From: an uncultured candidate division Zixibacteria bacterium
GTDB taxonomy: Bacteria > Zixibacteria > MSB-5A5 > GN15 > FEB-12
Direction: 5' to 3'
Assembly (NCBI GenBank): GCA_963806185.1
Contig: CAWDXE010000001.1
Span: forward strand, 64,001 to 128,000
Length of the DNA stretch: 64,000 nt
The notes under the pieces are model-generated. The model saw only the letters and a program-made list of their open reading frames with translations, was not told where the DNA came from and made no database searches. Each line of letters begins with the position of its first letter. Position 1 is the first letter of the stretch. A program made the position numbers and the translations under genes. Below are positions 1 through 64,000 of this stretch, piece by piece.

Positions 1-263
1 CTGGCGCACGAGACGTACGCCAGCCATTGGAAGTTGAAGGCGTACGGGGCAAACTTACTTGTCAGGCTTCTTGATCAATTGGACATAGAAGCCTGACCTA
101 CGGAAGAGTCCTGACTTCTCCCCAATGTCATTCCCGCCGCCCCAATGTCATCCCCGCCGCCCCAATGTCATCCCCGCCTTGAGCGGGGATCCAGCCCTGA
201 CATGTTTCCAACAATCGTCCTACGGGCCCCCACCCCCGCCCCTCTCCCTGAAGGGCGAGGGAG
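1..263. repeat. Cluster of REP-like short palindromic repeats of several families
   Basis: CTGGCG/CGCCAG hairpin at 1-23. GTCAGGCTTCT (61-71)/AGAAGCCTGAC (87-97) followed by CTAC, i.e. GTAG-type. Three tandem ~20-bp CCCAATGTCAT(T/C)CCCGCC units at 121-178, the last closing an ATCCCCGC/GCGGGGAT hairpin. CCCCTCTCCCTGAAGGGCGAGGGAG element at ~239-263. Confidence 0.7.
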
Positions 264-343
264 AAGAAAAGAGAACTGAAAGATCGCCACGGCGCGAAGC
301 GCGCCTCGCGATGACCTTCAACAAGACTGTTCGACGACCCTCC

Positions 344-379
344 AAACAAACACCGCCGGCTGCTTGCGCAACCGGCGGT
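344..379 (-). terminator. Intrinsic terminator of the sigma-54 regulator gene
   Basis: ACCGCCGG/CCGGCGGT stem followed by GTTTGTTT on the minus strand, 30 nt after the stop codon. Confidence 0.6.
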
Positions 380-409
380 CATTTGAACTATCCTTGTCCC
401 CCTGGGTGG

Positions 410-1801
410 TTACTCACCCTCCCCGGATTCTCCCTTCCCTGGCAGAAGCTCTTTCAATTTGTACCGCTCCAGCTTGCGATAGAGTGTCGAGCTATCGATA
501 CCCAAAAGCTTGGCCGCCTCGGCCTTCTTCCCCTTCGTCTGCGTCATGACGTAGTGGATGTACGCCTTCTCGATCAATTCCAGCGACGGCGTCTTGGGGT
601 CCTCTTCACTGACCACGGTCGTCGGCTCCGGCGTCCTGAGTTTCTCCGGGAAATCGGAGACATCAATCAAGTCGGACCGATTGAGCAACACTGCCCGTTC
701 GAGCGTATTCTCCAGCTCGCGCACGTTGCCCGGCCATTGATAGCTTTTCAACAGACGCATCGACTCGGCCGACAGCCGCTTGGTAGATGACGATGTCCGC
801 GCTGCGAATTTCTTCAGGAAATGCTCGCACAGGAGTTCGATATCTTCGATCCGCTCCCGAAGCGCCGGGATATAAATCGGAATGACATTGAGCCGGTAGA
901 ACAGGTCGGCCCGGAACCGGTTGGCTTGAACGTCCTTCTCCAGATCGGCGTTGGTGGCGGCAATGAGGCGGACATCGACTTCGATCGGCTGGGTATCGCC
1001 CACCGGCGTGATCTTCTTGTCTTCGAGCACGCGCAGAAGTTTGACCTGAATCGATAGCGAGGTGTTGCCTACTTCGTCGAGGAAGAACGTCCCGTTGCTC
1101 GCGACGGCGAACAGGCCTTCCTTGTCCTTAATCGCGCCGGTAAAGGACCCTTTCCGATGGCCAAAGAGCTCCGACTCCAGCAGGGTTTCCGGCAGGGCGG
1201 CGCAGTTGATCGTCACAAACGGTCCGCCGCAACGGGTCGAGTGATGGTGAATGGCGCGGGCAATCAGGTCCTTGCCAGTGCCCGACTCACCACGAATGAG
1301 CACGGTGGAATCGGTCCCCGCCACCCGCTGAGCCAGCTTTTTCAGTTTGACGATGGCGTCGGACGCGCCGATGAATTTGTCGAACGAGTTGTCGTCCTGC
1401 AACTGGCGCTTGAGGGTCGAATTCTCCTGAATGAGCTGACGGCGATTGATGGATTTCTCGATCGCCAGCTTGATTTCGTCGACCTTAAACGGCTTGGTGA
1501 TGTAGTCAGCCGCGCCCTGTTTCATCGCCTCGATAGCGGTATCCACCGACGCAAAGGCGGTCATCACGATAAACTCCTGGCCGCTCTTGAATGACTTGAC
1601 CTGCTTGAGAACGTCGATACCGGTCATCTCCGGCATCTGCAGATCGGCGATCACCAGATCGTAATTCTTGTCCTTCAGGCGAACGACGCCATCCTTGGCC
1701 GAAGTCGTGGTGTCCACGCTGTACCCTTCCTTGGCCAGCATGATCTCCATGAAATTGCACATGGAATCTTCGTCGTCGATGACCAGAATTTTCGACGTCA
1801 T
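410..1801 (-). CDS. Sigma-54-dependent response regulator (REC-AAA+-HTH; NtrC family, PilR-like)
   Basis: N-terminal receiver (VIDDE...DLQMP), Walker A GESGTGKD, GSFTGA loop, FLDEV, WPGNVRELEN, C-terminal Fis-type HTH. Confidence 0.93.
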   Translation of the reverse strand: MTSKILVIDDEDSMCNFMEIMLAKEGYSVDTTTSAKDGVVRLKDKNYDLVIADLQMPEMTGIDVLKQVKSFKSGQEFIVMTAFASVDTAIEAMKQGAADYITKPFKVDEIKLAIEKSINRRQLIQENSTLKRQLQDDNSFDKFIGASDAIVKLKKLAQRVAGTDSTVLIRGESGTGKDLIARAIHHHSTRCGGPFVTINCAALPETLLESELFGHRKGSFTGAIKDKEGLFAVASNGTFFLDEVGNTSLSIQVKLLRVLEDKKITPVGDTQPIEVDVRLIAATNADLEKDVQANRFRADLFYRLNVIPIYIPALRERIEDIELLCEHFLKKFAARTSSSTKRLSAESMRLLKSYQWPGNVRELENTLERAVLLNRSDLIDVSDFPEKLRTPEPTTVVSEEDPKTPSLELIEKAYIHYVMTQTKGKKAEAAKLLGIDSSTLYRKLERYKLKELLPGKGESGEGE

Positions 1802-1911
1802 GAGTCCCTTTCGGACAGAGTTACAGAGCCACCGTATCCTCCTATATTTTCGGCTCTGTAGAGTCCGGATGTAGAGGGGAAAACGAAGATGATCATTCTT
1901 TACACAGGTGG

Positions 1912-1940
1912 TTGACCAACCCGGTCGACGACAATATATT
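1912..1940 (+). promoter_or_regulatory. Sigma-70-type promoter for the DUF169 operon
   Basis: TTGACC-17 nt-TATATT. Confidence 0.6.
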
Positions 1941-2018
1941 CGCTCTGTGGCGGCACGCCCATACTCTGAACCAATGCCCCTGCCGCAGCGTTACATATCG
2001 AAACCGAGGAAACATTTC

Positions 2019-2828
2019 GTGACGAGCAGTTCCGCCAGTTCACCACTACGGCTCTTGCCGGCGTTGGACAACGCCCTCACCCAGCATGTCCGCCCGGGAA
2101 CCTTCCCCCTGGCGGTGCGCATGGTAGCGGACGGTGAGGCTTTGCCCGAACGGACCCGCCGCCCGAAACAGGATTTCGGTCACGACGTGGCGATCTGCCA
2201 GACGTTCTCCATCGCCCGGCGTTACGGCTGGCAATTGGCTGTCGGCGCTGACGATGTCGGCTGCCCGCTGGCTCTGACCGCCTTCGGATTCAAGCTGGAG
2301 ACGACTGCCTTCTCTTGTGGCGAAATGTGCGGCGGCATGTTCACCGAGACGAACGAAATCGGCGCCACCACCGAGGCCCAGGTACCCAAATTCTCCTTTC
2401 AGCAATACAAATATCTGCTCACCGCCCCAATTAGCCGGGCAGCGTTTCGACCCCATCTCTACTTGATCTACGGCAATTCAGCCCAGGTCATGCGGATGAT
2501 GACTGCTTACCTGTGGAAATCGGGCGGCTACCTGTCGTCGCGGTTTTCGGGACGGCTGGATTGTGCTGACATCTGCATTGAAACAATGCTCACCGGCAAA
2601 GCGCAGGTGATCCTCCCCTGCTACGGGGATAGGGTGTTTGGCCAGACACAGGACGATGAGATGGCGTTTACGATACCGGCAGGCGACGAACAGCGGATGA
2701 TCGACGGCTTCGAGGGAACTCACGAGGGAGGAATACGCTACCCGACGCCATCATTCCTCAGGTATCAGCCTCTCTTTCCTAAACATTACTACAAACTCTT
2801 TGACGAATGGAACCGGGAGAAGCAGTGA
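2019..2828 (+). CDS. DUF169 family protein
   Basis: PLAVRM, ICQ...ARRYG, GCP, CAD...LPCYGDR and DDEM Cys motifs. GTG start at 2019 after GAGGA is preferred over 1908. Confidence 0.75.
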   Translation: MTSSSASSPLRLLPALDNALTQHVRPGTFPLAVRMVADGEALPERTRRPKQDFGHDVAICQTFSIARRYGWQLAVGADDVGCPLALTAFGFKLETTAFSCGEMCGGMFTETNEIGATTEAQVPKFSFQQYKYLLTAPISRAAFRPHLYLIYGNSAQVMRMMTAYLWKSGGYLSSRFSGRLDCADICIETMLTGKAQVILPCYGDRVFGQTQDDEMAFTIPAGDEQRMIDGFEGTHEGGIRYPTPSFLRYQPLFPKHYYKLFDEWNREKQ

Positions 2829-2877
2829 TCGATATCAAGGGTGGGGCTGTACACTTCTCCGCAATCCGGACCTGATT

Positions 2878-3882
2878 ATGGCAAGAGACAAACTCTCTCA
2901 TCGGGAACGAATACTCACGATTTGCCGGGGGGACCAACCCGATCGATATGCCGCCTCATTCTGGCGTCATTTTTATCACCTGGAGAGCACGGCCGAGGGT
3001 ACCGCCGAAGCGATGCTGAACTGGCAACGGCTCTTCGACTGGGACTTCATGAAGATCAACCCGCGCGCCGACTACCATATCGAGGACTGGGGGCTGAAAC
3101 AGAGCTACTCCCGGGACGAGTTCACCAAACACGTTAAGACAAGCTATCCAATCCGGAAGCCGGAAGACTGGATCAAGATCAATCCTCTGCCGATGACCGC
3201 ACCATCGCTGGCTGAGCATCTCAAAGTCGTCACTCTGATCCGGAAACGTTCGGATAGGGAGTTACCAATCCTAATGACTGTCTTCACCCCGCTGGCCATC
3301 GCCGGCCGGATGGTGCAGGACAATCAGATGTTGGCCGACCACATGCGCGCCCATCCCGAGCTGATTCACAGCGCTCTCCGGGCCATTGCACAGACGTTCC
3401 AGGCGTTTGTCGCCGAACTTCGCAACGCCGGCGCTGATGGCATCTTCTTCGCCACCACCCAATGGGCATCGAGCGATCTGATTACCTGGCAGGAGTACGA
3501 GGCCTTTGGAATTCCTTATGATCGCGAGGTTATCGAGGCTTCCGAGGGGGACTCGCTCAATCTGCTTCATGTTTGCGCGAGCAATAATTTCCTGGAGCCG
3601 ATGGTGCAACTCAACTACCCGGCTCAGATGATAAATTGGGATGGCAGCGATCCGACCAACTTGCCGTTGGATCTAGCCTACGAAGTCATCACCGATCAGG
3701 CTATGGTCGGTGGTGTCGACTACAACGGCTGGCTTCTGAAGGGCAATCCCGACGAAGTCGCCTACCTGACCGATCAACTCAAAGAAAACAACCAGCCCTC
3801 GCGGGTGATCATCGGACCCGGTTGCTCCATTGCGCCGGAGACACCGCTCGCAAACCTGCAGGCTATACGGGACAGATTATGA
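2878..3882 (+). CDS. Uroporphyrinogen decarboxylase (URO-D/CIMS-like) family protein
   Basis: SHRERI...PDR...SFWRHF N-terminus, GADGIFFA, LLHVC, IIGPGCSI C-terminus. Start taken at ATG 2878. Confidence 0.8.
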   Translation: MARDKLSHRERILTICRGDQPDRYAASFWRHFYHLESTAEGTAEAMLNWQRLFDWDFMKINPRADYHIEDWGLKQSYSRDEFTKHVKTSYPIRKPEDWIKINPLPMTAPSLAEHLKVVTLIRKRSDRELPILMTVFTPLAIAGRMVQDNQMLADHMRAHPELIHSALRAIAQTFQAFVAELRNAGADGIFFATTQWASSDLITWQEYEAFGIPYDREVIEASEGDSLNLLHVCASNNFLEPMVQLNYPAQMINWDGSDPTNLPLDLAYEVITDQAMVGGVDYNGWLLKGNPDEVAYLTDQLKENNQPSRVIIGPGCSIAPETPLANLQAIRDRL

Positions 3883-4346
3883 TGGACGATACTCGCCGAC
3901 AGCTCGTTGACAACATCCGCATTGCCATTGCACACCAGAAATCCGAGCGTGACGTCCTCAAGACGACCGCCGAGATGATCGATTCCTATTCCGAGGATTT
4001 CAACTGGACCGGCTTTTACATGATGAAGGGTGATATTCTCGAGGTCGGACCGTACGTCGGGCCAAAGACCGATCATGTGCGAATTGAGTTGAATCGGGGT
4101 ATTTGTGGCGCCGCGGCGTCTCAGAAGAAGACCATCATTGTGGACGATGTTCAGGCCGACCCCCGGTTTCTCGCCTGTTCGATTTCAACGCGGTCGGAAA
4201 TCGTTGTGCCGCTGCTTGACGGCGAGTCTGTGCTGGGCGAGATCGACATCGATTCAAACCGGCCGTCAAATTTCACCTCCACCGATCGCCAGATGCTGGA
4301 GGAGATTGCCGACTTGGTCGTGAATCGACTGAAAGAGGTTCGTTAA
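3879..4346 (+). CDS. msrC: GAF-domain protein, free methionine-(R)-sulfoxide reductase-like
   Basis: FNWTGFY, GPYVG, GICGAAA, FLACS...SEIVVP, IDIDS motifs; ATGA overlap with the upstream stop. Confidence 0.72.
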   Translation: MMDDTRRQLVDNIRIAIAHQKSERDVLKTTAEMIDSYSEDFNWTGFYMMKGDILEVGPYVGPKTDHVRIELNRGICGAAASQKKTIIVDDVQADPRFLACSISTRSEIVVPLLDGESVLGEIDIDSNRPSNFTSTDRQMLEEIADLVVNRLKEVR

Positions 4347-4432
4347 CCGTCGAGTGACTGCCATCCGACCGGGCAAATCTTTTGTTTACACTCCGTTGTT
4401 GATTCTGCATTATTTCCGGTGGAGGAAGTACA

Positions 4433-4957
4433 ATGCAGCGGATCAATCTCCAAGCTTCGCAGTCACTGGCGTGGATTCAACCACGAGCGTTATGCCACTC
4501 GTGGGAACTGACGCAAAACGGCCAGGTCGTCGGTACGATGGCGTTGAAAAGTAGATTCAGCTCCCGCGCGGTCGCCGAATCTGCCGAAGGAAGCTGGCGC
4601 ATGGGCCAACCTCGGTTTTTTAGTTCAGACATTCATGTCGAGAAGGACGGCGTCCCCGGTGATGTCGCCCTGGCTCATCAGAGCTGGCGTGGCAACGGGA
4701 TGATCAAATTCGCTGACGGTAAGCAATACGCCTGGAAACGAACGGGTTTCTTTCGGGGCACTTGGCACGTGACCGATGAAATCGGCCAGGAGTTTCTTAC
4801 GATAACGGAGCGCGGTCGCTTCTTTCGAGCCGAATCAGATGTACAAATTTCTCCGTTTGCAGGGAATAACAGTCATCTTCCGGTCATAGTCGCTCTCATG
4901 TGGTACCTGGTGCAGATACAACGTCGTCGAGGTGCGGCCGTCGCGGCTTCCGTGTGA
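4433..4957 (+). CDS. Hypothetical beta-rich protein
   Basis: 174-aa ORF with GGAGG RBS and two similar W/F-rich beta segments. Confidence 0.65.
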   Translation: MQRINLQASQSLAWIQPRALCHSWELTQNGQVVGTMALKSRFSSRAVAESAEGSWRMGQPRFFSSDIHVEKDGVPGDVALAHQSWRGNGMIKFADGKQYAWKRTGFFRGTWHVTDEIGQEFLTITERGRFFRAESDVQISPFAGNNSHLPVIVALMWYLVQIQRRRGAAVAASV

Positions 4958-4981
4958 TCGGCTGAAAAGGAGGAATGAAAT

Positions 4982-5143
4982 ATGTTCATGGGGATTCTGC
5001 TCCTGTTGCTGGGGTTGCTCATACTCCTGCAGCGACTGGGGGTCATTCACGGCGGCTTCTGGGGCTTTTTGTGGCCGGCCGTGCTGGTAGCGGTAGGTGT
5101 CTACCTGATTACGAAAAATCGCAGCAAGCCCAATCAGTTGTAA
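4982..5143 (+). CDS. Small membrane protein (LiaF/DUF5668-like), 53 aa; not in the ORF track
   Basis: AAGGAGG RBS; MFMGILLLLLGLLILLQRLGVIHGGFWGFLWPAVLVAVGVYLITKNRSKPNQL*, with the WP-x-hydrophobic-G pattern and two TM helices. Confidence 0.75.
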   Translation: MFMGILLLLLGLLILLQRLGVIHGGFWGFLWPAVLVAVGVYLITKNRSKPNQL

Positions 5144-5145
5144 AC

Positions 5146-5469
5146 GTGCCCATAAGCAATTTCTATTTCGATCCGGACGGCGAGGGGACGTCTGTCTTTC
5201 TCGGTCCTACAGAGTCCCGGCTCATGGACCTGGCGTGGAAGTACAAGTCACTCTCCGTGAAGAAGGCGATGACCCTCATGGGAGATGAAAGTGATCTGGC
5301 TTACACCACGATCATGACCGTGTTGCAGCGGCTCACCGACAAGGGCCTGCTGCGAAGGGAGAAACAGGGACGGAATTTTGTGTATCACGCGGTTGGTGAT
5401 CGAGAAACGTTCCTGCGCCTGCGGATCGAACGAATCCAGTTCTGCCTGAAACGAAATTTCGAAGTCTGA
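5146..5469 (+). CDS. BlaI/MecI/CopY family transcriptional regulator
   Basis: LGPTESRLMDLAW...LAYTTIMTVLQRLTDKGLLRREKQGRNFVY winged helix; GTG start just after the small membrane ORF. Confidence 0.85.
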   Translation: MPISNFYFDPDGEGTSVFLGPTESRLMDLAWKYKSLSVKKAMTLMGDESDLAYTTIMTVLQRLTDKGLLRREKQGRNFVYHAVGDRETFLRLRIERIQFCLKRNFEV

Positions 5470-5472
5470 GCG

Positions 5473-5898
5473 CTACGCCTTCCGCTCCTCCAATTCGATC
5501 AGCACCCCCCCCGCGCTCGACGGGTGCAAGAAGGCGATTCGATTTCCCTCCGCCCCAATTCGCGGTGACTGGTCGATCAGCTTCATGCCGGCAGACTTGA
5601 ATTCCATCAGCTTTGCTTCGATGTCATCCACATATATGCAGATGTGATGTAACCCCTCTCCTCGATTCGCAATGAAACGAGCAATCGGGCTGGTTGGATC
5701 AGTTGCGGAGATCAGTTCGATATTGCCGCCGGTCCCCCCGTGAGACTCATCCGTGGCCGAGAACACCGCCACTTTCACTTTCTGATCCGGCACGTCCTGA
5801 ATAAGGACAGGCGGTCGTCCCAGCAATCTCTCATAATTCCTGATCCCCACCTGCAGATCAGCCACCGCAATACCGATGTGGGAAAGGATATTCCGCAT
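5473..5898 (-). CDS. mce: Methylmalonyl-CoA epimerase
   Basis: HIGIAV, IELI, GEGLHHI, FLHP...GGVLIEL VOC motifs; operon context. Confidence 0.92.
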   Translation of the reverse strand: MRNILSHIGIAVADLQVGIRNYERLLGRPPVLIQDVPDQKVKVAVFSATDESHGGTGGNIELISATDPTSPIARFIANRGEGLHHICIYVDDIEAKLMEFKSAGMKLIDQSPRIGAEGNRIAFLHPSSAGGVLIELEERKA

Positions 5899-6443
5899 CA
5901 GGAACCGCTCCCGCCTTCATTTTCGGCTTCCGCCGCTGAGTCGGCTACTCGCTTAAGCGAATCGTATTGCCACTGCTGCGCCGGTATGGCCATGGTCGGC
6001 CGTATCCACCGACCCCGATGGAAATACATGGTGAATTCATCAGGGTAATGATACTCTGTACCGGTCACGCCAACCAGATAGGCATCAATACTGACTCGCG
6101 CCGAGTCACGACTAAATAATGTCACCTTCTTGGCTGTCAGCGATACCACCGAATCCGCTTCTATCTTACGGATCATTTCCTGCTGAAGGTACTCGTCAAA
6201 CGATATCTTGTCCTGGAAGTACTCGAACTCCTGATCGTACAGCACGGCCATGTCGCGTCGCTTCCATCGCGCGAGGGTCTCATCCAGCACCTGCTGGATC
6301 TGCGCACTGTCCGTGACGACTCCGCCCGTCGTCGTGTCGGACCGCGTGTTCGTTTCCTTCTTGTCCCCTCCGCAGCCTATCAACGAAGCTGCGCCGAACA
6401 TTACCAGAATGAAGCTGAATCGCCCGATCTTACCTATTGTCAT
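5898..6443 (-). CDS. Hypothetical lipoprotein
   Basis: Signal peptide with LIGC lipobox; overlaps both neighbouring genes. Confidence 0.75.
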
Positions 6444-8004
6444 GGTATTCACCCCACACCTTTCGGAAAATATCTGCTATCTCACCTACGGTGACGTATG
6501 CCTCGACCGCTTCGAGTACCGGATACACGACGTTGCCGTTGCTCCGGCAGGTCCGTTCCAGATTCTTCATGGCGATGTCAACCTGGTCCGCCTTGCGCAC
6601 CGCCCTGACGTTTCTCACCGCGGTAATTTGCTGCGTCTCCAGTTGCGGGTCAACTTTGAGCACCTGCGGCACACTCGCTCCGGCCTGCACAAATCTGTTG
6701 ACCCCCACAATGATCCGCTCCTGCCGCTCGATCTCCATCTGATGTTCGTAGGCCGCCCGGGCGATTTCCTCCTTGAAGTATCCAGTCTCGACGCATCGAA
6801 TTGATCCACCCAAATGCTCGATCCGTCCCATGATCTCAAGCGCTTTCTTCTCAATCCCGTCTGTCAGAAATTCTATGAAATATGATCCGGCGAGAGGATC
6901 AACGGTATTGGTCGCACCCGACTCATGGGCCACAATCTGCTGGGTGCGAAGGGCGATTTCAGCTGATTTCTCAGTCGGCAGGGCCAGGGCCTCGTCATAG
7001 GCATTGGTGTGCAGCGACTGCGTCCCGCCCAGAACCGCCGCCAGCGCCTGGATGGTCGTGCGGACGATATTGTTCTCCGGCTGCTGGGCCGTCAGGGTCA
7101 CGCCACCAGTCTGGGTATGGAATCGCAATAGCATCGATCTCTCGTCTTTCACCGCAAACTGATCTCTCATGATACCCGCCCAGATTCGACGTGCCGCCCG
7201 GAATTTGGCGACTTCTTCAAAGAGGTCACTGTGGCAGGCGAAGAAGAACGACAAACGGGGTGCGAATTCATCGATCGCCAGACCGGCTTCGAGAGCCGCC
7301 TTAACATACGCCTTCGCGTTGGCGAGCGTAAAGGCAATCTCCTGCGCAGCAGTGGCGCCGGCCTCGCGAATATGATACCCCGAAATCGAAATCGTATTGT
7401 ACTTCGGCAGGTGTTCGTTGGCGTAGGCGAATATATCGGTGATGATTTTCATCGACGGTCCGGGTGGGAGTATATATGTCCCGCGAGCGATGAATTCTTT
7501 TAGAATGTCATTCTGAACGGTACCGCTGATTTGATCAGCCGGCACTCCCTGCTTCTTCGCCACTGTCACGTACATCGCCAGCAGGATGACCGCGGTCGAA
7601 TTGATTGTCATCGAGGTCGATACCTTGTCGAGCGGGATACCGTCGAAAAGCTGCTCCATGTCGGCCAGGGAATCGATTGCCACACCGGTGCGACCGACCT
7701 CGCCACGAGCCATCGGGTGATCGGAGTCGTACCCGATCTGCGTCGCCAGATCGAAGGCGACCGACAGACCGGTTTGACCGCGTTCCAGCAGATACTTGAA
7801 CCGTTGATTGGTTTCAGCTGCTGTGCCGAATCCGGCATATTGGCGCATCGTCCAGAGTCGACTGCGGTACATGTCGGGATAGACGCCGCGCGTATACGGG
7901 AATTCGCCCGGCTTGCCCAACTGCGCGAGATCGACCTTGTGGTCGTCTGCGCCAATAACGACCGGGATTTCAATTCCCGACGATGTCTTCACCGGCTTGG
8001 CCAT
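6430..8004 (-). CDS. mcmA: Methylmalonyl-CoA mutase, large (substrate-binding) subunit
   Basis: [18 protein letters not shown] (Tyr), [14 protein letters not shown] (Arg), [19 protein letters not shown]; no B12-binding domain. Confidence 0.93.
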
Positions 8005-8516
8005 CAGGATAGCTCCAGCAGAGTGTCACCCTTTTCGACCGACTTCCCCTGATCGGCGATGATCGTCTTGACCGTGGCGTCCGCCTTGGCTTTGATGATA
8101 TTTTCCATCTTCATCGCCTCGATCACCACCAGCGGCTGACCTTTGACTATTTTGTCCCCCGGGGCGACTTTGATCGTGACCACCATTCCCGGCATGGGCG
8201 CCCTGACATACCGCTCGGCGCTCGGCCCGACGGCCGTCGCCGCCCGCTTGCGAATCTGCGCCAGATGATAATCCTCGACCGTCACCGGAATTTCCATCCC
8301 CCGCATGAACACGATCTTTTCGCCGTCGCCGCTGATTGTCCGCACATCTACCTCGTGCGATTCCTTGTTCACCAGCAACAGGAACCGGCTCTCGCCAAGC
8401 GAGTGTGCTTCGATGTCGAACTCCTTGCCGTCGACTTTCACCCGGTAGCGCTCGGATTGGTACTCCAGTTCAATATCAAAATCGCGACCCTCGACTGTCA
8501 CGTGATAGCGCGGCAT
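8004..8516 (-). CDS. Biotin carboxyl carrier protein
   Basis: APMPG and EAMKMEN biotinylation motif. Confidence 0.93.
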
Positions 8517-10060
8517 CAGGCCTTTCCCCCGAAAGTGCGCAAACCTCGCTTGCGGTGAAAGCCGATCCAGTTAGATTGACCGTTTGAGGGAGTGGTTGAG
8601 GCGACCGTGATCTTTCGCTCATGCAGATATTTTTCAAGCGCCCCCGCTATGGCGGCCATGCGAGCATCATCCGGCTCGACCACGCGATACCGATTCTCTG
8701 GGTATTCTTCCTGAAGAAACCGCGTCGACAGGTCACCGGCGACAAAACGCGGATGGCGCAAGACCGTCTCGTGAAAACCAATAGTCGTTTTGACCCCCGA
8801 AACACGATACTCCTGCAAAGCGCGCAGACAGCGACTGATCGCCTCTTCGCGCGTTGTCCCCCAGACACACAATTTTGCGATCATCGGGTCGTAATAAATG
8901 GGAATCTCTGAGAATATGACCACACCCGAATCGACCCGCACGCCGGGTCCGGCGGGGATCCGGTAGTTCTTGAGCACACCGGTTGAAGGGATGAATCCTT
9001 CCTCGGGGTCCTCCGCATAGATGCGGCACTCGATAGCGTGGCCGCGCAGTACGATATCTTCCTGCTTGTACGGCAGTCTCTTCCCCTCGGCAATGAACAT
9101 CTGTTCTTTCACCAGGTCGAGACCGGTTACCATTTCTGTCACCGGATGTTCCACCTGAAGGCGGGTATTCACTTCGAGGAAATAGAAATTGCGGTTTTCA
9201 TCGACGAGAAATTCGCAGGTCCCCGCGCCGATATACCCGGACGACCGGGCGATATTTACCGCCGCCTGACCCATCTTAGCGCGCAGTTCTTCGGTCATGA
9301 TCGGCGACGGCGATTCTTCGATGACCTTCTGGTGCCGCCGCTGAATCGAACATTCGCGCTCGCCCAGATAGAGGCAGTTGCCATGCTGGTCGCAGAGGAT
9401 CTGAATTTCAATATGACGCGGCTTGAGCAGGTATTTTTCGATGAATACGCGGCCGTCGCCAAAAGCGGAGCGCGCCTCGTTGCCGGCCGACGTTACCGCC
9501 TCGCTGAACCCCTCCGGTGATTCGACCACCCGCATCCCTTTGCCGCCGCCGCCGGCCGCCGCTTTGACCAGAACGGGGAACCCGATCTTCCTGGAGAACT
9601 CCAGCGCCATGTCCAAGTGGCCGTCGGCAATTTCAATACCCGGCACAATCGGCAGACCGGCCTTGACCGCCATTGCGCGCGCCTGAAGTTTGTCGCCAAG
9701 CGCCGTGATCGTCTCCGGCTTGGGGCCGATGAAGATCAATCCGGCGTCGATCACTTTTTTGGCGAAGACGGCATTCTCGGACAGAAAGCCGTATCCCGGA
9801 TGGATTGCTTCTGCGCCGGTCTCTTTGGCGGCGTCGATGATTTTTTCGTGGACGAGATAGCTTTGCGACGATGGTGACGGCCCGATATGCACCGCCTCGT
9901 CGGCCATGCGGACATGGTAGGCGGTCTTGTCGCAGTCGGAATAGACGGCCACCGATCGGATGCCGAGATCGCGGCAGGCGCGCACAATGCGCACGGCAAT
10001 CTCGCCCCGATTGGCGATGAGGAGTTTGGTGATGGAGGTGGTCACGTTCGTGATGGTCAC
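8516..10060 (-). CDS. accC: Biotin carboxylase (acyl-CoA carboxylase alpha subunit)
   Basis: ANRGEIA, HPGYGFLSEN, GGGGKGMR, RECSIQRRHQK, EVNTRLQVEH. Confidence 0.95.
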   Translation of the reverse strand: MTITNVTTSITKLLIANRGEIAVRIVRACRDLGIRSVAVYSDCDKTAYHVRMADEAVHIGPSPSSQSYLVHEKIIDAAKETGAEAIHPGYGFLSENAVFAKKVIDAGLIFIGPKPETITALGDKLQARAMAVKAGLPIVPGIEIADGHLDMALEFSRKIGFPVLVKAAAGGGGKGMRVVESPEGFSEAVTSAGNEARSAFGDGRVFIEKYLLKPRHIEIQILCDQHGNCLYLGERECSIQRRHQKVIEESPSPIMTEELRAKMGQAAVNIARSSGYIGAGTCEFLVDENRNFYFLEVNTRLQVEHPVTEMVTGLDLVKEQMFIAEGKRLPYKQEDIVLRGHAIECRIYAEDPEEGFIPSTGVLKNYRIPAGPGVRVDSGVVIFSEIPIYYDPMIAKLCVWGTTREEAISRCLRALQEYRVSGVKTTIGFHETVLRHPRFVAGDLSTRFLQEEYPENRYRVVEPDDARMAAIAGALEKYLHERKITVASTTPSNGQSNWIGFHRKRGLRTFGGKA

Positions 10061-10107
10061 TCTAAATTATATGTGGTCATGCGCCGGATCAACGCATCCG
10101 GTCGCCC

Positions 10108-11659
10108 CTACAACGGTATGTTCCCGTGCTTCTTCGGCGGGTTCTGATCCTTCTTCGACTCCAGCATTTCAAACGCCCGAATCAGGCGCGGGCGGGTTGT
10201 CTTCGGTTCGATAATATCATCCACATACCCGCGCGCCGCCGCCATAAACGGATTGGCGAACTTTTCGCGATATTCGTCCGTCAACTTCTGCGTCGCCGCC
10301 TCGCTGTCTTTCGCCTTGGCGATTTCTCTCTTGAAAATGATCTCCACCGCCCCCTTCGGTCCCATCACCGCAATCTCGGCGGTCGGCCAGGCATAATTCA
10401 TGTCGCCGCGTACATGCTTGGAATTCATGACGTCGTACGCGCCGCCATATGCCTTGCGCGTGATGACTGTCACTTTCGGCACGGTCGCTTCACAGTAGGC
10501 ATACAGCAATTTCGCGCCGTTGCGAATAATGCCGCCATGCTCCTGATCGACTCCCGGCATAAATCCCGGCACATCCTCGAATGTGAGCAATGGAATATTA
10601 AACGCATCGCAGAATCGGATAAACCGCGCCCCCTTGATCGACGAGTTGATATCCAGCACGCCGGCCAACACGGCCGGCTGATTGGCGATAATACCGATCG
10701 ACCGCCCCGCCAGCCGCGCAAAGCCGACGACGATATTCTGTGCGAAATCCTCGTGCACCTCGAAAAACGACCCGGTGTCCACCACCAGATTGATGACATC
10801 TTTGATATCGTACGGCTGGTTCGGATTTTCGGGGATGATATGATTCAGTTTCTGTTCTTCGCGGTCGGGCGGATCATTGATCACGATGGTCGGCGCCTCC
10901 TCGCAGTTGTTCTGCGGGATATATTCGATCAATCGCTTCACTCGCGCCATAGCGTCGGCCTCGTTTTCGCAGGCGAAATGCGCGACACCTGACTTGGAGG
11001 CATGAACGTTCGCGCCGCCCAGATCCTCGGAGGTCACCACTTCGTGCGTCACGGTCTTGACCACGTTGGGACCGGTCACGAACATGTACGACGTCCCTTT
11101 GGTCATCACGACAAAATCGGTGATCGCCGGGCTGTATACCGCGCCGCCCGCACACGGACCGAGAATGACCGAAATCTGCGGCACCACGCCCGACGCCAGC
11201 GTATTGAGCAGGAAGATGTCGGCATACCCGCCCGAGCGAGACGACGCCTTCCTGAATGCGCGCGCCGCCGGAGTCGTTGAGCCCGATCACCGGCGCTCCG
11301 ACCTTCATCGCCATTTCCATGATTTTGCAGATTTTTTCGGCGTGCGCTTCCGACAGCGAGCCGCCGAAGACGGTGAAATCCTGCGAGAAGATGAACACCA
11401 TCCGGCCATGGATCTTGCCGCAACCGGTGATGACCCCGTCACCAAGGACATTCTGCTCGTCCAGACCGAAGTCGGTCGACCGGTGGGTGACGAACATATC
11501 GAATTCTTCGAAGGAATTCGGGTCGACCAGCAGCTCGATCCGTTCGCGCGCGGTCAACTTCCCTTTTTTGTGCTGAGCGTCGATCCGGTCCTGTCCGCCG
11601 CCCAATTTCGCTTCGGACCGCATCGCTTCAAGATGGTTCAGTTTCTTTTCCAGCGACAC
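10108..11659 (-). CDS. pccB: Propionyl-CoA carboxylase beta subunit (carboxyltransferase); one frameshift at ~11232
   Basis: N-half ([24 protein letters not shown]) in ORF 10874-11659; C-half ([28 protein letters not shown]) in ORF 10108-11187; joined by one extra G. Confidence 0.9.
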
Positions 11660-12533
11660 GAGGTACCTCAGCGATGTGCTTAGGGTGAGCGCCGAATCCG
11701 ACAGGCTCGGCGACCAGTTTCTTGGCAGTTTCCTTTATCCGCGCAAACGGCATGGTGGTGTCATGATCGAACAGCAGAACGATCTCCTCCTGCAACACTC
11801 GCGGCAGAAGCGCGCGCTTGGCCTCCATTGAATCGAGCGGGAAAATATCGGTAGCCGGCACAAACGGCGTCCGCAGATGGTGAATGGTCGGATAGGTGTC
11901 GGCCGCATACAAGCGCCGTCACCCCTTCCGACGTCATCTCGATCACGTAGTGTCCCACCGAATGGCCACCGGTGAAAATCGCCCTGTATCCCGGGAAACA
12001 GCTCGAGTCGACCCTTCGATAAACTCCACCTGCCCCGCTTCATGCAACGGATGCAGACGCTCGGGGATATAGACGGCGCTGGTTCGTTCGTCCGGATGCA
12101 TGGCCGTCTCCCACTCTTTCTTCTCGATGATGTACTTGGCGCTGAGGAAAGCGCGGCACATAGTGGCCGTCGACCATCTTCACCGCCCCGCCGCAGTGAT
12201 CGGTGTGCAGATGCGTAAAGTATGACGTAGTCGATATCCGTCGGCTTCAAGCCGAGCGCCAATAAGCCGTCGATCCAGGTGTGACACGCCGTCGGTCCCG
12301 TAGATTTTCTTCTCGCGATCCGACAGCGTATCACCCAGGCCGATATCAAAGATCATATTCTTGCCGTGGGCTTTCAGGACAAAGAGGTTGACGGTCATCG
12401 GAATGAGATTGTTCTCATCGGCCGGCAGCATCTTGCCCCAGATCGATTTCGGTATCACCCCGAACATGGTACCGCCGTCGAGCCGGAACGGCTGCTCGAC
12501 AAACGTCTGAATTTCGAACTGACCGAATTTCAT
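11628..12533 (-). CDS. MBL-fold metallo-hydrolase (YtnP-like); several frameshifts
   Basis: MKFGQFEI...[15 protein letters not shown]-terminus, H-x-D-H remnant, LFDHD C-terminus, split over several frames; 3' end approximate. Confidence 0.78.
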
Positions 12534-13682
12534 CTCCCGCCCAGAACATTCGCCGCGATAACCAGACGCTGGACCTCCGAGGTTCCCTCGTAGATTTCCA
12601 GGACGCGCTGGTCGCGGTACAGTTTCTCGATCGGTGAGAATTCGCCGATATACCCGTACCCGCCGTGAATCTGCATGGCGCGGTCGACACAGAAGCGGGC
12701 GGTTTCGGAGGCGTACAGCTTGGCCATGCGAGGCTTCCAGCGAAAACTTCTCGCCGCGATCCTGCATCAGGGCCGCCTTGTAGGTGAGACAGCGGGCCGC
12801 TTCGACACGGGTCGCCATGTCGGCGATCATCCACTGAATCGCCTGAAGTTTGGCGATCGGCTGGCCGAACGCATGACGCTTGTTGGCGTACCTGACTGAT
12901 TCGTCGAGCGCCCGCTGGGCGACGCCGACACCCTGGGCGGCCACACCGACGCGGGCGCAGTCGAGCGTCGCCATCGCATACCGGAACCCCTTGCCGATCT
13001 TCGCCGAGCAGATTTCTTCTTCGGGACTTTGACATCCTTGATGATAGATGCCGCCGGTCGTCGCCGCACGCATACCCATCTTGTTCTTGAGCGTCCGCTT
13101 ATCCCAGCCGGGCTGTTTGGTGTCGACAATCATGCGCCGACATCTTCGGCTTACCTTCGATCTTGCAGAACAGAACCGCCAGGTCGGCGACGTCGCCGTG
13201 CATGATGAAAATCTTCTCGCCGTTGACGATGGTAGTGATCGCCGTTTTCAGCCGCCACCGTCTTCTGGTTGGCGGCATCGGACCCGGCTTCCGGTTCGGT
13301 CAGCACAAAGGCCGGCACCCGCTTGCCGCTGGCGCAATCCGGGACATATTTCTTCTTCTGCTCTTCGTGGCCGAAATTGATAATCGGTGAGGTCGCCAGT
13401 TCCGCCACGGCGCACAACAAGCCGATCGCCGCGTCGTGGTAGCAGAGTTCTTCGATCAGCGTAATATATTCGAGATGGCTCTTGCCGCTGCCGCCGTATT
13501 CCTTCGGCATGGCGTAGCCGATAAACCCGGCCTGGCCGATCTTGCGATACAGTTCAATCGGGAACTTGCGGGGTTCGGGCATCCGATCCCAATTCTCGGA
13601 GACCGGATAGATTTCTTTCTCGGCGAAAACGGCGCACCTCGTCGCGCACCGCTTGCTGTTTCGGATCAACATTGTACGACAT
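12530..13682 (-). CDS. Acyl-CoA dehydrogenase; several frameshifts
   Basis: [51 protein letters not shown] across frames; start MSYNVDPK at 13682. Confidence 0.88.
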
Positions 13683-13729
13683 AATTCCTCAACCACTCCA
13701 TTGTATGTAAAAACGCAATGAATCGACTA

Positions 13730-14152
13730 TCATAATCTTTGCGTCGTCCGGCTTACGGCTGGCAACCGCCTCGTTTCAGAAACGCAATCGCCTCTTCGGT
13801 CGGTGCGCCGGGGGTAAATATTTTGGCGACCCCCATTTTCTCCAACTGCTCTTTGTCGTCCTCGGGAATGATCCCGCCGCCGAACAGAAGGATGTCCGAC
13901 GACTTTCCGTTTTTTCATCTCGTCGAGGATCGCCGGAAAGAGCGTCATGTGCGCGCCGGAGAGAATCGACACGCCGATGGCGTCGACATCTTCCTGAATG
14001 GCGGCATCGACGATCATTTCCGGGGTCTGGCGAAGACCGGTGTAGATGACTTCCATGCCGGCATCGCGAAACGCGGCGGCGATGACTTTGATCCCCCGGT
14101 CATGGCCGTCGAGTCCGGGTTTGGCAAGAAGTACACGAATTTTGCGTTGCAT
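13730..14152 (-). CDS. Cobalamin-binding small subunit of acyl-CoA mutase; frameshifted 3' part
   Basis: [10 protein letters not shown] (DxHxxG), SILSGAH; GGIIP...IFTPG continues in another frame; end approximate. Confidence 0.9.
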
Positions 14153-14212
14153 AGAGCCTATATTTCCAAATATCTCAAATCCACAGCCTAACGACGAACG
14201 AACTTACTCCCC

Positions 14213-15915
14213 CTACGACACCTGCATCGCGGCCTGGCTCTCGACATGCTCGCCCCACGTCTCGCGCAGAACATCGCACATCTCACCCACCGTCACATAC
14301 ACCCGCGACACAATCGAGAATCGCCTCAAACGTATTCCCCTTGCCGGCGGCTACTTTGCGAAGATGCTCAAGCGTCACCTGCACCTTGCCGTTGTCGCGC
14401 TCCGCCTTGATCTTCTTCAGAAACGCCACCTGGTCGCGCTCGACCGTTCGGGTCGATCTTGAGCACCGGAATTTCAATCTTCTCGTCGTCCATCACGAAA
14501 TCATTCACGCCGACCATGATCCGTTCCTTCGCCTCCAGCTCCTGCTGGTGACGATACGCCGACCGCGCCAGTCTCGCGCTGGAAATACCCGTCGTCGATA
14601 CACGGCAGCACGCCGCCGCGCCGTTCGATTTCGGCAAAAATCTTCTCCGCCTCGGCTTCCATCTGGTCGGTGAGCGCTTCGACGAAAGTACGATCCGGCC
14701 AGCGGATCGATCGTGTTGGCCACGCCGGTTTCATAGGCGATCACCTGCTGGGTGCGCAGGGCGATCAGGGCCGCCTTCTCCGACGGCAGCGCCAGCGTTT
14801 CATCCATCGAATTGGTGTGCAGGGACTGCGTCCCGCCTATCACGCCCGACAGCGCCTGAATGGCGGTTCGGACGATATTGTTCTCCGGCTGCTGAGCCGT
14901 AAGCGAACACCCGGCGGTCTGCGTGTGAAAACGGAGCATCCACGACCGCGGGTCTTTGGCCTTGTATTTGTCTCTCATCCGCTTGGCGTAAATCCGCCGC
15001 GCGGCACGATACTTGGCGATTTCTTCGAAGAAATCCGAATGCGCGTTGAAGAAGTACGACAGGCGCGGCGCGAAATCATCGACATTCTGCCCCGCCTCAA
15101 TGGCCGACTCGACATACTGGAACCCGTCGGCCAGCGTAAACGCCAGTTCCTGCACGGCGGTGGCGCCCGCTTCGCGGATATGGTAGCCGGAGATCGAAAT
15201 CGTGTTAAACTGCGGCACATGTTTGGTGCAGTAATCCATCATGTCGGTGATGAGCCGAATCGACGGCCGCGGCGGGAAGATGAATTCCTTCTGTGCGATA
15301 TACTCTTTCAGAATGTCGTTCTGGAGTGTGCCGCGCACCTGGTCGAACGGTACTCCCTGCTTTTCGGCGACCGCCAGGTACATGGCCAGCAGAATCGATG
15401 CCGGCGAGTTGATGGTCATCGAGGTCGACACTTTGGCCAGATCGATACCGCCGAAGATGATCTCCATGTCGGCCAGCGTGTCGACCGCCACGCCGCACTT
15501 GCCGACCTCGCCGAGCGACCGCGGATGGTCGGAATCGTACCCCATCAGGGTCGGCAGGTCAAAGGCGGTGGAAAGTCCGGTGCCGCCCTGTGCGAGGATG
15601 TATTTGAACCGTTCGTTGGTCTGTTTCGGATTCCCCATTCCGGCAAACTGGCGCATGGTCCAGAGTTTGGTCCGGTACATGGTGTGATGGAGGCCTCGGG
15701 TGTACGGAAATTCACCCGGTAGACCGATGTTGTCCCAATAGTACTGTTCGCGATCACTGTTCCTTAACCGACAACGGGGTATAGAGTTCGTCGATATCCA
15801 CCCCGGAGACGGTGAAGAATCGGGGAAGGGACTTTTTGGCCCGGCTTTTGGCGGCCGTCTTATCCCAAACAGCCAACCGTTCTTTGAGTCTGGTCAAAAA
15901 GGACTTCTCAAACAT
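14213..15915 (-). CDS. icmA: Acyl-CoA mutase large subunit, isobutyryl-CoA mutase type; several frameshifts
   Basis: WTMRQFAG (Phe) and [14 protein letters not shown] (Gln). N-terminus MFEKSF at 15915; C-terminus [16 protein letters not shown]...* ends at 14213. Confidence 0.82.
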
Positions 15916-16092
15916 TGCGTGTATTCTCCCTTCGATATTAACCGTAATAGATAATAAAGGGTTGCCCCGAAAGCAAGTAAGCCGCCGCATCGCGGATCGT
16001 CCGCCCCCCTATCTTAACCAGCCAAAACCGCCTCGCGATTCGCGCCAATTTCATTGATATGCGTTACCCATTGATGATATACTGGAACCGAT

Positions 16093-18015
16093 ATGATCCT
16101 GTTCCCACCCAAGATGACAAAACAGACACGGCATGTCCTCGTCGGCCTCGGACTCTTGCTCCTGCTCGTCCTCCTCCGTACCGCCTGGGTGGGCGATGAT
16201 GCCTACATCACCTTTCGGGTCGTCGACAACGTCATTCACGGGTACGGTCCGGTTTGGAACGTGGTCGAGCGGGTCCAGGCGTACACTCATCCGCTCTGGA
16301 TGTGGTTGATGGCCGCGCTCGCTTTCATCACGCGCGACGTTTTCTACACCAGCATTTTCCTATCAATCGTGCTTACGCTGGCCACGGCGACCGTCCTGGC
16401 GGTTAAGATTTCCCGCTCGCCGTTCGCAGCGATTGCGGGTGTCGCACTCCTGATTGTCTCGAAGGCGTTTGTCGATTATTCCACTTCCGGTCTGGAGAAC
16501 CCGCTCGCCCACCTGTTGGTGGCGATCTTCTTCTGGGTCTATCTCGATCCGGAGCGGGACAAGCCATCGCTCTTCTGGCCCGCCTTCTGGGCCTCGCTTG
16601 TCATGTTGACCAGATTCGATCTTGGCGCTCTCCTTTTGCCTCCTCTTGCCTACTTGTACTTCCGCCGCCCGAGCTGGAAGGCGTTTGGCACGCTGGTCCT
16701 CGGACTACTCCCTCTGGTCATCTGGCACCTCTGGTCAACCTGGTATTACGGCTTTCCCTTCCCCAACACCGGCTACGCCAAGCTAAATACCGGAATCAGT
16801 GCGGATCCGATGGTCAGGCAGGGTGTGGCATACCTGGAGAATCTCCTTCGTCGTTCACCAAACAGCGCCATGACCATTCTCTGGACAGTGATTGCGGTCA
16901 TCTGGGTACGAGACAAGAAATACCTCGCGGCGGTCGCCGGCCTGATTCTCTACGGCCTCTACCTCGTGCGCATCGGGGGCGACTTTATGACCGGACGGCT
17001 CTTATCAGTGCCGTTCCTGGTGGCGGTGATACTCGTGTGCCGGTACTCACTCGATCGAGTACGCTGGGCCGTGTTGGTACCTGTGATGACGATAATCGCG
17101 CTTGGCGTAGTCTACCCGCGCTCGCCGCTCTGGGCGGGCAGCTCGTTTGGTGTTGGAGAGGAAACGGAGGATTGGGACAGGGGCGTATCCGACGAGCGCG
17201 CCGGGTATTTCCAGTACACCGGCCTGTTCAGTCAGCGAGCGGGCCATTCCGCGCCCAATCACCCGTGGCAGCAACGAGGACTGCAGCTTCGGGCCGCAGG
17301 TGACACGGTCGTGGTCGCCTCCGGAATCGGGATGCTCGGCTATTTCGCGGGGCCGTCCGTTTACATTGTCGACCAGCATGCCCTGACCGACCCTCTGTTG
17401 GCCCGATTACCGGCCGCGGATCCCAATAAGTGGCGGATTGGGCACTTCGAACGCCGCATTCCGGTCGGATACGTGGAAACTCTCAAGTCCGATACGAATC
17501 GGATTAAGGACCCCAGCCTGGCCGCCTTTTACGACACTCTGACCCTTGTCACGCGTGGTGACCTGTGGAGTTCTGAACGTCTGCGCGCGATCGGTCGCAT
17601 GAATTGCGGCACATACCATTACCTGCTGTCGCGTTTTCTCGAGCGCCCCGAACGTGTGGTCGGGTACGCCGAGGCCAGCCGGCCCAAAGCAACTGGCATG
17701 GCCTATGACTGCGATGACTGTTTCGTGTTGACACCGACCGGCATGACTGTTCAACTCGATTCAATGGTTCATGCCAAATTGGTGGAGACCAGCACGGACA
17801 ACAACGACAATTACGAGTTCATCTTTCTCCGTCGGGATATAGTAATCGGGCGACTGGTCAAGCCAAGCCACTGGATTGCGCAAGGGGGGCTGGTGATCGA
17901 TAGCATAAATATTCCCGAATCGATCCGGAAGCCGGGGTACGATGTGATCGAGATTGTCCCGCGCGACGGCGATGGACAGTATGGTGTCGGCCACATCCGC
18001 ATCCTCGAGCCTTAG
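16093..18015 (+). CDS. GT-C membrane glycosyltransferase, AftB (arabinofuranosyltransferase)-like, with C-terminal extracytoplasmic domain
   Basis: WVGDDAYITFRVVDN...GPVWN...ERVQAYTHPLW, TSGLENPL, PFPNTGYAK, GGDFMTGR, WRIGHF; many TM segments. Confidence 0.72.
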   Translation: MILFPPKMTKQTRHVLVGLGLLLLLVLLRTAWVGDDAYITFRVVDNVIHGYGPVWNVVERVQAYTHPLWMWLMAALAFITRDVFYTSIFLSIVLTLATATVLAVKISRSPFAAIAGVALLIVSKAFVDYSTSGLENPLAHLLVAIFFWVYLDPERDKPSLFWPAFWASLVMLTRFDLGALLLPPLAYLYFRRPSWKAFGTLVLGLLPLVIWHLWSTWYYGFPFPNTGYAKLNTGISADPMVRQGVAYLENLLRRSPNSAMTILWTVIAVIWVRDKKYLAAVAGLILYGLYLVRIGGDFMTGRLLSVPFLVAVILVCRYSLDRVRWAVLVPVMTIIALGVVYPRSPLWAGSSFGVGEETEDWDRGVSDERAGYFQYTGLFSQRAGHSAPNHPWQQRGLQLRAAGDTVVVASGIGMLGYFAGPSVYIVDQHALTDPLLARLPAADPNKWRIGHFERRIPVGYVETLKSDTNRIKDPSLAAFYDTLTLVTRGDLWSSERLRAIGRMNCGTYHYLLSRFLERPERVVGYAEASRPKATGMAYDCDDCFVLTPTGMTVQLDSMVHAKLVETSTDNNDNYEFIFLRRDIVIGRLVKPSHWIAQGGLVIDSINIPESIRKPGYDVIEIVPRDGDGQYGVGHIRILEP

Positions 18016-18098
18016 GCAGGCCTCGCTTTGGCGATAAGTGCCAATAGGTTAACCGAATGGTCAAATTGGGGCTCGAGAGCAAAAAAAACGACCAACAC

Positions 18099-18126
18099 TT
18101 GACAGTGGGGTCGGGAAGTGTATATT
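18099..18126 (+). promoter_or_regulatory. Sigma-70 promoter of tRNA-Gln
   Basis: TTGACA-16 nt-TATATT with an upstream A-tract. Confidence 0.7.
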
Positions 18127-18167
18127 CGACAGCCTTGGCAGGCAACTGCCGAGCCAGATTGAGCTAC

Positions 18168-18238
18168 TGGGAGATCGTCCAACGGTAGGACATGCGGCTC
18201 TGGACCGTAGAATCGGGGTTCGAATCCCTGTCTCCCAG
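18168..18238 (+). tRNA. tRNA-Gln (anticodon CTG); CCA not encoded
   Basis: Acceptor TGGGAGA/TCTCCCA + G; D arm GTCC/GGAC; anticodon arm TGCGG-CTCTGGA-CCGTA; T loop GGTTCGAATCC. Confidence 0.95.
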
Positions 18239-18288
18239 CTTATTCCTTCCCCTACCAAATCCCGCTTCCAGATGCTCTCCAAACTGAG

Positions 18289-18326
18289 AAAAAACATCCG
18301 GCCAGGGTTCTTGCCCCCCGGCCGGA
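18289..18326 (-). terminator. Intrinsic terminator
   Basis: TCCGGCC/GGCCGGA stem followed by TGTTTTTT on the minus strand. Confidence 0.65.
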
Positions 18327-18343
18327 CTGCTGCTGAAGGCGCT

Positions 18344-18973
18344 TTACAGCGCCGTCACTTTGAGACAGATATCTATCGCATGCCCCCGCGCCGGCGGCTT
18401 GTTCGGCACTATCGTTATCGTAACATGCCGGCCGAGTACCTGCTCGACCATGAATTCCGGATTGGCCACCGGATCCCACTCGTGAGCCACACCGTCAATG
18501 GTCACCGCCAGTGTCTGATTCGGCTGATCCTTCTCCACCGTCGCCGCGAACTCCAGGCGGAAACTCCCCGCCGCGTTCTGCAACATCCAGACGATCTCTT
18601 GCTGATTGCAGGCGATCCGCGAACAAAGAGGACGACAACTCCCCGTATCCGGCACAACAATGATCACCGTGTCGATATGGATGACCGTGTCGGTCACTGT
18701 GTCGATGATCGTGACGGTGTCGGTGTTGGTGATCGTATCGGCGTCCGTGATCGTATCAATGATCGTCAACGTATCAACGTCGTGAATCGTGTCGTTCTGA
18801 GTCAGCGTATCGGTGAGCACGACGGTATCCGTCACCACAACCGTGTCGGTCACCTGGGTCGAGCCCCCGACCGGGTTAAGCGCGTCGCGCTCGAGTGGAT
18901 CAGCGCAGTTCAGGAACCCGACCATCCCGGACACGGCAACCACCCCTATGATCAGAAATGCCAATCGGTTCAT
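18344..18973 (-). CDS. Lipoprotein with tandem xDT(V/L/I)xx repeats
   Basis: Signal peptide ending FLNC; 11 D-T-[VLI] units with ~6-residue period; small beta-rich C-terminal domain. Confidence 0.8.
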   Translation of the reverse strand: MNRLAFLIIGVVAVSGMVGFLNCADPLERDALNPVGGSTQVTDTVVVTDTVVLTDTLTQNDTIHDVDTLTIIDTITDADTITNTDTVTIIDTVTDTVIHIDTVIIVVPDTGSCRPLCSRIACNQQEIVWMLQNAAGSFRLEFAATVEKDQPNQTLAVTIDGVAHEWDPVANPEFMVEQVLGRHVTITIVPNKPPARGHAIDICLKVTAL

Positions 18974-19944
18974 CGAGCACCTCCAAAGGCAACGTGCACG
19001 GCAGCGTTCACCAAAAACTGATCATTATCCATATTGGCGGCATCGCGCCCGGCCAGGCGGTGCTTGGACGGATTATATACGCCGGTAACCGACAGAAAAT
19101 CAAGCGGCGTCACCCGAAGCCCCACCATCGGTCCCTCCGAGAGCTTGACATACTCGTAATAGTGCTGGGAAATCTCCTCGATCCGCACCCAGCCGCCAAC
19201 GATACCGATCGGCAGCTTCGGCGAGGGATAGGCAATCGCTTGTATGCCTATCATTCGACGCTTCGTGGTCAGTTCCTGACTTTCGAAGGTGAAGTCTCCA
19301 TTCCAGAATGTATGTCCGAAGATCCCCTCGATGAAGATCACCCGCTTCCAGGTGACGGCTCCGGTCAGCATGGGCATGAACCCGTACGGCGACGATGATC
19401 CGCCGACGCCGAGTTCCAGCCCAAGGAATTCAAGACCGCCGGTTGCTGTCGTCTGTTCGCTATGCACCGGCTGAACTTCCGTTACTACTCGCTCTACCGG
19501 CGGACGTTGTTCTACTGCTTTCAACCGGTTTTCCAGATCCACGAGAGTGCGGTCAACGCGGACACTGGCAAAGCGGCGATCCGCTCCGGCAATTTTCGAA
19601 TCCTCCGACTGTATGATGATCTGGCTCGAATCAACCCCGAATTCCTTTACGAGCAGATTGCGAAGCACGTGTGCGCGCCCAACCGCCAGTCCGGGATTGA
19701 GCGCATCGTGGTTGCGCTGGAATCGCTCTCCGTCCGCGCCGCCGGTTACAACAGCCCGCGCCAGTGGAAATGCCTTAAGCGTGTCGGCGACTGACTGCAG
19801 CTGGGCACGATACGGCGTGAACTGATTGCCTTCGATACTGCCGCCGACCCCCAGTGGGAAATCGGCGATAATGACCTGCTGGGCCGATGCGTTACCGGCG
19901 AGCAGGCAAAGTAAGAAGCCAATCGCGAATAGTGATCTTGTCAT
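18970..19944 (-). CDS. Exported protein: OmpA-like domain followed by a probable outer-membrane beta-barrel
   Basis: Signal peptide (ASA-Q); VTGGAD...NPGLAVGRA...GV...I OmpA_C-like pattern; C-terminal amphipathic beta strands. Confidence 0.62.
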   Translation of the reverse strand: MTRSLFAIGFLLCLLAGNASAQQVIIADFPLGVGGSIEGNQFTPYRAQLQSVADTLKAFPLARAVVTGGADGERFQRNHDALNPGLAVGRAHVLRNLLVKEFGVDSSQIIIQSEDSKIAGADRRFASVRVDRTLVDLENRLKAVEQRPPVERVVTEVQPVHSEQTTATGGLEFLGLELGVGGSSSPYGFMPMLTGAVTWKRVIFIEGIFGHTFWNGDFTFESQELTTKRRMIGIQAIAYPSPKLPIGIVGGWVRIEEISQHYYEYVKLSEGPMVGLRVTPLDFLSVTGVYNPSKHRLAGRDAANMDNDQFLVNAAVHVAFGGAR

Positions 19945-20254
19945 AGACGACCTCAGAGTCAATTATCGAGCATCAAATGGTGCCGCTCGCGTGCAGTCAA
20001 TTCATGCGGCAATGCTTCAATGCTCCTTGTTTACCTGTTCGCCACCACTTGATTCTAAACGTCCGTGATTCATAAAAACTCGTGCAGGGATCTTCCGTGA
20101 TGGCTGCAGACAATTGCAGATTCTGATCCTTGGTCGTGACCGGGATAAGGCATAGCAAGCCTCGCCCCACCAAAGTACTGGTCCAGGCACCAGTTACAAA
20201 TTATCTATGAAGGTAAGATGCAAAAACCGTTCCCATTTCCAGGAACGGTAGAGT

Positions 20255-21853
20255 TCAGATAGTCATTTGCCGACGTCGACCCCAATAGGCCAGAATCGCC
20301 AGCACCGGGATTAGAATTGCGAAGATCGAGGTATTGGCCGGAGTCGTCGCGACTGATGCCCCCATGAAATCGAGCAACGGCACCTGATTCATCGGCCCGA
20401 TATACCAGAGCGCCACGTAGACTGATTCGAAAAGCACCGCACTGCCCGACCAGGCACCAAGTACCAGTGCCAGCGTCGGAATGAACACCGCCCCCACAAC
20501 GCACGCAGCCGTTCCGGCCAAATCGCCGGTTACCAGAAGTCGGAGTATCGTCCCCATCCCGGTGATAAAAGCGACCGTGATTCCGGCCAGCCAGATCGCC
20601 GGGAACTGGCGCGTTAACGCCATCGGACACGAGAACACGATCTGCTCGACGCCAAACTTCTTTTCCCGCGTCCCCATCGACGACCAGATGGCCAACGGCC
20701 AGATCCAGGCGATAGGAAAAATGAACTGACGCACCGCCGCCATCGGCGCGAGCAGCGTCGCCAAGACCAGCCCGATGGCTCCTATCATCCACCACCGGTT
20801 CACCGATCGGAACATGAGTCGCAACTCTACCCGCGTCATGGCTACGAGCGAAGGCTTGATCTGCCCGGTGTACGGACCAAGGTGCGCCACGTGAGTCGGC
20901 CTTGTCCCTTCGCCTGCAGCTTCCTCTTCGCTCTGCGTTTGCGCCTTGCGGTGAGCCTGCACCTCCACCGAATCAAAGCGACGGAAAATGGGCGTCGCCA
21001 CCAACACGATGCCGATGGCTGCCAACACCCAGAGAAGTCTCTGCAATATCAACTCCGCCGACCAATTGACCCCGGACCAGACGAAAGTCGATTGGGGCGC
21101 CGTCTTCTCAACGATCTGGATACCCAGGGAAATATTGTTGTTCAGATTGGTAAATGCAGCGTGGGCCGCGTGCGAGATCTGCGCCAGTATTTGCGACAAC
21201 CCGGCGACATCGTTCACGCCCCCGGAACGTATCGCCTCGGCTCTGTCGGAGGATAACGCAGAGATGATCAGAAGTACATTCCACGTGAAGAAGTAGATCA
21301 CATTTCCCATCGCACCACGCAGGACTGGTGTCACCTCGAACAGGACGGCGAGTGCCGCGATAATCAGGAGGTAGGGCATGGCAAACAAGAGTGTCGGACC
21401 GACCAGCTGCCAGAGGTTGATCGACGTATCCTCGCCGCGAATTAACTGCATCACTCCCGCGCTGGCGAGCACCGCCAGCACGATAGCCGCGAAGACCGCA
21501 AAGTTGCTCAGCGTCTTTCCCAGAAGATAATTGAACTTGCCGAGCGGCGTCGCGGCCAGAATCTGTCCAACGCGCGTCTGGTAGTCTCGCGTTACGGCGT
21601 TTTTGACCAGATAGAATCCAATCAGCGAAACAAACACCGAGCTCATCAGCGAACAGACCGCCCCGATCCAGGCGGAGTTGTACACCCCGCGCACATTGTC
21701 GATGGCGACCGTCATGTACCCGGCGTCACTGGTCGGCAAGTAGATGTAACCGAGATACAACGCCCCCACCAGCGTAACCAGAAAGCTGGATCGACGCACC
21801 CGCTCCAGGAAATCGGCGCGCGCCAGATGATACAGGATGCGGACGGTTTTCAC
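20255..21853 (-). CDS. ABC-2-type transporter permease (duplicated)
   Basis: Multi-TM; ILAATPLGKFNYLLGKTLSN motif; overlaps the ATPase gene. Confidence 0.8.
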   Translation of the reverse strand: MKTVRILYHLARADFLERVRRSSFLVTLVGALYLGYIYLPTSDAGYMTVAIDNVRGVYNSAWIGAVCSLMSSVFVSLIGFYLVKNAVTRDYQTRVGQILAATPLGKFNYLLGKTLSNFAVFAAIVLAVLASAGVMQLIRGEDTSINLWQLVGPTLLFAMPYLLIIAALAVLFEVTPVLRGAMGNVIYFFTWNVLLIISALSSDRAEAIRSGGVNDVAGLSQILAQISHAAHAAFTNLNNNISLGIQIVEKTAPQSTFVWSGVNWSAELILQRLLWVLAAIGIVLVATPIFRRFDSVEVQAHRKAQTQSEEEAAGEGTRPTHVAHLGPYTGQIKPSLVAMTRVELRLMFRSVNRWWMIGAIGLVLATLLAPMAAVRQFIFPIAWIWPLAIWSSMGTREKKFGVEQIVFSCPMALTRQFPAIWLAGITVAFITGMGTILRLLVTGDLAGTAACVVGAVFIPTLALVLGAWSGSAVLFESVYVALWYIGPMNQVPLLDFMGASVATTPANTSIFAILIPVLAILAYWGRRRQMTI

Positions 21854-22734
21854 GCCGGCACTCGCTCCCGACCGGTGGTGACATGCCAGAGGTACACATC
21901 TTCCAGCGTGGGCGCCACGGCCCGGGCGGAAGCATGTGTCGCCGATTCCATCACGACTCTCACGCGCATGCCATCGGCTCGCCGGGAAACACCCGTGACA
22001 AGGTGCCGCTCCTTGAACGTCACCAACTGATCGCCGGACAGATCAACTTCCCATACCAGACCCGCGAGCCGCGCCAGAAGGTCGTCGGCCGATGCGTGCA
22101 CCAACAGCCGGCCGCCCGCGATCATCGCAATGCTGCTGGCCGTAGCCTCGACATCCGACACGATGTGCGTCGACAGAATCACAATCCGCTCGCCTGATAG
22201 ATCGGCCAGCAGATTGCGAAACCGCACTCGTTCCTCCGGATCGAGCCCGGCTGTCGGTTCGTCAACAATCAGTAGTTTGGGATCATTCAACAGGGCTGCC
22301 GCAATCCCCACGCGCTGGCGCATGCCGCCCGAAAAGCCGCCCACCGGTCGATTCCGCGCTGCAAACAGGTTGACAAGCTGCAGCAATTCGTCGAGCCGTT
22401 GGGTGGCCGCTGTTCCACTCATCCCTTTGGCGGCCGCTAGATATTGAAGAAATTCCTTCGCGGTTAGGTGGGGATACACACCAAAATCCTGTGGCAGATA
22501 ACCCAGAGTGCGGCGCAAGTTGTCGGGGTGCGCGGCGACATCCTCGCCGTTCCAACGGATTGCACCCTCAGTCGGTTTGGTAACGGTTGCCAGCATGCGC
22601 ATCAACGTCGACTTGCCGGCGCCGTTCGGACCGAGCAGACCCAATATCCCCGGACCAAGCGTCAGGCTGAATTCCTTCAGTCCCCAAACGTTTCCTTTGT
22701 ACTGTTTCGAGAGTCCCGCGATGGACAGTTCCAT
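21850..22734 (-). CDS. ABC transporter ATP-binding protein
   Basis: GPNGAGKS, FSGGMRQR, IVDEPTAGLD, STH. Confidence 0.95.
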   Translation of the reverse strand: MELSIAGLSKQYKGNVWGLKEFSLTLGPGILGLLGPNGAGKSTLMRMLATVTKPTEGAIRWNGEDVAAHPDNLRRTLGYLPQDFGVYPHLTAKEFLQYLAAAKGMSGTAATQRLDELLQLVNLFAARNRPVGGFSGGMRQRVGIAAALLNDPKLLIVDEPTAGLDPEERVRFRNLLADLSGERIVILSTHIVSDVEATASSIAMIAGGRLLVHASADDLLARLAGLVWEVDLSGDQLVTFKERHLVTGVSRRADGMRVRVVMESATHASARAVAPTLEDVYLWHVTTGRERVPA

Positions 22735-22735
22735 G

Positions 22736-23518
22736 TTAACTCCGTCTCGGCAAGTTCCGCTCGAACGCTTCAATGTCCTCGCGATATCGGCGCGCGATTT
22801 CGACCGACGCAGGATTGGTGTAGATCTCCGCTTTCGGATGCTCGATCAAAGCCGCAATCGCTTCAGCCACTTCTTCGGCCGACTGCGCCGCCGCCCCGCC
22901 CGCGGGACTTCCCGATCGATGCCCCGGCGTGCCGCCAATCGCATTCTGATGGAAATCCGTCGCCACGACTCCCGGCATGACCAACGATACGTGGATATCC
23001 GGGTATGCATCGCGGAGATCCATCCGCAGGTTTGCCGTCAGCACGTTCAACGCCGCCTTCGCCGCGCTGTACGCCGACCGAAACGGTACCAATGGCACTC
23101 GACCGAGGAATGATGATACGTTGATCAGATGACCTCTCCCCTGCTGCTGAAAGTACGGAATGATTGTCTGCATGCCGTATAACGACGACTTCACATTGAT
23201 ACTTATCATCTGATCGATATCGTCATCAGAAAGTTGCAGCACTGTCCGGCTTATCCCGCGACCGACATTGTTCACCCAAACGTCAATCCGCCCCGCCTCC
23301 GTCAACGCCCGCTCTCGGACTGCCATCACCTCATCCCGCCGGGTCACATCGGCCACGGTCACTATCGTTTTTGTCTCGACTGTCCCAGCTACCGCTTTCA
23401 GTTCTGCTTCACGCCGCGCGACTAGAACCAACCGGTGGCCCAATCGGCCAAGTTCCCGAGCCAGCGCCGCGCCAATCCCGCTGCTGGCGCCTGTAATCAC
23501 AATGACTTTATTTTCCAC
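22736..23518 (-). CDS. SDR family oxidoreductase
   Basis: ITGASSGIG, NNVG, YSAAK; GTG start at 23518 after GAGGAG. Confidence 0.92.
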   Translation of the reverse strand: MENKVIVITGASSGIGAALARELGRLGHRLVLVARREAELKAVAGTVETKTIVTVADVTRRDEVMAVRERALTEAGRIDVWVNNVGRGISRTVLQLSDDDIDQMISINVKSSLYGMQTIIPYFQQQGRGHLINVSSFLGRVPLVPFRSAYSAAKAALNVLTANLRMDLRDAYPDIHVSLVMPGVVATDFHQNAIGGTPGHRSGSPAGGAAAQSAEEVAEAIAALIEHPKAEIYTNPASVEIARRYREDIEAFERNLPRRS

Positions 23519-23602
23519 TTTTGCAACTCCTCGTTCTTGCCTGGAGCAAGCTAGTGCATTACTTATGGTGAGAACAAACGAAATTGAACCAGCGAGGTTT
23601 CC

Positions 23603-24970
23603 ATGTCCAGGTCCTTCGTCGTCGCTATCCTGATGATGCTTGCCGTCGCCTCTCCCACCGCCCTCACTCAGCCCGAGGGCGGCCAGACGGTCATCAGTAG
23701 ACCCGAACTCGCCAACCGCGTCGTTCAGGAGTTTCTGCACGCCTGGAATGGCTACAAACAATACGCCTGGGGACACGATGATCTGAAACCTCTATCCAGG
23801 AGCTATCACGACTGGCATGCCGCTCCGCTGTATATGACGGCGGTCGACGCACTCGACGTCATGATCCTCATGGGACTGACTTCGGAAGCCGATTCCACCC
23901 GCGAATTCGTTGCCACTCATCTCAATTTCGACAAGGACATCGATGTCAAGAATTTCGAAATCACCATTAGAATCCTCGGGGGACTCCTGAGCAGCTACCA
24001 GCTTTCCGGTGATAAACGGCTTCTTGCGCTGGCTGAAGATCTTGGCAATCGCCTTCTCCCGGTGTTCAACTCCCCCACCGGCATGCCGTACATGTACGTG
24101 AATCTCAAAACCGGCGCGGTAAAGGGAGCCGTCACCAATCCGGCTGAAATCGGCACGTTATTGATCGAATTCGGCTCGCTCTCAAAGTTTTCCGGCAACC
24201 CGATTTACTTCGAGAAGGCAAAGAAAGCGGTCGTGGCCCTCTACGCCCGCCGTTCGCCGATCGGTCTGGTCGGAACCTGGATAAACATTGAAACCGGCGT
24301 CTGGACCGATTCCACCAGCCACATCAGCGGAGCCATTGACTCCTATTATGAATACCTCCTCAAATCGGCCCGCCTGTTCGACGACCACGATTGCGATACC
24401 ATGTTCCAGCACAGCCTCGCGGCGATCAATAAATATCTTGCCGACACGGTCAACGGCGGGCTCTGGTACGGCAGCGCCGATATGTTCACCGGAAAACGCA
24501 ATGGCACGAGTTTTGGTGCGCTCGACGCCTTCTTCCCGGCGGTACTCGCCCTGGCGGGTGATCTCGATCGCGCCAAACGGCTGCAGGAATCTTCCTACAA
24601 AATGTGGAACACCTTCGGTATTGAACCCGAACAAATAGACTACACCACGATGCAATCAACGTATCCCGGCTATCCACTGCGTCCGGAAATCATCGAGTCG
24701 GCGTACTACCTCTATTCGTTTACCAAGGACCCCCGCTATCTGACCATGGGGAAGAACTTCCTTGATAGCCTCGTCAAGTACTGTCGTGCCGATGTTGGTT
24801 ATGCTTCGCTTAAGGATGTCCGAACAAAGGAACAGAAAGATGAGATGGAGAGCTTCTTTTTGGCCGAGACGCTGAAATATCTCTACCTGCTTTTTGCGCC
24901 GGACGATAAGATCGATCTGAAGACGACGGTCTTCAACACCGAGGCCCATCCTATTCGAAAGACATGGTAG
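23603..24970 (+). CDS. Glycoside hydrolase family 47 (class I alpha-1,2-mannosidase), exported
   Basis: HAWNGYKQYAWGHD, FEITIRILGG, DSYYEYL, RPEIIES, ESFFLAETLKYLYLLF, NTEAHP; signal peptide. Confidence 0.92.
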   Translation: MSRSFVVAILMMLAVASPTALTQPEGGQTVISRPELANRVVQEFLHAWNGYKQYAWGHDDLKPLSRSYHDWHAAPLYMTAVDALDVMILMGLTSEADSTREFVATHLNFDKDIDVKNFEITIRILGGLLSSYQLSGDKRLLALAEDLGNRLLPVFNSPTGMPYMYVNLKTGAVKGAVTNPAEIGTLLIEFGSLSKFSGNPIYFEKAKKAVVALYARRSPIGLVGTWINIETGVWTDSTSHISGAIDSYYEYLLKSARLFDDHDCDTMFQHSLAAINKYLADTVNGGLWYGSADMFTGKRNGTSFGALDAFFPAVLALAGDLDRAKRLQESSYKMWNTFGIEPEQIDYTTMQSTYPGYPLRPEIIESAYYLYSFTKDPRYLTMGKNFLDSLVKYCRADVGYASLKDVRTKEQKDEMESFFLAETLKYLYLLFAPDDKIDLKTTVFNTEAHPIRKTW

Positions 24971-26167
24971 CTACGCCTTAACAAGCCGGTGTACGGTTAT
25001 CTCCGAGGGCGCCCCGATCCGCAGTTGCGGCCCCCAGTACCCGGTGCCACGGCTGACATAAATGCGCGACCGGCCGTGTTGATGCATGCCGGCCACATAC
25101 GGCTGAAAAAGCGACACCAGATAATGGTATGGGAAGTACTGCCCGCCGTGGGTATGGCCGGACAACACGTAGTCAAAGCCCGCTTTCTCGGCCTCAAAGA
25201 TACTCTTCGGCTGATGTGCCAGCAGAATCGAGAAATCGGTTTGCGGCGCATTCGCCATCGCTTTGAACGGATCAGTCCGATGCGCCGGCGAATAATTCCC
25301 GCCGGACAGATCAGTCACGCCTGCCATGAGCAGCCGCCCGTTGCCTCGTTCGATCACCTCATGCTCATTCAACAGCACCCGGAAGCCGAGCCGTTTCACC
25401 TCAGCCAGCCACGATTCTATTCCGGAATAGTAATCATGATTGCCGGTGATGAAGTACTTACCGTGCACCGCCGTCAGGTCCGCCAGGGGACTCGCGTCGT
25501 CGCTAAGGTCATCAACTGACCCGTCGACCAAATCCCCCGTCAGTACGATGGCGTCCCCCTTCAATTCATTAACCCGGTTCACAACTCGCTGCACAAACGG
25601 GCGCTTGATCGTATGGCTGACGTGGATGTCGGAAATTTGGACGACGGTGAAACCGTCCAGATCGGACGGAAGATTTGTTACTGGCACGTCGACCGTTATC
25701 ACTCTCGGTTCTCGGGTCGCCTCGAGGAATCCGTACCCGGTAAAACCGGCCGCGGTCGCCACCACGCTGAGATTCACGGCATTCACCAGCAACTTGCGCC
25801 GATCCGGATCGACTACATCGGCGACCGTGGGGGAGGATGAGAACAGGTGGCTGACTCCAGACCAGAGATAGACAGCCAGAAAAACCAGGTCCTTGGCCAG
25901 CACAAAGGCAAAAAGCAGTGTCACAAAGCCAAAACTGAGATAGGTGATCGAGGCCAGTGGGTCGAGCCAGTCCCCTTGCTTTCCCTTGAATTGGAGCAGC
26001 ACTAGAATGAAAGGCAGGACATACAGGATGAACAGAACCGTCCAGAGCAAAACTGACACCGGCAAACTGAAAGCCACCGGGACAATCAGCCGCCAGCCGA
26101 CATATCCGTACATCAATGCTATTACGACAACTGCAACGAGTAGAAAAATACGACTACCTCCTACCAC
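24971..26167 (-). CDS. Membrane-anchored metallophosphoesterase (YkuE/YaeI-like); start uncertain
   Basis: SDIH, GDLVD, GNHD, SGHTHGGQ motifs; N-terminal TM helices. Confidence 0.88.
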   Translation of the reverse strand: MVGGSRIFLLVAVVVIALMYGYVGWRLIVPVAFSLPVSVLLWTVLFILYVLPFILVLLQFKGKQGDWLDPLASITYLSFGFVTLLFAFVLAKDLVFLAVYLWSGVSHLFSSSPTVADVVDPDRRKLLVNAVNLSVVATAAGFTGYGFLEATREPRVITVDVPVTNLPSDLDGFTVVQISDIHVSHTIKRPFVQRVVNRVNELKGDAIVLTGDLVDGSVDDLSDDASPLADLTAVHGKYFITGNHDYYSGIESWLAEVKRLGFRVLLNEHEVIERGNGRLLMAGVTDLSGGNYSPAHRTDPFKAMANAPQTDFSILLAHQPKSIFEAEKAGFDYVLSGHTHGGQYFPYHYLVSLFQPYVAGMHQHGRSRIYVSRGTGYWGPQLRIGAPSEITVHRLVKA

Positions 26168-26429
26168 TAAACCGATAACTCGCCGAGCCGGTTCCGGAAT
26201 TCCCCTGCTTACACCAAAACGAATTAACGGATACCCTGGTCCACTCGGAAGCAAGAACTGACGTCTGTCAGAGAAAAAATCCAACTTCTCTTATCGGAAA
26301 ACGCGCCGCGCAACAAACACCGGATTCATCGAAATCTCTACCGCTATGCAAGAACATTCAGTAGGTTTGTTACGTATGGAAAGTTGACCGCGCGACCCAC
26401 GACTTGGGCGATCGGAACGGAGGTACAGC

Positions 26430-28769
26430 TTGCGACGAATCAACTATCTGGTCATTGCCCTCATTTCCCTCACTCTCATCCCTCTCGAACTTTCCTGGAC
26501 TCGTATCTTTTCCGCCGAATTCTTCTATGCGTTTGCGTTTCTTGTCCTTTCGCTTGCTATCCTCGGCCTCGGGCTCGGCGGGCTGGCCCTTCGTCTGTGG
26601 CAGCGACTGGCCAACCTGCATCTTCTCGGGATCTACCTCGCCCTTGCAGGTCTCTGCGCCCTGCTCGGTCCCATCCTGGTATTCAAACTGCAACCCGACT
26701 TCTCAGCCCTGTTCTCAAGTTGGCTTATGGTCGGCAAATTAGCGCTCACCGTGTTGATACTCATGTCGACGTACTTCTTTGGCGGCCTGGCCCTCTCTCT
26801 CCTCTTCAGGGAAAATCATGCTGACATGCCCCGTCTCTATATGGCCGACCTTCTGGGTGCCGGCGTCGGCGTGCTGATCGCTATTTGGGGGATGAATCAG
26901 TTCGGAACCCCGCAAGCGTCCTTCTTGATCGCCTTGCCGATTCTTGCCGCCTCGTTCGTCACCTCCCGTGACGGGCTCAAGGTGATTCCAGTCCTCATCG
27001 CCGTCCTTGTGTTCACTTTCCTGCCCAGGGCCGATGATCTGTTGCGGCTCGAGCGCGAAGAGCGCGCCCCGGTCATCTACACGCACTGGGACGCCATGTC
27101 CAAGATCAAAGTCTACCAGTACGATTCGGAATATCGGGGCATCAATATCGACAACGTGGCCAATACGCCGGTCAGTTATTTCGATGGCAACTGGGCCGAC
27201 GTCAAACCGGAGTCCACCTCCTGGCCGATCGACGTTTCCTACTTGATCAACCGGTTCGATTCGTGCGTCTTTCTCTCCCTCGGTGCGGGTGGCGGCGGTG
27301 ACGTCCTTCAGGCGCTGGTCGAGGGCGCTACCGAGATTCACGCCGTCGAGGTAAATCCGCATATCAATTGGATGATGTTGGTCGACGACACCGCCGGCTA
27401 CGTTGCCCCTCCCCCTCCACCTCCCGATTCATCGAAAGACACTGCGCAGTCGGCTCAGGTCGACACCATCGCCAAGCCAATGATGTCGATCGCCGAATTT
27501 TCCGGTGGAATATATCACGATCCACGCGTGCGCGTCGTCACCGAAGACGCCCGCTCGTATGTCCGGCGCCATCCGGGCAAGTTCGACGTGATCTATTCGC
27601 TGAGTTCCAACTCCTGGGCCGCGCTTGCCTCCGGCGCCTTCGCTCTCGCGGAAAACTACCTCTTTACGACCGATGCTTACATCGATTACTGGCGCGCCAT
27701 GTCCGACTCAGGTTTTCTGATGATGGAACATCAGATGTACACCCCCCGCCTGGTGGCTGAAGTGGTCGACGCCTTGACTGAATTGGACGTCGCCAAACCG
27801 ACCGAACACTTTGCCGTCTATGATCTGCCGCAAATGCGACGAAAGATCCTGCTCTTGTCGAAGCAACCGCTCACCGACTCACTTCGCTACTACGCTCTGG
27901 GCCCGCTCACCGCCGAGCGATTCGGCGAGATTCACTTGATCTATCCGCCCGCCAATGATTCGGTGGCGAACCACCTTATCAACAAGATCATCGCGCAAGG
28001 GTGGCGACGGGTCGCTGATTCTGCCGCAATAGATATCTCGCCCGTCACCGACAATCGTCCATTCGTCGCACAACTGGGCAAGTGGAAAAATCTGAATGCC
28101 GAAAATCTGAAGAAGGTATCTGCGTACGCCGAATTCACCGGCTTTCCGCTCTCGAAGATCACCATGCTCATCGTCAGCTTCGTCGTGTTACTGATCGTGC
28201 TGCCGATTAACCTGATTCCCTATGCCGTCAAGGGGCCGCACCTGCGCGCCGCACCCTGGTTGTATTTCTTCTGCATTGGGGTCGCGTTCATGGGTGTCGA
28301 GATCATTCTGATCCAGAAATACGCCCTCCTACTGGGCACGTCGCTCTATAGCATGGCGACCGTGTTGTTGACGCTCCTCATCGCGTCAGGAATTGGAAGC
28401 CGTTTTGCCGACCACTTTTCCGACCGGGCAGTCTTCCCGGCAATTGTCGGTTGGTTGTGTCTCGAGGCTCTGGCCTTCGGATTTCTCGCCGATGTCGCGG
28501 GCGGCCAATCGCTCGCTTTTCGATCATTGCTCGCCGTGGTGCTCATCGCACCGGTCGGCTTCTTCATGGGAATGCCCTTCCCGAAAGGGGCACTGAAAGT
28601 CGGCGCACTTATCGACTGGGGCTTCGCGGTCAACGGCGCAGCATCCGTGCTCGGCTCGGTGCTGATCCTCGTGCTCGCCTTCGCCTGGGGGTTCACGATT
28701 GCCCTTTTGGTCGCAGCTCTTTTCTATCTGGCGGCGTTTGTGCTGATACGGACGAGATTGGCCTGGTAG
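26430..28769 (+). CDS. Membrane protein with spermidine-synthase-like class I SAM-binding domain
   Basis: N- and C-terminal TM bundles flanking LGAGGGGDV, AVEVNP, EDARSYV, FDVI motifs. Confidence 0.78.
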   Translation: MRRINYLVIALISLTLIPLELSWTRIFSAEFFYAFAFLVLSLAILGLGLGGLALRLWQRLANLHLLGIYLALAGLCALLGPILVFKLQPDFSALFSSWLMVGKLALTVLILMSTYFFGGLALSLLFRENHADMPRLYMADLLGAGVGVLIAIWGMNQFGTPQASFLIALPILAASFVTSRDGLKVIPVLIAVLVFTFLPRADDLLRLEREERAPVIYTHWDAMSKIKVYQYDSEYRGINIDNVANTPVSYFDGNWADVKPESTSWPIDVSYLINRFDSCVFLSLGAGGGGDVLQALVEGATEIHAVEVNPHINWMMLVDDTAGYVAPPPPPPDSSKDTAQSAQVDTIAKPMMSIAEFSGGIYHDPRVRVVTEDARSYVRRHPGKFDVIYSLSSNSWAALASGAFALAENYLFTTDAYIDYWRAMSDSGFLMMEHQMYTPRLVAEVVDALTELDVAKPTEHFAVYDLPQMRRKILLLSKQPLTDSLRYYALGPLTAERFGEIHLIYPPANDSVANHLINKIIAQGWRRVADSAAIDISPVTDNRPFVAQLGKWKNLNAENLKKVSAYAEFTGFPLSKITMLIVSFVVLLIVLPINLIPYAVKGPHLRAAPWLYFFCIGVAFMGVEIILIQKYALLLGTSLYSMATVLLTLLIASGIGSRFADHFSDRAVFPAIVGWLCLEALAFGFLADVAGGQSLAFRSLLAVVLIAPVGFFMGMPFPKGALKVGALIDWGFAVNGAASVLGSVLILVLAFAWGFTIALLVAALFYLAAFVLIRTRLAW

Positions 28770-28806
28770 GTAAAGGCATCACGTCTGGCGGAAGGCTCGC
28801 TCTCGC

Positions 28807-30135
28807 TCATTCGTTTCCGGACATTCGGCCGGTACCGGAGGGAAAATCCGAGGTTCCCGATACCGGAACGATTCCCTTCTGCTGGTAGATCGGCCGCATC
28901 AGCGCGCGCATCGTTCCGAGATTCCTGGCAAACAGCAAGCCGCCCAGTATACAGCAGAGTCCGCCGATCAGGATGGTGTTGGGCGCTCCGAGAGTTGCCG
29001 CCAACCCGCCCGCCAACAGGCCGCCAAACGGCGCCATACCTCGGATGGATAGGGTATACAGACTCATCACCCGCCCCCGCTTGTCGTCCTCGACGATTGT
29101 TTGCAGAACCGTATTCGACGCCGCCATCTGCACGATCATCCCGAATCCCGTGACCACCATGATGCATAGCGATAACCACATCACCCGCGACAACGAGAGA
29201 AATATCAGCCCGACACCAAATGTCACCGCCGCAATGGCGACGATTCGAATCAACCCGCGCACACTTCTGCGCGAGGCCAGGTAAATGGCGCCGATCAGGG
29301 CGCCGATACCGGATGCTCCGACAAGAAATCCGAAGGCGTCCGATCCCCCGTGCAATATATCGCGGGCAAACACCGGCATCAGTACCGAATACGGAATACC
29401 AATGATACTCACCAGCGCCAGAAGAAGCAGCAACGATCGTATTGGCACAAAGCCAAACGAGTATCGAAATCCCTCTTTCAATCCCTCTACGATGCGCCCC
29501 GGGCGCTTGTCAATGATCTGCGGCACCGGTTTCATCGCCATCAATGCGATGATCACCGGAATATAACTTAGGCCATTGAGCAGCAGACACCATCCCTCAC
29601 CCACTGCCGCTATCAGGATGCCGGCGATCGACGGTCCCAGAAGCCGGGCGACGTTGAAGATCGACGAATTGAGCGCAATCGCGTTACTCAGATCATCACG
29701 ATCCTCAATCATCTCCACCACGAACGACTGACGGATAGGCATGTCGAAGGCATTGATGATCCCCAGCATGACGCCCAGCACCATCACTTGCCAGACGGTT
29801 ATCCAATTTCCCAGCACCAGCAGTCCGAATACAAGCGCCTGGAGCATAGATAGTGTTTGGACAATGACGAGCAGACGATGCCGATTGACCCGGTCGGCCA
29901 GGATACCACCGAGCGGCGCCATGAGAAAAATAGGCAGGTTGGTGGCAAAACTCACCATCCCCAGCAGGAAAGCCGAATCGGTCATTCGGTAGACGAGCCA
30001 GCTCACCGCGATCTGCTGCATCCAGGTTCCTATCAGCGATATTCCCTGACCGGCGAAAAACAGACGGAAGTTGCGATGCCGCAGCGACCGGACCGTGTGG
30101 TTCAAACTTCCACCATGGAGAAACGGATTGATCAT
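28807..30135 (-). CDS. MFS transporter
   Basis: LRHRNFRLFF...SLIGTWMQ, GILADRVNR, 12 TM segments. Confidence 0.9.
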   Translation of the reverse strand: MINPFLHGGSLNHTVRSLRHRNFRLFFAGQGISLIGTWMQQIAVSWLVYRMTDSAFLLGMVSFATNLPIFLMAPLGGILADRVNRHRLLVIVQTLSMLQALVFGLLVLGNWITVWQVMVLGVMLGIINAFDMPIRQSFVVEMIEDRDDLSNAIALNSSIFNVARLLGPSIAGILIAAVGEGWCLLLNGLSYIPVIIALMAMKPVPQIIDKRPGRIVEGLKEGFRYSFGFVPIRSLLLLLALVSIIGIPYSVLMPVFARDILHGGSDAFGFLVGASGIGALIGAIYLASRRSVRGLIRIVAIAAVTFGVGLIFLSLSRVMWLSLCIMVVTGFGMIVQMAASNTVLQTIVEDDKRGRVMSLYTLSIRGMAPFGGLLAGGLAATLGAPNTILIGGLCCILGGLLFARNLGTMRALMRPIYQQKGIVPVSGTSDFPSGTGRMSGNE

Positions 30136-30143
30136 AGCTCTCT

Positions 30144-30175
30144 AACAAAAACGGCAGGAACGCTCGTTCCTGCCG
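30144..30175 (-). terminator. Intrinsic terminator-like hairpin between the polyprenyl synthetase and MFS genes
   Basis: CGGCAGGAAC/GTTCCTGCCG followed by TTTTTGTT on the minus strand. Confidence 0.65.
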
Positions 30176-30200
30176 GTACAACTCATCTTTCACTGCGGTA

Positions 30201-31193
30201 TCACGAGGCACGGACAATAGTATAGTCCACCATCTCGACCAGCGAATCATAATACTCCGACGGCTGCAGAAGATTAATGGCCTCCAACCCCTGCTGACTC
30301 AATTCCTTTGCCCGACGATACGCGTAGTCGATGCCGCCGCTCTCTTCCACAAACCGGTGCACCTTGCCGAATGACTCGTTGTCACCTTCATTCTTCAGCA
30401 GCGACACGATTTCGCGCCCGCTGCTCTCCGACACTTTGCGCAACGAGTAGATGAGCGGGAGCGTCACTTTGCCGGTCAGGACGTCATTGCCCGGCTCCTT
30501 GCCGGTCGTTTCCGCGTCACCTACAAAATCAAGCAGGTCGTCGGCAATCTGAAAGGCGATCCCGATCTTCTCGCCGAACTCCGCGAAACGGCTGCGGTCC
30601 TGTACGCTGCGTCGCGACAGGATCGGCCCCACCTCGCAGGAGACGTTAAACAACGATGCCGTCTTGTCGGCTATAATTTCCAGATACTCATCTTCCGAAA
30701 GCGCATAGTTGCCGGTCTCTTCTATCTGCCGCAGCTCGCCGATCGACACTCTCTCAGTCGCCCGGGCTATTGCCTGGATAAGATCAATCGACCCCGTTTC
30801 TACCATGATGCGAAACGCCTTGGCGAACAGGTAATCGCCCATCAGCACCGAAATCAGATTCGTCCATTTACTGTTGACCGTTGCCAATCCCCGCCGCATG
30901 TCGGAATTATCCACCACGTCGTCATGGAGCAACGTCGCCGTGTGGATCAGTTCGATGGACAAGGAGGCGTCAACAGAATATTCCGAGAAATTGTCCGCCG
31001 CCCGCGACGATAGAAAAAGGAATGCCGGCCGAATGCGCTTGCCCCGCGATTTCAGCAAGTGACGGGCAATAGAGGTGATCAAGGGAGAGTCACCCCGCAA
31101 ATAGTCCGTCAGCTTCTTGTCAAAAAGCTCCAGATCGGGTTGTACCGGTTTGACATATTCCGCCATCCGGTTCGTATCAAGCAGGCCCTTCAC
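30201..31193 (-). CDS. Polyprenyl diphosphate synthase (IspB/HepT family)
   Basis: GKRIRP, LLHDDVVD...RRG, KTA, FQIADDLLD. Confidence 0.92.
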   Translation of the reverse strand: MKGLLDTNRMAEYVKPVQPDLELFDKKLTDYLRGDSPLITSIARHLLKSRGKRIRPAFLFLSSRAADNFSEYSVDASLSIELIHTATLLHDDVVDNSDMRRGLATVNSKWTNLISVLMGDYLFAKAFRIMVETGSIDLIQAIARATERVSIGELRQIEETGNYALSEDEYLEIIADKTASLFNVSCEVGPILSRRSVQDRSRFAEFGEKIGIAFQIADDLLDFVGDAETTGKEPGNDVLTGKVTLPLIYSLRKVSESSGREIVSLLKNEGDNESFGKVHRFVEESGGIDYAYRRAKELSQQGLEAINLLQPSEYYDSLVEMVDYTIVRAS

Positions 31194-31264
31194 GGTCGAA
31201 CAGTCCTTTCATCGTCAACAGCGCTGCCCCAAAAATGGGTTTTTGCCCGGAAATGTCAAACGAA

Positions 31265-32107
31265 TTAAGTACCCTTTGCGCTTCTCGGCAGTTGACCCGC
31301 CAGCCATTGCAACCCATTGATATATTGCGGGTTGCTGACATACTCTCGATCGTTGTGCCCCCCGCTCAACTCCACAAACAGCTTCGGCTCCGGCGCGAGG
31401 GCAAAGAGAGTTCGCCCCATCTCATATGGCACAATCTCGTCGACGGGGGAGTGTGTCACCAACACCGGCACACCCAGCTTCCCTATCCTGCCGACATTGT
31501 CGAAATTTACGCGAAGAAGCAGCCCGACGGGCAAATACCGGAACATCAATCGTCCCATGTCACGTGCCGACGTCAACGTCGATTCCAGCACCAGTCCTCC
31601 GACCGGCACTTCCGTCGCCGTGTGCAGCGCGACCGCCCCGCCGATAGACTCGCCAAAGACTATGATCCGCTTCGGATCAATCTTCTTGACCTCCACCAGC
31701 CACTCGTACGCCGCCCGTGCGTCTTCGTATACTTTCGTTTCCGATGGTGACCCCTCAGACTTCCCGTATCCACGGTAGTCAAACAGAAGGGTACTCCATC
31801 CCAGTTTTCGAAACAGCTCTACATGTTCCATCCGATAGGAAATATTCCCGGCGTTGCCGTGGCAAAACAGCACGACCGGTGCACTGTCGGATGCCGGGAA
31901 GTACCACGCATGTATGCGCTCCGCCGTCCCGACCGGAATGTACATGTCGTCGGCCGGAATCGGCAATTGGGCCGACTCAAACAACATCTCAGTCGAGGGC
32001 ATGAACACCAGTCGGTTCTGGAGCAGGAAGACCAGCAGGCACAAAAAGACGTACCCGGCGATAGCCAGGAGCACGGCAATCAACAGCACGCGAGCGAAAT
32101 TCACCAT
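31265..32107 (-). CDS. Membrane-anchored alpha/beta hydrolase (Bem46/ABHD13-like)
   Basis: HGNAGN, DYRGYG, GESIGG nucleophile, HSPVDEIVP, GGHND. Confidence 0.88.
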   Translation of the reverse strand: MVNFARVLLIAVLLAIAGYVFLCLLVFLLQNRLVFMPSTEMLFESAQLPIPADDMYIPVGTAERIHAWYFPASDSAPVVLFCHGNAGNISYRMEHVELFRKLGWSTLLFDYRGYGKSEGSPSETKVYEDARAAYEWLVEVKKIDPKRIIVFGESIGGAVALHTATEVPVGGLVLESTLTSARDMGRLMFRYLPVGLLLRVNFDNVGRIGKLGVPVLVTHSPVDEIVPYEMGRTLFALAPEPKLFVELSGGHNDREYVSNPQYINGLQWLAGQLPRSAKGT

Positions 32108-32136
32108 ATCTGTAATATATGTGACCCGGCCGGCAG

Positions 32137-32166
32137 AAAAAAGCCCGACTGCGCGGCAGCCGGGCT
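32137..32166 (-). terminator. Intrinsic terminator after guaA
   Basis: GCCCGGCTGC...GCAGTCGGGC followed by TTTTTT on the minus strand. Confidence 0.75.
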
Positions 32167-32200
32167 CTGAATTTCATCCGAATTCACGGTGCGACGGAAG

Positions 32201-33745
32201 TTACTCCCACTCAATCGTCGCCGGCGGCTTTGACGAGATATCGTACACCACCCGATTTACCCCTTTCACGTTGCGGATAATCCGGTTCGAAATATGCGCC
32301 AAAACTGTGTGATCGATCCGCGCCCAGTCGGCCGTCATGCCGTCGACCGACGTCACCGCCCGCAAAGCTACCACATTCTCATAGGTCCGCTCGTCACCCA
32401 TCACGCCTACCGCGCTCACCGGCAGGAGCACCGCAAACGCCTGCCAAATATCATTATAGATATTGTGCCGATGCAATTCGTCGATGAAAACCGCGTCCAC
32501 TTCCCGAAGCGTATCACACCGTTCCCTCGTGACTTCACCCAGCACGCGCACCGCCAGCCCCGGACCCGGGAACGGATGACGCATGATGAATTTCTCCGGC
32601 AAACCGAGCGCCCGACCCAGCGTGCGAACCTCATCTTTGAACAATTCGCGCAGAGGCTCTACCAGTTTCAGGCTCATCTTCTCTTTCAAGCCGCCGACGT
32701 TATGGTGCGATTTGATGGTAACCGACGGCCCCCCTCGGAAGGACACCGATTCTATCACATCCGGGTACAGCGTTCCCTGCGCCAGGAAGTCAATCCCGCC
32801 GATCTTCTGGGCCTCAGCCTCAAACACGTCGATGAATGTCGACCCGATGATTTTTCGCTTCTTCTCAGGATCCTCTACTCCCGCCATCCGCTGCATAAAC
32901 ATGTCCGACGCATCGACCGCGTGCAGATTGAGCCCCAGTGTGCGCAACATCGTCGTTACATCCTCGAACTCGTTCTTCCGCAGCATGCCCGTGTTGACGA
33001 ACACCGCATGCAGGCGGTCGCCGATCGCCCTGTTGAGCAGGACTCCGGCTACGGTGGAATCGACGCCGCCTGAAATCCCCAGGACAATCTTGCCGTCGCC
33101 CACCTGCTCGCGAATCTTTCGTACCGATTCGTCGAGGAACGACTGCGTCGTCCAGTCCCCTTTGAGTTTACAGATGTCGAAGAGGAAATTGTTGATGACC
33201 GTCTTCCCGGCGTCCGTGTGATGTACCTCCGGATGAAACTGAACGCCATAAATGCGTCTTGCTTCATGCGCTACCGCGGCCACCCGCAGCGTCTCGGTCG
33301 ACGCGATCACATGAAAACCGGGCGGCATCTGCGCCACCGAATCTCCGTGCGACATCCAGACCTGGCTGCCGCTGGGAACGCCTTTGAGTATGGGGCTCTC
33401 ACCAAGAATCGACAGATGCGACCGCCCGTACTCACGAGTGTCGCTTCGCTTGAGTTGTCCGCCATACACGTCCGCCAGCAGCTGCAACCCGTAGCAGATG
33501 CCCAGTATCGGCTTGTCCGTTTCAAAAAAGGACTTGGGCAGTCGAGGTGAATCGGCATCGGCCAGCGAGGCCGGCCCGCCCGACAGAATATACCCGGCTA
33601 TTTTGGCGTTGGCATACTTCGACAAGTCGGCGTTGAACGGAAGGATCTCGCAGTAGACGTTGGCCTCTCTGACCCGGCGCGCAATCAGCTGCGTGTACTG
33701 CGAACCGAAATCAAAGATGAGAATCATGTCATGGCCGGTGACCAC
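32201..33745 (-). CDS. guaA: GMP synthase (glutamine-hydrolysing)
   Basis: DFGSQYTQLI, GICYG, QFHPEV, SGGVDS, IKSHHNVGG, KPPATIEWE; GTG start after AGGAGG. Confidence 0.97.
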   Translation of the reverse strand: MVTGHDMILIFDFGSQYTQLIARRVREANVYCEILPFNADLSKYANAKIAGYILSGGPASLADADSPRLPKSFFETDKPILGICYGLQLLADVYGGQLKRSDTREYGRSHLSILGESPILKGVPSGSQVWMSHGDSVAQMPPGFHVIASTETLRVAAVAHEARRIYGVQFHPEVHHTDAGKTVINNFLFDICKLKGDWTTQSFLDESVRKIREQVGDGKIVLGISGGVDSTVAGVLLNRAIGDRLHAVFVNTGMLRKNEFEDVTTMLRTLGLNLHAVDASDMFMQRMAGVEDPEKKRKIIGSTFIDVFEAEAQKIGGIDFLAQGTLYPDVIESVSFRGGPSVTIKSHHNVGGLKEKMSLKLVEPLRELFKDEVRTLGRALGLPEKFIMRHPFPGPGLAVRVLGEVTRERCDTLREVDAVFIDELHRHNIYNDIWQAFAVLLPVSAVGVMGDERTYENVVALRAVTSVDGMTADWARIDHTVLAHISNRIIRNVKGVNRVVYDISSKPPATIEWE

Positions 33746-35351
33746 GGACGGCCTCCTGCCGGAGTTTTCCTTCGATGACGGTGTCTGAGCGGTAGGCATC
33801 GTTTTCAAGCGGTCTATCCTCCAAATAGTGCAGCCCGCGCGACTCCAGCCGGCGGCGGGCGCACTGAATAATGAGCTCGGCGACAGTCGCCAGATTTCTC
33901 AACTCGACCACCGGATACGTCGCCGGCGTCGCCATATAGTACTGATCTATCGCCGTTCGAATCTGCTGTACCTTTTCCTGCGCCAGTTGCAGTCGTTCTT
34001 CGGTCCGTACGATACCCACAAAATCGGACATGACCCGCTTGAGTTCCCGGCGATCGTGCGCAATCAGGATTTTTTCCCGGGGAAATTTGAGCGATGAGTA
34101 CATCGGCGCGTCAACCGGCACGTTTTCCGGAAAATGCGCCTGGCGAAAATAGTCATACGAGGCCTTGGCCGACAGCTTCGCCATGACCACCGCCTCAAGG
34201 AGAGAATTCGACGCCAGTCGGTTGGCCCCGTGCAGTCCGGTCATCGCCACTTCGCCCGCCACATACAGCCCCGCGAGCTCCGTTTCCCCGTCGATGGTCG
34301 AAACCACCCCCCCGCAGGCATAATGAGCCGCCGGCACTACCGGGATGGGACGCTGGGTCAGGTCAAAGCCGTACTTAAGACATTCTCTGTAAATATTAGG
34401 GAATCGATTCTTGACATGCACCGGATCAAGATGAGTGAGATCGAGCAGAACATATTCCTCACCGCTGGACTTGAGCTCCTGATCTATCTGCCGCGCCACC
34501 ACGTCGCGGGGCGCGAGATCTTTCAACGGGTGAACCTTCTCCATGATAAACCGGCCGTCGACTGATTTCAGCCGTCCCCCTTCGCCGCGCACGGCCTCCG
34601 AAATGAGAAACGGCCAGCGGCTCGGTGCATAGAGAGTCGTCGGATGAAATTGAATGAACTCGAGATTGGCAATTGAGATTCCCGCCCGGTAGGCAATCGC
34701 CACGCCGTCACCGGTCGCGATTAGCGGATTCGACGTGTGAAAATAGACTTGCCCCAGTCCTCCCGTGGCCAGCATCGTGACCGGCGCGTAGAACGACGAA
34801 AAGACCCGGTTAGCTTCGCTGAAAACAACGACCCCTGCGCAAAACGCCTGACCACTCGTCGTGTAGGTAATCAGGTCAAGGGCAATATGGTCGCGCAGGA
34901 TGGTGATCCGACTGCCCTTTTCACGGCACGCGGCGAGCAGGGCGCGCTCGATCTCCCGTCCGGTGAGGTCGGACGCATGCACCACCCGATTGGTGGAATG
35001 GCCGCCTTCGCGCCCCAGGTCGAAGTTGCCGTCCCGCTTCGTGAACTCAACACCGTATCGCATGAGCTCTTCGATGACCGACGGACCCTCCTCGACTACT
35101 TTCTCGACGACTTCAGGATGACACAGCCCGCAACCAACCCGAAGCGTATCCTGAATGTGTGCATCAAAGGAATCGGTTCCGGCAAGAACCGCCGCGATCC
35201 CTCCCTGCGCTCGATTGGTGTTGGAGTCTGACTCTGCCTTCTTCGTGACCAGGGCAATCCTCAGTCGTGAGTCCGTCTCGGCCAGTCGAAGAGCGTAAAA
35301 CAGACCGGCAATACCGCTTCCTACTACTACCGCGTCGAACCGTCTATCCAT
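33729..35351 (-). CDS. nadB: L-aspartate oxidase
   Basis: GSGIAG, AQGGIAA, EGGHS, QFHPT, LISEAVRGEG, GLHGANRLASNSLLE, ESRGLHY. Confidence 0.95.
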   Translation of the reverse strand: MDRRFDAVVVGSGIAGLFYALRLAETDSRLRIALVTKKAESDSNTNRAQGGIAAVLAGTDSFDAHIQDTLRVGCGLCHPEVVEKVVEEGPSVIEELMRYGVEFTKRDGNFDLGREGGHSTNRVVHASDLTGREIERALLAACREKGSRITILRDHIALDLITYTTSGQAFCAGVVVFSEANRVFSSFYAPVTMLATGGLGQVYFHTSNPLIATGDGVAIAYRAGISIANLEFIQFHPTTLYAPSRWPFLISEAVRGEGGRLKSVDGRFIMEKVHPLKDLAPRDVVARQIDQELKSSGEEYVLLDLTHLDPVHVKNRFPNIYRECLKYGFDLTQRPIPVVPAAHYACGGVVSTIDGETELAGLYVAGEVAMTGLHGANRLASNSLLEAVVMAKLSAKASYDYFRQAHFPENVPVDAPMYSSLKFPREKILIAHDRRELKRVMSDFVGIVRTEERLQLAQEKVQQIRTAIDQYYMATPATYPVVELRNLATVAELIIQCARRRLESRGLHYLEDRPLENDAYRSDTVIEGKLRQEAVRGHRP

Positions 35352-36423
35352 GTGCTCCTGCCTGGCGTTTCAGAGTCAGCTTCTGTTCGATGATTTCGAG
35401 AAGTTCACGATCCTTGTCAATCTTAACCGTCAGCCCAAGATAATACGTTTCCCGCCCGAAATCAAAGTCGCCCAATTTGACCCAATCTTTGGCCGTCGTC
35501 AAGAGCAGATCGGCCTTCTGCCGCTCAGCCGCCGCACGGATTCGCTCCAGCAGCGCCGCACTGAATGACTGGTGATCCTCCAGCTCCATCGTCCCCGCCA
35601 CCTTCCCGGCGAGCCGTTTTACCTGTTCCGCCAGCCCACCGAAATGCCCGATTCCCGCAAACAGAAACACCGAGCGTGATCTGAGATACGTAATCGGCAG
35701 CCGATTCACGAAATCAGCATGAATATCATTCGCCACAAAGCGCGCCTCAAACGCCTCCGCCTCACCCGGCGCCCGACTGATCTGGTCGCGCACCCACTCC
35801 ACATGGCGACCCAGATTCGCCCGGGTAATGATTATCAGATCAGCGCGACCCAGCGCGCGAAATCCTTCGCGCAGCATACCCCGGGGAAAAGGGAGCGCCA
35901 GCTTCGGGTCCATCGAGGCATCGAGAGCGACTATGTCAACATCACGATGCAGCGCCCAATGCTGGAAGCCGTCGTCAACGACTATCACGTCGGCCGCCGA
36001 ACTCGCGGCCAGTACCCGCGCGGCTCTTGCTTTTGTCTTGTGAATCGAGAACATGACGTCCGGCAGCATCTGCGCCAATAGCTTTACTTCGTCACCGGTC
36101 GCTTCAACATCCATCTTCTGAATCTCATCTCCCCGCGCCAGCAACGGTTCGTCGCTGTCCCGCTTGTAGCCACGCGCCACTATGCCGACCCGGTACCCGC
36201 GATGAGCCAGTTCCTCCGCCAGCCATCCCACTAATGGCGTCTTCCCCGCTCCCCCGACGGTGATATTACCCACCGATATGACGGGGATCCCAAGGCGCAC
36301 CGACGGCCGACGTACTGCCTTGACCAAGGCGAATCCCATCCGGTACACGACCGAAGCGAGCCACAACGGAACGGCCGCCGCCCCTCCTCGCGCCATCATC
36401 GCTTTCCACTTCTGCTCAGCCAC
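35344..36423 (-). CDS. lpxK: Tetraacyldisaccharide 4'-kinase
   Basis: VISVGNITVGGAGKTP, DDGFQH, TAKDWVK. Confidence 0.93.
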   Translation of the reverse strand: MAEQKWKAMMARGGAAAVPLWLASVVYRMGFALVKAVRRPSVRLGIPVISVGNITVGGAGKTPLVGWLAEELAHRGYRVGIVARGYKRDSDEPLLARGDEIQKMDVEATGDEVKLLAQMLPDVMFSIHKTKARAARVLAASSAADVIVVDDGFQHWALHRDVDIVALDASMDPKLALPFPRGMLREGFRALGRADLIIITRANLGRHVEWVRDQISRAPGEAEAFEARFVANDIHADFVNRLPITYLRSRSVFLFAGIGHFGGLAEQVKRLAGKVAGTMELEDHQSFSAALLERIRAAAERQKADLLLTTAKDWVKLGDFDFGRETYYLGLTVKIDKDRELLEIIEQKLTLKRQAGAHG

Positions 36424-37654
36424 GTCCCAGCTTTCCGAGGATATACTGCCCCGCCGCCGCCACCGACGAGCGGCTCACGTCTTCAACTGTCTTCACCTTG
36501 AAGATTCTGATTCCTGAGATGACTTTGGAAATCAACTGAACCATCTCAGCCGCGCTCTGCACGCAGGCGCCGAATTGGTGTGTTTCGATATACGCTGCGG
36601 CTTCTCGGACATTTGAGAGATTGGTTCCATAGATCACCGGCGTCTGTGCCCAGACCGGTTCGAGAAGGTTGTGGCCTCCGATATCTACCAGAGTACCGCC
36701 CACAAAGGCAAGATCAGCCGCGCCGTACAGCCCGCTCAAAATTCCCATCTGCTCGACCAGTAGTACGGCCTCGCCGTTCATCAAAGGACTGCCTACCGGA
36801 TGTACGGCCAGCCCCGACTGACCGATCAACTCCCTCACTTCGTCAAGACGTTCCAGGTGCCGGGGTGCAAGAAGCATCCTGAAATTGCCGTGGCTCTGCC
36901 TGATGGCTTGATACACTCCCAAAAGGATGGCCTCTTCACCCGGTCTTGTCGACCCACAAACAAACAGAAATTCATGATCACCGATACCGAGTGACTGCCG
37001 CAACCCGCGTACGCCGGGGGCCGTCTTCTCTATCAACGGTGCATCAAACTTCATATCTCCACCAAGGACGGCCTGACTTGCTGTCGCCCCCAGTTCGCGA
37101 TACCGCGTGAGATCATCTGCCGTTTTGCAAATGATCCGGTCATATCTCGCGATTAGCCCGCCAATCGTTCTCCGCACCCAGAGATACTTTCTGAACGCCT
37201 TCGGTGATATACGCCCGTTTACTTTGGCCATGCCGATCTCTCGCCGCCCGCATTCCAGAATCAGATTCGGCCAGATCTCGGTTTCGGCGATTACCACCAT
37301 TTTCGGCTTCAGCTTGGCCAGAGTGCGGCGCATCAGCGATCTCTTGTCGATTGGGAAGTACGAGATCGTCGCCTGCCCGCTCAGCCGCTTCTTCGCCGTC
37401 GCGAAACCGCTGGCGGTCATCGTCGTCACGTGAAGCCGGAGTGCCGACCGCTCCGACTTCAGCCACGAGGCCAGGTAGCTGATAATGGTCACTTCACCCA
37501 CCGACGATGCGTGCAGCCAGATATCGCACGGCTGCAAGTCCGCCTTCCCCAACCGGTCCCGCCACATCTCGCTCCCCGTAACCATCTTGTACCAGGCATA
37601 CGGATACAAGACGCCATAGATGATGTTTACGGTCAGTCGATAGATAAAAATCAT
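36416..37654 (-). CDS. waaA: Kdo transferase
   Basis: WLHASSVGE, ETEIWPN, APRHLER, GGHNLLEP. Confidence 0.94.
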   Translation of the reverse strand: MIFIYRLTVNIIYGVLYPYAWYKMVTGSEMWRDRLGKADLQPCDIWLHASSVGEVTIISYLASWLKSERSALRLHVTTMTASGFATAKKRLSGQATISYFPIDKRSLMRRTLAKLKPKMVVIAETEIWPNLILECGRREIGMAKVNGRISPKAFRKYLWVRRTIGGLIARYDRIICKTADDLTRYRELGATASQAVLGGDMKFDAPLIEKTAPGVRGLRQSLGIGDHEFLFVCGSTRPGEEAILLGVYQAIRQSHGNFRMLLAPRHLERLDEVRELIGQSGLAVHPVGSPLMNGEAVLLVEQMGILSGLYGAADLAFVGGTLVDIGGHNLLEPVWAQTPVIYGTNLSNVREAAAYIETHQFGACVQSAAEMVQLISKVISGIRIFKVKTVEDVSRSSVAAAGQYILGKLGRG

Positions 37655-38757
37655 ATATACGACGCAACCCGTTCGGCGGCCCGCCGACTGGCGCCGCCCC
37701 CGCCGAGAATCCCCGGCAACCGGTGCAGCGCTTCGATGACACCGCGCCGATAAGGCTCGTCGGCCAGATATTGTTCCAACGCCTCCGCCATCCGCTCACC
37801 CGTGACCTCACCCTGAATCAACTCCGGCACGAACTTCCTGCTGAGAACCAAATTGACCAGACCGATGCTGTCAAGCGTGACCAGTCGCTTCGCAATCTGA
37901 TACGTGACGAAGCCTGTTCGATAAACAATTACCATCGGCCGGCCTATGATTCCGGCCTCCAGCGTCGCCGTCCCGGAAGCCGTCAACACCAGGTCCGACT
38001 CGAATACCACCCGCCTCGCGTTATCGTGCACGAGTCGAACGAAATCCCCATCACCCGCTCTCAGGTGCCCTTCGTAGTCATACGTTCCCCTTACCGCGGC
38101 GACTTCCGATGTGTAGCCGTGCCGCTCGTGCATGATCCGCGCCGCATCCAACATCGGCGCCAGCATCCGCTCAACCTCCTGAGGCCGTGACCCCGGCAAA
38201 AGGGCGAGTCGCCTTCGATTGGGCAAGGGCGAGGCGACGTACTCTGCGGGGATATCCTCCAACAGATAGTGCCCGACAAACGAATGCGCAATCCCTGTCG
38301 GGCCGAAAAACTCACGCTCAAAGGGAAGGATGATCATCAGGTGGTCAACCAGCTCCCGCATCTGCGCCAGCCTCGCCTTCCCCCACGCCCACAACTGCGG
38401 CGAGATGTAATAAATGATCGGGATGCCGAGATGTTTGACCCGCTTGGCCAGACGTAAATTGAAGCCGGGGTAGTCAACCAGCAGTATTGCCGACGGTTGG
38501 CGGCGCGTGATTTCATCCACGCACCGATGCATCAACCTCCGAAAAAAACAGAATTGCTTGGCTACTTCCCAGAAGCCGATGACGGCCAGTCGCTCCGCCG
38601 GTACGAATTGCTCCTGACCGAGCGCCGCCAGTCGCGGCCCGCCCAGACCGAAAAGCGCAATCTCAGGTTTGATTGCTTTGAGCTCGGTGATCAGTCGCGC
38701 GGTCGCGTTATCGCCGGATCGATCACCGGCCGAAATGAATAACATCGGCTGGCTCAT
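37651..38757 (-). CDS. lpxB: Lipid A disaccharide synthase
   Basis: VDYPGFN, SPQLWAW, ILPFE, LLPGSR, SGTATLE. Confidence 0.95.
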   Translation of the reverse strand: MSQPMLFISAGDRSGDNATARLITELKAIKPEIALFGLGGPRLAALGQEQFVPAERLAVIGFWEVAKQFCFFRRLMHRCVDEITRRQPSAILLVDYPGFNLRLAKRVKHLGIPIIYYISPQLWAWGKARLAQMRELVDHLMIILPFEREFFGPTGIAHSFVGHYLLEDIPAEYVASPLPNRRRLALLPGSRPQEVERMLAPMLDAARIMHERHGYTSEVAAVRGTYDYEGHLRAGDGDFVRLVHDNARRVVFESDLVLTASGTATLEAGIIGRPMVIVYRTGFVTYQIAKRLVTLDSIGLVNLVLSRKFVPELIQGEVTGERMAEALEQYLADEPYRRGVIEALHRLPGILGGGGASRRAAERVASYI

Positions 38758-39753
38758 TCACGCCGACGCCGTCGCCATGCTGCGACTTATCGAATCCTTG
38801 CCGATACGCTCGATCTCCAGCGCAATATGCAGTGCCTCGGCCGCCTGCCGTACGGTAACCGCTACCGGCGAATCACTTATGACCGACGTAAGAAATGTCT
38901 CGATTTCCAATCCCAGCATATCCTTCCCGTTGTCGGGACGCATCAGGTACGAAATATCCCGCCCCGATTTCCCCAGCGGCACCCGCATCCCTTCACTCGC
39001 CTCACCCGGCTTCGCCAGTCGATAAATATCGGCCTGCTTCGTCGCCAGATCGAGCGAGTAATACCCCGAGGGTTGGAAGATGCGCAGCTTGCGCATTGCC
39101 TTCAGCGATATGCGCGAGGCCGTCAGGTTGGCCACGGCGCCATTCTTGAACGTCAGGCGTGCATTAGCAATGTCCGCATGTTCGGATATCACTGCCACCG
39201 CTGACGCCTGGATGTCGGCGATCGGCGACTTGATGAACGTGAGCACAAGGTCGATGTCATGAATCATCAGGTCGAGCACGACAGCTACGTCGGTACCGCG
39301 CGGGTCAAACGCCGCCAGCCGGTGCGCTTCGATAAATCTCGGATCGATATCATGCCCGGCCAACGCCATCACTGCCGGATTAAACCGCTCGATTTGCCCG
39401 ACGGTCACCTTGACAGTTTTTCGGTCGGCCAGCGCCTGAAGTTCCTGTGCTTCCGCCAGCGTCGTCGTGATCGGCTTTTCGATCAGACAGTGCACGCCGC
39501 GACCGATCAGGTCCGACGCTACGTCAAAGTGCGCCGTGGTAGGTACCACGATCGAGACTGCTCTGGCCTTCTGCGCTACCTCGTCGAGCGACTTGAACGC
39601 GGAGATATTGTACTGCTGGGCGTATTGCTCGGCCTTGGCTGTATCGATGTCGTACACACCGACCAGATTGGATTGCGGAAGCTGCGACAGCCAGCGCAGG
39701 TGATGTCGGCCCAAAGCGCCGACCCCGACTACGGCGGTGGGAATCTGTTGCAT
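38758..39753 (-). CDS. Gfo/Idh/MocA oxidoreductase, probable UDP-GlcNAc 3-dehydrogenase (GnnA-like)
   Basis: GVGALG, EKP, ERFNP, DVAVVLDLMIHDID; located between lpxA and lpxB. Confidence 0.8.
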   Translation of the reverse strand: MQQIPTAVVGVGALGRHHLRWLSQLPQSNLVGVYDIDTAKAEQYAQQYNISAFKSLDEVAQKARAVSIVVPTTAHFDVASDLIGRGVHCLIEKPITTTLAEAQELQALADRKTVKVTVGQIERFNPAVMALAGHDIDPRFIEAHRLAAFDPRGTDVAVVLDLMIHDIDLVLTFIKSPIADIQASAVAVISEHADIANARLTFKNGAVANLTASRISLKAMRKLRIFQPSGYYSLDLATKQADIYRLAKPGEASEGMRVPLGKSGRDISYLMRPDNGKDMLGLEIETFLTSVISDSPVAVTVRQAAEALHIALEIERIGKDSISRSMATASA

Positions 39754-39785
39754 AGGACTAACCTCGCGGATAGCAACCGGTCGAT

Positions 39786-40559
39786 CTATTTCACTAAGCC
39801 GCGATCCGACCGGGCCACAAAATCGACTATCGTCTTCACTTCGGGAATCTTCTCAATCTCGCCGTCGATCTTCGCCAACGCCTGCGTCGTATTCATCCCC
39901 GAGAAGAATAGTATCTTGAACGTCTGCTCCAGCGTATGGATCACTTTCGCATCGAATCCGCGACGACGCAGACCGATCGAGTTGATGCCCACGACTTTGA
40001 GCGGATACCCACCCACCAGGGCAAACGGACAGATGTCCTGCTGCACGCGGAAGCCGCCCCCGACCATGCAGTGCGCGCCGATCTTCACGAACTGGTGCAC
40101 CGGAAGTACTCCGCCCAGAATGGCGAAATCGTCTACCTCTACGTGACCGGCCAGATTCACCGAGTTGGCCATGATCACGTTATTCCCGACCACGCAATCG
40201 TGCGCGACGTGCGTGTAAGCCATCAGGAAGCAATTCTTTCCGATCGAGGCTTCGCCGTGCGCCTTCGTCCCCCGATTGATTGTGACAAACTCCCGGATCA
40301 CCGTATTGTCACCGACTACCGCGCGCGTAATCTCACCGCCGAATTTCAAGTCCTGCGGCAGGGTGCCGATCACTGCACCGTGCGATACACTCACATTCTG
40401 TCCGATCACCGCGCCGCTGGCCAGAAGCACGTGTGAGGCAACCCTGGTGCCCCGCCCGATCTTCACGTTTTCTTCAATAACCGTGTACGGCCCGACCGAA
40501 ACGTCATCGGCCAACTCAGCCTTCGCTGACACAATTGCTGTGGGGTGAATATTGCTCAT
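39786..40559 (-). CDS. lpxA: UDP-N-acetylglucosamine acyltransferase
   Basis: IHPTAIV, hexapeptide repeats, PQDLKF, IREFVTINRGT, HVAHDC, LAGHV, HQF. Confidence 0.96.
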   Translation of the reverse strand: MSNIHPTAIVSAKAELADDVSVGPYTVIEENVKIGRGTRVASHVLLASGAVIGQNVSVSHGAVIGTLPQDLKFGGEITRAVVGDNTVIREFVTINRGTKAHGEASIGKNCFLMAYTHVAHDCVVGNNVIMANSVNLAGHVEVDDFAILGGVLPVHQFVKIGAHCMVGGGFRVQQDICPFALVGGYPLKVVGINSIGLRRRGFDAKVIHTLEQTFKILFFSGMNTTQALAKIDGEIEKIPEVKTIVDFVARSDRGLVK

Positions 40560-41950
40560 CGATCAACTACCATCGCCATGAAATCGGCGTTTGCGACCAG
40601 GGTATCATCCACAAACGCCTGCCCGGTCATTTTGCAGGTGTTGCGTCGGAACGTCTGCATTTCCAACTCAAAGCGAAGCTGATCGCCCGGCATCACCGGC
40701 TTGCGAAACTTCGCGTTATCTATCGACATGAAATAGACGACTTTCGTCTCCGGATGCGGAATCGCATTCAAAAGCAGAATCCCGCCCGCCTGCGCCATCG
40801 CCTCAAGGATCAACACCCCCGGCATAATCGGATGACCCGGGAAGTGCCCCTGGAAAAACGGCTCGTTGATGGTCACGTTTTTCAGCGCTACCACCCGCTT
40901 GTCCGGCTCCAGGTCGAGAATTCGATCGATCAGCAGAAACGGATACCGGTGCGGCATAATCTTGAGAATGGCATTGATATCGAAAAAGGCATGTCCGCTT
41001 GCGCGAGGCATAGCGGCCGCGATCCTCTTCTTCTTGTACAACTCGCGCATCTTCTTCGCGAGCGCCACGTTGGCCTTGTGCCCCGAACGCGCCGCCAGCA
41101 CATGCCCCTTGAACGGCACGCCGATCAAAAACAGATCACCGAGCAAGATCGAGTGTCTTGTGGCGCACCGGCTCGTTGTAGAAGCGAAGCGGCACATCGT
41201 TGATAATCCCCGTCTTGCCGACAAACGCTTCTTCTTTGAGATTCAGCGCCGCGCGAATCCGATCCACTTCGATCTGGCCCAGGTCGGAGTCATAGATGAC
41301 CACGGCGTTGTCCAGCCCGCCCCCTTTGATCAGCCCATTCTTCTTGAGCATCTCGACTTCGGACAGAAAGCAAAACGTCCGGGCTGGCGCAAATTCTTCG
41401 ACAAACTCCGTCTCCAGGTCCTGCAGGGTCGTGTACTGCGTACCCAACGCCGGGCTCTTGTAATCAATCATGAAGGTGATGCGCAGATCATCTGACGGCG
41501 TCACCACCAGGTCGACCCCGCGATCTTTCTCGCTGTACGACATCGGCCCGTCAATTTCGAGATAGACCTTGTCACTGATCCTGATTCTCGATTCCCGCTT
41601 CGAGCAATCGCATCGACATACGGCTTCGCCGAACCATCACCGACCGGCGGCTCGTTGTTGTCCAGCTCGACCATCATGTTGTCCAGCTGGAGTCCGGCAA
41701 ATGCGGCCAGTACATGCTCAACCGTGTATACTTTGGCTTCACCGTTTTGCAGTGTCGTGCCACGGGAGATATCAACCACGTGGTCGATATCGGCGATGAC
41801 CGACGGCGCACCGGGAAGATCGACTCGAACGAACCGGATTCCGTGGTCAGGGGGAGCCGGCTTGAAGGTCATGGTGCAGGTGTTTCCCGTATGCAAGCCT
41901 ATGCCGGTCATTGAGATACTGCGTTTGATAGTGCGCTGTTTTTCTACCAT
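40556..41950 (-). CDS. lpxC/fabZ: Bifunctional LpxC-FabZ; frameshifts at ~41145 and ~41560-41610
   Basis: GIGLHTG, TVEHVLAA, DGSA, APARTF, RHKTLD (LpxC) followed by PHRYPFLLID, FFQGHFP, MPGVLILEAMAQ (FabZ), split over frames. Confidence 0.9.
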
Positions 41951-42054
41951 TGACTATTCCCTGCCGAGTAGATTGCCGGAGTATATGGCTTCCGGCTACC
42001 TGACTCAAGCGGTTTTTTCCCGCCTGATCTGACGCAACCCCTTGTCGTCACACG

Positions 42055-42084
42055 AAAAAGGCGCCGACAGGAGTCGGCGCCTTT
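42055..42084 (-). terminator. Intrinsic terminator after the GH57 gene
   Basis: AAAGGCGCCGAC/GTCGGCGCCTTT stem with T-tract. Confidence 0.78.
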
Positions 42085-42107
42085 GTATCTGCATCACGGT
42101 GAATATG

Positions 42108-44288
42108 TCACGTACGTTGTGTTGCCACCGCTTCGTCCGCACTCGCTTTGCTCAAAACCTCACTCTGTTCTCCGGCAAAAACCGTAAACCTGAGCACCGT
42201 GGGTTCCCGACGTACCGGCAGATGGAGTCGGTGAACAATCGTCGTCCCCTGGTATACTTTCTCGAATCCTCCCTCCGAAAGCGACACCGTGAAGATCGGT
42301 AGATGCCAGATGTCCGCCGCGTCCTGCGACCGCACCGCCACCGCCAGTTGTCGCCATTCGTCGACCAGCGCAATCGCTCTGGCGTTGGAGAATGCTCCCT
42401 CCGAATCCAGGAAGCTGTTCTCGCTCCGGCGATTATCAATCACGATGTACCGGTCGGGCGCATGGCCGGCCTGGAAATTGAAGTTATTCTCCACGGCGAA
42501 ATTGATCCACTGCTCCTGATCTGACCGGCTGCTCAACTCGTAGGTCACTTTCAACACATTTCCGCCCGAAACGTCAAATGTCTTCCGAATTCTCAGCGGG
42601 AACTCGCTGTTTGGCTGACGCACCCACCCGTCGCGAACCACCGTCGCCCGGCCTTCACCCATGAATGGCTCGAGTTGATATGGTTCGAGAATAAAATCAC
42701 CGTCTTCGCCATACTTCCCTGACGCGAACGACTCGAAAGACACATCACGCGCGAACACGTGATCGATAAAACACCGCTTCAAATACCAATCGTCGACCAG
42801 GAACTTCTGCAGTCCCGGCTCCTTGGTAAGAACCAAGTCGTGAATTGACGCTGTGCCACTCTCCTGATCATCGGCCGTCACCGCTTTGTCGAGTTTCAGA
42901 TGGTACCCTTCCTTGCGGCGCGTCAACGTATCGATCAACTCGAAGTTGTGTTCAAGCAATCCCAGATTGAGCAGTGTTCCACCCCGGCTCGGCTTAATAG
43001 CCGCAGAAAGCGAATCCGTCACGAGCAGTACTTCGTCAAATCCATCAGCGTCGTAATCCACTGCCGCTCGCGTGATTCTGCCCTTATCCGTGAGTTGGTG
43101 CAGCTTTGCCTCGGCCGCGATCATCGCGCCGTAAACTGCCTGGCGAAGGTGGGGCAGATACAACCCGCCGAAGACGCCGTGCCAGTAGGGGCAATTCACC
43201 TGTGATGCATACAGACGATCGGTAATCTCTGCGGTCTCCTGAATTCGCCGCGGATCGCCCTGCTGATAGGCTGCCAGATTCGAAGACACATACAGCATCT
43301 TCTTATGCATCAGGTTCGCCTCTTCATACTTGGTCAGAAAGCCTCGCCAGTGGCCGCCCCGGACAAACCGCCCGTATCGGTCCCAACTGGCATGCTGCTT
43401 CATGAACTGTTCCAGCCCTTCATATTCGACAAAGGCCTTCGCCGGCAGCGACCAGTGCAGCATCTCTTCGTATGACGCCGACGGCAAATAGACCCGCCCG
43501 GCTGCCGGACGTCGGGACGCCTCTCCCAGCGGGATGATATCCAGCCATGCCTCAGCTTCGCTCAAGGCCGCAAAGAAATCCGCCAACCAACTGTCGACAT
43601 AACAATGCTTGTGCGTGTTCGGCCAGACGCCAAACTTCTCGCCGTCGTCCGCATACACGGCCAGCGCCTGCGGATTGTACTCCGCCTGCCGGCGCAATTC
43701 GAGCATCGCCTCATCAACCGTCCCGAATGGAATCAGGTACCGCAGTTGTTTCTGGATCGGCAACAGCGTGACCGTCGCCCCTTCGTCTTCGGTGATAAAC
43801 GGTCCCGTAAGCTGAATATGCTCCAGCCCGGCATAGAGAAAGTGCGTGTCATCAACGGGGAGAAACGTCACCCCGGCTTCCGCCAGTATCTTGGGCAGAT
43901 GCGGCTCCCATACTCGTTCCGTAAGCCAGGCGCCCGTGGCCTCAGTGCCGAAATGTTTTCTGAGATACTCAGTCAGCATGGCGATCTGACCTTTTACATC
44001 CCGGGCCGGAATGGAGGTCAGAATCGGTTCGTAGAATCCGCCGGTCAATAAATCGATCTGACCCAGGTCGAGCATCGATTTCACCAGCGTGAAGTACTCC
44101 GGATGGTGCCGCTCCTGCCAATCCCACAGGATACCCGACTGATGGAGCGATAGCCGTACGCGCGGATATTGCTTCAGAACATCGAGAAACGGAGCGTAGG
44201 CATCCTGGTGCGCCTGCTCGAACACCGATTCGAAATTGCCCACCGGCTGGTGGTTGTGTATGCCGAGCGCCAGGGTGAATTTTGACAT
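42108..44288 (-). CDS. GH57 alpha-amylase/4-alpha-glucanotransferase
   Basis: HNHQPVGN, GGFYEPIL, WLTERVWEP, DDGEKFG, YWHGVFGGLYLPHLR, SEGGFEKVYQG. Confidence 0.9.
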   Translation of the reverse strand: MSKFTLALGIHNHQPVGNFESVFEQAHQDAYAPFLDVLKQYPRVRLSLHQSGILWDWQERHHPEYFTLVKSMLDLGQIDLLTGGFYEPILTSIPARDVKGQIAMLTEYLRKHFGTEATGAWLTERVWEPHLPKILAEAGVTFLPVDDTHFLYAGLEHIQLTGPFITEDEGATVTLLPIQKQLRYLIPFGTVDEAMLELRRQAEYNPQALAVYADDGEKFGVWPNTHKHCYVDSWLADFFAALSEAEAWLDIIPLGEASRRPAAGRVYLPSASYEEMLHWSLPAKAFVEYEGLEQFMKQHASWDRYGRFVRGGHWRGFLTKYEEANLMHKKMLYVSSNLAAYQQGDPRRIQETAEITDRLYASQVNCPYWHGVFGGLYLPHLRQAVYGAMIAAEAKLHQLTDKGRITRAAVDYDADGFDEVLLVTDSLSAAIKPSRGGTLLNLGLLEHNFELIDTLTRRKEGYHLKLDKAVTADDQESGTASIHDLVLTKEPGLQKFLVDDWYLKRCFIDHVFARDVSFESFASGKYGEDGDFILEPYQLEPFMGEGRATVVRDGWVRQPNSEFPLRIRKTFDVSGGNVLKVTYELSSRSDQEQWINFAVENNFNFQAGHAPDRYIVIDNRRSENSFLDSEGAFSNARAIALVDEWRQLAVAVRSQDAADIWHLPIFTVSLSEGGFEKVYQGTTIVHRLHLPVRREPTVLRFTVFAGEQSEVLSKASADEAVATQRT

Positions 44289-44292
44289 ATCG

Positions 44293-45198
44293 TTAGAACA
44301 GCTCCACCTTGAGGTTTATATACTTGCTGGGATTGGCGCGAATGTCGCCGATCAGAGCATCCAGATCATCCGCCGCCCGCCGAAGATCGTCATACAACGT
44401 CCGGTCGTCGATCATCGCCTGAAGCGTCCCATCGTTGTTCTCCAGCCGATCCGCAAAGCGCCGCGCCGATAGGGCCAGCGTGTCCAGTTGATACGTAAAG
44501 GATTCCAGCTCGCGGCTGGATCGCTCGAATCGCCGCATAGTCGTATCGGCCAGCACGACGTTGCGATGAATCGCGGCGTTCAACTGCTCCGAGGACATCG
44601 CGAAATTCTCGGTCATCTGGTCAAGCCGCTTTTCATTGCGGGTCATGTACTGGCTGAGTCGGCTCGACACTGATTCAAAATTCGAGATCGTGTTGTTGAA
44701 CTTGTTCAGCGTGCTGTCCGAGGCAATCGTCTTCTTGAGCGAAACCACGATCTCCCGCAATTCGCCCACCATCTCGCCCATCATCCCCATCACTTCCGGC
44801 AGACCGGTGTTGTACTCTCCCTCGATTTCCTTGCTCAGGTCGAGCGGAATCTCCGACTTGCCCGGCGCTATAGCTATGAACCGTTCCCCCATCACACCCA
44901 TATTCCGTATGGTGAAATGTGCATCGCTCTTGAGCGCGACGTCGCGGTACACCAACAGCTCCACCAGTACGCCCGTGTTCGTCAACTCCAGCCCATTCAC
45001 CTTTCCCTTGTGAACCCCGGAAACCGTCACCCGGTCACCTACCGCCAGCGATCCGACATCATCGAAACGAATCATGATCCGCTGCGCGTTCCGCTCCAGT
45101 TTGTACCCCTGGAGCCAATAGATCGAAACGAGCAAAACGAGCATGGCGAGTAGAATCACTACGCCAACGCGAAACTCTATGTTGTGCTGGGACGCCAT
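44293..45198 (-). CDS. MlaD/MCE family protein
   Basis: N-terminal TM, FDDVGSL...V.VSGV..G.V MCE domain, long helical tail. Confidence 0.88.
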   Translation of the reverse strand: MASQHNIEFRVGVVILLAMLVLLVSIYWLQGYKLERNAQRIMIRFDDVGSLAVGDRVTVSGVHKGKVNGLELTNTGVLVELLVYRDVALKSDAHFTIRNMGVMGERFIAIAPGKSEIPLDLSKEIEGEYNTGLPEVMGMMGEMVGELREIVVSLKKTIASDSTLNKFNNTISNFESVSSRLSQYMTRNEKRLDQMTENFAMSSEQLNAAIHRNVVLADTTMRRFERSSRELESFTYQLDTLALSARRFADRLENNDGTLQAMIDDRTLYDDLRRAADDLDALIGDIRANPSKYINLKVELF

Positions 45199-45239
45199 AT
45201 TCTCTGATTAGTATCGGTAAGTGGCGACCGTACCTTAAC

Positions 45240-46157
45240 TTACCACTCGTTGTCTATCGAGTCAAAAATGGCCGTATAGTTCTCATACCGGAACCGGGTA
45301 ATCGCTCCCTCCTCCACCGCCGCCTTAACCGCACAGTCCGGTTCACGATAGTGTCGGCAGGGCTGAAATCGACAATTTCCCGCCCACTGGGCAAACTCCG
45401 GCCAATGATCTGCCAACTCCTCCCGCTCGACCTCCCAGAGCCCCATCACTTTCAACCCCGGAGAATCTGCCGCATACCCGCCAAACGGCATTTCGTACAA
45501 CTCCACCCCGGTCGTCGTGTGTCGCCCCCGGTCAGAATACTCCGATATACTCTTGGTCCGCAGGTTGAGCCCCGGCGACAACCCATTCAAAAGCGTCGAT
45601 TTCCCCACGCCGGAATGACCGATAAATAATGTCCGGTGATCCTTCAAATGCGTCTGGAGATGATCCATCCCTTCCCCCGTCACGTTTGACACGCAACAGA
45701 CCGGCACGCCAATCTCACGGTACGTCTGCACGATCAGCGGATGATCCTCCGACCTCCCCATATCGACTTTCGTGATTACCAGAAGCGGCTTCAGGTGGCC
45801 GATGTCGGCAGCCACGAGGAATCGATCGATCAATCCCGTTCGAAGCGGCGGCGACTGCACCGACACGATGATAGCCAGTTGATCCAGATTGGAGGCGATA
45901 ATCTGCTTCCGCGTGTCGCTCCCTTTGGCGGGACGAAAGAACGCCGTTCGCCGCGGCAGGACTTTCTCAATCGACCCCACGTCTCCGCCCCCCAGTGACA
46001 CAACGACATCGTCGCCCACGACCACCAGCGACTCGAGCCGCTCACCGCGTTTCACTTTTTGGCGAAGTTCGCACGACAGACGTTGCCCCTCCAAGGTCAA
46101 TACTTCAAAGAATCGACCCCTGGCTGCAACGACCACTCCCTGGCTCGGCTGATCCAT
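45240..46157 (-). CDS. rsgA: Ribosome small subunit-dependent GTPase A
   Basis: TKVD, GHSGVGKSTL, GRHTTT, DSPG, CRFQPCRH..EPDC Zn finger; start at ATG 46157. Confidence 0.94.
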   Translation of the reverse strand: MDQPSQGVVVAARGRFFEVLTLEGQRLSCELRQKVKRGERLESLVVVGDDVVVSLGGGDVGSIEKVLPRRTAFFRPAKGSDTRKQIIASNLDQLAIIVSVQSPPLRTGLIDRFLVAADIGHLKPLLVITKVDMGRSEDHPLIVQTYREIGVPVCCVSNVTGEGMDHLQTHLKDHRTLFIGHSGVGKSTLLNGLSPGLNLRTKSISEYSDRGRHTTTGVELYEMPFGGYAADSPGLKVMGLWEVEREELADHWPEFAQWAGNCRFQPCRHYREPDCAVKAAVEEGAITRFRYENYTAIFDSIDNEW

Positions 46158-46423
46158 ATCTAATGAAGGTATGCTAGTCATCCCCGTACCGCAAGTGTGT
46201 GACCCTTTCGGCACGTGCAGTGCCAATCCTGCCAATTTGGCCGACTTTGATGCATCAAGCCTCAATCCATTTTTCGCCGCCATCGGGCAACACCGTGAAC
46301 TCTAACGCGCATTTAACGTTACAAGCTGAGTGAGAATCGCCCGGCGATGAACCCGATGGTTGCCCTTCTGCGTACAAATCACTATGTTAGGCCGGCTGTA
46401 ACCACCACTACGAAAGCGAAAAC

Positions 46424-49426
<3,003 letters not shown>

Positions 49427-49453
49427 GCGCCGATCGGTGCTGACCAAAACACG

Positions 49454-49482
49454 AAGGCCGTCGAGGATACCTCGACGGCCTT
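49454..49482. terminator. Hairpin between convergent genes (probably a bidirectional terminator)
   Basis: Perfect 13-bp stem AAGGCCGTCGAGG/CCTCGACGGCCTT. Confidence 0.75.
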
Positions 49483-49486
49483 ATCT

Positions 49487-49933
49487 TCATCTGCCCCCCA
49501 CCGGCAGCACTGATTTCAACTTCGTTCGCCCCGGGTGCTTCGGCGACGGTATGAAAAAGTCCGGCCCCTCTCTGCGGCGCATCCGCACTGTCAAATCCTG
49601 ACAACCCTGACACCGACGAATTTTCCCCAGCGCTTCCGGCTTGATGCGACGACGTTTCGTGTGCGTCGGCGCAAATACCTGCTTGCCGACCACCTCGTAC
49701 CCTTTGCTCGGATCATCTTCGTCGAGAAACTTCACCCCTTCAACCACCCGATCACTCCCGTCTTCGTAGAGCGTCGCGCCGGGACACTCAATAAATATCA
49801 GGCCGTCTTCTGATGGTTCGATAAACGGCGATGCTTCAAGTACCTGCTCGCTATTGCAGTGCCCACAGACGCGTACGTGGCCGCGAAGCTCCAATTCTCG
49901 CCCGCAGTTAATACACGTTTCATTCCCTGACAT
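49487..49933 (-). CDS. Hypothetical Cys-rich protein (putative Zn-binding)
   Basis: GGGGAG RBS; CINC...CGHC, a lone Cys, and CQGC; basic C-terminus. Confidence 0.72.
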   Translation of the reverse strand: MSGNETCINCGRELELRGHVRVCGHCNSEQVLEASPFIEPSEDGLIFIECPGATLYEDGSDRVVEGVKFLDEDDPSKGYEVVGKQVFAPTHTKRRRIKPEALGKIRRCQGCQDLTVRMRRREGPDFFIPSPKHPGRTKLKSVLPVGGR

Positions 49934-49970
49934 GGTCTCCCCCTGCATAAACAAAGCACGCCATAGTCCG

Positions 49971-50300
49971 TCACCCCTTGAACAGAAGGACAAGCGTGCA
50001 AATAGTCACTGTTACCGGAAGCAGTGTCGTGAACGGCACCGGGAAGAGCAGTGAACCGACAAAGGCCAGCGCCACCGACGGCACCACCAGGTACTTCAGC
50101 GTCGCCAGCGCCATCTTCACCAGCGCAATGAGCAGCATCACGACCAGTCCGGCCGCCGCCACGTAGGTCGCATACAGGCCGTTCTGCCCGAACGTCGCAT
50201 AGATCCAGTCATGTATCTGGGCGACCGGCGCCGACAACGACGCCGCTCCGGCCCACATCTGGTCCAGCCACGCGGCTAAAGTGTTTAGTATCTCGGTCAT
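49971..50300 (-). CDS. Hypothetical small membrane protein
   Basis: 109 aa with about three hydrophobic helices; 9 nt downstream of the preceding gene. Confidence 0.75.
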   Translation of the reverse strand: MTEILNTLAAWLDQMWAGAASLSAPVAQIHDWIYATFGQNGLYATYVAAAGLVVMLLIALVKMALATLKYLVVPSVALAFVGSLLFPVPFTTLLPVTVTICTLVLLFKG

Positions 50301-50309
50301 ACTTGACGG

Positions 50310-50528
50310 CTACTCTTCTTCGAGTGGTTCGATGGTGAGCGACGACTCGCCCACGCGGCTCAGGCCCACCATGCGTTTGGTCAGGAAGTTCTGCGTCGTG
50401 ATCCACTTGTGGGAGACATCCATGATCTCAGTCTGCTCGACATCCGATACCCAGTCGAGAATCACCTGATCAATGGACTTGTCCTCTACGATCACGTTAT
50501 CCATGGTCAGCGTAAACTTCACTTTCAT
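50310..50528 (-). CDS. Hypothetical acidic 72-aa protein
   Basis: ORF with typical codon usage, first of three tightly spaced co-oriented genes. Confidence 0.75.
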   Translation of the reverse strand: MKVKFTLTMDNVIVEDKSIDQVILDWVSDVEQTEIMDVSHKWITTQNFLTKRMVGLSRVGESSLTIEPLEEE

Positions 50529-50574
50529 GGCGACCTATCCCTTATGACAGTTCCGTTCGTCTCACCACGGAAAG

Positions 50575-50590
50575 TGCAAGGGGAGTGCCC
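50575..50590 (-). promoter_or_regulatory. Sigma-54 (-24/-12) promoter
   Basis: GGGCAC-TCCCC-TTGCA versus consensus TGGCAC-N5-TTGCA, 46 nt upstream of the ATG at 50528. Confidence 0.68.
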
Positions 50591-50738
50591 ACCCGGGGCT
50601 ATGCCCCCGAGGCACCATCAATTCAATTGTGACACAATGAGTTACGCTGGAAAATGTGCAGGATATTGACAGCTCGGAAAATCCTTCCCGGGCCTCTTCC
50701 GCAGGTAGATGTGGGGGCTCCCCCATTCCCTATGGCAT

Positions 50739-50773
50739 AACAAAAAGCCCGGCGAGAACTTGTCCCGCCGGGC
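50739..50773 (-). terminator. Intrinsic terminator closing the 51.17-kb transcript
   Basis: GCCCGGCG.../...CGCCGGGC followed by TTTTTGTT on the minus strand. Confidence 0.78.
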
Positions 50774-51172
50774 CAGTCGTATTTGCAGAATTGGTATCGA
50801 GCGATTTCTCGCTCCAGCCGTCACTTTGCTTTCGGTCGCCGGCAACTCCTGTAGCCGGACCCATTTTAGGTCCGGTCGCCCAACCCTCAACGCTGAGCAT
50901 GCAGTACGAAAAACAACCGAAATTGCGCCACGGCCAGGCGCCTCAGAATTACGCCTCCATCGTGTCACCCACGTTCCCGGCCGTCATCCTTCCCTGGCAG
51001 CCGTTGGGGCAACGTTCTTCCATACGTTTTCCTCCTCTGACAGTTGTTGCACGCCACGTACGGCATGAGGCGCATCAGAGTGGGGACATCTATAACTGTC
51101 GTCCGTGGTGATTGACGCCGAAGCTTGTGAGGGGCGAACCCTTCTGGCGTCGCGATTCATCTTATTTCATTC
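50740..51172 (-). ncRNA. Candidate ~430-nt structured RNA (family not recognised)
   Basis: Bounded by a consensus promoter and a terminator; many hairpins including UUCG and GAAA tetraloops; no long credible ORF. Confidence 0.5.
50949..51023 (-). CDS. Candidate 24-aa peptide MEERCPNGCQGRMTAGNVGDTMEA
   Basis: AGGAGG Shine-Dalgarno 7 nt before the ATG; below the ORF-track length cutoff. Confidence 0.45.
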   Translation of the reverse strand: MEERCPNGCQGRMTAGNVGDTMEA

Positions 51173-51178
51173 ATCTAC

Positions 51179-51207
51179 AGGATACGCGATCGCGGGTCGT
51201 CTGTCAA
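51179..51207 (-). promoter_or_regulatory. Sigma-70 promoter
   Basis: TTGACA-17 nt-TATCCT on the minus strand. Confidence 0.72.
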
Positions 51208-51249
51208 GGGGAAAATGGACTTCTCCACGCAGGGTTTGCTGTGTGACGG

Positions 51250-53878
51250 CTAGAAGGCAAACCCGACCGAACAATACCAACGGTCGAAATTGTCCTCCGT
51301 CGCCCCATACCCTATCTCCATCGGCCCGATCGGACTGCTGTACGCGACCGACCCGCCCCACCCCTGGCGCAGTCGCTTCAGGCGAATCTGCGCACTGCTC
51401 TCCCACACGTCGCCCAGGTCCCACTTGGCCAGCAGATACAGTCGGTTCACGAGAGTCACGCGAAATTCCTGATTGAAAACGAAGACCTTGTCGCCTACCC
51501 ATTGATTGGACCGGTATCCGGTAAACGATCCCAGCCCGCCTATGTAGAATCGTTCCGACGGCGGCAGGCCGCGCCGCGACAAACCAATCGAAATCTTGGG
51601 ATGATAATTCAGCCGCTTGCCCAGCGCGAAATACCCCTCCAACGACGAGAAGAAGCGGGTATACTCTACGTCACCGCCGAGATACTTTGCCCGCAAACCG
51701 AAGGTCGAGCAGACTCCGCTTTCCGCTATTCGGAAACGGTACCCGATCGAGGTTTTCCACCAGCGATTCAAACGTAAGCGTCCGCAGATTGAACGAGCCG
51801 AATTCCCCCACCTGGTCGCCGTCCAGGTTGATCTTGTCAAATTGCAGCCCAACCGTCACCGCCCCCAGGCGGTGGATCTGCTGCCCAATCCTCAGGTAGG
51901 CACCGGTTTCTCTCTCTTCGCGTATGCCGGTCGGTTCGCCCTTCGGCGTAAACGTCGTCCGGTCCAACATCGCATGGTATAGCCGCAACTGCGCCGTCAG
52001 GTATGTCTTGAATATTCGATCGGCTTTCAGTTCCGCGAAGTAGTGCTGGCGATCGTCGCTGTACCGCGCGTGCAGCAAATACTCCATACCGATACCCGCC
52101 ACATTGTCGTCGAGGATTTCGATGAATTCCTCAGATTGATAGGTATCGTCCCAGTGCCAGCCCACCCGAGCCTGCGTGTACTTGCGTTCCCGTACACCGA
52201 TATCGACAATCGCCCCACTGTCATGCGGCAATAAGCTCACCGTCACACGATCAAAGAGATCCGTTCCGTACAGGTCGTTGAGACCTCGATTGGCCTGCAA
52301 AGTCGAATACGGCGCTCCCGCCTTAAGCGGAAAATAGGATCGAACCAGCCAATCCCGGCTCCGCTGATTAAACGAAACATCGATCCGCCGGACAATCGCT
52401 TCATCCAAATCGACGGTCACCACCTGGTGATCAAAATCGATGCTCGTCGCGCGAATATCCGCGAGATCGTAGTTCTCGACCTGGTAGAGATTGACGATCC
52501 GGTCAAGACGGCGCCGTAACGCCTCCGGCGTGACAATTGAATCGTGTCCCTGCACTTGCGCCATCAGGGTCGAATCATCAAATACCGTATTCCCATTCAC
52601 CACCCAGCGCAACGTGCGATCGTCAAGATTGGCCCGCGGCGTGAGCGTCAACACAACCGCCTGCACCGACTTCGTCGCGGAGACGGGATATATAGTGTCC
52701 GGAACGATTCCCGCGTCCAACTGAAACAGGTTGTTGTCCCGGCACAGTTGTTGCAGCGCTTCGGTCAGCGCCCTTCGGCCAAACTTCCGGCCGGAGAGCG
52801 CGCTTTGTGCCGACGAAGTGAAGCGATCGTCGTCACCGACCACCGAGACCCGTTGGATTGCCATTTCGGTCGTATCCAGTTGACGGCGAATCATCAGTTT
52901 GAGGCTGTCCATGACCGCCACCGCCGCGGCATACCCCCTATCGATAATCGAGTCGCGCTCCGCGAAGTCGCCCGACATGATCGAACCAAGCGTCGGCTGA
53001 ATCACAAAATCGGCGTGCGAAAGCTGGGTCATCAGTTTGTCGACCGTCATAATGGTCGTCACCTGATCCGCTAGGTCGACCGGCGAAATGATCTCGTCGC
53101 GCGTTCGCAGAGCGCTGGCACAATTGACGGCCAGCACGAATTTGACTGAATCTGTCATGGCGCGGACAATGTCCACCGGAACCGGCACCAGCATCCCGCC
53201 ATCCATGAGCCACCGGTCCTCCCGATCCACCCCCGTGAATGCCAGAGGGAAAGCCATCGTGGCGCGCAACGCGTCCGCCAGCGATCCGTCGGACAGGACC
53301 ACCTCTTCGCCCGACACGATGTCCGTACAGACAGTTTTGAAGGGAATGGTAAATCGCGAGAAATCGCCGCCGGCACGATACGTCGCCTTGTTGGTGAGCG
53401 AGGTGAGCAGCGAGGCCAGTTCCTGGCCCGAGGTCAGCGCGTGCGGAATCTGAGGCCGAAATCCGTCAAAGCGCATGGAGAGCAGATGGCGGTCCCGGTC
53501 GCGCCGCCGCGTGAGCAGCATCGATCGGCGCGATGGCTCATTTCGGAACAGCGTTGAATAATCTATCTCGCGTACGATCTGTTTGATGGCGTCAGCGCGA
53601 TACCCACACGCGTACAAGCCACCGACAATGCCGCCGATCGACGTGCCCGCCACGGCAGCGACGGAAATATTGTTCTCCTCCAGCGCCTTCAACACCCCAA
53701 TGGCCGCCAGCCCACGAGCGCCGCCACCGGATAGAGCCAGCGCGACAGGTATCGATTGCTCGGTCCCGTGAGGGTCAAGACCATCCACCCCACCAATGCG
53801 TATCGACTCTGCGGATGCGGTAACTGCCAGCGCGATTACTACTGTCGCGATCAGGGGAATTTTAGCTTGTGGTCTCAC
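51250..53878 (-). CDS. Patatin-like phospholipase with POTRA and Omp85 beta-barrel (PlpD/type Vd-like); one frameshift at ~51687
   Basis: Signal peptide, LSGGGARG, GTSIG, DGG; barrel strands with FYIGG...GY and SPIGP, C-terminal F; an extra A in GGCAAAGTAT splits the ORF. Confidence 0.88.
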
Positions 53879-53927
53879 CCCACTCTCCGTTCCTTATTCG
53901 CAGGCAATAAACCACTGTTGAGTTACT

Positions 53928-54713
53928 GTGTCAATTTCTCGTGCAAAAACCAAGCATCTGCGAGCCACGGCGAGCAAAAAGGGACGAAGAGAATCCGGTG
54001 TCTTCACCGCCGAGGGTGTACGCGTCCTCGAAGAAGCCGTCCGCGCCCGCACTATGCCTGCCGAAGTCTACTACGCACCCTCTCAATTGAATGACCGCGG
54101 ACGTTCGCTGATCGGTACGTTCGAACGGTTTGGCGTATCCTGCCAGGAGATCCGGGCCTCGGAACTTGAAAAACTGAGCAATACCCGCGCTCCCCAGGGC
54201 ATCGTTGCCCTCTTTCCTGCCCACCGTGCCCCCCTTTCGGAATCTTTTGCCGCCGGTTCGCGTAGACTACTCTGGTGTGACGGCATTTCTGACCCGGGCA
54301 ATCTCGGAACGCTCATTCGGTCGGCGGCAGCCTTTGGCTTCGGACCGATAGTAGTGAGCGGAGCTTCTGCCGATCCCTATAATCCGAAAGTGGTCCGAGG
54401 AACGGCGGGAGCGCTCTTCGGACTGAAGATCAGTCATGCCGAGCCGGATGCAATGTTGCGCGAATTGGCCGCCCGTAAATGGACGCTGATTGCAACTGAC
54501 ATCGAAGGCGAAGAGGCACCCCTGATCGTGCCCAGTTTAAAAGGACGAACGGTCGTTCTGGCCGTCGGCTCGGAAGCACGGGGACTGAGCGAACAGATCC
54601 TCGCGGCCGCCGACCACCGGATCAGAATTCCGCACGAACCGAAGGTCGAATCCCTCAATGCCGCGGTGGCCGGGTCGATACTGATGAAAGACATTTACGA
54701 GGTGCTGCGATGA
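53928..54713 (+). CDS. TrmH/SpoU family RNA methyltransferase
   Basis: DPGNLGTLIRSA, GSEARGLS, VESLNAAVA. Confidence 0.92.
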   Translation: MSISRAKTKHLRATASKKGRRESGVFTAEGVRVLEEAVRARTMPAEVYYAPSQLNDRGRSLIGTFERFGVSCQEIRASELEKLSNTRAPQGIVALFPAHRAPLSESFAAGSRRLLWCDGISDPGNLGTLIRSAAAFGFGPIVVSGASADPYNPKVVRGTAGALFGLKISHAEPDAMLRELAARKWTLIATDIEGEEAPLIVPSLKGRTVVLAVGSEARGLSEQILAAADHRIRIPHEPKVESLNAAVAGSILMKDIYEVLR

Positions 54714-55771
54714 AATATATGCCGCAATTCGCCCTGACGACACTGGCCGTTTGCGTCTCCCTGGTCACTTCCGGCTTTGGGCAGGATATTTTTGAGAAAG
54801 ACAAGGGGCTGTATGAAACCGCGCAGATCACAAACACTATTGCGATCGGCCCGCAGAACAAACTGATCATCAAGTCAGCCGAAAGTCTCAGCGGATCGCT
54901 CACGATCACTAGTGCCAAGGTAAAACAGATCACTGTCAAGAGCACCAAGTCCGCTAAAACCGGCAGCCGATCTCAGGCCATCGACTACATCGATCTTATC
55001 ACCGTCAGCCTCGACAAACAGGGCGAAATGACGCGGCTGGAACTGCGCGCGCCGAACCCGTCGCCCTGGAACGAGGATGCCGAGGCCGGTATGGTGGATG
55101 CACAGATTGTCGTACCTGAGAAATGCGCTCTCGATATCGATGCCGGTCGGTTCGCCGTGGAAGCCACCGGCCCGTTCGCGGCCGTGGTCATTTCATCCTC
55201 ACTGGAAAGAGTGTCGGTACAAAATGTCAATGGACTCGTCGACATCTCGACGGCCAATCAACCGGTCATACTCAAACAGGCCCGGGGCGAAATCGCCGTC
55301 GCCACGACCAATGCCCCCATCAACGCTTCCGAGATCCGTGTCGATGGTACACCTGCGCGCTTTCGTAATGACGGAGGCGAGACGGTACTCGATGACGTTT
55401 TCGGAGCCGTCAACATCCGCGCCGACTACGGGCGCATTGACGTTCGGCGATTCAACCCCGCCACTGGCAACAGCGTCATTCGCGGCACCGGCGCGCCGGT
55501 ACTGCTCCAAATCGATTCGATGTCCGACGGTCAGTTGGTGGTGAGCAACAGTGACGAAGACATTGATCTTACCGTCCCCGAATCCATCTCGGCCTTCTTC
55601 TCGCTCTCAGTAGATCCCGATGGCTCCATCGAGGCGCGCGGGATGCCCTTCAAGACGGATCTGGTCCAGCCCACTCGCCTCAATATCCGCACGGGCGAAA
55701 GCGATGCAAACATCCGTGGCACGGTGAGCGGGAAGGGAAGTATCTTCATTCGCGGAACCAGGGGTGAATGA
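54710..55771 (+). CDS. Exported beta-strand repeat protein (DUF4097-like)
   Basis: Signal peptide; repeated V-x-T-x-N-x-x-I beta motifs. Confidence 0.65.
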   Translation: MKYMPQFALTTLAVCVSLVTSGFGQDIFEKDKGLYETAQITNTIAIGPQNKLIIKSAESLSGSLTITSAKVKQITVKSTKSAKTGSRSQAIDYIDLITVSLDKQGEMTRLELRAPNPSPWNEDAEAGMVDAQIVVPEKCALDIDAGRFAVEATGPFAAVVISSSLERVSVQNVNGLVDISTANQPVILKQARGEIAVATTNAPINASEIRVDGTPARFRNDGGETVLDDVFGAVNIRADYGRIDVRRFNPATGNSVIRGTGAPVLLQIDSMSDGQLVVSNSDEDIDLTVPESISAFFSLSVDPDGSIEARGMPFKTDLVQPTRLNIRTGESDANIRGTVSGKGSIFIRGTRGE

Positions 55772-55777
55772 GCCGCC

Positions 55778-58186
55778 ATGAAAACCTGCACGTCGATCAA
55801 AACAGCTCTCTATACGTTCATCTTCAGCACGATCGCACTATCCTCCGCCTGCGCGGATAGAATCGCCGAACCGAACGGCATCTTCTACTATCAGCCGGCC
55901 GCTTCAGTGTTCGGCGGCGAAGCTGCCTGGATCAATCCCGCCGCGCTGGGGAGATTTTATGCCTCCGGCTCACAAGCGATGGCCGACTACTATGACGGCA
56001 AATTTATCAAGAGCTGGGGCCTCGCCGCGCAGGGCGACCGCTTCGCCACGGCTTATCGCCATCTGGATAATCCGGCCGGAACCGATTTCAGCGAATTCCT
56101 CGCCGGCGGTGGATTCAGCGTCGGCTCGGACATGAGCCTGGGCCTGTCCTATCGGTACTATAGCAACGGCCCGGATTACTTTCACAAGTTACATACCTGG
56201 AACGTCGGCATGCAGTCCGGCGGCGATGGCCCGTACCGGTTTGGCTTTGTCGCCGGCAATCTCAACCGCGCCCGTCGTGACGGCGAGCGCACGGAGGTCG
56301 AATTGCGCTACTCGGTGGCCTATCGGCCGCTGGACGATCGTTTCACCCTGGCCGCCGACATACTCACCTCGACCCACACCAAGTGGCGCAACGCCGAGGT
56401 CGTTTATCACGCCGAGTACACTCCCTATCCCGGACTTTTCGTTAACGCCTTCATCGACTCGCACAAGAATTTTCAATTCGGTCTCCGCGCCAACCTGTTG
56501 AAGTATTTCGTCGGTAGCAGGAGTACATTCAATCGTTCCGGTGACGGTCGCGGCACCACCGTCTTCGTCGGCCAGACCAACATGCGCCAGAAATCGATCC
56601 TGAAAGAGCCTCAGATACGCCTTACCGCTCAACTACCGGCGGACGTCTCCGAGAATCCGCCGCAACCGGTCTTCGGACGACGATCCCTGCCGTACACGGT
56701 GCTGTTATCCGGGCTTTACCGGGCCGCCGAAGATCCGGCCGTCAAAGAAGTCGTGATTGACGTGTGCGGCTCGTCGCTCGGCTTTGGCCAGGCCCAGGAA
56801 TTTCGCGACGCTGTTCTCTACTTGAAAGAAAACGGCAAGCACGTCACCTGCTACCTGCAATCCCAGTCGAACAAGGCCTACTACATGGCCTCCGCCGCCG
56901 ATCGCATTGTCCTTCCTCCGGTTTGCCAGTTGAATCTGGTCGGCCTTCGCTCTGAACTTACCTTCTACGGCGGAACATTGGAAAAAATCGGTGTAAAGCT
57001 GGATATGGTCCGGATCGGCGACTTCAAGTCCGCGACCGAGGCCTATACCTCCACCCAATCAAGCGAGCTGAATCGACAAGAGGTGAATAACCTCCTCGAT
57101 GACGTCTATGACCAGTTCGTTGAGGGCATTGCCGACGGTCGCCGCCTGCCGCCCGACTCCGTCAAGGCCTTGATTGACCGGGGCCCCTTTACATCGCAAG
57201 AGGCAATCGACTGTGGGCTGGTCGACGATCTGGTTTATCGCGACCTGCTTTTTGAGAAGGGCTTGCCTCTCCGGCGAACCGTATCCTTCAGCAGCTATTT
57301 GGCCGATACGCTGATTAATAACGCCTGGTCGCCCCGCCCCGTGCTGGCCGTGATGGTCGCTGACGGCGAGATTAAGGGCGATCCCGGTTCTCCCACCGAC
57401 AACGACGGCGTTACCCCTGCTCCCTTTCAGAAAGCTTTCGAGGCCGTGCGCCGTGACCCCGGCGTCCGCGGTGTCCTGTTTCGAGTCAACTCCCCCGGCG
57501 GCTTCGCTCTGGCCGCCGACGACATCTATCACTTCGCCAGCCGTGCTCGCGAAGTGAAGCCGGTGGTCATCTCCATGGCCAGCATTGCCGCCTCGGGAGG
57601 GTACGAACTGAGCATGACCGGCCGACGAATCTTCGCCCTGCCGGCCACCATCACCGGATCGATCGGTATCTTCGGCGGCAAGGCCGATTTCAGCGAATTT
57701 TACCGCAAAATCAATTTGGGGAAAGAGCTGTACACACGAGGCAAATTTGCCGGACTGCTGACGACTACCCGCCCTTTCACTCCGCAAGAGCGAGCTAAGT
57801 ACTACTCTCAGCTGGCGGCTTTCTACGACCATTTCGTGACCCTCGTGGCGGAAAACCGCTCCTTGAGCAAGGATTCAGTCGACGCTCTCGGCCAGGGACG
57901 AGTATGGACCGGCCGTGCCGCTTTGAAGCACGGCTTGATTGATGAATTGGGCGGCTTTCGCCAGGCTATCGCCTACACCGCCGACGCCGCCGGAGTCAAA
58001 GACTATACCCTGGTGACTTATCCAAAAAAACGACCGCTCTTTCTCTTTCCCGGCTTGAAGCTCTGGCGCTTCGCCAGCCGTGTGCTGGCCGGCGGCCGTG
58101 CGTCGGATCAGACCTTTCGTGACGCGGCCGGCATCCCCGACGACGGTATCTACTCCCGGATGCCGTTCGACCTCGCCATCGACTGA
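55778..58186 (+). CDS. sppA: Signal peptide peptidase SppA (S49, tandem type) with N-terminal beta-barrel-like domain
   Basis: GDFKSA (Lys), RVNSPGG, AASGGY (Ser), TGSIGI, GRVWTG; ~270-aa N-terminal amphipathic beta region. Confidence 0.88.
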   Translation: MKTCTSIKTALYTFIFSTIALSSACADRIAEPNGIFYYQPAASVFGGEAAWINPAALGRFYASGSQAMADYYDGKFIKSWGLAAQGDRFATAYRHLDNPAGTDFSEFLAGGGFSVGSDMSLGLSYRYYSNGPDYFHKLHTWNVGMQSGGDGPYRFGFVAGNLNRARRDGERTEVELRYSVAYRPLDDRFTLAADILTSTHTKWRNAEVVYHAEYTPYPGLFVNAFIDSHKNFQFGLRANLLKYFVGSRSTFNRSGDGRGTTVFVGQTNMRQKSILKEPQIRLTAQLPADVSENPPQPVFGRRSLPYTVLLSGLYRAAEDPAVKEVVIDVCGSSLGFGQAQEFRDAVLYLKENGKHVTCYLQSQSNKAYYMASAADRIVLPPVCQLNLVGLRSELTFYGGTLEKIGVKLDMVRIGDFKSATEAYTSTQSSELNRQEVNNLLDDVYDQFVEGIADGRRLPPDSVKALIDRGPFTSQEAIDCGLVDDLVYRDLLFEKGLPLRRTVSFSSYLADTLINNAWSPRPVLAVMVADGEIKGDPGSPTDNDGVTPAPFQKAFEAVRRDPGVRGVLFRVNSPGGFALAADDIYHFASRAREVKPVVISMASIAASGGYELSMTGRRIFALPATITGSIGIFGGKADFSEFYRKINLGKELYTRGKFAGLLTTTRPFTPQERAKYYSQLAAFYDHFVTLVAENRSLSKDSVDALGQGRVWTGRAALKHGLIDELGGFRQAIAYTADAAGVKDYTLVTYPKKRPLFLFPGLKLWRFASRVLAGGRASDQTFRDAAGIPDDGIYSRMPFDLAID

Positions 58187-58203
58187 CCATGTTTTCCCAT
58201 TTA

Positions 58204-58241
58204 AAACAGAAAGACCCGCGGTGTCGCGGGTCTTTCTGTTT
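58204..58241. terminator. Bidirectional intrinsic terminator
   Basis: 17-bp inverted repeat AAACAGAAAGACCCGCG/CGCGGGTCTTTCTGTTT between convergent genes. Confidence 0.85.
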
Positions 58242-58251
58242 CTTGGTCAGC

Positions 58252-59883
58252 TTATTCGCCGACAAATTCCTGCTTCCAGCCGGTCCGCTGGAACACACGC
58301 ACCATTGGCGTTTCCGGCGGAAGCTTGTTCGGGTCATCAAGATCCGTATCGTACACCCAGCTTCGCGACGGCGGATCGTAATACGTGCCGTTCCATTTCC
58401 CGACTGCCTGTCGCGAATTCCAGAGGTTCACGGCCGACCCCAGCCAGTTCAGCGTCTTGCCCGACCAGGTCTCCAAAAACCGCGGAAGATTCTCAAACCC
58501 GCCATTGTAATTGGTCGGGGTGGTTTCTGTGTTTCCGGTCACATAAGATGCATTGATCGTCGTAGTCTGGGCGACGCGTTTGGTCTTAGAACTATCACCG
58601 TAAATATCATTCCAGCTCGCCGACAGGAACGTAATCGCATCGGAAATGATCGCCGCCGGCTTCTTGTTCACAGTATTGTAATTGCCCAGCGTATAGACTG
58701 GGTTCTGCGAGGCTACTGTAAGACCGGAGCCAAGCGTCGCAGCATTCTTCAGGCGCAGCGCCGGCCATTCGGTACTGCCGCCAATATCGTCGGAGAAGTA
58801 AACTACTCCATTCGACGGCCCGTACCCGTTGGCGTACAGCTTACCCACATCGAGATCAGTGACGTCTACTTTCTTTCCCTCACGCTGGTCTTTGAACTTG
58901 TCAGCCGTATAGGTCAATATGCCCAAGGTGGTGAAAGTCGCAGTGACATTCGTCCACACACCGCCGACCTTGTTATAGGCCTGGCCGTTTACGATCTTCA
59001 CCGTCGATTTCAATTCATATGAGTCGGCGTTGCCACCGGCGGCCGGCTCAATGATCTTATGCGGATCACTGCTGCCGTTGAGCGGTAGGTTGAGTTCACC
59101 CTGGCCGTGAGCGGCATCCTGCACGCGGCCGCCCCAGCGGGAGATCGAGGAATCAAACCACTCGGCGTCGGTGTGCTCCAGCCAGCCTGATCCCTGCTTC
59201 ATAGAGACATAGTTGCCGCTCGCGTTCTTGATGAGCACGTCGCCGTTGGACACCGGCTCCGGTCCCTTACGGCCGTGCAGCATCGAACCCGAACAGGTCA
59301 CATAACTGTCCATGCGCAGCGTGTTGTTCGCCTGCACCCAGAGATTGCCGTTGGAATGCACGCGACCTACCAGGTTCATGTCGGCGCCTGGCGCGATCTC
59401 CAGATCGTTCCCGTAGAACACGGCGAACTGAAAGAGCGGAATGAGCGCCGTCTCAAACGACTGCGACATGTCCACGCGACCCTTTTCGCCCAGGCTTACG
59501 CCCGTCGAATTGATCGAAAACGACTTCACCAGCGCGTGCAGGCCCGCCAGCGTCCCCTGAGTCAGCTCACGCGTCGTCGGGGCGCCGTCGTCAGACGTGT
59601 TGTACGCTACCACGCAGTGATTGATCGTATCATTGCCCGCCGGCATGGTGGTCGGCGGCGCATTGGTTGCCTCGTATTCCTCCTGCAGGGTGGCTGCCGC
59701 TTGCTCCAACCCCGCTTCGGCGGCATAAAAGGCCTTCATCTCCTGCATTTCGTTGCCGGCGATCGACACCTCATCGTCCGATGTCTGCAACGCGGCAATA
59801 CCCAGCAGCGTCAATAACCCGACCATGATGATCGCGATCAACGATGCCATACCGCGTTCGTTAGTCAATCCTGTAGTGCGCAT
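58252..59883 (-). CDS. Large PilX/GspK-class minor pilin, copy 2
   Basis: NERG|MASLIA class III signal without Glu5; AFYAAEAGLE PilX N-terminal motif. Confidence 0.82.
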   Translation of the reverse strand: MRTTGLTNERGMASLIAIIMVGLLTLLGIAALQTSDDEVSIAGNEMQEMKAFYAAEAGLEQAAATLQEEYEATNAPPTTMPAGNDTINHCVVAYNTSDDGAPTTRELTQGTLAGLHALVKSFSINSTGVSLGEKGRVDMSQSFETALIPLFQFAVFYGNDLEIAPGADMNLVGRVHSNGNLWVQANNTLRMDSYVTCSGSMLHGRKGPEPVSNGDVLIKNASGNYVSMKQGSGWLEHTDAEWFDSSISRWGGRVQDAAHGQGELNLPLNGSSDPHKIIEPAAGGNADSYELKSTVKIVNGQAYNKVGGVWTNVTATFTTLGILTYTADKFKDQREGKKVDVTDLDVGKLYANGYGPSNGVVYFSDDIGGSTEWPALRLKNAATLGSGLTVASQNPVYTLGNYNTVNKKPAAIISDAITFLSASWNDIYGDSSKTKRVAQTTTINASYVTGNTETTPTNYNGGFENLPRFLETWSGKTLNWLGSAVNLWNSRQAVGKWNGTYYDPPSRSWVYDTDLDDPNKLPPETPMVRVFQRTGWKQEFVGE

Positions 59884-59927
59884 TTTATTCTCCTCTCTTG
59901 CGCGCTCCTGCGTCTCACCGTCACCGG

Positions 59928-61571
59928 CTATTCCGTTTGCCAGGCTATATACTGCTGTGACCAGCCGGATCGCTCGAAAATGAGAATCTTCGGCACTTCC
60001 GGTGGTTGCTTTGACGGATCGTTCAAATCTGTATCAAATGACCAGTCGCGAACCGGTGGCTCATAGTAATTCAGAGACCACTTGCCCGTCGCCTGGGTGG
60101 AATTCCACAGGTTTACCATGGAACCGCAAATCGTCGAGGTCTTGCTGCTTCCCCAGTACTCGAGGTATCGGGGCAGGCTCGCCAGACCGCCATTGTAGTT
60201 GCTGCTCGAACACGGCGTATCCCCCGTGATGAACGAAGCGTTAATCACCGTGCTCGCCGCCTGGCGCGTATTCATCGACCCCGCCGACTTGCTGTCATCC
60301 CAGCTCGAGGACAGAATCGTATACGCATCAGTCAGAATCGCCGCCGGCTGCTTGTTCGTCGTATTGAAGTTACCGACCGTGTACACCGGATTGGCGCTCG
60401 CCACCGTCAGCCCCGCGCCCAGCGTCGTCGCATTCTTGATCCGCAGGCCGGGAAATTCACTGCTGCCCGAGACATCGTCCGAGAAGTAAAGCACGCCGTT
60501 CGACGGCGCGTAACCCGACGAATACAACTTGCCAAGATCGATTTCCGTCGCGTCGACATACTTCTTCTCTCGGGCATCATAAAATTTGTCGGCCGCGTAC
60601 GATAACACTCCCGCCGACTGCAGGGTGCTCGTTACATCGCTCCAAACGCCGCCGATCTTGCGATACGCCACGTTGTTGATGATCTTGAGCGTGGCCTTGT
60701 TCTCGTATGAATCGTCGTTCCCGCCGGCCGCCGGCTCTATAATCTTGTGCGGTTTCGCGGCATCGGACAGCGGGAGGTTCAGCTTCGGCTGCTCGAACGC
60801 GGCATCGCGTACTTTTCCGCCCCAACGGGCTGACGCCTGGGTGTACCAGTCCTTGTTGTCCGCGTCCAGCCATTCGCCGCTCTTGTACATATTTTGATAA
60901 AGCCCGACGGCGTCTTTGAAGCAGACGTCGCCGTTCGTCCCCGAATACAATCCGTCCGGAAAGCCGTGATGAATGTCGCCGGCCGCGGTCACACTGCCGT
61001 TCACGTACAACGCTTCCACCGCCTGCAGGTACATGTTGCCGTTACAATGAACCCGTCCGTTGATCGTCATCTTCTTCTGCGGCGTCGCCCACAAATCGTC
61101 GTCATAGAAAATGGCAAACTGAAATATCGGCACCATGTTCGCCTCGATGGCCTCGCTCAGTTGCACTTTGGCCTGTTCGCTCGGATTCACCGCCGTGGAA
61201 ACCACCGTGTACGATTTCTTCATCGAGTGAAGCCCGGCAAACGGCCCCGACTCGAGCCGCGATTGCACATACGCGCCGGCGTCCGCGACCGAATACTCCA
61301 TCGCCGAACCGTTGAGTTTCTCCGACCCGCTGGGCATCTCCGTCGGCGGCTGGCCGGTGGCGGTGTATTGCTCCTCGATCTTCGCCAGACCCAACTCGAG
61401 CCCGGCCTCGGCCGAGTAAAACGCCCGCATCTCCTGCAGCTCATTGCCGGCTATTGTGACCTCGTCGTTTGACGTCTTCAGTGCCGCCAAGCCCAGGAGC
61501 GTCAGCAAGCCAACCATGATCAATGCCACCAGTGTCGCCATCCCCCGTTCGTTGTGCCTGTACTTGCGCAT
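59928..61571 (-). CDS. Large PilX/GspK-class minor pilin, copy 1
   Basis: NERG|MATLVA without Glu5; AFYSAEAGLE; colinear paralog of 58252-59883. Confidence 0.82.
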   Translation of the reverse strand: MRKYRHNERGMATLVALIMVGLLTLLGLAALKTSNDEVTIAGNELQEMRAFYSAEAGLELGLAKIEEQYTATGQPPTEMPSGSEKLNGSAMEYSVADAGAYVQSRLESGPFAGLHSMKKSYTVVSTAVNPSEQAKVQLSEAIEANMVPIFQFAIFYDDDLWATPQKKMTINGRVHCNGNMYLQAVEALYVNGSVTAAGDIHHGFPDGLYSGTNGDVCFKDAVGLYQNMYKSGEWLDADNKDWYTQASARWGGKVRDAAFEQPKLNLPLSDAAKPHKIIEPAAGGNDDSYENKATLKIINNVAYRKIGGVWSDVTSTLQSAGVLSYAADKFYDAREKKYVDATEIDLGKLYSSGYAPSNGVLYFSDDVSGSSEFPGLRIKNATTLGAGLTVASANPVYTVGNFNTTNKQPAAILTDAYTILSSSWDDSKSAGSMNTRQAASTVINASFITGDTPCSSSNYNGGLASLPRYLEYWGSSKTSTICGSMVNLWNSTQATGKWSLNYYEPPVRDWSFDTDLNDPSKQPPEVPKILIFERSGWSQQYIAWQTE

Positions 61572-61635
61572 TTTCTTGTCTCCCTTACCGACCGGAGTCT
61601 CGTCTGCCCGCGTGCTCCTGGACAGCTCCCGAGTG

Positions 61636-62457
61636 TTAGTAACCCAGATTTCTGACGTTCACCGACGACGCGTAGGTCCGCGTCCGGTACGGCTTTCCCG
61701 CCGCCAGATAATCCGGATTGTTCGACCGTCCCGTTACACTTATCAGTACTTCCCGTACGTCGTCAATCAACGGCGGGACATCCACGACCATCCCGTTTTT
61801 CAAACGATACGAGAATTGAAGATCGCTCATGTTCTCGGCATACACCGAGGCATCTTTGCCGATCGGCTTCACCATCAGCCGCGGATGATTTGCATCTGTC
61901 TTGCTGTCGATGTAGAACTTCAGACTCGTTATCACCATCAGCTCTGAGCTTGCCGGGTACTTGTGCCCGAGATCCATAGTGTTGTGCTGAAGGTGATTCG
62001 AGCCGGTCTGCACGTGCGTGAGCTCAAAGTACTCTCCCCAGGCGGAGTCCGGGGCCCAGATGTACACCCACTGTCCCTCGGTGAAACAGTCCACGGCCGA
62101 CCCGCACTTGAGCTCCGACGATGGCTGCGGCATCGCTTCCGACAGCGTTGTATTGCACTCCGACGATCTATAGTTAATCGTGATCGTGTCCGGATTCGTG
62201 TTGGCGGCCACTATTGGCGCCAACCCCAGCGGAAGCGAATGCCCCGCCATGCGAATCTGGCGCGTCAGTTCATCAATTGACGCCCGGGAGTTCTGCTGAA
62301 TGGTCGTGATGTCATCCTGGGCCGTATAGTGCTTCTCCTGCGTGGAAAAGGCCCGGAACACGGCCGTTGTGATGATTCCGGTAAGAAAGAGCGCGATCAG
62401 CATTTCCATAATGCTGAATCCCCGTTCCGATATGATTGCTGATCCGTTTCGTTTCAT
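61636..62457 (-). CDS. PilW-like minor pilin, copy 2
   Basis: ERG|FSIMEMLIAL prepilin motif; QQN.R...L.RQIRMAG. Confidence 0.85.
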   Translation of the reverse strand: MKRNGSAIISERGFSIMEMLIALFLTGIITTAVFRAFSTQEKHYTAQDDITTIQQNSRASIDELTRQIRMAGHSLPLGLAPIVAANTNPDTITINYRSSECNTTLSEAMPQPSSELKCGSAVDCFTEGQWVYIWAPDSAWGEYFELTHVQTGSNHLQHNTMDLGHKYPASSELMVITSLKFYIDSKTDANHPRLMVKPIGKDASVYAENMSDLQFSYRLKNGMVVDVPPLIDDVREVLISVTGRSNNPDYLAAGKPYRTRTYASSVNVRNLGY

Positions 62458-62611
62458 ACCTTCATCCTTATCACTGCCACACTCACTTCGTGATTCGTAA
62501 CGGCTCACTTCCGCTATTCCTCGTGTACATATCTTTTCCATATCCTTGGCCCCCTTCTCGGCCGTTCCACCGGACAACCTGTGCCCGCCAGACAGTCGAA
62601 ATCCTTGCCGA

Positions 62612-63433
62612 CTAATTCGACAGATTTCTGACGTTGACCGACGACGCGTAGGTGCGCGTCCGGTACGGTCTTCCGGTAGTCAGGTAATCGCGATTGTTCG
62701 ATCGTCCCGTAATACTGATCTGGACTTCGCGAATGTCGGACACCAGGGCCGGGTCATCCACCACCGACCCGTTTTTCAAACGATACCGGAACTGCAGGTC
62801 GGTCATATTCTCGGCGTATACCGCCGCCGGTTTGCCGATCGATTTCACCATCAGACGCGGATGTTCAGCATCCGTCGTGTTGTCGACGTAGAACTTCATG
62901 TGTGCAATCACCATGACCTGAGAGTTGACCGGATATTTGTGCGACAGGTTCATGGTCACGTGCTGAAGCGTGTTGGACCCTGTTTCTACGCCGGTGATTT
63001 CGAAAAATTCACCCCAGGCCGAATCGGGCGCGAAAATGTATCCCCACTGACCTTCCGTGAAGCAATCGATGGCCGTGGCAAACTTCAGCTCCGAGGTCAC
63101 CTCGGCCATGGCTACGGAAAGATTGGCCCCGCAATCCGAGGCACGGTAGTTAATCGTGATCGTGTCCGGATTGGCATTCGACACGGTTATCGCCGCCAAT
63201 CCCATCGGCACCGCATGCCCCGCCATCCGGATCTGCCGGGTCAATTCGTCGATCGACGCTCGGGCATTCTGCTGGATGGTCGTAATATCGTCCTGGGCCG
63301 TATAGTGCTTCTCCTGGGTCATAAAGGCTCGAAAAACCGCCGTGGTAATAATCCCGGTGAGGGCAAGGGCTATCAGCATTTCCATAATGCTGAAGCCGCG
63401 CTGGGATATGCATCGCCGCATTAATCGTTTCAT
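62612..63433 (-). CDS. PilW-like minor pilin, copy 1
   Basis: QRG|FSIMEMLIAL prepilin motif; colinear paralog of 61636-62457. Confidence 0.85.
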   Translation of the reverse strand: MKRLMRRCISQRGFSIMEMLIALALTGIITTAVFRAFMTQEKHYTAQDDITTIQQNARASIDELTRQIRMAGHAVPMGLAAITVSNANPDTITINYRASDCGANLSVAMAEVTSELKFATAIDCFTEGQWGYIFAPDSAWGEFFEITGVETGSNTLQHVTMNLSHKYPVNSQVMVIAHMKFYVDNTTDAEHPRLMVKSIGKPAAVYAENMTDLQFRYRLKNGSVVDDPALVSDIREVQISITGRSNNRDYLTTGRPYRTRTYASSVNVRNLSN

Positions 63434-63482
63434 AATCTCACCTAACCTCATTGCTTTCAGGCACAGCCCCCTCAGCCTGAGA

Positions 63483-63848
63483 TTACACCGAATCGGAGCG
63501 GACATACGCCGAAAGCGTATTCGTCTTGGTCCGCGAGCGAACGTCCTTCCAGGTCACGGTTACGTCGATACGTCGCAGGTGCGTGCCGGCGTCGGCCACT
63601 GTCCACGCGCGCGTTACCCCCAGCGACGTATCGTTGCCCGAGGCAGGAGCGGCATCGCTGCGCAGCTGCTCAAGCTTCTGCTGCATCATTTGCGTCGCCA
63701 GCGTGGTCTTGTTCGACCAGTCGTTGCCGTCCAGCGCCACCATCGCCATGTTGAGCAGCATGAGCAGTGATACGCTCAGGATCAGCCCGGCTACCATGAC
63801 TTCGATTAGGGTGACGCCCTTCTGATTTTTCATTCGTGCTATTGTCAT
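63483..63848 (-). CDS. PilV-like minor pilin
   Basis: QKG|VTLIEVMVA; ATQMMQQKLEQLR; R.I.VTVTW C-terminal motif; start uncertain (63863/63848/63833). Confidence 0.82.
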   Translation of the reverse strand: MTIARMKNQKGVTLIEVMVAGLILSVSLLMLLNMAMVALDGNDWSNKTTLATQMMQQKLEQLRSDAAPASGNDTSLGVTRAWTVADAGTHLRRIDVTVTWKDVRSRTKTNTLSAYVRSDSV

Positions 63849-64000
63849 AGCGGAAATCCTCATACGTTTGGCCCCATGAGATGTAAACGGCGTGCCGCCA
63901 TCGTCAAAAATCGCACCTTTACCCTTCTGGGAAGGCTAACCTTATGATCCATCACTGCTTGACTCACCGGTCCGCCCGAACAAACCGCCCGCCTTTCCCA

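Follow-up and report, generated by a model that had tools for sequence, protein, structure and literature searches.

The apparently empty intergenic gap at 50739–51207 of the window (the whole 64,000-nt stretch of an uncultured Zixibacteria genome that was analysed) raises the question of whether it gives rise to an RNA and, if so, what that RNA does. A sequence-only reading had placed a highly structured transcript of about 430 nt there and had considered a lineage-specific non-coding RNA, a dual-function RNA and a loose likeness to 6S RNA. Comparison with related genomes makes it likely that the gap gives a real regulatory RNA of about 430 bases whose position is conserved across one order of uncultured Zixibacteria, and the best reading is of a new sRNA family, without an Rfam entry, of the 5′-end-pairing kind already known from RoxS and FasX.

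The predicted RNA in the window and its homologues

The predicted RNA (about 434 nt, 50739–51172, on the minus strand, as are all window features below unless stated) is delimited by a sigma70-type promoter, TTGACA-17-TATCCT (51179–51207; 10/12 matches), and a strong intrinsic terminator (50739–50774, stem 50774–50746), both present where the sequence-only reading had put them. Its ends are inferred from these two elements, and RNA contigs lie over 50776–51159. Taken alone, such sites are not above chance, with 2 promoter-like sites against 1.3 in shuffles and 4 terminators against 2.4. The promoter, however, recurs as TTGAC..TAnnnT at the equivalent site in relatives; the terminator stem carries both-sided changes in homologues.

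All helix arms named earlier have correct coordinates, and five of the six helices have good support. The CUCUGA/UCAGAG helix (51035–51080; pair probabilities 0.96–0.99) puts UCCCCAC beside a Shine–Dalgarno sequence; this helix, the TTTCGGTTG/CGACCGAAA helix, the CCGGACC/GGTCCGG hairpin (50855–50875) and the GAGCGA-GAAA-TCGCTC hairpin (50799–50814) all fall within 0.89–1.0. The CTGGCCGT/ACGGCTGG extension, whose inner six pairs have probabilities of 0.9–1.0, is predicted by folding to combine with TTTCGGTTG/CGACCGAAA into a 3′ rod (50814–50937) that closes an apical multi-branch. The exception is GACGCC/GGCGTC (51151–51114), at a probability of only 0.35, which cannot enclose both of the UUCG hairpins ascribed to it because the second (51124–51117) uses 51118–51117 of its 3′ arm. 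The fold of the RNA as a whole exceeds that of shuffled sequences to a modest degree, with a z of −2.21 and 2 of 100 shuffles folding equally well. The picture of an empty gap with no normal gene also needs amending, as it overlooked translation signals: a conserved Shine–Dalgarno GGAGG (51035–51031) and AUG (51023), together spanning 51021–51035, that open a mini-ORF of 24 codons (50949–51023). Close relatives represented by RNA contigs keep both signals, with changes confined to the spacer at 51028–51029. A CCUCAC motif (51127–51132), identified from family-wide motif counts, marks the C-rich 5′ leader, and a conserved tail, GCAAAUACGA in this copy, lies at 50777–50786.

Rfam has no match in the window, at gathering level or below, and at the E-value level the window and 20 related loci gave chance hits only; neither the RoxS/RsaE nor the FasX family matched in the window or in the 20 related loci. 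Models of tmRNA, RNase P RNA and SRP RNA, none of which had been recognised by eye in the gap, have no match in the window, and each is found elsewhere in the same genome. With regard to expression, 24 runs are listed for 50300–51300, of which seven RNA runs (six studies) and one DNA run were examined. All seven RNA runs, selected by matching the window stretch, hold a contig of about 96–99% identity inside 50776–51159; the contigs are unstranded and carry neither ends nor level. The single DNA run examined has no cover of the stretch, and the flanks have no close-identity RNA contig cover in the runs examined, which by itself carries no weight. Such contigs hint, if weakly, at an RNA that is discrete and abundant.

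BLASTN of the window RNA against 60 relatives found no homologue, the one 35-nt match being a chance match within a coding region. Homologues were sought by synteny, using the regions upstream of a conserved 72-aa gene (50310–50528; present in 58/61 relatives and 147/151 phylum genomes) from all 58 orthologous loci. A promoter-to-terminator unit of 330–554 nt was delimited in 42 of these, 34 by script and 8 by hand; two loci are cut by contig ends. A motif scan and inspection by eye of the remaining 16 showed, among the matches listed, one locus of family f1 without a unit, a longer unit with a two-codon ORF in 4/5 loci of f2, a promoter and CCUCAC but no AUG in 4/10 loci of f3, and about five f3 loci in which another gene occupies the unit's place. 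No unit was seen upstream of the 72-aa gene in any of 20 loci from other orders, and when metagenomes were scanned by pattern for close relatives, all 12 matches lacked it. With no Rfam match and with synteny in 42/58 loci of one order against 0/20 elsewhere, the proposal of an unannotated, lineage-specific non-coding RNA is supported.

The 72-aa gene is preceded by a sigma54-type −24/−12 site, GGCAC-n5-TTGC (50576–50589), which fits the consensus of such promoters; the motif occurs about 60 nt ahead of the gene in most orthologous loci. A palindrome, TGGGG..CCCCA (50712–50725), which lies outside the RNA and would likely be the enhancer site of this promoter, and an IHF-like site also lie 3′ of the unit, and all three are assigned to the 72-aa gene; the palindrome resembles one at a flagellin-like gene on contig C3. 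The encoded protein resembles nothing of note in Pfam, Atlas, PDB sequences or known folds (best Z 4.9), which is no proof of a new fold, and its model is confidently alpha/beta (pLDDT 85.6). Several features of the surroundings may be recorded here. An insertion of about 480 nt with short repeats, between two near-identical terminator copies, displaces the RNA from the 72-aa gene in one genome (G009; L043:600–1000). In the window, a patatin-POTRA ORF and an Omp85 ORF (51250–53878) overlap out of frame at 51671–51852 and have the appearance of a single PlpD-type gene split by a frameshift or an error in sequencing, and secA (46424–49426, plus strand) adjoins minus-strand genes that by eye resemble an RsgA-type GTPase and an MlaD-type gene (42108–44288 to 46424).

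Conserved parts of the family

The motif CCTCAC occurs in the leader of 24/34 units, against 4.0 expected, and CCTCA[CT] in 33/41 leaders. Three candidate roles were considered. A specific anti-Shine–Dalgarno function of the leader was rejected, the Shine–Dalgarno sequence being paired in 34/41 units and in 33.6 with shuffled leaders; a promoter followed by GTGAGG, as a target for CCUCAC would require, is only modestly above control; and a gene for a 120-aa protein, with a GUGAGG Shine–Dalgarno sequence, is a lead only, since several f4 orthologues change that sequence with no matching change in the motif.

The mini-ORF runs from 1 to 24 codons across the 42 units, uses all three stops and encodes no shared peptide. 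In 24/42 units it has three codons or fewer, where 5.3 such units were expected and the two other frames give 5 and 3; the units were chosen for having a Shine–Dalgarno sequence and AUG, a choice that does not bias the stop position. Further loci beyond the 42 include a few longer ORFs, of 41 to 50 or more codons. An immediate stop after the AUG thus appears, from sequence comparison, to be favoured by selection, and a literature search for start-stop ORFs in sRNAs found nothing. The earlier suggestion of a dual-function RNA survives only with another meaning, since conservation extends to the start site and not to the peptide. RNAIII of S. aureus and other dual-function sRNAs are about 0.5 kb long and have many hairpins, an internal Shine–Dalgarno sequence with an ORF, and a distinct 3′ domain that carries the pairing loops. 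The Zixibacteria RNA shares its size, hairpins, internal Shine–Dalgarno sequence with ORF and separate 3′ pairing domain with RNAIII, but it lacks the conserved peptide of the RNAIII and SgrS type (its ORF being 1–24 codons), and its target is an mRNA 5′ end instead of a Shine–Dalgarno sequence.

The 3′ domain is structured (median z −2.87; z below −2 in 31/42 units) and, in an alignment of 19 chosen members, 20/24 pairs show a both-sided change, which 0/500 shuffles reach; 8 of these 20 are terminator pairs. Covarying structure of the kind that the sequence-only reading had looked to relatives for is therefore present in these members. In the terminator, 92.9% of cells are paired across the 19 homologues, with both-sided changes in 8/9 pairs, and the stem closing the loop described next is paired in only 47% of cells. 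That loop, typically a hairpin loop with the consensus CUCAYCURUCAUCC, is termed the seed below and is found in a subset of members. The tail, CCGYAAUACGA across the family, is within two mismatches in 31/42 units and more diverged in the window copy; a target for it was sought in five genomes and rejected, its complement being no commoner than control.

Complementarity to the 5′ end of a partner mRNA

The complement of the 3′-domain loop was searched for in five genomes without a prior target and lay, in four of them, at +1 of one gene's promoter, TTGACA-17-TATATT, ahead of the same gene each time. This promoter followed by GGATGAY occurs in 44/61 genomes, against 7 control hits, the gene not being the orthologue in some of the 44. 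The partner transcript (in the window genome at C6:198962–199003, minus strand) has a leader of about 290–350 nt and encodes a protein of about 360–400 aa that starts like a signal peptide and matches no Pfam family. The C-terminal 80 or so residues of this protein, which we take to be dockerin-like, recur in many paralogues. The next gene in the window genome has a secretion-sorting tail, and by sequence the partner operon likely encodes secreted proteins.

Under a criterion of contiguous pairing over at least 9 bp anchored at partner nt 1–2, with the partner +1 predicted from the promoter, a 3′-domain segment is complementary to partner nt 1–9 to 1–17 (usually GGAUGAUAGGUG) in 25 of the 52 genomes with both parts. 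The duplex is present in 17/32 first pairs, in 8/9 later pairs, a rate biased by the choice of these nine genomes via a seed-containing model or a known loop, and in 0/11 genomes from f2, f3, three of f4 and two of f1; the seed is correspondingly absent in 27/52 (15/32, 1/9 and 11/11), and kin genomes within these counts are not independent. In 16/17 seed-bearing units the seed ends 68–98 nt ahead of the terminator. Across 24 pairs in the same register, from which one genome with a displaced register (G157) was left out, 238/240 cells are paired over nt 1–10, and the cognate score of 294.5 exceeds the permuted score of 269.6, with 0/20,000 permutations reaching it; cognate pairs also exceed permuted ones when one genome per genus is kept (20 pairs). 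At positions 4, 6, 8, 9, 11, 13 and 14 both sides of the duplex have changed, in different genera, and the one-sided changes are G–U wobbles, which is the pattern of RNA–RNA pairing. Where the partner starts with GGACG, the loop ends in UCGUCC or UGUCC. In one genome (G009) the partner starts with GGACGUUAGG and the loop is altered at both positions, giving 15 bp, and another (G152) has 14 Watson–Crick pairs including GGUGGC/GCCACC. Predicted pairing between RNA and target is thus well supported by co-variation in the seed-bearing members. The seed has a scattered distribution on a two-protein tree of 31 genomes, many of whose nodes are weak, and occurs in all five f4 members of the tree, so it is likely to be ancestral and to have been lost repeatedly. 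A separate observation concerns one genome (G018; L105), where four near-identical promoters with GGGATGAC starts stand on different contigs, possibly as a repeated mobile element.

The window copy belongs to the seedless members. It retains the promoter, CCUCAC, Shine–Dalgarno sequence and AUG, rod, diverged tail and terminator, and its CCGGACC/GGTCCGG hairpin, where relatives have the seed loop, carries a 7-nt loop without the seed that differs among close relatives in the RNA contigs. No significant complementarity links the window RNA to its own partner (duplex p=0.65), a 12-bp helix between the RNA and the partner leader being rejected as chance-level (69/150 shuffles reach it). The apical model R1, which matches 18/151 phylum genomes, 17 of them in its own family, gives the window copy only 3.1 bits and no match. 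A substitute seed elsewhere in the genome was also sought; of 10 intergenic candidates, the four inspected were unconvincing. The partner in the window genome keeps its canonical 5′ end, as it does in most other seedless genomes, so this end would be conserved for another reason too. The seed has likely been lost in the window lineage, where the working parts would now be the leader, the mini-ORF, several ANGGA sites and the tail, and support for the target mechanism discussed below consequently comes from the family and not from the window copy. Elsewhere in the window genome, the intergenic region at C6:158400–159500 contains several direct repeats of about 110 nt and palindromes.

Proposed function and competing readings

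By analogy with RoxS and yflS, we consider it somewhat probable that the RNA acts in trans, its loop pairing with the first nucleotides of the partner and shielding them from 5′-end-dependent decay. Such protection of the 5′ end has been shown for RoxS and yflS and is proposed for FasX and ska (PMC5419742). The likeness lies in pairing in trans, via a pyrimidine-rich segment, with the nucleotides at the very start of a primary transcript (PMC5419742). C-rich motifs elsewhere in the RNA are a further likeness, and conserved complementarity of this kind was found in the 25 seed-bearing genomes, not in the window copy. The Zixibacteria RNA differs in having no sequence or Rfam relation to RoxS or FasX, in its length of 330–554 nt and internal start-stop ORF, in a seed of 9–17 bp placed in a 3′-domain loop, and in that its effect on the target is predicted. 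The seed loop and the partner 5′ end would pair in the cell, and the duplex would hide the single-stranded end from decay as RoxS does for yflS, the direction and sign of regulation being taken from the RoxS/FasX precedent. As further parts of this reading, ribosome loading on the start-stop ORF would shield the RNA and leave the 3′ domain folded, and CsrA bound at the ANGGA hairpin described below and at ANGGA over the Shine–Dalgarno sequence would tie the level or activity of the RNA to the CsrA–FliW flagellar switch. The host also differs: RNase E/G is present in the window genome, and no RNase J, which is what RoxS blocks, scored over the cut-off. Hfq was not found in this genome, which is 82% complete; like the lack of an RNase J match, this counts against the reading. 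The RNase E/G match (G000:C7:113821–114631) is split between two open frames, which may mean a frameshift.

A second reading takes CsrA sequestration to be the main job of the RNA, which would be an abundant, mRNA-like decoy whose flagellin-like ANGGA sites add to FliW control, with the seed secondary. The CsrA motif is described as ANGGA in hairpin loops (PMC4894983). CsrA and FliW are each encoded in 59/61 genomes, in the flagellar cluster, and the host CsrA has an extended C-terminus. A hairpin with an ANGGA loop, in which N is G, U, C or A, occurs in 22/42 units, ANGGA lies at the Shine–Dalgarno sequence in 36/42, and sites also reach the start codon; CANGGA (50 against 18.5 expected) and CANGGANG (26 against 4.8) are enriched in 34 units. 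The ANGGAAA loop of the RNA recurs ahead of the flagellin start and of the gene for the 120-aa basic protein (L163:2559–2921; G000:C7:282058–282417), which has no Pfam match, is found in 58/61 genomes and has a CAC-ANGGAAA-GUG hairpin with the Shine–Dalgarno sequence AGUGAGG at its start; this gene is likely, on these motifs, to be a CsrA target. A decoy would explain the persistence of seedless copies, and the window copy has five ANGGA sites. Against it, 20/42 units, including the window copy, lack the hairpin, the median is 3.5 ANGGA per RNA, ANGGA at the Shine–Dalgarno sequence is partly a by-product of GGAGG, and GGA in total is not enriched in the 34 units (327 against 304 ± 13), so it does not qualify as a CsrB-type array of sites. 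Antagonists of the CsrB/RsmZ type resemble it in exposing ANGGA in a hairpin loop and in having CsrA in the host (PMC7366521, PMC4894983); they have many such hairpins, whereas the Zixibacteria RNA has one conserved hairpin, in about half of its members, and its host also has FliW. Antagonism by FliW and by sRNAs is reported to be mutually exclusive so far (PMC7366521). The RNA may, from its motifs, be a CsrA target or minor decoy, and sequestration as its main job is possible but unlikely.

A third reading keeps the pairing but reverses it or makes it negative: the partner leader, or a short RNA derived from it, would sponge or destabilise the RNA, or the RNA would alter folding or termination of the nascent leader or displace CsrA from the 5′ GGA. 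Co-variation gives no direction, and the 5′ GGA is kept in both the GGAUG and GGACG variants. The partner leader has conserved motifs of its own, namely AGUACUUC, a hairpin with a GUGGGGG loop, CAGGUUAC and CUUGGCUAAGGG (G000:C6:198962, minus strand; L098, L125), and is a candidate for a new cis-regulatory RNA. In nine partner loci, however, Rfam found no element and only chance hits at the E-value level, and blocking partner nt 1–14 changed predicted access to the Shine–Dalgarno sequence in 0/30 leaders, so no translational switch is predicted. A duplex that includes the very first nucleotide agrees with the precedent of end protection (PMC5419742), and we regard a reversed or negative role as improbable.

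A cis-acting attenuator, in which ribosome loading on the mini-ORF would set terminator read-through into the 72-aa gene, could draw on the conserved start site and on the fixed position of the unit, about 210 nt upstream of that gene. Yet the 72-aa gene has its own sigma54-type promoter and stands without a unit upstream in all 20 loci of other orders, the mini-ORF stops about 170–300 nt ahead of the terminator and has no sensing codons, and the co-variation in trans would go unexplained, all of which makes attenuation very improbable. The 6S-like rod suggested by the sequence-only reading finds no support in the comparison: among the members conserved best, it leads into a hairpin multi-branch, the main loop of which matches the 5′ end of one particular mRNA by complementarity. 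As a divergent 6S RNA, it would bind sigma70 RNA polymerase and offer the loop as template for a short product RNA. A long rod, apparent abundance and a sigma70 promoter are common to both, and the slot seems open, since RF00013 matches 0/61 genomes of the order at E≤1, a weak absence given a control detected in only 5/14 known genomes; at E≤10 it has no match in 50500–51300. However, where 6S RNA forms one rod of about 190 nt interrupted by a central bubble, the units are 330–554 nt long, two to three times the 187-position model, with a rod ending in several hairpins and a Shine–Dalgarno–AUG module, and the G–U-tolerant variation of the loop, which follows one mRNA, is that of RNA–RNA pairing and not of templating; a 6S identity is hardly credible. 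Least credible of all is an ordinary mRNA for a small protein (ORFs of 24, 36 or 58 aa are present in the gap, and the Shine–Dalgarno sequence and AUG are strong), as ORF length and sequence are not conserved, most units stop within three codons and no Pfam match is credible.

The preferred reading, 5′-end pairing in trans, may be one part of a larger design. We put forward, tentatively and as a rather doubtful extension, a modular "mRNA-mimic" regulator, an RNA of about 450 nt that would carry ribosomes on its start-stop ORF, bind CsrA as flagellin mRNA does and, by base-pairing, cap the 5′ end of the mRNA of the main surface-protein operon. A search by phylum name found no literature on Zixibacteria regulatory RNAs, subscription papers and bioRxiv supplements lying outside its scope; this RNA could already be present in one of the large catalogues of motifs.

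Zixibacteria are uncultured, and an sRNA–target pair has here been read from genomes alone, through compensatory changes between two unlinked loci, with the caveat that the window's own copy has lost the seed. The pair allows 5′-end pairing to be tested directly in a host that has RNase E/G and in which Hfq was not found, the cases already tested being from hosts with RNase J, and a selected start-stop ORF and a CsrA-type hairpin are unusual companions in one RNA. If the mRNA-mimic model were true, it would provide a CsrA-binding sRNA in a FliW-using bacterium, two modes thought to be mutually exclusive, and would mean that translation capacity and the CsrA–FliW flagellar switch are coupled to the output of envelope genes.
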